DNA of 18,418 nt, from the IMG/VR virus record IMGVR_UViG_3300031884_000008. One strand, given 5' to 3'. How positions within the stretch are numbered: position 1 is the first letter of the stretch; each line of letters opens with the position of its first letter. Made by a program: the position numbers and the translations under genes. Under the pieces are notes generated by a model. The model was not told the origin of the DNA and ran no database searches. It worked only from the letters and a program-made list of their open reading frames with translations. Origin of the DNA: a virus. Its lineage: Duplodnaviria; Heunggongvirae; Uroviricota; Caudoviricetes. Positions 1-18,418 of this stretch are shown piece after piece.

Positions 1-1
1 A

Positions 2-499
2 GGAACTTATTCCTGCTCTAAAATATCACAACACTGTCCGGGTTATTTAGAGAAACATTCCGAAAGAATTAAAGAACACTGGCAAAGACCGGAAGCAGTA
101 GCTAGAAAAGAAGAAACTGCAAGGTCACTACGAAAACGTTTACACAATAATGAAAATTATGAAAAGGTGTCTAATACTAGACGCAAAAAGTTTGGAACAT
201 ACGATCCGGAACGAGCGGTAGATTATCGCCACTACGCCCGGCTTGTCCGGGCTCGGGCCCAAAAATGGGCTACTGAAAATGGGCATGTTTTGGGAAAACA
301 GACTTATCATGTTGATCATCGGTTTAGTGTATTAGACGCATGGAAGAACAACTTACCGGAGCATATAGTTAATCACCCTGCCAATCTTCGCATACTTGAA
401 GCAAGGGTAAACTCAAGTAAAGGGTCAAAAAGCGAGTTGACTCTTGACGAATTATATACTATGATCGAAGAACATGATACACGAAATGATGACACCTAA
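2..499 (+). CDS. HNH endonuclease (5'-truncated; frame open from the window edge)
   Basis: The frame of ORF 167..499 has no stop back to position 2 (GTYSCSKISQHCPGYLEKHSERIKEHW...), so the GTG at 167 is not the true start. The C-terminus has an HNH signature: YHVDHRFS...HPANLRILEARVNSSKGSK. Confidence 0.75.
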   Translation, partial: GTYSCSKISQHCPGYLEKHSERIKEHWQRPEAVARKEETARSLRKRLHNNENYEKVSNTRRKKFGTYDPERAVDYRHYARLVRARAQKWATENGHVLGKQTYHVDHRFSVLDAWKNNLPEHIVNHPANLRILEARVNSSKGSKSELTLDELYTMIEEHDTRNDDT

Positions 500-561
500 G
501 CAAGTGCTTTCTAGGAACAAAATTTTAGAAGTTGACGTTCAAGTTTCCATAATGGAACAAA

Positions 562-909
562 ATGCGTAATCACATTCGAGAAATGTGTGAAAAGCATTTC
601 AACGAACCAGTACTGGTAGACACTGAGGTTGTGCGGTTGATTGGATACGCCGAAGACAAACACGATGCCTATCTGATCATGAAAAAGGCAGACGGATCTG
701 TCTACTGGCACAGTGCAGTAGGTGGATACATATTTCTTGATTGCCTAAAAAGTCAAGGATATGTCATCTCAACTGAGGGTGAACCGTGGGATGATTTTTA
801 CAGGTTGGACTGCCAGTTGGAGTTTAGCAGTTGTCCCAAAGAAAAAGAATTCTTAATAGACCTGAGACCAGAGCAAGGTTGGGAATGGGAAACTGATGAC
901 AGTGAATGA
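562..909 (+). CDS. hypothetical protein, 115 aa
   Basis: ATG-started ORF with protein-like composition, overlapping the next gene by 14 nt. No recognisable motif. Confidence 0.7.
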   Translation: MRNHIREMCEKHFNEPVLVDTEVVRLIGYAEDKHDAYLIMKKADGSVYWHSAVGGYIFLDCLKSQGYVISTEGEPWDDFYRLDCQLEFSSCPKEKEFLIDLRPEQGWEWETDDSE

Positions 910-1180
910 AGAAATTCTAGTTATTACAGCAGAAGAATGTGCCGAGGTAACACAGATAGTAACTAAATCACTTCGATTTGGTTTGGACTCTAACTTTACT
1001 GGTCCGACTAATAGACAGCTACTGGCTAATGAGTTAGGTGATCTATTGTGCATGGTAGACTTATTGGTATCACGAGGAATTATCTCAGCAGACCAACTAG
1101 AGATATCAAAGGCAGCTAAGCTAGAACGTCTAAAAATCTGGTCTAACATTTTTGCAGGAAAAGGAGATGAAATTAATTAA
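896..1180 (+). CDS. mazG: MazG-like nucleotide pyrophosphohydrolase (single domain)
   Basis: EECAEV...NELGDLLCMVDLL matches the EExxE...ELGD all-alpha NTP-PPase pattern; 94 aa. Confidence 0.8.
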   Translation: MTVNEEILVITAEECAEVTQIVTKSLRFGLDSNFTGPTNRQLLANELGDLLCMVDLLVSRGIISADQLEISKAAKLERLKIWSNIFAGKGDEIN

Positions 1181-1415
1181 CATTAGGTTAGTATTACAGG
1201 CCATCTGGGACGGTGTAAAGTGGTTACCTATTACAATTGGTGTTGTTGCGTTGATATTTAGTGAAATATATGCGTTAAGACATTTTGGATATGTTGCGAC
1301 CGCCATCATATTTGGACTGATAGTACTGATAACAGTCATTGTAGTTAGATATGTGCAACTATACGACGAAGACAAAATGGGTAAAGAAAAAATGATGGAT
1401 GTGTTAAAGCGATGA
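1167..1415 (+). CDS. small membrane protein with two predicted transmembrane segments
   Basis: Hydrophobic stretches WLPITIGVVALIFSEIYAL and FGYVATAIIFGLIVLITVIVV, then a charged tail. ATG 1167 (purine-rich GCAGGAAAAGGAG upstream) is preferred to TTG 1152. Confidence 0.65.
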   Translation: MKLINIRLVLQAIWDGVKWLPITIGVVALIFSEIYALRHFGYVATAIIFGLIVLITVIVVRYVQLYDEDKMGKEKMMDVLKR

Positions 1416-1909
1416 AATTAGAACTCTTAAAAGAAAACGATCCGCAACTATTAGAAGTTTCCGAATTATGGGATTTTGAAGTTGACGGTGATCCGACCGA
1501 TCTAGTAAAGGAAATGGTTCGTGTTCTAACTGAAAACGGGGGCGTCGGTCTTGCCGCTCCGCAGTGCGGAATTAAGAAGCGTATCTTTATCATGGGTAAC
1601 TTTACTAAGATGGTTGTCTGCATCAATCCAAAGATTGTCGCGTTATCAGAGGAACGAGACTTTTCGCTTGAAGGCTGTCTAAGCTTTCCTAATCTTTACC
1701 TTAAGGTAAAGAGGCCCGCCGGCGCCATGGTTGAATATCAAACGACCACAGGAGAAACCAAACAAGAAGAAATTTCTGGGTTTATGGCCCGTGTTTTCCT
1801 TCATGAGTATGATCATCTGATGGGAATAACATTTGATCAGCGTGTGGGTGATCTTAGTATGAAAATGGCTAAAGAAAAGAGAACCAAAGACGCAAAAAAA
1901 GGCCGCTAG
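1412..1909 (+). CDS. def: peptide deformylase
   Basis: All three PDF motifs are intact: GVGLAAPQ, EGCLS, HEYDH. Basic C-terminal tail. ATGA overlap with the upstream gene. Confidence 0.95.
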   Translation: MKLELLKENDPQLLEVSELWDFEVDGDPTDLVKEMVRVLTENGGVGLAAPQCGIKKRIFIMGNFTKMVVCINPKIVALSEERDFSLEGCLSFPNLYLKVKRPAGAMVEYQTTTGETKQEEISGFMARVFLHEYDHLMGITFDQRVGDLSMKMAKEKRTKDAKKGR

Positions 1910-2286
1910 GGCAAACGCTTAACCAGTGTGATGCTCTTTCTTTTAGCCCGCTTTTTAGTAAATTCAGTAATGCTAACTACGGGTCCGTGAAGAACGATCA
2001 AACTCTTGTTATTGAATGTTCGAATGTATGGTCTAAAGATAGCCCATTCTTCTTTGAGAAATATGTTGATGGGGATCGATCTATTCGATTCCCACCACCA
2101 TATATCACCTAATTCTAAAAACTTAGCTCGCAACTCAGACTGAACTATTGCACCATAGTCATAGAGCGTAGTGACCATATCATCCCTGTTTTGAATGATG
2201 CCCACATAATCTTGTTGCGCATAGGAACACACCGAAATAAACGGGTGATTTTCACTTAATTTCTTGAAAAATTCGTTGCTGCTCAT
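1906..2286 (-). CDS. hypothetical phage protein, 126 aa
   Basis: ATG-started ORF filling the gap between def and the next + gene, with a TAAATA motif 9 nt upstream and a basic C-terminus (KKRAKRK). Confidence 0.75.
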   Translation of the reverse strand: MSSNEFFKKLSENHPFISVCSYAQQDYVGIIQNRDDMVTTLYDYGAIVQSELRAKFLELGDIWWWESNRSIPINIFLKEEWAIFRPYIRTFNNKSLIVLHGPVVSITEFTKKRAKRKSITLVKRLP

Positions 2287-2295
2287 ACTATACTA

Positions 2296-2301
2296 TATTT
2301 A
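2296..2301 (-). promoter_or_regulatory. putative late promoter (TAAATA)
   Basis: TAAATA on the minus strand, 9 nt before ATG 2286; same motif recurs upstream of most structural genes here and resembles T4 late TATAAATA. Confidence 0.55.
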
Positions 2302-2342
2302 CACTATTTTGCCCAAAGATAATATTTTCATATTTCTAAGAC

Positions 2343-2348
2343 TAAATA
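2343..2348 (+). promoter_or_regulatory. putative late promoter (TAAATA)
   Basis: Intergenic TAAATA 26 nt before ATG 2375, divergent from the 2296..2301 motif. Confidence 0.6.
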
Positions 2349-2374
2349 TATGATGATAGGGATAACAAGTAACC

Positions 2375-3154
2375 ATGGCTTATAGTACTCAAGTATTCGT
2401 GTATGTCCAACGCCAGATTGTTGTCCTACTAGTAGGTAACTCAGCGAGAATATACATGCCCCAGTACGCCAAACCACTAACGCTACACAGAGGTGTGGAC
2501 AATAAAATCCAATTTCAGTTTCTCAATCAGGAACAAAAGCCCGTCGACATTACAGGTAAATCAATCACCTGCAGAGTTATCAGCTATGACGGTAATGCTG
2601 TATTAATTAACAAAGCCTTAGATTTGGATCTTCCTCTTACTGGAATTGCGTCTTTGAATTTAAATGCGGCTGACATCGAGGACATTCCTGCGCAGAAATG
2701 TCACTATTCTCTAGAGATTCCTATCGGAGACTTCGGATATCCGGTCTTCGTGGATCAAAATGCAGGCGCAAGGGGCGATATGAATATTGTCAATTCTGTG
2801 CTTCCTGCATTTGTCCCTTCATCCAATGTTACTATTCCGTCTGGTCAAGCCTTTCCTAATCTAAACAATAATGCTGAATGGTCTGTTCCTGCGAATTCAA
2901 GAGCATACTATAGTAGTGTCATAAACACAGAAGACAATCCTATACTCACTATACAGGCTAGCTATGACCAATACAATGGTGATGTGACAATTGAAGGATC
3001 TACCCAACCTGACGCTGATTGGTATCCTATTCTTAACAATACATACGAGGATGTTACTGATACTTTTGGATACACTATAAAAGGTTTCCATCCGTTTGTT
3101 CGTATGGTATTTTCTAGCAACGCCGGCGCGGTCACCAATATTCTATCTCGCTAA
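2375..3154 (+). CDS. putative virion structural protein (BppU N-terminal/Ig-like beta fold resemblance)
   Basis: KPLTLHRGVDNKIQFQFLNQEQKPVDITGKSITCRV...GIASLNL recalls baseplate-upper-protein N-terminal domains; beta-rich; late motif upstream. Confidence 0.5.
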   Translation: MAYSTQVFVYVQRQIVVLLVGNSARIYMPQYAKPLTLHRGVDNKIQFQFLNQEQKPVDITGKSITCRVISYDGNAVLINKALDLDLPLTGIASLNLNAADIEDIPAQKCHYSLEIPIGDFGYPVFVDQNAGARGDMNIVNSVLPAFVPSSNVTIPSGQAFPNLNNNAEWSVPANSRAYYSSVINTEDNPILTIQASYDQYNGDVTIEGSTQPDADWYPILNNTYEDVTDTFGYTIKGFHPFVRMVFSSNAGAVTNILSR

Positions 3155-3167
3155 GTTACCGTATTAC

Positions 3168-3195
3168 TTGAGTTTTACTCAGTAAGTGTTACAAT
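3168..3195 (+). promoter_or_regulatory. sigma70-type promoter for primase-helicase operon
   Basis: TTGAGT (3168-3173), 16-nt spacer, TACAAT (3190-3195) preceded by TGT (extended -10). ATG begins 7 nt after the -10. Confidence 0.6.
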
Positions 3196-3201
3196 ACCTT
3201 T

Positions 3202-4179
3202 ATGTTTAATATTCTGTCAGTAATTCCGGGAAAAAAGAAGACTACCGGTAGTGGCTGGATTAGCTTTAATGCACCGTGCTGTCATCATCGCGGTCATAAA
3301 GCAGATAAACGTATGCGCGGCGGAATCAAGTTTATAACAGACGTTAACTGGTCGTTTCATTGCTTTAACTGCGATTACAAGTGCGGATTTACCTTAGGTA
3401 AACAAATTAGTAAGAATCTACGACAATTATTGCTTTGGTGCGGTGTCGGTGACAGTGAGATTACTAAATGGAATTTTGAGAGCCTTCAGCATCGAGATTT
3501 AGTAGACCTATATACGATAAAGAAAAATCTCAAGAAAGTAAGATTTAATGAGATACCGCTACCACAAAATGCTATAATGATTGATTCTGCCTGTCCTGAG
3601 CATAAACCTTTTATAGACTATCTTTCCACAAGAGGATTTCAACCAAACGATTATCCATTTTTAATCACTCCTAAAGATGAAGGTAGAAATGCTAATAGAA
3701 TTATCATTCCATATACTTTCAATAATAAAGTTGTCGGTCATATAAGCAGATATCTAGATGACAGATTTCCCAAATATATTAAGGAGCAACAACCCGGATT
3801 CGTATTTGGCTTCGACTTACAAAAACCAGAATGGGAAGTATGTATCGTTGTTGAGGGCATATTTGACGCACTCAGTATCAATGGCTGCGCACTAACTCAT
3901 GATACTATAAGCGACGAACAAGCAGAGGTTCTTCGTCGCCTTAATAAACGTATTATTGTAGTTCCTGATTTGGATAAGACAGGGCTAGCTATATGTGACC
4001 GAGCGCTAGATTTGGGTTTTCAGGTGAGTATACCAAATTGGGCCGAAGGAATAAAAGACACCAATGATGCTGTTAGAAAGTATGGAAGACTTCCTACTCT
4101 GCTAAGTATATTGCAAAGCGCAACTACTAGCAAAATCAAGCTTAAGATGCAACGGAGAACGCTTGACAAAAGAATATAA
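3202..4179 (+). CDS. gp61: DNA primase (T4 gp61-like, DnaG-type Toprim)
   Basis: N-terminal Zn finger (CCHHRGH...HCFNC), Toprim motifs VEGIFDA and VVPDLDKTG, and KDTNDAV; directly upstream of the helicase. Confidence 0.92.
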   Translation: MFNILSVIPGKKKTTGSGWISFNAPCCHHRGHKADKRMRGGIKFITDVNWSFHCFNCDYKCGFTLGKQISKNLRQLLLWCGVGDSEITKWNFESLQHRDLVDLYTIKKNLKKVRFNEIPLPQNAIMIDSACPEHKPFIDYLSTRGFQPNDYPFLITPKDEGRNANRIIIPYTFNNKVVGHISRYLDDRFPKYIKEQQPGFVFGFDLQKPEWEVCIVVEGIFDALSINGCALTHDTISDEQAEVLRRLNKRIIVVPDLDKTGLAICDRALDLGFQVSIPNWAEGIKDTNDAVRKYGRLPTLLSILQSATTSKIKLKMQRRTLDKRI

Positions 4180-5572
4180 CATAGACGTACAGACGCTCTT
4201 TCTACGTATGATGGTAACCAACGCCGAGTTATATACTCGCGTCATAAACATCATGAATCCAAATAATTTTGATAGGACGCTGAGAGCATCCGCAGAATTC
4301 TTGGTAGAACACGCTACCAAATATAATGTTATGCCGGATCCTATTCAGATCAAGGCTACGACTGGTGTTAGCATAGAACCTATACCAGAGCTTACTGATG
4401 GACACTATGATTGGTTTCTAGAAGAATTCGAATCATTCACTAAGAGACAAGAGCTTGAGCGAGCCATTCTTAAAGCAGCGGATATGCTAGAGAAGGGCGA
4501 CTTTAATCCAATTGAAAAATTAATAAAAGATGCTATTCAGATTTCATTGCAACGAGATATGGGTACAGACTACTTTGCTGATCCAAAAGAGCGACTAAAC
4601 AAATACTTCAATGCAGGTGGTCAAGTAAGCACAGGTTGGCCACAGCTTGATCGTGTCATGTATGGTGGCATGAGTCGAGGAGAGTTGAACATCTTTGCAG
4701 GTGGTTCGGGCTCGGGTAAATCATTGGTGATGATGAATCTGGCTCTAAACTGGCTACAGCAAGGGTTAAGCGGAGTATACATAACGCTAGAACTATCAGA
4801 AGAATTGACTTCGCTACGTACTGATGCCATGTTGACTAGCATGAGTACAAAAGATATTCGAAAGGATATGGATACTGCTGAGCTAAAAGTCAAGATGGTT
4901 GCTAGAAAGTCTGGTAAGTATCGTGTTAAGGGTCTTCCGGCACAGTCTAACGTAAATGATATTCGAAGCTATCTAAAAGAAGTTCAGATTCAGACTGGCA
5001 TCAAAGTAGATTTTGTGATGATCGATTATCTCGATCTAGTCATGCCAGTCTCCGTAAAAGTAAATCCTAATGATCAGTTTATCAAGGACAAGTATGTTTC
5101 AGAAGAACTACGTAATCTAGCTAAGGAATTAGGTGTTCTGATGGTTACGGCATCGCAGTTGAATCGTTCGGCAGTTGAAGAAATTGAGTTCGATCACTCA
5201 CACATTGCTGGTGGTATTTCAAAGATCAACACAGCAGACTATGTGTTTGGTATTTTCACTTCCAGGTCAATGCGTGAACGCGGAAAGTATCAAATTCAGT
5301 GTATGAAGTCTCGTAGTTCCACTGGAGTGGGTCAAAAGATCGACTTAGAATATAACATCGAAACCATGAGAATAACCGACGAAGATCCAGAAAATGATTA
5401 CAAACCACAACCGTCTGCTAATGACATTATCAGTAAAATAAAAACAACTAGCCAAGTTGGCTCAGTAGACGCAGCGGTACATGCAACTGTAGAAGCAGCA
5501 CCAAAGCACGTAGTTGCAGATGTCAAATCTGCACAATTAAAATCGTTGTTAAATTCTCTCAAGAAATCATAA
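4163..5572 (+). CDS. gp41: replicative DNA helicase (DnaB / T4 gp41-like, SF4)
   Basis: Walker A GGSGSGKS, Walker B MIDYLDL, TASQLNRS, INTADYVFGI and MKSRS arginine-finger region. TTG start with GGAG at 4154-4157. Confidence 0.95.
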   Translation: MTKEYNIDVQTLFLRMMVTNAELYTRVINIMNPNNFDRTLRASAEFLVEHATKYNVMPDPIQIKATTGVSIEPIPELTDGHYDWFLEEFESFTKRQELERAILKAADMLEKGDFNPIEKLIKDAIQISLQRDMGTDYFADPKERLNKYFNAGGQVSTGWPQLDRVMYGGMSRGELNIFAGGSGSGKSLVMMNLALNWLQQGLSGVYITLELSEELTSLRTDAMLTSMSTKDIRKDMDTAELKVKMVARKSGKYRVKGLPAQSNVNDIRSYLKEVQIQTGIKVDFVMIDYLDLVMPVSVKVNPNDQFIKDKYVSEELRNLAKELGVLMVTASQLNRSAVEEIEFDHSHIAGGISKINTADYVFGIFTSRSMRERGKYQIQCMKSRSSTGVGQKIDLEYNIETMRITDEDPENDYKPQPSANDIISKIKTTSQVGSVDAAVHATVEAAPKHVVADVKSAQLKSLLNSLKKS

Positions 5573-5575
5573 ATA
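5570..5575 (+). promoter_or_regulatory. putative late promoter (TAAATA) overlapping the helicase stop codon
   Basis: TAA of the helicase is the first half of TAAATA; AGGA at 5584-5587 and ATG 5598 follow. Confidence 0.55.
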
Positions 5576-5597
5576 CTGTCAGTAGGATCTTTACCCA

Positions 5598-5846
5598 ATG
5601 CAAAAGAAAACAAAAAGCCTTCTTGAGGAATTACAAGCATATGGTGAAAACCGTGATGTCAATCATATTATTGAGTCTCGGGCTTCCAATATTATTACCA
5701 GTGCTATCAATCTAATTGAATTGATGAATCGTAATTATTCTCCTGAAAAAGCAGAATTTCTTGAAAAGAAATTGCTTAGCGCTATCAAAGGTAAAGATCA
5801 AGCAAGATTTTCGAAGTCCATAAGGAGGAATCATGAAGATAAATGA
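5598..5846 (+). CDS. hypothetical helical protein, 82 aa
   Basis: ATG with AGGA upstream; amphipathic charged sequence; overlaps next gene by 14 nt. Confidence 0.75.
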   Translation: MQKKTKSLLEELQAYGENRDVNHIIESRASNIITSAINLIELMNRNYSPEKAEFLEKKLLSAIKGKDQARFSKSIRRNHEDK

Positions 5847-7170
5847 GTTTAATTCACCTAAGCAAGTAGATGAGGGTCTATTGAGCAACGTATTTGGAGA
5901 TTACGGAGCATCTACTATTACGAATACACTCGGTAAGTACGCTGAGCCAATGATGAAACGGGCACAACAGAATTTAACCCAGAAAAACTTCATCAATAGC
6001 TTTCTTAAGAGTGCATCAACGGCTTTGGCTAATGTAGCTGCTCCTGCCACTAGGGTATCAGCAGCACCAGCTGCCCCGACAGGGTCTGCGGGTCCAACAG
6101 CAGCATCTTCTGCCCCGACAGGGTCTGCGGGTCCAACAGCAGCATCTTCTGCCCCGACTGCTGCAACTGCAACTACACAAAATACAGCATCCACAGACCC
6201 TTATGAAAACCTTAAAGGACAAGTACGTAGTATTCAACCTACACCAAATGCAAAGCCTCTTCCGGCTAATATGGTTGCAAGCTTGCAAGGAGATATGCAA
6301 AAATTAGCTAAGGGTGATAAGGAAAGTGGCGCCTTTGCTGCTAATAAGATTTTAAAATTTGCAAATGCTGGATACGATGTCAGTAAGCTAGCACCAGCAT
6401 GGACAGCAAGCAGCAAGGCAGGTGAAAGGTTCTTGACCCAGAGTGTATATCGCGCTATAAGTAAAATGCTTAAGGAACACGGACTGGTTTGGGCTAATCT
6501 AGGTCTTCGTATTAGGTTGACTGAAAGTGTTAAAGGATCTGGAGTCTTTATAAGCACTTGCAAGCCAGTTTCCGTCGTAGTCTCACCGTATGATAGATTA
6601 AATTACGTACTTGAAAGTATCATATCAGAATATGATCCTACTTTGGCTAGAACTACCGGCAATGCACCAAAACCAACTGCGCCTAAAGCGGTTAATACTC
6701 CTAGATTCGGCACAAAGCCTGCGTCATCGGCCGCCGCACCAAAGACGGTAGCGCCACAGGCCGCCGCACCAAAGACGGTAGCGCCACAGGCCGCCGCACC
6801 AAAGACGGCGCCACCACAACCCGCTGCCCCTAAAGGAAAACCTTCTCAGATATTGAATAGCTGGTTTTATAACTATATGCACGGAGTAAACATTAATGAT
6901 AACCAACAAAAGCTAATCAGTGATTTACTTAGCCAAGTAGATGCTACGTATAGCAAAGACAAGGGCAATGAAGCACTCCAAAAATTGGCATTATTAGCGT
7001 TCAAACTTACAGCCGCAGCTAAACCTGAATTAATAAAAAATACCCCATCTACATCAGGGTCACTCTCTACTTCTTCGGAACAAATAAAGGCCTCGTTGGA
7101 CTCACTAAAAAACAAAAACCCAGCTGAATATAAAAAAATTATAGCAGACATTAATCAAACAGCACAATGA
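5833..7170 (+). CDS. Ala/Pro/Thr-rich multidomain protein, candidate internal head protein
   Basis: Strong SD AAGGAGG; starts MKINEF...VDEG; two low-complexity linkers built from tandem repeats. Confidence 0.7.
   Translation: MKINEFNSPKQVDEGLLSNVFGDYGASTITNTLGKYAEPMMKRAQQNLTQKNFINSFLKSASTALANVAAPATRVSAAPAAPTGSAGPTAASSAPTGSAGPTAASSAPTAATATTQNTASTDPYENLKGQVRSIQPTPNAKPLPANMVASLQGDMQKLAKGDKESGAFAANKILKFANAGYDVSKLAPAWTASSKAGERFLTQSVYRAISKMLKEHGLVWANLGLRIRLTESVKGSGVFISTCKPVSVVVSPYDRLNYVLESIISEYDPTLARTTGNAPKPTAPKAVNTPRFGTKPASSAAAPKTVAPQAAAPKTVAPQAAAPKTAPPQPAAPKGKPSQILNSWFYNYMHGVNINDNQQKLISDLLSQVDATYSKDKGNEALQKLALLAFKLTAAAKPELIKNTPSTSGSLSTSSEQIKASLDSLKNKNPAEYKKIIADINQTAQ
6071..6158 (+). repeat. in-frame 39-bp tandem repeat, about 2.3 perfect copies
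   Basis: CTGCCCCGACAGGGTCTGCGGGTCCAACAGCAGCATCTT starts at 6071 and 6110, with a partial copy at 6149; encodes APTGSAGPTAASS. Confidence 0.95.
6729..6808 (+). repeat. in-frame 30-bp tandem repeat, about 2.7 perfect copies
   Basis: GGCCGCCGCACCAAAGACGGTAGCGCCACA starts at 6729 and 6759, with a partial copy at 6789; encodes AAAPKTVAPQ. Confidence 0.95.
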
Positions 7171-8312
7171 GTGACCTCAGGGCCTTAATAGATAAACTGG
7201 AATCCATCAACACCGTAGTTGTTGAAGGCAAAGGTCATTTGGATCATCCTGAAGATTTAGTTTTTTTAGGGGATGAGGAAGGTGCAAAACGCGCAATATC
7301 TGCAATAGAAGCAACTGTAAATCAACCAAACTCTATAACTATCAAATGGGACGGGTATCCTGCGCTTATATTCGGTCGAGGATCTGATGGAAAATTCTCC
7401 ATCATGGATAAGCACATGTTTAATAAAAAGGACGGCACTGGTAGAGCAGTATACAGTCCTGAACAATTTATGGAATATGATCGGGCCAGAGGAGTAGACA
7501 GAGGAAATCTATACCATCTGATTGGTACTATTTGGTCTGGTTTGGAAAAAGATGATCGCGGTGGAAATGGTTACTACTGGGGTGATCTTTTATTTAGCAG
7601 TCCACTTAAGGATGAAAATGGGGTATTCAAGTTTAGAGCCAATCCTAATGGAATTGCATATACAGTAGATGTAAACAGCGACGTTGGTAAACTACTAGCA
7701 GGAAAAGCCGCTGGTATTGCTGTCCACCAGTTTATACCGGCTCAGTCGGCGTCAACTGATGAGGCTGTTTCATTGAACGGATCATTGGGTAATCTACAAA
7801 ATGCTTCTAATGTAGCTATAGTACCTAGTAAGATGCCGATTACACCTAAATTAAAAATGCCAGCTAGACTCAAGAACGTAGCAGAAAGAGAACTACAGCA
7901 GTATGGACCATCAATCAAAGATTTGATGAATACTGCCCCTCAGGCTAGAAATACATTCAATCAACTTTTTACAGTTTACATCAACAAGAAAATTGTGTCA
8001 GGTAGTCTTACTAATTTAATAAAAGACTTTTTAGAGTATGTAAAAGCTAGACCTATGTCCGACGCCATGAAGCAAAAAATTCTAGAACATCTAGAAGTAA
8101 ACAAAGAAGGCCTAGTAGGTGCCTTCAAAGTTTGGATATCATTGTACAATCTTAAAATGAATGTAGTGAAACAATTAGACGCATCAGCTACACATAGTCC
8201 CGTAAAGGGATATTTGCAGGATGGATCACAGACACATGAGGGTTTCGTCGCACAAGGTCTTAAGTTTGTTGATCGTATGGGATTTTCTCGTCAAAATCTT
8301 CAAGGCCGATAA
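7167..8312 (+). CDS. conserved phage protein with ATP-dependent ligase-like nucleotidyltransferase motifs (recalled resemblance to DUF6267-type proteins)
   Basis: TIKWDG (motif I KxDG, Lys at 7344-7346), WGDLLF (motif III-like), HEGFV (motif IV), LKFVDRMGFS (motif V-like); N-terminal GHLDHPED. No C-terminal OB domain. Confidence 0.6.
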   Translation: MSDLRALIDKLESINTVVVEGKGHLDHPEDLVFLGDEEGAKRAISAIEATVNQPNSITIKWDGYPALIFGRGSDGKFSIMDKHMFNKKDGTGRAVYSPEQFMEYDRARGVDRGNLYHLIGTIWSGLEKDDRGGNGYYWGDLLFSSPLKDENGVFKFRANPNGIAYTVDVNSDVGKLLAGKAAGIAVHQFIPAQSASTDEAVSLNGSLGNLQNASNVAIVPSKMPITPKLKMPARLKNVAERELQQYGPSIKDLMNTAPQARNTFNQLFTVYINKKIVSGSLTNLIKDFLEYVKARPMSDAMKQKILEHLEVNKEGLVGAFKVWISLYNLKMNVVKQLDASATHSPVKGYLQDGSQTHEGFVAQGLKFVDRMGFSRQNLQGR

Positions 8313-8341
8313 CCCAAAACCGACTTTTTTGTTGCCAGGCA

Positions 8342-8347
8342 TAAATA
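8342..8347 (+). promoter_or_regulatory. putative late promoter (TAAATA)
   Basis: Intergenic TAAATA upstream of AGGA (8381-8384) and ATG 8394. Confidence 0.6.
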
Positions 8348-8393
8348 TTAATATGGAACAGCAGGTTCCAAATATTAATAAGGATCCATCAAG

Positions 8394-8777
8394 ATGGCAC
8401 AATTTACAAAGACACATGGTGATTTTCAACCAGTACTACACATTGACTCACCAGCATATACAACTGGCGCTCTTAACGCTGTAACTTCAGGCGTAGCTGT
8501 ACAACCACAGGGCCCAAAGCTTGACTACTTCACTTCTACTGCTACTGGCCACTTGACTGGCGCCCAAGTTCTAACCATTGTTCAGACTCTTGAGCAACTT
8601 GCAACAGTACACATCTATCAGTTCACAACTGGTGGCTCAAACGACACCTTCGCTGCTGCTCTTTACCCAGCATCAGCTTGGACTGCTTCTGCAATCGACA
8701 CTGCTCTAACCGCAGCTGGCGTAACTGGTACAACTACTGCAACCGGCGCAACTTTCGTTGCTGGTTCAGACCTCTAA
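8394..8777 (+). CDS. small Ala/Thr-rich protein, probable abundant virion component
   Basis: Flanked by its own late motif and terminator; codons visibly skewed to GCT/ACT/TTC/GAC; almost no charged residues. Confidence 0.7.
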   Translation: MAQFTKTHGDFQPVLHIDSPAYTTGALNAVTSGVAVQPQGPKLDYFTSTATGHLTGAQVLTIVQTLEQLATVHIYQFTTGGSNDTFAAALYPASAWTASAIDTALTAAGVTGTTTATGATFVAGSDL

Positions 8778-8802
8778 TATAAAAAGTTATTATTAACTAA
8801 CG

Positions 8803-8835
8803 AAGCCCGGAAATAATATTATTTCCGGGCTTTTT
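8803..8835 (+). terminator. Rho-independent terminator
   Basis: AAGCCCGGAAATAAT|ATTATTTCCGGGCTT (8803-8832) is a perfect inverted repeat ending in a T5 run (8831-8835), 25 nt after the 8777 stop. Confidence 0.85.
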
Positions 8836-8842
8836 GTTGCTC

Positions 8843-8848
8843 TAAATA
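8843..8848 (+). promoter_or_regulatory. putative late promoter (TAAATA)
   Basis: Directly after the terminator and 5 nt before ATG 8854. Confidence 0.6.
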
Positions 8849-8853
8849 ACACT

Positions 8854-9294
8854 ATGCATAGAATTCGGTGCTATACGTTATTTGACATCACCCAAACTGG
8901 AGTGATGAATCGTTCTAGACCGAATGTGGATGACATTGACGGTTGGCTACGTAAACGTAATACACAATGCAATTTCGATACAGTACTTCAGATTATATCT
9001 TTAAGATCGCAGCCTGAGGTAACTAAATTACCTACTAAAATAGAAATGAGTGAATCTGAATTTGAAAAATTTGGGTTTGCATATGAGATGCAAGATAAAT
9101 TTAGTTACTGCTGGAGTTTCGAGTTTGAGATTCAACACACTAGCGTATTTGAAAATGGAATTGTACCGTTGGGATCATTGTACAGCGATTGTGACGGAGT
9201 ACCGATGATAGTTTGCGGAGAACAGAATGTTCCCACTTCATCCTTTTTAAATACTACAGTAGAGTTAAAAAATATCTATTTTGAGATAATGTAA
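8854..9294 (+). CDS. hypothetical protein, 146 aa
   Basis: ATG-started ORF with globular alpha/beta composition; no recognised motif. Confidence 0.75.
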   Translation: MHRIRCYTLFDITQTGVMNRSRPNVDDIDGWLRKRNTQCNFDTVLQIISLRSQPEVTKLPTKIEMSESEFEKFGFAYEMQDKFSYCWSFEFEIQHTSVFENGIVPLGSLYSDCDGVPMIVCGEQNVPTSSFLNTTVELKNIYFEIM

Positions 9295-9295
9295 T

Positions 9296-9784
9296 ATGAA
9301 AAATGTGGTAAAACTAGCTAAATTTTTTGACGAAGAATTGAATTCTAACCTCAGTGAAGTGTTAGTTACTAAATACCAATTTGGAGAATATGGTCTATTT
9401 GGTAAATATTTAGTTAAACTCACACCTGCAGGTTGGTATAAAGTAGTTGTATTAAAAAATAAAGACGCCCATGAGTTTACTACACTAAGAAATGCTGTTA
9501 CCTGGTGTACATTGCAGCATGCTGATTTGGGAAAACAAGCAAGAAGGTTACAACAACTAGATGCAAAACTTAGTAGCTTGCAAGTAGAGATTACTCTACA
9601 TAAAAATATGAGCAGAACATCAACCAATGTTTACACTAAACAAATGTATAGAATGAAGTTACAGGAAGACACCTTTCAGAAAAAACAAGTAGTCAATGAA
9701 GTCAATTCTTTCATAAATAGTTCTATGATGATTCAGGCTCGTAAGTTTGACAAGTCAAAAGAACGTAAATTTACATACCGATGA
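9296..9784 (+). CDS. hypothetical protein with coiled-coil C-terminal half, 162 aa
   Basis: Starts 1 nt after the previous stop; ARRLQQLDAKLSSLQVEITLH heptad-like segment. Confidence 0.72.
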   Translation: MKNVVKLAKFFDEELNSNLSEVLVTKYQFGEYGLFGKYLVKLTPAGWYKVVVLKNKDAHEFTTLRNAVTWCTLQHADLGKQARRLQQLDAKLSSLQVEITLHKNMSRTSTNVYTKQMYRMKLQEDTFQKKQVVNEVNSFINSSMMIQARKFDKSKERKFTYR

Positions 9785-9790
9785 TAAATA
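9785..9790 (+). promoter_or_regulatory. putative late promoter (TAAATA)
   Basis: TAAATA immediately after the 9784 stop; AGGA at 9802-9805 and ATG 9816 follow. Confidence 0.6.
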
Positions 9791-9815
9791 TTACAATCAA
9801 CAGGAAGATTAACTT

Positions 9816-10523
9816 ATGAAACTTAACGATTTAGACAAGAATAACGTTGCTGAAAGAGCACTTAAGGAATCCTTTTCTATGAATTTTGACGTATCGAACT
9901 TAGACCGCGCAAAAACCCGTGCTATGTTAAAGAAGGTTACTGGTCTGATCAACGAATCAAGACGATCACCTAATTTTCATAAAGCACAGAACAATCCAAC
10001 TTATTTGAAGTTGAAGTTTATGGAGCAGGCTCTAACTCAGCATTTACCTTATGCTAAGTCTCCTCGCATCGTATTTGAAAATGAAGAAGTAGAGAAGTCA
10101 CAGGTCATTCTTGCTGCACAAGATATGGTTGACACTGTACAAAAGTACTATGAAGATGTCAATGATATGCTTGTTAAGGAACTTCCGGCACTGGTCGATT
10201 CGATTCAATCAGAAATTGGTGTCAACGAAAGCACACAATTCAATCAGCAAGTGTCCGAAGCACTTACTACTCTCAATAGCACTCTACAAGAAACAAAGGC
10301 TGCGCTTCAAGGTGCGCTAGGCACACTCACTGGTCAAGGCGGCGAAGATGCATTTGCAACCAACGAACCTGAGCTTGGAGCTGACATGGGTGCAGAGTTA
10401 GGAGCCGACTTAGGTGGCGAACTTGGTGACGAAGAAGATTTAGATATGGATCTCTCTGAACCAAAGTCTGATGAGGAAGAACTTCCACCTAGATTCAGCG
10501 GTGCAGGCCGCCCAAAGCGATAA
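9816..10523 (+). CDS. acidic helical protein, candidate prohead core/scaffold protein
   Basis: Long helical central region, very acidic tail with ELGADMGAELGADLGGELGD microrepeats, basic terminus GRPKR, several (L/I/V/F)xE sites. Confidence 0.65.
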   Translation: MKLNDLDKNNVAERALKESFSMNFDVSNLDRAKTRAMLKKVTGLINESRRSPNFHKAQNNPTYLKLKFMEQALTQHLPYAKSPRIVFENEEVEKSQVILAAQDMVDTVQKYYEDVNDMLVKELPALVDSIQSEIGVNESTQFNQQVSEALTTLNSTLQETKAALQGALGTLTGQGGEDAFATNEPELGADMGAELGADLGGELGDEEDLDMDLSEPKSDEEELPPRFSGAGRPKR

Positions 10524-10527
10524 TTTA

Positions 10528-10884
10528 ATGTTTCTTTTTGAATTCGATCAGGATAGCGCACAAGTCGCAAAAATTGTTGCGCTAACCAATCAATTGAAAG
10601 ATGATGTAGAAAACGGCGAAGTTGATAGTGACAATTTTACCGTTGATGAATTGCTGGATTACTTTCAACAATATGACGTTATTCTAGATGTTAACGATTT
10701 ATACAACATGATTAAGGTCGCGCCGCTCAAAACACTTGTTAAGAACATTCAAGGTGATAAAGTAGTCTTTAAAGGACAAGAAGATGATTCTGCTGAGACA
10801 AAAGCACCAGAAGATGAAAACAAAAAGATAGTATCTAAAATGGCCAATTCTGCGCTATCTAATCTTAAGTCAGCCAATAAATGA
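10528..10884 (+). CDS. acidic hypothetical protein, 118 aa
   Basis: ATG 10528 (4 nt after the previous stop) is preferred to 10471, which would overlap the upstream gene; starts MFLFEF. Confidence 0.72.
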   Translation: MFLFEFDQDSAQVAKIVALTNQLKDDVENGEVDSDNFTVDELLDYFQQYDVILDVNDLYNMIKVAPLKTLVKNIQGDKVVFKGQEDDSAETKAPEDENKKIVSKMANSALSNLKSANK

Positions 10885-10897
10885 TAGCCCAATACCA

Positions 10898-10925
10898 TTG
10901 ATTTGATTATACATTACTGTATACT
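10898..10925 (+). promoter_or_regulatory. sigma70-type promoter for the exonuclease gene
   Basis: TTGATT (10898-10903), 16-nt spacer, TATACT (10920-10925). ATG begins 7 nt after the -10. Confidence 0.6.
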
Positions 10926-10931
10926 GTACAG

Positions 10932-11618
10932 ATGGCTATAACTAATAAATTCCCTTATACAGACCTACAAAGAGTAAATGTTGACGGATCAAGAAGATAC
11001 GTAACTCCTGATGGTAACAAACTACCTTCTGTAACGACTATACTCGATGCTACAAAATCAGAAGATTCGAAAAAAGCACTTCAAAATTGGCGAAATCGTG
11101 TAGGTCATGCCAAAGCTCAGGAAATCACCACTGAGGCAGCGGGTAGAGGTACTCGTATGCACAAGTGGATCGAAAACTACATTAAGTTAGATGCTACTGG
11201 TGATCCAGGTACTAATCCATACAGCACACAAAGTCATGCTATGGCACAGAGCATTATTTCTCAGGGACTAGTCAATTGCACTGAATATTGGGGAACCGAA
11301 GTAGGTTTGTATTTTCCTGAAATCTATGCAGGCACGACAGATTTGGTCGGAGTTCATGCAGGTGATGAAGCGGTTATGGACCACAAACAAACAAATAAAC
11401 CTAAAAAGCGCGAATGGATTGACGACTATTTCGTGCAAACCACTGCATATGCTAATGCTCATAACGAAGTTTGGGGAACCAAAATTCGAAAGGGTGTTAT
11501 TTTTATGTGTTCTGCTGACGTGATCTATCAAGAATTCATAATTGAAGGAAATGAGTTTGATCGTTATGCTGACTTGTGGTGGAAACGAGTAGAACAGTAC
11601 TACACTAAATTCCTTTAG
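10932..11618 (+). CDS. PD-(D/E)XK exonuclease (RecB/Cas4/YqaJ-like phage nuclease)
   Basis: LPSVTTIL, GRGTRMHKWIE, TEVGLY, AGTTDL, VMDHKQT: the usual phage PD-(D/E)XK motif series. Confidence 0.85.
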   Translation: MAITNKFPYTDLQRVNVDGSRRYVTPDGNKLPSVTTILDATKSEDSKKALQNWRNRVGHAKAQEITTEAAGRGTRMHKWIENYIKLDATGDPGTNPYSTQSHAMAQSIISQGLVNCTEYWGTEVGLYFPEIYAGTTDLVGVHAGDEAVMDHKQTNKPKKREWIDDYFVQTTAYANAHNEVWGTKIRKGVIFMCSADVIYQEFIIEGNEFDRYADLWWKRVEQYYTKFL

Positions 11619-11640
11619 CGGAATTCTAATATGTAAAGAC

Positions 11641-11646
11641 TAAATA
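11641..11646 (+). promoter_or_regulatory. putative late promoter (TAAATA)
   Basis: Intergenic TAAATA 32 nt before ATG 11679. Confidence 0.6.
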
Positions 11647-11678
11647 AGAGTATATACCAGTTGGGTGAAAATACTCTT

Positions 11679-13778
11679 ATGTCGATTTTACAAATTTCAA
11701 AACTTCAAGTTCGTACAGGTAACCTAGTTGATCTACCGCAACTAGATGAAGGTGAATTTGGTTGGGCCACAGATAATAAACGTTTGTTTGTAGGTAAAAC
11801 TACTCCTAACGAAAACATTGAAGTTCTTACTGGCTATTCGAAAATAGCCTTCAGTCAAATTGATGGCGTGGTTGGGAACCTTTTAATTACTTCTCCAACT
11901 GCTGGACAGGTACTAGCGTACAATGGAAGTAGTTGGGTAAACACAGGTGGGTCTTCTGGTGGCACTTTAAATTTTGGTAGTATATCAAATGTAAAAATTA
12001 CCGGCGGAGCTATTGGTTATGTGTTAAGCACTGATGGTTTAGGTAATCTTTCTTGGACACCAAAAGGTTCACTTTATACCAACATCGTGGCTCTAAGCAA
12101 TGATACTCCTGTTGTCATGACAGTAGCAAATACTACTCCATACACAAATGACTTGCAGGTTACTATTAGTGGTGTTAACGGTGTTGCTAATGCCAATGTT
12201 AATGGTAACACATTTTATGTTAAGCTTGCGAGTGATTTCCCTTCGTCTGGTAACGTATCCTTGTATACTGATGCAGGTTTAACTACTGGAGTTAATGGAA
12301 CTGGATTAACTTACACCAATTCTCCCAACGCTATTGCAACTGCTATTATTTCTTCGGGTAGCGGAACCGCAGCAGCTGGCGGTTCAAACACTTCAATTCA
12401 ATATAATGCCAGCAGCGTGATAACTGGAGATGCAAACTTAGTTTATGATTACACAGGTAAGGTTTTATCTCTTAATGGTGACGCAAACGTAGGTAATCTC
12501 AACTCCAACGGTATTGTTACATCTACTAGATTTGTGTCAAATGTAACTACCGGAACTGCACCATTTACAGTTACATCGACTACTCAAGTAGCAAACTTAA
12601 ATTCTGCAACCGCAGGTACCGCAGGTACGGTAACAACTAACGCACAACCAAATATCACATCAGTTGGTACACTAACATCATTAACAGTTACTGGAAACAT
12701 AAGTGGTGCAAATATAATTGGAAACCATTATGGTGCCGGCAACAACCTATCTAACATTCAAGGTGCAAACGTATCGGGTGCAGTCGCATACGCAACTACA
12801 GCAAACGCAGTGGCAGGCGCCAATGTTTCAGGCGCGGTAGGTCTAGCCACATATGCTACGACAGCAAACGCAGTGGCAGGCGGCAATGTTTCTGGTACAG
12901 TTTCTTCTGCAACTAGTGCTACGAATGCAGCCGCAGTCCTTAATAATTCAGCATCAACTGGTACTTATTATATTCCATTCATCTCGTCTACTGCGAATGG
13001 CAATTATACACACGCATCAAATGCCAACTTCTTCGCTAACCTAGCTAATGGATACATCACTGCTACTGGTTTTGTAGGAACACTTAGTGGTTCTGCTACA
13101 TCTGCAACTACAGCAGGTACAGTGACAACTAATGCACAACCAAACATCACATCAGTTGGTACGCTGTCCGCAGTCTCCGTTACTGCAAACGTAACAACGG
13201 GCGGAATTAAGACTGATAATTATTATTATGCCAATGGCGTAGCAATTAGTTTTGATGGCGCATATAGCAACTCAAACGTCGCCTCATATTTGCCTACGTA
13301 TACCGGAACGGTAGGAGCAACCGCGCTTACTACTGGAGCAAACACAACTGCCGGAACAATCACAGGTAATTGGTCCCTGTCTAGCGGATCAAAACTACAA
13401 TCAACTTACGCTGACTTAGCAGAATACTATACCGCTGATATTAGCACATATGAACCCGGCACCGTATTACAGTTTGGGGGAACAGCAGAAGTAACTGTAG
13501 CCTCCCCCGAAACAAGTAGGGTCGCGGGAGTAGTTTCTACTAATCCTGCATTTGCCATGCATGAAATATGTGCAGCACCTGCGGTTCCAATTGCACTACA
13601 AGGACGTGTGCCATGTAAAGTTACGGGTTCTATTAGAAAAGGTGACATGCTAGTAAGTGCGGGATATGGACGCGCAATGGCGTCATCTTCTCCGTCTATG
13701 GGCACAGTTATAGGTAAGTCTCTAGAAGACTTCGACGGTCTCTTCGGTGTGATCGAAGTAGCAGTAGGTAGACTATAA
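11679..13778 (+). CDS. tail fibre / receptor-binding protein with C-terminal autoproteolytic chaperone-like domain
   Basis: N-terminal ISKLQVRTG..DLPQLDEGEFGWATDNKRLFVG (Mtd N-terminal-like anchor), Gly/Thr/Asn/Ala-rich repetitive shaft, C-terminal STYADLAEYY...RVAGVVSTNPA...IALQGRVPCKV...KGDMLVS...VIGKSLE (peptidase G2/IMC-like). ATG 11679 preferred to TTG 11661. Confidence 0.8.
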   Translation: MSILQISKLQVRTGNLVDLPQLDEGEFGWATDNKRLFVGKTTPNENIEVLTGYSKIAFSQIDGVVGNLLITSPTAGQVLAYNGSSWVNTGGSSGGTLNFGSISNVKITGGAIGYVLSTDGLGNLSWTPKGSLYTNIVALSNDTPVVMTVANTTPYTNDLQVTISGVNGVANANVNGNTFYVKLASDFPSSGNVSLYTDAGLTTGVNGTGLTYTNSPNAIATAIISSGSGTAAAGGSNTSIQYNASSVITGDANLVYDYTGKVLSLNGDANVGNLNSNGIVTSTRFVSNVTTGTAPFTVTSTTQVANLNSATAGTAGTVTTNAQPNITSVGTLTSLTVTGNISGANIIGNHYGAGNNLSNIQGANVSGAVAYATTANAVAGANVSGAVGLATYATTANAVAGGNVSGTVSSATSATNAAAVLNNSASTGTYYIPFISSTANGNYTHASNANFFANLANGYITATGFVGTLSGSATSATTAGTVTTNAQPNITSVGTLSAVSVTANVTTGGIKTDNYYYANGVAISFDGAYSNSNVASYLPTYTGTVGATALTTGANTTAGTITGNWSLSSGSKLQSTYADLAEYYTADISTYEPGTVLQFGGTAEVTVASPETSRVAGVVSTNPAFAMHEICAAPAVPIALQGRVPCKVTGSIRKGDMLVSAGYGRAMASSSPSMGTVIGKSLEDFDGLFGVIEVAVGRL
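12621..13166 (+). repeat. internal repeats of the tail fibre
   Basis: AGTVTTNAQPNITSVGTL occurs at 12621-12674 and 13113-13166, differing only at synonymous third positions. A 32-nt block (TANAVAG(A/G)NVS) occurs at 12798-12829 and 12861-12892 with one mismatch. Confidence 0.9.
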
Positions 13779-13804
13779 CATCTCCTATTTTTTTAACCTT
13801 ATGA

Positions 13805-13810
13805 TAAATA
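13805..13810 (+). promoter_or_regulatory. putative late promoter (TAAATA)
   Basis: Intergenic TAAATA followed by a 79-nt leader, SD AAGGAG and ATG 13890. Confidence 0.6.
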
Positions 13811-13820
13811 TAGAAAGAAC

Positions 13821-13871
13821 ACTCTGTTGAGAGTTTACGCGGTTACCCACCGCGTAGTGGCTAGAACCCAC
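13821..13871 (+). promoter_or_regulatory. structured 5' leader (tandem hairpins)
   Basis: ACTCT/AGAGT (13821-13834), TACGCGGT/ACCGCGTA (13836-13856) and GTGG/CCAC (13857-13871). Confidence 0.5.
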
Positions 13872-13889
13872 ACATAAAGGAGAAAACAA

Positions 13890-15158
13890 ATGGGACGTCC
13901 TCTAAAGATTGCGAAGGCACAAGCAGTCGTAACTATCACAAACACAACTACTACGACCAACGTCGTAACAACTTCAGCAAATTTCACCACGCTAGGTATT
14001 ATTGCAGGTATGCCGTTCGTAACTGCATCTAGCATCGGTGGACTTACTGCCGGAAAGCTATATTGGATTCTTAGCATATTGAATGCAGGAAACAATAGCA
14101 CCTTCACTGTTTCTGCAACACCGCTTAATGCTAATCCAACTAATGCACAAGTTCCACTAAGCACTGCTTCGGGTTCTGTTTCGACTACTGTTGCTCCAGT
14201 TGACATGTATTTCAACAATCCAACCGGATCACAATGGCCTGCAACTAATGCAAACACTTACTCAGTAGTAGGTGGAAATACTGCTCTTTACGGTAATCAA
14301 GTTCTATGTAATGTAGGATTTGGTGTAAACGGCACTGGTACTGAGTTTGCTTCCACGTCAAGCAATGTGGTTGTAGGATTAGGTACTGATTTTGCAAACG
14401 TTGCAACTGGTACTATTCTTTACGCAATTTGGGCTGATGGATCACAACAACTTTTAGGAACTACGACCTCAACTAACGGCAATCTAACGGTAGCTGTTGC
14501 TAACACTACTGCAACAGGTAACGTTATAGGTACTTCAGGTAATGCTCAAACACTTACTGTAAATACTCCGGTGGTATTTGACGCATCCTTCGGTAACCTA
14601 ACTGCAGGTACAACTTACTTTGTCAAAACTATCGCTAACGCAGCAGCATTCACTGTTTCTACTACACCAGGCGGCGCGGTGCAGGCACTAACTTCAAACG
14701 TTAGCGTAACTGGAAATGCAGTTCAAAATCGTGTTGTGTTGAGTGCCGTTTCAGCTAATAACTCAAGTGGTCCAACTGGTTACGGAGACCCATTCGTTCA
14801 GGTTCTTCCAGAAGCAGGATACATTGTGCGTCAAAAGGGCAAGCAAAAGTATTTGGTAAAGGGCACTACAACTGGTATCGTGGGTGCAGCATATACTGCT
14901 AATCTTGCTAATACTGCTCTAACACCAAACACAATGACTATTACTGCAACTTATGCAAATAGTTCAACTGTTAATGTTCAAAGCTTGAGCGATCACACTG
15001 CGGAACTATTCAGTTCCACTTCAGGAACTACTGCTACCGGCAACATCGTTCTAGAAAATGCAAACCCTGCATATGCAACGTTCAATAGTGCAGCGGCAGC
15101 AGACGCAAATACAGCAAATGCTCAACCTTACCCAATCGTGACTATCGGCGCAGCGTAA
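13890..15158 (+). CDS. Thr/Asn/Ala/Gly-rich virion structural protein, 422 aa
   Basis: Strong SD; MGRPLK start; two copies of a G(G/N)LTAG..Y(W/F)(I/V)...FTVS.TP module; GYIVRQKGKQKYLV motif. Confidence 0.7.
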   Translation: MGRPLKIAKAQAVVTITNTTTTTNVVTTSANFTTLGIIAGMPFVTASSIGGLTAGKLYWILSILNAGNNSTFTVSATPLNANPTNAQVPLSTASGSVSTTVAPVDMYFNNPTGSQWPATNANTYSVVGGNTALYGNQVLCNVGFGVNGTGTEFASTSSNVVVGLGTDFANVATGTILYAIWADGSQQLLGTTTSTNGNLTVAVANTTATGNVIGTSGNAQTLTVNTPVVFDASFGNLTAGTTYFVKTIANAAAFTVSTTPGGAVQALTSNVSVTGNAVQNRVVLSAVSANNSSGPTGYGDPFVQVLPEAGYIVRQKGKQKYLVKGTTTGIVGAAYTANLANTALTPNTMTITATYANSSTVNVQSLSDHTAELFSSTSGTTATGNIVLENANPAYATFNSAAAADANTANAQPYPIVTIGAA

Positions 15159-15171
15159 GGCGTAGAATACT

Positions 15172-15492
15172 ATGGCGATTCAAACTTCAGTTGAGCAATT
15201 AAATCAGACCGAAACCGAAGTTGCGGTCCTTCAGGTAAAGTACAAAAACATTGATGAAAAAGTCAGTGATTTGAAAACTGACTTGAAGGACCTTCGCACT
15301 CATATAGATAAGCACATAGAAGATACTCAAACGCTTATTAAAGAATATCAAATTGAAAATGTTAAGGCTCACAAAGAAATGGCAACCAAAATCACCGCTT
15401 TAGAAAAGTGGAAATGGATGATTATGGGAGCAAGTGTACTGGCAGGAGCAATGGGTTGGCCAGTACTGGGCAAATTATTAGGTATGCACTAA
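15172..15492 (+). CDS. coiled-coil protein with C-terminal membrane anchor (XhlA/holin-like)
   Basis: About 75 aa of heptad coiled coil, then LEKWKWMIMGASVLAGAMGWPVLGKLLG. Confidence 0.5.
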   Translation: MAIQTSVEQLNQTETEVAVLQVKYKNIDEKVSDLKTDLKDLRTHIDKHIEDTQTLIKEYQIENVKAHKEMATKITALEKWKWMIMGASVLAGAMGWPVLGKLLGMH

Positions 15493-15900
15493 TTATTTTT
15501 CAAGCGATCTTAGTTTTTCATTAACGATATCAATATTGACAGTAGAAAATAAACCAGGATGTAATGGTTTAGGGTACTGTCCTTCTTTAACCCAAGCATA
15601 TCCCACGTGTTCGTCGTTCAACACCGGAATAAATTCTTCTGTAACTTCACAAAAAAATGTATTATATGTGAATGAGTTATTCACAAATTTTTGAATTGGA
15701 ATGAGCTTCCATAATGGATTAAACATTCCTATTTCTTCAGTACATTCTCGTTGGATCCCTTCATACAGGGTTTCAGTTTTTTCTATTTTTCCGCCCGGTA
15801 TACTCCATGTAGGATTTTTTTGGTCGGCTCTCAATAGATACAGGTATCTATTAGTAGAGGTGCTGTAGAAAAACACACCTGCTGCTTGAATAATTGTCAT
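15493..15900 (-). CDS. Nudix hydrolase
   Basis: Complete Nudix box GKIEKTETLYEGIQRECTEEIGM (Gx5Ex7REUxEExGU), preceded by WSIPG. Confidence 0.92.
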   Translation of the reverse strand: MTIIQAAGVFFYSTSTNRYLYLLRADQKNPTWSIPGGKIEKTETLYEGIQRECTEEIGMFNPLWKLIPIQKFVNNSFTYNTFFCEVTEEFIPVLNDEHVGYAWVKEGQYPKPLHPGLFSTVNIDIVNEKLRSLEK

Positions 15901-15905
15901 ATTGG

Positions 15906-15911
15906 TATTTA
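15906..15911 (-). promoter_or_regulatory. putative late promoter (TAAATA)
   Basis: Minus-strand TAAATA 5 nt before the Nudix ATG at 15900. Confidence 0.55.
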
Positions 15912-15932
15912 ATCTGATATATCGGTGATATA

Positions 15933-17309
15933 TTAAATGACTATCGAATAGTCACCCTGATCATACCAACCCTCCACAGATTTAATCCACATTCCCTGAG
16001 TGTTTACATAACGATACTGAACGTTTGTGGTTAGATTGGTCACAAATTCTACACCAGAAGAAGCTTGGCTATCAAATGCAACAAACCATTGTCCCGTTTC
16101 AGCATCATATTCGATGATGTCATTTGCATTGGCTACTAAATTTCCCCAAGCAATAGTGCTGTCACCGGTATGACCGATATGTTCAACGATTAAATATCTT
16201 TTATTTGTAGTAGGTCCCGGAAGCCCGGCATTAGGACCAGTTAGTAATGGATTGATAACACTATCTACTGGTGGCATTGTGTTTTGAGGTAGTGTATCCG
16301 GATCAATATTATAGATCAAGAATCTGTCATCCGTTGGATTAGGTACGATAGTCCCCACAATGTCATTTTCCATATATGGGTTCTGTAGCCAAATTTGCGA
16401 GATACCCGGCACTACCGTACCGTATACATTTAGTAAACTAGACCAATACAAGTCGGTGTTAGGACTGATTGGTTGTTCAAGGTCTGAATTACTAGGAAAG
16501 AATGCCTCATCTGCCGGAAGAAGTTGCAGTTGATTGCCTATTAATAATAACTTATAGCCATATGGCGTAATTTTTTGTCTAGTACCCAATAGAAGGTCTT
16601 CATCCTGAACATCTTGTAATGCAGTACCTTGATAGATAGATGCTATAATTTTTTGAATGACTCCCATCTTCTTGAGTTTAGCAGCAGTCGAGAGCCAAAC
16701 AGGCATATAGAACTTCCAAGTCATGATGTCGATAGGATTACCTGTACCTTGAGGAATAGAACGACTAGTGAATGTAAGTCCGTCTTGGAACACAGATGAC
16801 AACGAAGTCCAGTCTATAAAGTTATCAGTGCTTTGAATTTCAAGAGCAGGATTGAATAGTGTCCCCAGCTGTTCGATGATTTCTAGTTTCTGCTGATAGT
16901 TGGTAGTCCAAAAGTCAACAGTTATTCTTAGAGTATACGGCACTGGCATCAAGCGCTCAATCGTAAATGCTTGTCCTTGCGTAGTGTCATATGTCTGGGT
17001 TTCTTGATTATATGCACGCTGTCTCACATTCAATCTATCAACAAACGTGGGATCCTGAGTCCACTTTTGATTATACTCTAATCCACTGATATAATATGTA
17101 ATTAGCGGCGCCGTAGGTAGATTGCTCGCACTGTTGTTGGCGATAATGGTAGCAGCTTGTCGGCTACTATCCCCGTACATGACAGGTATTCTAACGATAA
17201 TATTGTTACCGTTAGGATCTTTTCCTTTAGTGACGTTCCAAGAACTAAAAATCTTAGCAAATTGGATTAGATAACGTCGGATTTGATTGTCGTAGAAGAA
17301 TTCAGCCAC
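15933..17309 (-). CDS. gp15: tail completion / sheath terminator protein (T4 gp15-like) with long C-terminal extension
   Basis: FFYDNQIRRYLIQFAKIFS...RIPVMYGD...APLITYYISGLEY...MPVPYTLRITVDFWT...QIIEQ-like LEIIEQLGTLFNP...IMTWKFYMPVWL follows the gp15 pattern; GTG start; downstream of a gp14-like gene. Confidence 0.8.
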   Translation of the reverse strand: MAEFFYDNQIRRYLIQFAKIFSSWNVTKGKDPNGNNIIVRIPVMYGDSSRQAATIIANNSASNLPTAPLITYYISGLEYNQKWTQDPTFVDRLNVRQRAYNQETQTYDTTQGQAFTIERLMPVPYTLRITVDFWTTNYQQKLEIIEQLGTLFNPALEIQSTDNFIDWTSLSSVFQDGLTFTSRSIPQGTGNPIDIMTWKFYMPVWLSTAAKLKKMGVIQKIIASIYQGTALQDVQDEDLLLGTRQKITPYGYKLLLIGNQLQLLPADEAFFPSNSDLEQPISPNTDLYWSSLLNVYGTVVPGISQIWLQNPYMENDIVGTIVPNPTDDRFLIYNIDPDTLPQNTMPPVDSVINPLLTGPNAGLPGPTTNKRYLIVEHIGHTGDSTIAWGNLVANANDIIEYDAETGQWFVAFDSQASSGVEFVTNLTTNVQYRYVNTQGMWIKSVEGWYDQGDYSIVI

Positions 17310-17320
17310 TTAACATCTCA

Positions 17321-18418
17321 TTATTCTGGTGGTGGTACGTCGGGAGTCAATTGTAAAATTGAAGATAGAGGCTGCGCTTCTGGCACACGCTTCCCTTCAT
17401 TATTTACATAAATTTCATTGGTATCATTAATAAAGCTTGACAGCAACGATTGGTTTGCGTTAGATTCGAATCCGGTTTGTGTTCGAACATTTTCGGAGAT
17501 TCTAACCCACATTACTCCGTCCCAACGATATAGAAGTTGCGGTAAGTAGTCGATACGTAAGAAGTATTCCCCGACTTGTGGATTTTGCGGGAACGAAATG
17601 CCGGCGCCAGTCGCTTCACCGTTTGGTGCAGTGCCGTCTCCTATCAAATAACCCATCGTATATCCGAACGATCTAGGTGTAGAACGAGTGATATATTGAT
17701 AACCTGGAATACAGTCTGCACGATAGTCCATGTTTATGGTTATATCGCCGATAAATCCGGTTGCAGTAGGATCCTGGTCTGCTGTAGCATATGTGTTATC
17801 AGCAGTACCGTACGGGCCATACGCCATACCTAAGGATTCAATAGTGAGTAATTTATCTGATTCGACAGATCCTGATCCTCCCGCCGTTCTTTGAGGAGCT
17901 ACCTCCACCACTTGCAATTGTGCCTGAACAAACGAATCTATTTTTTCTATTCCGACCATATCCGCGGTCATGTCCCAAATACTTTGCATTACTTCTTTGG
18001 AAACTTTAATTCCGGCCGCTGCATTTCTATAGCGAGGATCACGTATCATCACGACTGATCCATATGCTACTGGCGTATTATTTAAGTCTACTGCAAGATT
18101 GATAGGCGGAGCAGGTTGGTTAATTTTATCGGACAACGTTCCATTAGACTCATACGTACCATAAGTAGGTACGATATAAAGATTGCTGGTATCGTGTCCT
18201 GATTTTGGAAGCAAGCGCTCTGCTTCCTTTAAAGCGGCATCATTGATTGCAATATTTTTGTTGTACGTTGATAGAATATCTGCCAAACTGCCGTCTGACA
18301 CAACTTCCCAGTATGCTGCATTTGGTGGTGTTGTACCGACGGGAACATCGGTTGTTGATTGATAAACAACACCGCCGTAGGTAACGGTATATCCCGGCGG
18401 ATAGGTTTTAGTAGGATC
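17321..18418 (-). CDS. gp14: neck protein (T4 gp14-like), 5'-truncated
   Basis: Frame is open from the window edge (DPTKTYPPGYTVTYGGVVYQ...) through the GTG at 18301. LADILSTYNKNIAINDAALKEAERLLPKSGHDTSNLY and FPQNPQVGEYFLRIDYLPQLLYRWDG recall large-phage neck proteins; position just upstream of gp15 agrees. The gp14 core lies outside the window. Confidence 0.6.
   Translation of the reverse strand, partial: DPTKTYPPGYTVTYGGVVYQSTTDVPVGTTPPNAAYWEVVSDGSLADILSTYNKNIAINDAALKEAERLLPKSGHDTSNLYIVPTYGTYESNGTLSDKINQPAPPINLAVDLNNTPVAYGSVVMIRDPRYRNAAAGIKVSKEVMQSIWDMTADMVGIEKIDSFVQAQLQVVEVAPQRTAGGSGSVESDKLLTIESLGMAYGPYGTADNTYATADQDPTATGFIGDITINMDYRADCIPGYQYITRSTPRSFGYTMGYLIGDGTAPNGEATGAGISFPQNPQVGEYFLRIDYLPQLLYRWDGVMWVRISENVRTQTGFESNANQSLLSSFINDTNEIYVNNEGKRVPEAQPLSSILQLTPDVPPPE

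Follow-up and report, generated by a model that had tools for sequence, protein, structure and literature searches.

The window analysed here, a stretch of 18,418 nucleotides from a giant marine T4-like phage, carries between gp41 and an exonuclease gene an open reading frame whose 381-residue product recalls the polynucleotide ligases, and it raises the question of what reaction this protein carries out, and on which substrate.

7167-8312, plus strand: DUF6267 gene, encoding a predicted OB-less covalent nucleotidyltransferase of the ligase type (Pfam PF19782, AF2 model, VIA-align)

An earlier note had called the gene an orphan, a description that has to be given up, since the protein falls in DUF6267 (PF19782), a large family. 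The Pfam match reached 127.1 bits (E 1.4e-36, profile positions 3-373 of 376), exceeding the gathering score of 27 bits, and all of the 73 aligned homologues match the same entry. The family counts 1,297 homologues, 861 representative clusters and 469 phage records. It corresponds to T4-GC 71, a core gene of the cyanomyoviruses (16/16) that is absent, in the same table, from 10/10 non-cyanophage T4-likes. Databases file DUF6267 solely under "unknown function", and a literature search on DUF6267, the cyanophage cytidylyltransferase and a newly described cyanophage ligase yielded no account of the family.

The AF2 model of the protein (pLDDT 94, pTM 0.89) places each of the motifs discussed below on a beta strand, as in ligases. 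When this model was compared by VIA-align with 48,161 PDB chains, ranks 1-24 were all ligases, aligned over 142-202 residues with Z scores of 4.9-7.5, which lie in the range that the tool calls middling (Z <8) and were obtained with a predicted model as the query. The matches included NgrRnl (5cot, Z 7.5, 187 residues aligned), TbREL1 (6.6), Pmar-Lig (6.3), T4 Rnl1 (5.9), T4 DNA ligase (6dt1, 5.8), T4 Rnl2 (5.5) and the ASFV ligase (6imk, 5.4). Foldseek against PDB gave no match at E <=0.001 and mixed CorA and other helical proteins with RNA ligases. Among AFDB clusters outside DUF6267, the model matched an 'RNA ligase domain-containing protein' (E 7.9e-4, probability 0.99), and in BFVD an RNA ligase of an Agrobacterium phage (E 6.9e-3, probability 0.90); the top matches of Foldseek among Swiss-Prot models were LigA, and weak (E 0.06, probability 0.15).

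Searches of PDB chain sequences with the protein, or with a 73-sequence profile, returned chance matches only (gp37 baseplate tube, GldL and DotF), and hhalign of the DUF6267 profile against single ligases gave no significant alignment. Against purpose-built profiles, hhalign aligned nothing but the motif IV stretch EGFV of an Rnl1-like profile (E 0.034) and an irrelevant stretch of a gp30-like profile (E 0.24), neither of them significant. PF01068 matched none of the 73 DUF6267 members at E up to 10, PF09511 (Rnl1) touched one of them at E 0.15, neither sequence nor accessory domain places the protein in Rnl1 or in Rnl2/Rnl5 (PF09414), and PF01653 had no match in Pfam scans of the reading frame and its homologues.

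The ligase motifs that the earlier note had read in the protein, namely KWDG, WGDLL, HEGFV and LKFVDRMGFS, are all present in the translation of 7167-8312 and stand in ligase order. Their conservation was counted over 252 near-full-length DUF6267 homologues, with identity down to about 27%.

7344-7355, plus strand: motif I, K60-W-D62-G63 (in ITIKWDG); K, D and G each kept in 251/252, the remaining one being a gap
7578-7592, plus strand: motif III, W-G-D140-L-L (residues 138-142), on strand 135-143 of the model; D140 in 252/252
7656-7670, plus strand: motif IIIa, strand 164-168 of the AF2 model, with Y165 in 252/252
8235-8249, plus strand: motif IV, H-E358-G359-F-V (residues 357-361), with strand 359-362; E358 and G359 in 252/252
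8259-8288, plus strand: motif V, L-K366-F-V-D-R370-M-G-F-S (residues 365-374); K366 and R370 each in 251/252

K60, whose codon is 7344-7346, is predicted to be the AMP-accepting lysine, and Y165 the base-stacking aromatic residue. In the model, motif I forms a strand-turn-strand (residues 58-60 and 66-71), and K366 of motif V lies on strand 365-367. Motif V is atypical in that a single Lys is accompanied by Arg370, which replaces the usual K-x-K. Ten residues (K60, D62, G63, D140, Y165, K330, E358, G359, K366 and R370) are each retained in 251-252 of the 252 homologues, so that the motif set is more than a chance resemblance. Fold, motif order and the invariant predicted catalytic lysine agree in supporting the proposal of the earlier note that the protein is an OB-less, ligase-like nucleotidyltransferase of the covalent kind. 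Judged from its sequences and models, DUF6267 appears to be a branch, very diverged and hitherto unrecognised, of the superfamily of covalent nucleotidyltransferases that comprises polynucleotide ligases and capping enzymes.

Two further parts of the protein are peculiar to the family.

7245-7256, plus strand: His27-Pro-Glu29-Asp30, start of N-terminal helix 28-52; H27 in 248/252, E29 in 246/252, D30 in 247/252
7854-8192, plus strand: basic helical module, residues 230-342, with five helices (233-341) in the AF2 model, between motifs IIIa and IV

For His27-Pro-Glu29-Asp30, profile comparison with Rnl1-like and gp30-like ligases aligned no counterpart; these residues may have a role in metal binding or in positioning a leaving group. 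The N-terminal helix with its invariant His-x-Glu-Asp could itself bind a leaving group; NAD+-dependent ligases (LigA, PF01653) have an N-terminal NMN-binding domain Ia. The helical module, which the earlier note had noticed as a long helical insertion before motif IV, has a net charge of +7 and a pI of 9.7 (median charge across the family, +3), retains K330 in 251/252 homologues, and is shorter in the aligned cyanophage orthologues. It is an internal insertion, unlike the terminal accessory domains of Rnl1 (C-terminal), Rnl2 (C-terminal) and Rnl5 (N-terminal). The protein has no space for an OB domain, as it ends 15 residues beyond Lys366; just one helix follows motif V in the model, and Pfam finds no such domain in the reading frame, in agreement with the earlier observation.

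Among known enzymes, NgrRnl (Rnl5, 5cot), T4 Rnl2 (1s68, 2hvq) and TbREL1 (1xdn) share with DUF6267 the order of motifs I, III, IIIa, IV and V and the kinds of strand that carry them, likewise have no C-terminal OB domain, and are among its best structural matches (Z 7.5, 5.5 and 6.6, respectively). They differ in having no detectable sequence homology with DUF6267, in the placement of the accessory module, which DUF6267 carries inside the core, and in a K-x-K motif V where DUF6267 has K-x-x-x-R together with the extra invariant His-x-Glu-Asp and K330. T4 gp30 shares the superfamily fold (6dt1, Z 5.8) and the catalytic motifs, whereas gp30-type ligases have a DNA-binding domain at the N-terminus and, at the C-terminus, an OB domain that bears motif VI, all of which DUF6267 lacks. 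We found no earlier description of the DUF6267 architecture, with no OB domain, a basic module inside the core and extra invariant residues. Small OB-less ligases are of practical interest as molecular-biology reagents.

The partners to which the domain is fused in relatives bear on its substrate. A domain that we call A2 is fused beside DUF6267 in 39 of 150 representatives. Its model matches Pol beta with Z 11.4 (161 residues aligned, rmsd 2.8) and ASFV Pol X with Z 10.0; the top 10 matches all belong to family X, other Pol-beta-fold enzymes reach Z <=7.5, and Foldseek gives E 1e-5 with probability 1.0. On this modelling, A2 is to be regarded as a minimal family-X DNA polymerase with palm and thumb only. 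An adenylyltransferase with a HIGH motif, whose nearest solved relatives are NMNAT and PPAT (4e-8 to 1e-7), is fused in about 26 of the 150 representatives, and its gene follows DUF6267 in Syn9, S-SM1 and P-TIM40. Further fusions involve ART-PolyVal, ADPrib_exo_Tox, Acb1 (a 2H-type phosphoesterase), the HAD phosphatases NT5C and DUF2608, and Cu/Zn superoxide dismutase. Phage proteins of several domains commonly have such diverse partners, which are not bound to act in one pathway (PMC5512222). The regular joining of DUF6267 to NMNAT-type enzymes as well as to a minimal Pol X suggests a compact, phage-specific module for filling and sealing gaps, possibly with an unusual cofactor supply.

We consider it somewhat more probable than otherwise that DUF6267 of this phage serves in repair as a ligase of nicks, with DNA as its probable substrate. 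Lys60 would accept AMP from ATP, or possibly NAD+, and hand it to the 5'-phosphate at a nick in duplex nucleic acid, after which the nick would be sealed; the basic helical module would substitute for the absent OB and DNA-binding domains. The enzyme would thereby perform the sealing step of gap-fill-and-seal repair, and DNA is the most likely substrate because many relatives fuse the domain to the minimal family-X DNA polymerase. The choice between ATP and NAD+, and likewise that between DNA and RNA, is one that we infer throughout. Against this explanation count the lack of sequence kinship with ligase families, the middling Z scores, the Foldseek search of PDB and the single lysine of motif V. 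A logic of one polymerase and one ligase is shared with ASFV Pol X plus AsfvLIG and with bacterial LigD, in view of the 39/150 fusions and the full-length Pol X match; the ligase domains of AsfvLIG and LigD, however, have OB domains and match PF01068, and DUF6267 does neither. A further difference from the ASFV pair is that the ligase-like gene stands alone in the window, in a genome that encodes no stand-alone Pol X-like or cluster-2 adenylyltransferase gene, so that the lack of a Pol X-like partner here speaks against the preferred explanation. The adenylyltransferase-like gene of this genome lies about 140 kb from the DUF6267 gene.

An Rnl-type RNA ligase that seals nicks or repairs tRNA, and so counters host ribonuclease defences, is an unlikely alternative that draws on points some of which also count against a DNA enzyme: the best structural matches are RNA ligases, headed by NgrRnl and REL1 and with T4 Rnl1 among them, the named matches in AFDB and BFVD are RNA ligases as well, and the missing OB domain is the rule among RNA ligases. 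The sole stretch aligned by profile is motif IV of Rnl1, and some of the fusions, to the Acb1-type phosphoesterase and the HAD phosphatases, are of end-healing types. DNA and RNA ligases are nonetheless separated by a Z gap of <2, a fold comparison that does not discriminate between them; the commonest fusion partner has the palm and thumb of a family-X DNA polymerase rather than of a CCA-adding or poly(A)-type enzyme, and a polynucleotide kinase P-loop was not seen in most DUF6267 fusions. The analogy that the earlier note had drawn with tRNA repair by Rnl1 after PrrC cleavage is weakened because the same genome encodes a genuine Rnl1-like ligase that includes the C-terminal domain of Rnl1 (PF09511, E 1.6e-33), and the fusion partners suggest DNA gap-filling. 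We hold it to be very unlikely that the protein is a ligase-fold enzyme that joins no polynucleotides and instead, as an injected counter-defence, works with an NMNAT-like partner on NAD+ or some other adenylylated small molecule, or adenylylates proteins or DNA ends. The repeated fusion or adjacency of the NMNAT/PPAT-type adenylyltransferase would fit such an enzyme, as would the fusions to ADP-ribosyltransferases, Acb1, NT5C and superoxide dismutase, the presence of cytidylyltransferases in S-SM1 and S-CREM2 virions, and an invariant His-x-Glu-Asp and K330 without equivalents in classical ligases; the basic character of the helical module and the fusions to Pol X, on the other hand, indicate nucleic acid. 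To our knowledge, no member of the covalent nucleotidyltransferase superfamily acts beyond polynucleotide 5' ends, which also counts against this reading.

The remaining alternative is a replicative DNA ligase that seals Okazaki fragments, that is, a displaced and unrecognisable substitute for gp30. The absence of a gp30/DNA ligase from T4-like cyanophages has been noted by reviews for about twenty years, in that cyanomyoviruses have no gp30 homologue and are assumed to borrow the host enzyme (PMC2984593, PMC1079782). The distribution of T4-GC 71 given above favours a substitute, as does its position between gp41 and gp61 in Syn9, S-SM1 and P-TIM40, and neither PF01068 nor PF01653 was found in the complete DUF6267-bearing genomes of P-TIM40, Syn9, S-SM1 and Melnitz. 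The present phage, however, encodes a full gp30-like DNA ligase (L003:1144-2565, minus strand) with the NTase domain and both OB models (PF04679/PF14743), and a canonical ATP-dependent DNA ligase also occurs in 6 of 13 other large viral records with DUF6267, among them the single complete one (372 kb). Because of this co-occurrence, DUF6267 and gp30 are not equivalents, and DUF6267 is not simply a gp30 replacement. Moreover, the gene stands here behind a late-promoter-like element, described below, and not an early or middle one, the S-N03 copy is surrounded by small genes without known function, at a distance from those of replication, and the cyanophages could rely on host LigA, which is what the reviews assume. 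We therefore assign little probability to the gp30 substitute. Two proposals were rejected: that DUF6267 is the missing DNA ligase of this phage, which has its gp30-like enzyme, and that DUF6267 and canonical ligases are distributed in a strict either/or manner, given the 6/13 records. Since gp30-like and Rnl1-like ligases are also encoded, our analysis makes the DUF6267 gene an accessory third ligase in this phage, presumably not a replicative one. The window thus adds a caution, since the enzyme coexists with canonical DNA and RNA ligases and is not a mere substitute; at the same time, a cyanophage core gene that combines a ligase fold with the invariant residues of ligase catalysis makes the question of the missing ligase directly testable.

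The surroundings of the gene for the putative repair ligase are as follows.

5568-5575, plus strand: T4-type late-promoter-like element CATAAATA, 22 nt upstream of the ATG at 5598 and overlapping the end of the gp41 helicase gene
5598-5846, plus strand: 82-aa reading frame, first gene of the unit (phrog_11854, E 4.8e-15, annotated as virion structural protein)
5833-7170, plus strand: 445-aa low-complexity protein rich in Ala, Pro, Thr and Ser, with two tandem-repeat arrays
8340-8347, plus strand: second late-promoter-like CATAAATA, past the DUF6267 stop codon, marking where the next unit begins
8394-8777, with a terminator-like hairpin at 8802-8833: reading frame of the next unit

In L029 and L031, homologues of the 82-aa protein are encoded immediately before DUF6267 genes. 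The low-complexity gene, whose tandem arrays are of 39 bp x2.6 and 30 bp x2.7, matches nothing in Pfam or PHROG; the N-terminus of its product, MKINEFNSPKQVDE, is similar to the capsid-targeting leader of T4. The stop codon of the gene and the start codon of DUF6267 overlap in ATGA, so that the coupling to a repeat-rich gene reported in the earlier note is real, as is the placing of the gene in a late operon to the extent that its unit starts with a late-promoter-like element. In 10 of 14 close relatives, a similar low-complexity gene with a leader runs up to or into the DUF6267 start, and in two others the 82-aa gene takes that place. In the window, ATAAATA has 5 matches, all on the plus strand and 4 of them preceding ORF starts; this total is not above chance (5 observed vs 6.6 expected), and their positions alone are suggestive. 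A search of the literature for a cyanophage infection transcriptome yielded nothing usable for the expression class of DUF6267 orthologues.

7167-7226, plus strand: 20-residue leader, with helix 4-14 and a flexible linker ending in VVE20 (pLDDT <50 at residues 15-21)

The leader, MSDLRALIDKLESINTVVVE, followed by GKGHLDHPED, is present in the translation as the earlier note had described it, with a putative cut at VVE20|G. In T4, gp21 cuts IPII and IPIII after the Glu of MKTYQEFIAE, and its cleavage motif is [LI]-x-Glu. The propeptide that gp21 removes has 10-20 residues (PMC5694885). By its sequence, the DUF6267 leader is a candidate propeptide that ends in an [LIV]-x-E motif of the kind cleaved by gp21. 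E20 is kept in 240/252 homologues, and [LIVMF]-x-E stands a short way upstream of the invariant His, at variable spacing, in 182 of 193 DUF6267 N-termini; many leaders of the family (MKIFEF..LTE, MRFNEIINE, MKFDEF..LRE) resemble the start of IPII/IPIII. A gp21-type prohead protease is encoded in the same genome.

Packaging of the leader-bearing protein into the head, followed by injection, is a plausible hypothesis: the protein may be head-loaded and injected because its gene is coupled to the low-complexity gene in a late-promoter-like unit and its leader carries a gp21-type motif. If the leader is a true capsid-targeting signal, a nucleic-acid repair enzyme would be carried in the virion. 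Against packaging count the cyanophage orthologues, which lack the leader in the alignment and whose products did not appear in four virion proteomes: studies of S-SM1, S-PM2 and Syn9 gave no proteomic evidence of T4-GC 71, and the S-CREM2 orthologue (58908-59765) is missing from a list of 52 virion proteins. A wider proposal, decidedly unlikely as a whole, would make DUF6267 a new architectural class of polynucleotide ligases that, in phages with the leader, is loaded into the head by its propeptide, released by the gp21-type protease and injected, and that mends nicks and gaps acquired by the genome of virions adrift in sunlit seawater, ahead of any phage gene expression; the mini Pol X and the NMNAT-like enzyme of relatives would accompany it, the latter to supply or regenerate the cofactor, perhaps NAD+, and the leaderless cyanophage form would be the missing ligase of cyanomyoviruses.

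T4 IPI-III and Alt share with the protein a short N-terminal leader ending in [LIV]-x-Glu, which in T4 is capsid-targeting and cut by gp21; they differ in that MSDLRALIDKLESINTVVVE shares just the final motif with the T4 leaders. In P0101, a close relative of the protein with 68% identity, the fusion partner is an ADP-ribosyltransferase domain from the exoenzyme family (PF03496).

We found that the 381-residue protein encoded at 7167-8312 (+), which the earlier note had called an orphan, has a Pfam DUF6267 match (E 1.4e-36) and 1,297 homologues in the word-indexed collection (861 representative clusters). Other features that the note had read from the sequence were borne out: KWDG with Lys60 at 7344, WGDLL, HEGFV (8235-8249) and LKFVDRMGFS are all in place, as is an N-terminal leader of 20 residues ending VVVE/G; the start codon overlaps the upstream 445-residue gene (ATGA), which carries two tandem-repeat arrays; and the chain stops 15 residues past the motif V Lys366, leaving no OB domain. 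Lys60, on whose conservation the note's reading depended, is kept in 251 or 252 of 252 near-full-length homologues, and so is each of the other motif residues. In an alignment of 73 diverse homologues, the invariant columns are H27, K60, D62, G63, G70, D140, Y165, K330, E358, G359 and K366.

An AlphaFold2 model made with the 73-homologue alignment as input (pLDDT 94, pTM 0.89) presents motif I as a strand-turn-strand and motifs III, IIIa, IV and V as strands, with a five-helix module (residues 233-341) between motifs IIIa and IV and nothing resembling an OB fold after motif V. The inserted module is basic (charge +7, pI 9.7), as would be expected for a nucleic-acid clamp. In an exhaustive comparison with 48,161 PDB chains (VIA-align), ranks 1-24 were exclusively ligases, all with Z <8, which the tool calls middling: Naegleria Rnl (7.5), TbREL1 (6.6), Pmar-Lig (6.3), Sulfolobus DNA ligase (6.0), T4 Rnl1 (5.9) and T4 DNA ligase (5.8), together with Trl1, LigIII, LigIV, T4 Rnl2, and the ASFV, T7 and Chlorella virus ligases. 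With Foldseek, the first AFDB cluster outside the family is annotated "RNA ligase domain-containing protein" (E 7.9e-4, probability 0.99), but the PDB gave no significant match. In BFVD, an Agrobacterium phage RNA ligase was matched (E 6.9e-3). Sequence methods (PDB searches, Pfam and hhalign) gave no link from DUF6267 to any ligase family, which is why it has remained a DUF. Taken together, the uniform match list, motif order, strand context and residue invariance are good evidence that DUF6267 very probably belongs to the ligase superfamily. We regard the protein as a real, conserved and probably active member of that superfamily with a new architecture, whose substrate and cofactor we infer.

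The strongest clue to the substrate is domain fusion. Among the 150 best representatives of the family, about 70 are fusion proteins, and one particular domain occurs in 39 (P0150 is an example), mostly directly N-terminal to DUF6267. Its model (pLDDT 88) has the palm and thumb of a family-X DNA polymerase; Foldseek matched it to Pol lambda, beta and mu (E 1e-5, probability 1.0; 249 matches at E <=0.001), and in VIA-align family X took all of the top ten, with Z of 11.4 for Pol beta, 10.7 for Thermus Pol X and 10.0 for ASFV Pol X over the whole length. Terminal uridylyltransferases, CCA-adding enzymes and CD-NTases reached Z <=7.5, over the catalytic half of the domain only. ASFV base-excision repair likewise sets a minimal Pol X beside a ligase, and LigD follows the same logic. 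By this analogy, the Pol X partner would fill a gap and the DUF6267 domain would then seal the nick, most likely on DNA.

The other recurrent partner, in about 26 of the 150, is a HIGH-motif nucleotidyltransferase with GxFxPxHxGH or GRMNPPTLGH, whose closest solved structures are archaeal and NadM-type NMNAT and PPAT (4e-8 to 1e-7). Such a partner might point to NAD+ as the cofactor of the ligase. Five proteins (P0201, P0237, P0238, P0252 and P0254) comprise a mini Pol X, then DUF6267, then the HIGH-motif adenylyltransferase, and thus carry three unrelated nucleotidyltransferase folds on one polypeptide. Less often, the partner is an ADP-ribosyltransferase, an Acb1-type 2H phosphoesterase, a HAD phosphatase, sigma-70 region 4 or Cu/Zn superoxide dismutase. 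As a separate gene, the HIGH-motif adenylyltransferase also follows DUF6267 in Syn9 (gp183, then gp184 and gp185, of which gp184 is the HIGH-motif enzyme), S-SM1 and P-TIM40. BFVD entry A0A0M6VVW4, a 591-residue protein of Synechococcus phage S-PM2, apparently joins DUF6267 to a cytidylyltransferase, whereas the 2010 table lists two adjacent genes for S-PM2 instead (103025-103603 and 103632-104804); the entry could reflect either a natural fusion or re-annotation. This synteny is not universal, because the orthologue of the cluster-C cyanophage S-N03 (L013 3001-3879, 292 residues) lies amid numerous very small genes with no assigned function, away from the cytidylyltransferase and replication genes.

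As T4-GC 71, the gene was present in 16 of 16 cyanomyoviruses and in none of 10 other T4-like phages (Sullivan et al. 2010, supplementary table, PMC3037559). When the Syn9 orthologue was used as a tblastn query, 469 phage records were matched, 456 of them cyanophages, and the annotation was "hypothetical" every time. In the literature searched, DUF6267 is mentioned nowhere, and broad surveys of phage NAD+/ADP-ribose systems and polyvalent proteins, searched with ligase and nucleotidyltransferase terms, gave no passage on the family.

The source record (IMG/VR) comprises 258,859 bp and is estimated to be 73% complete, indicating a T4-like jumbo phage. Its relevant features are as follows.

Features of the window and of other pieces of the same genome (G000:C1, L003, L006)
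896-1180 (+), MazG-like pyrophosphohydrolase
1412-1909 (+), peptide deformylase
3202-4179 (+), gp61-type primase
4163-5572 (+), gp41-type helicase
5598-10884 (+), block of unknown genes
5833-7170, upstream of DUF6267, Ala/Pro/Thr/Ser-rich low-complexity protein, 445 residues, probably disordered
7167-8312 (+), DUF6267 ORF, 381 residues, within the unknown-gene block
8802-8833, strong terminator-like hairpin with 14 pairs, followed by a T run
10932-11618 (+), exonuclease
window (+), tail-fibre-like gene
15493-15900 (-), Nudix hydrolase
window (-), T4 gp15 homologue
L003 1144-2565, G000:C1 about 43.7-45.2 kb (-), complete gp30-like ATP-dependent DNA ligase, 473 residues, PF01068 + PF14743 + PF04679 (adenylation + OB)
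L006 1171-2376, G000:C1 about 227.1-228.3 kb (+), T4 Rnl1-like RNA ligase, 401 residues, PF09511 (E 1.6e-33) + Rnl1 C-terminal domain
G000:C1 124161-124775, 124742-125335 and 125903-126592 (-), ORFs with capsid-targeting-like N-termini
G000:C1 86207-88474, 26142-26696 and 1303-2718, further such ORFs
G000:C1 129871-130317, gp21-type prohead protease
far from the window, adenylyltransferase-like protein, 544 residues

The gp30-like enzyme rules out DUF6267 as the missing or only ligase of this phage, and the Rnl1-like gene precedes that of DUF6267 by about 18 kb. Of 13 other large viral records with DUF6267, 6 also have a PF01068 ligase, the sole complete one (372 kb) among them; none has an NAD+-dependent ligase. 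Taken across the whole family, DUF6267 is an extra enzyme alongside canonical ligases. T4 itself has one DNA ligase and two RNA ligases, and similarly keeps several ligases side by side. Neither a PF01068 nor an NAD+-dependent ligase occurs in the complete genomes of P-TIM40, Syn9, S-SM1 and Melnitz, in agreement with reviews that report no gp30 homologue for cyanomyoviruses (PMC2984593, PMC1079782), and in cyanophages DUF6267 may be the sole phage ligase. Canonical DNA and RNA ligases are thus seen together with DUF6267 in one genome, and canonical ligases often accompany it in other large records.

The first gene of the DUF6267 unit is preceded, 22 nt upstream, by a T4-type late-promoter-like CATAAATA. 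A second CATAAATA at 8340, 3' of the DUF6267 stop, opens a short unit that the hairpin closes after ORF 8394-8777. Further late-promoter-like ATAAATA elements (9713-9719, 9784-9790 and 13804-13810, +) closely precede ORFs 9816 and 13890. Every one of the 5 matches in the window is on the + strand; their number is not above chance (6.6 expected), and it is their positions alone that are suggestive. The 82-residue first gene of the unit and ORF 9816-10523 match PHROGs with a virion-protein annotation. The 445-residue protein begins MKINEF...VDE, has no family match, and contains tandem repeats that are perfect or nearly so (6059-6158, 39 bp x2.6; 6729-6808, 30 bp x2.7). In most close relatives a similar leader-bearing low-complexity gene stops at or overlaps the DUF6267 start, and hence the two may work together.

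Head packaging of the protein, which the earlier note had proposed, is possible but doubtful. In addition to the late-promoter-like elements, the virion-annotated neighbours and the leader on the upstream gene, it is favoured by the leader motif and the gp21-type protease. Of 193 non-redundant N-termini in the family, 182 have [LIVMF]-x-Glu 3-11 residues ahead of the invariant His, in a stretch to which AlphaFold2 assigned no confidence, and many family leaders (MKIFEFIQTLTE, MRFNEIINE, MKFDEFNNILRE) resemble the T4 IPII/IPIII N-terminus MKTYQEFIAE (T4 record). The role of the T4 capsid-targeting propeptide is described in PMC5694885. Ten ORFs of this genome have similar N-termini (e.g., MRVTEFIAEG, MKIQELLNES and MKIIELIES); three adjoin the protease gene, and all ten are, by sequence, candidate internal head proteins. 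Counting against packaging, virion proteomics of S-SM1, S-PM2 and Syn9 gave no evidence of the T4-GC 71 protein, whereas the neighbouring cytidylyltransferase had such evidence; for S-CREM2, a list of 52 virion proteins contains the cytidylyltransferase but not the orthologue (58908-59765). However, these cyanophage proteins lack the leader wholly, so their absence from virions is no test of the leader-bearing clade, with which they stand in contrast. The leader is present in the orthologues of two cultured phages, Methylophilales phage Melnitz and Pelagibacter phage HTVC008M. Also against packaging, the leader of the present protein has nothing but its terminal V-V-E in common with the T4 pattern, and the leader-end motif is retained where Pol X joins DUF6267 in the fusions, where it could mark cleavage between the domains or simply have a structural role.

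With the Nudix hydrolase, the MazG-like protein and the distant adenylyltransferase-like protein, the phage has several nucleotide- or NAD-related auxiliary enzymes. The Nudix and MazG-like genes lie on either side of the DUF6267 region.
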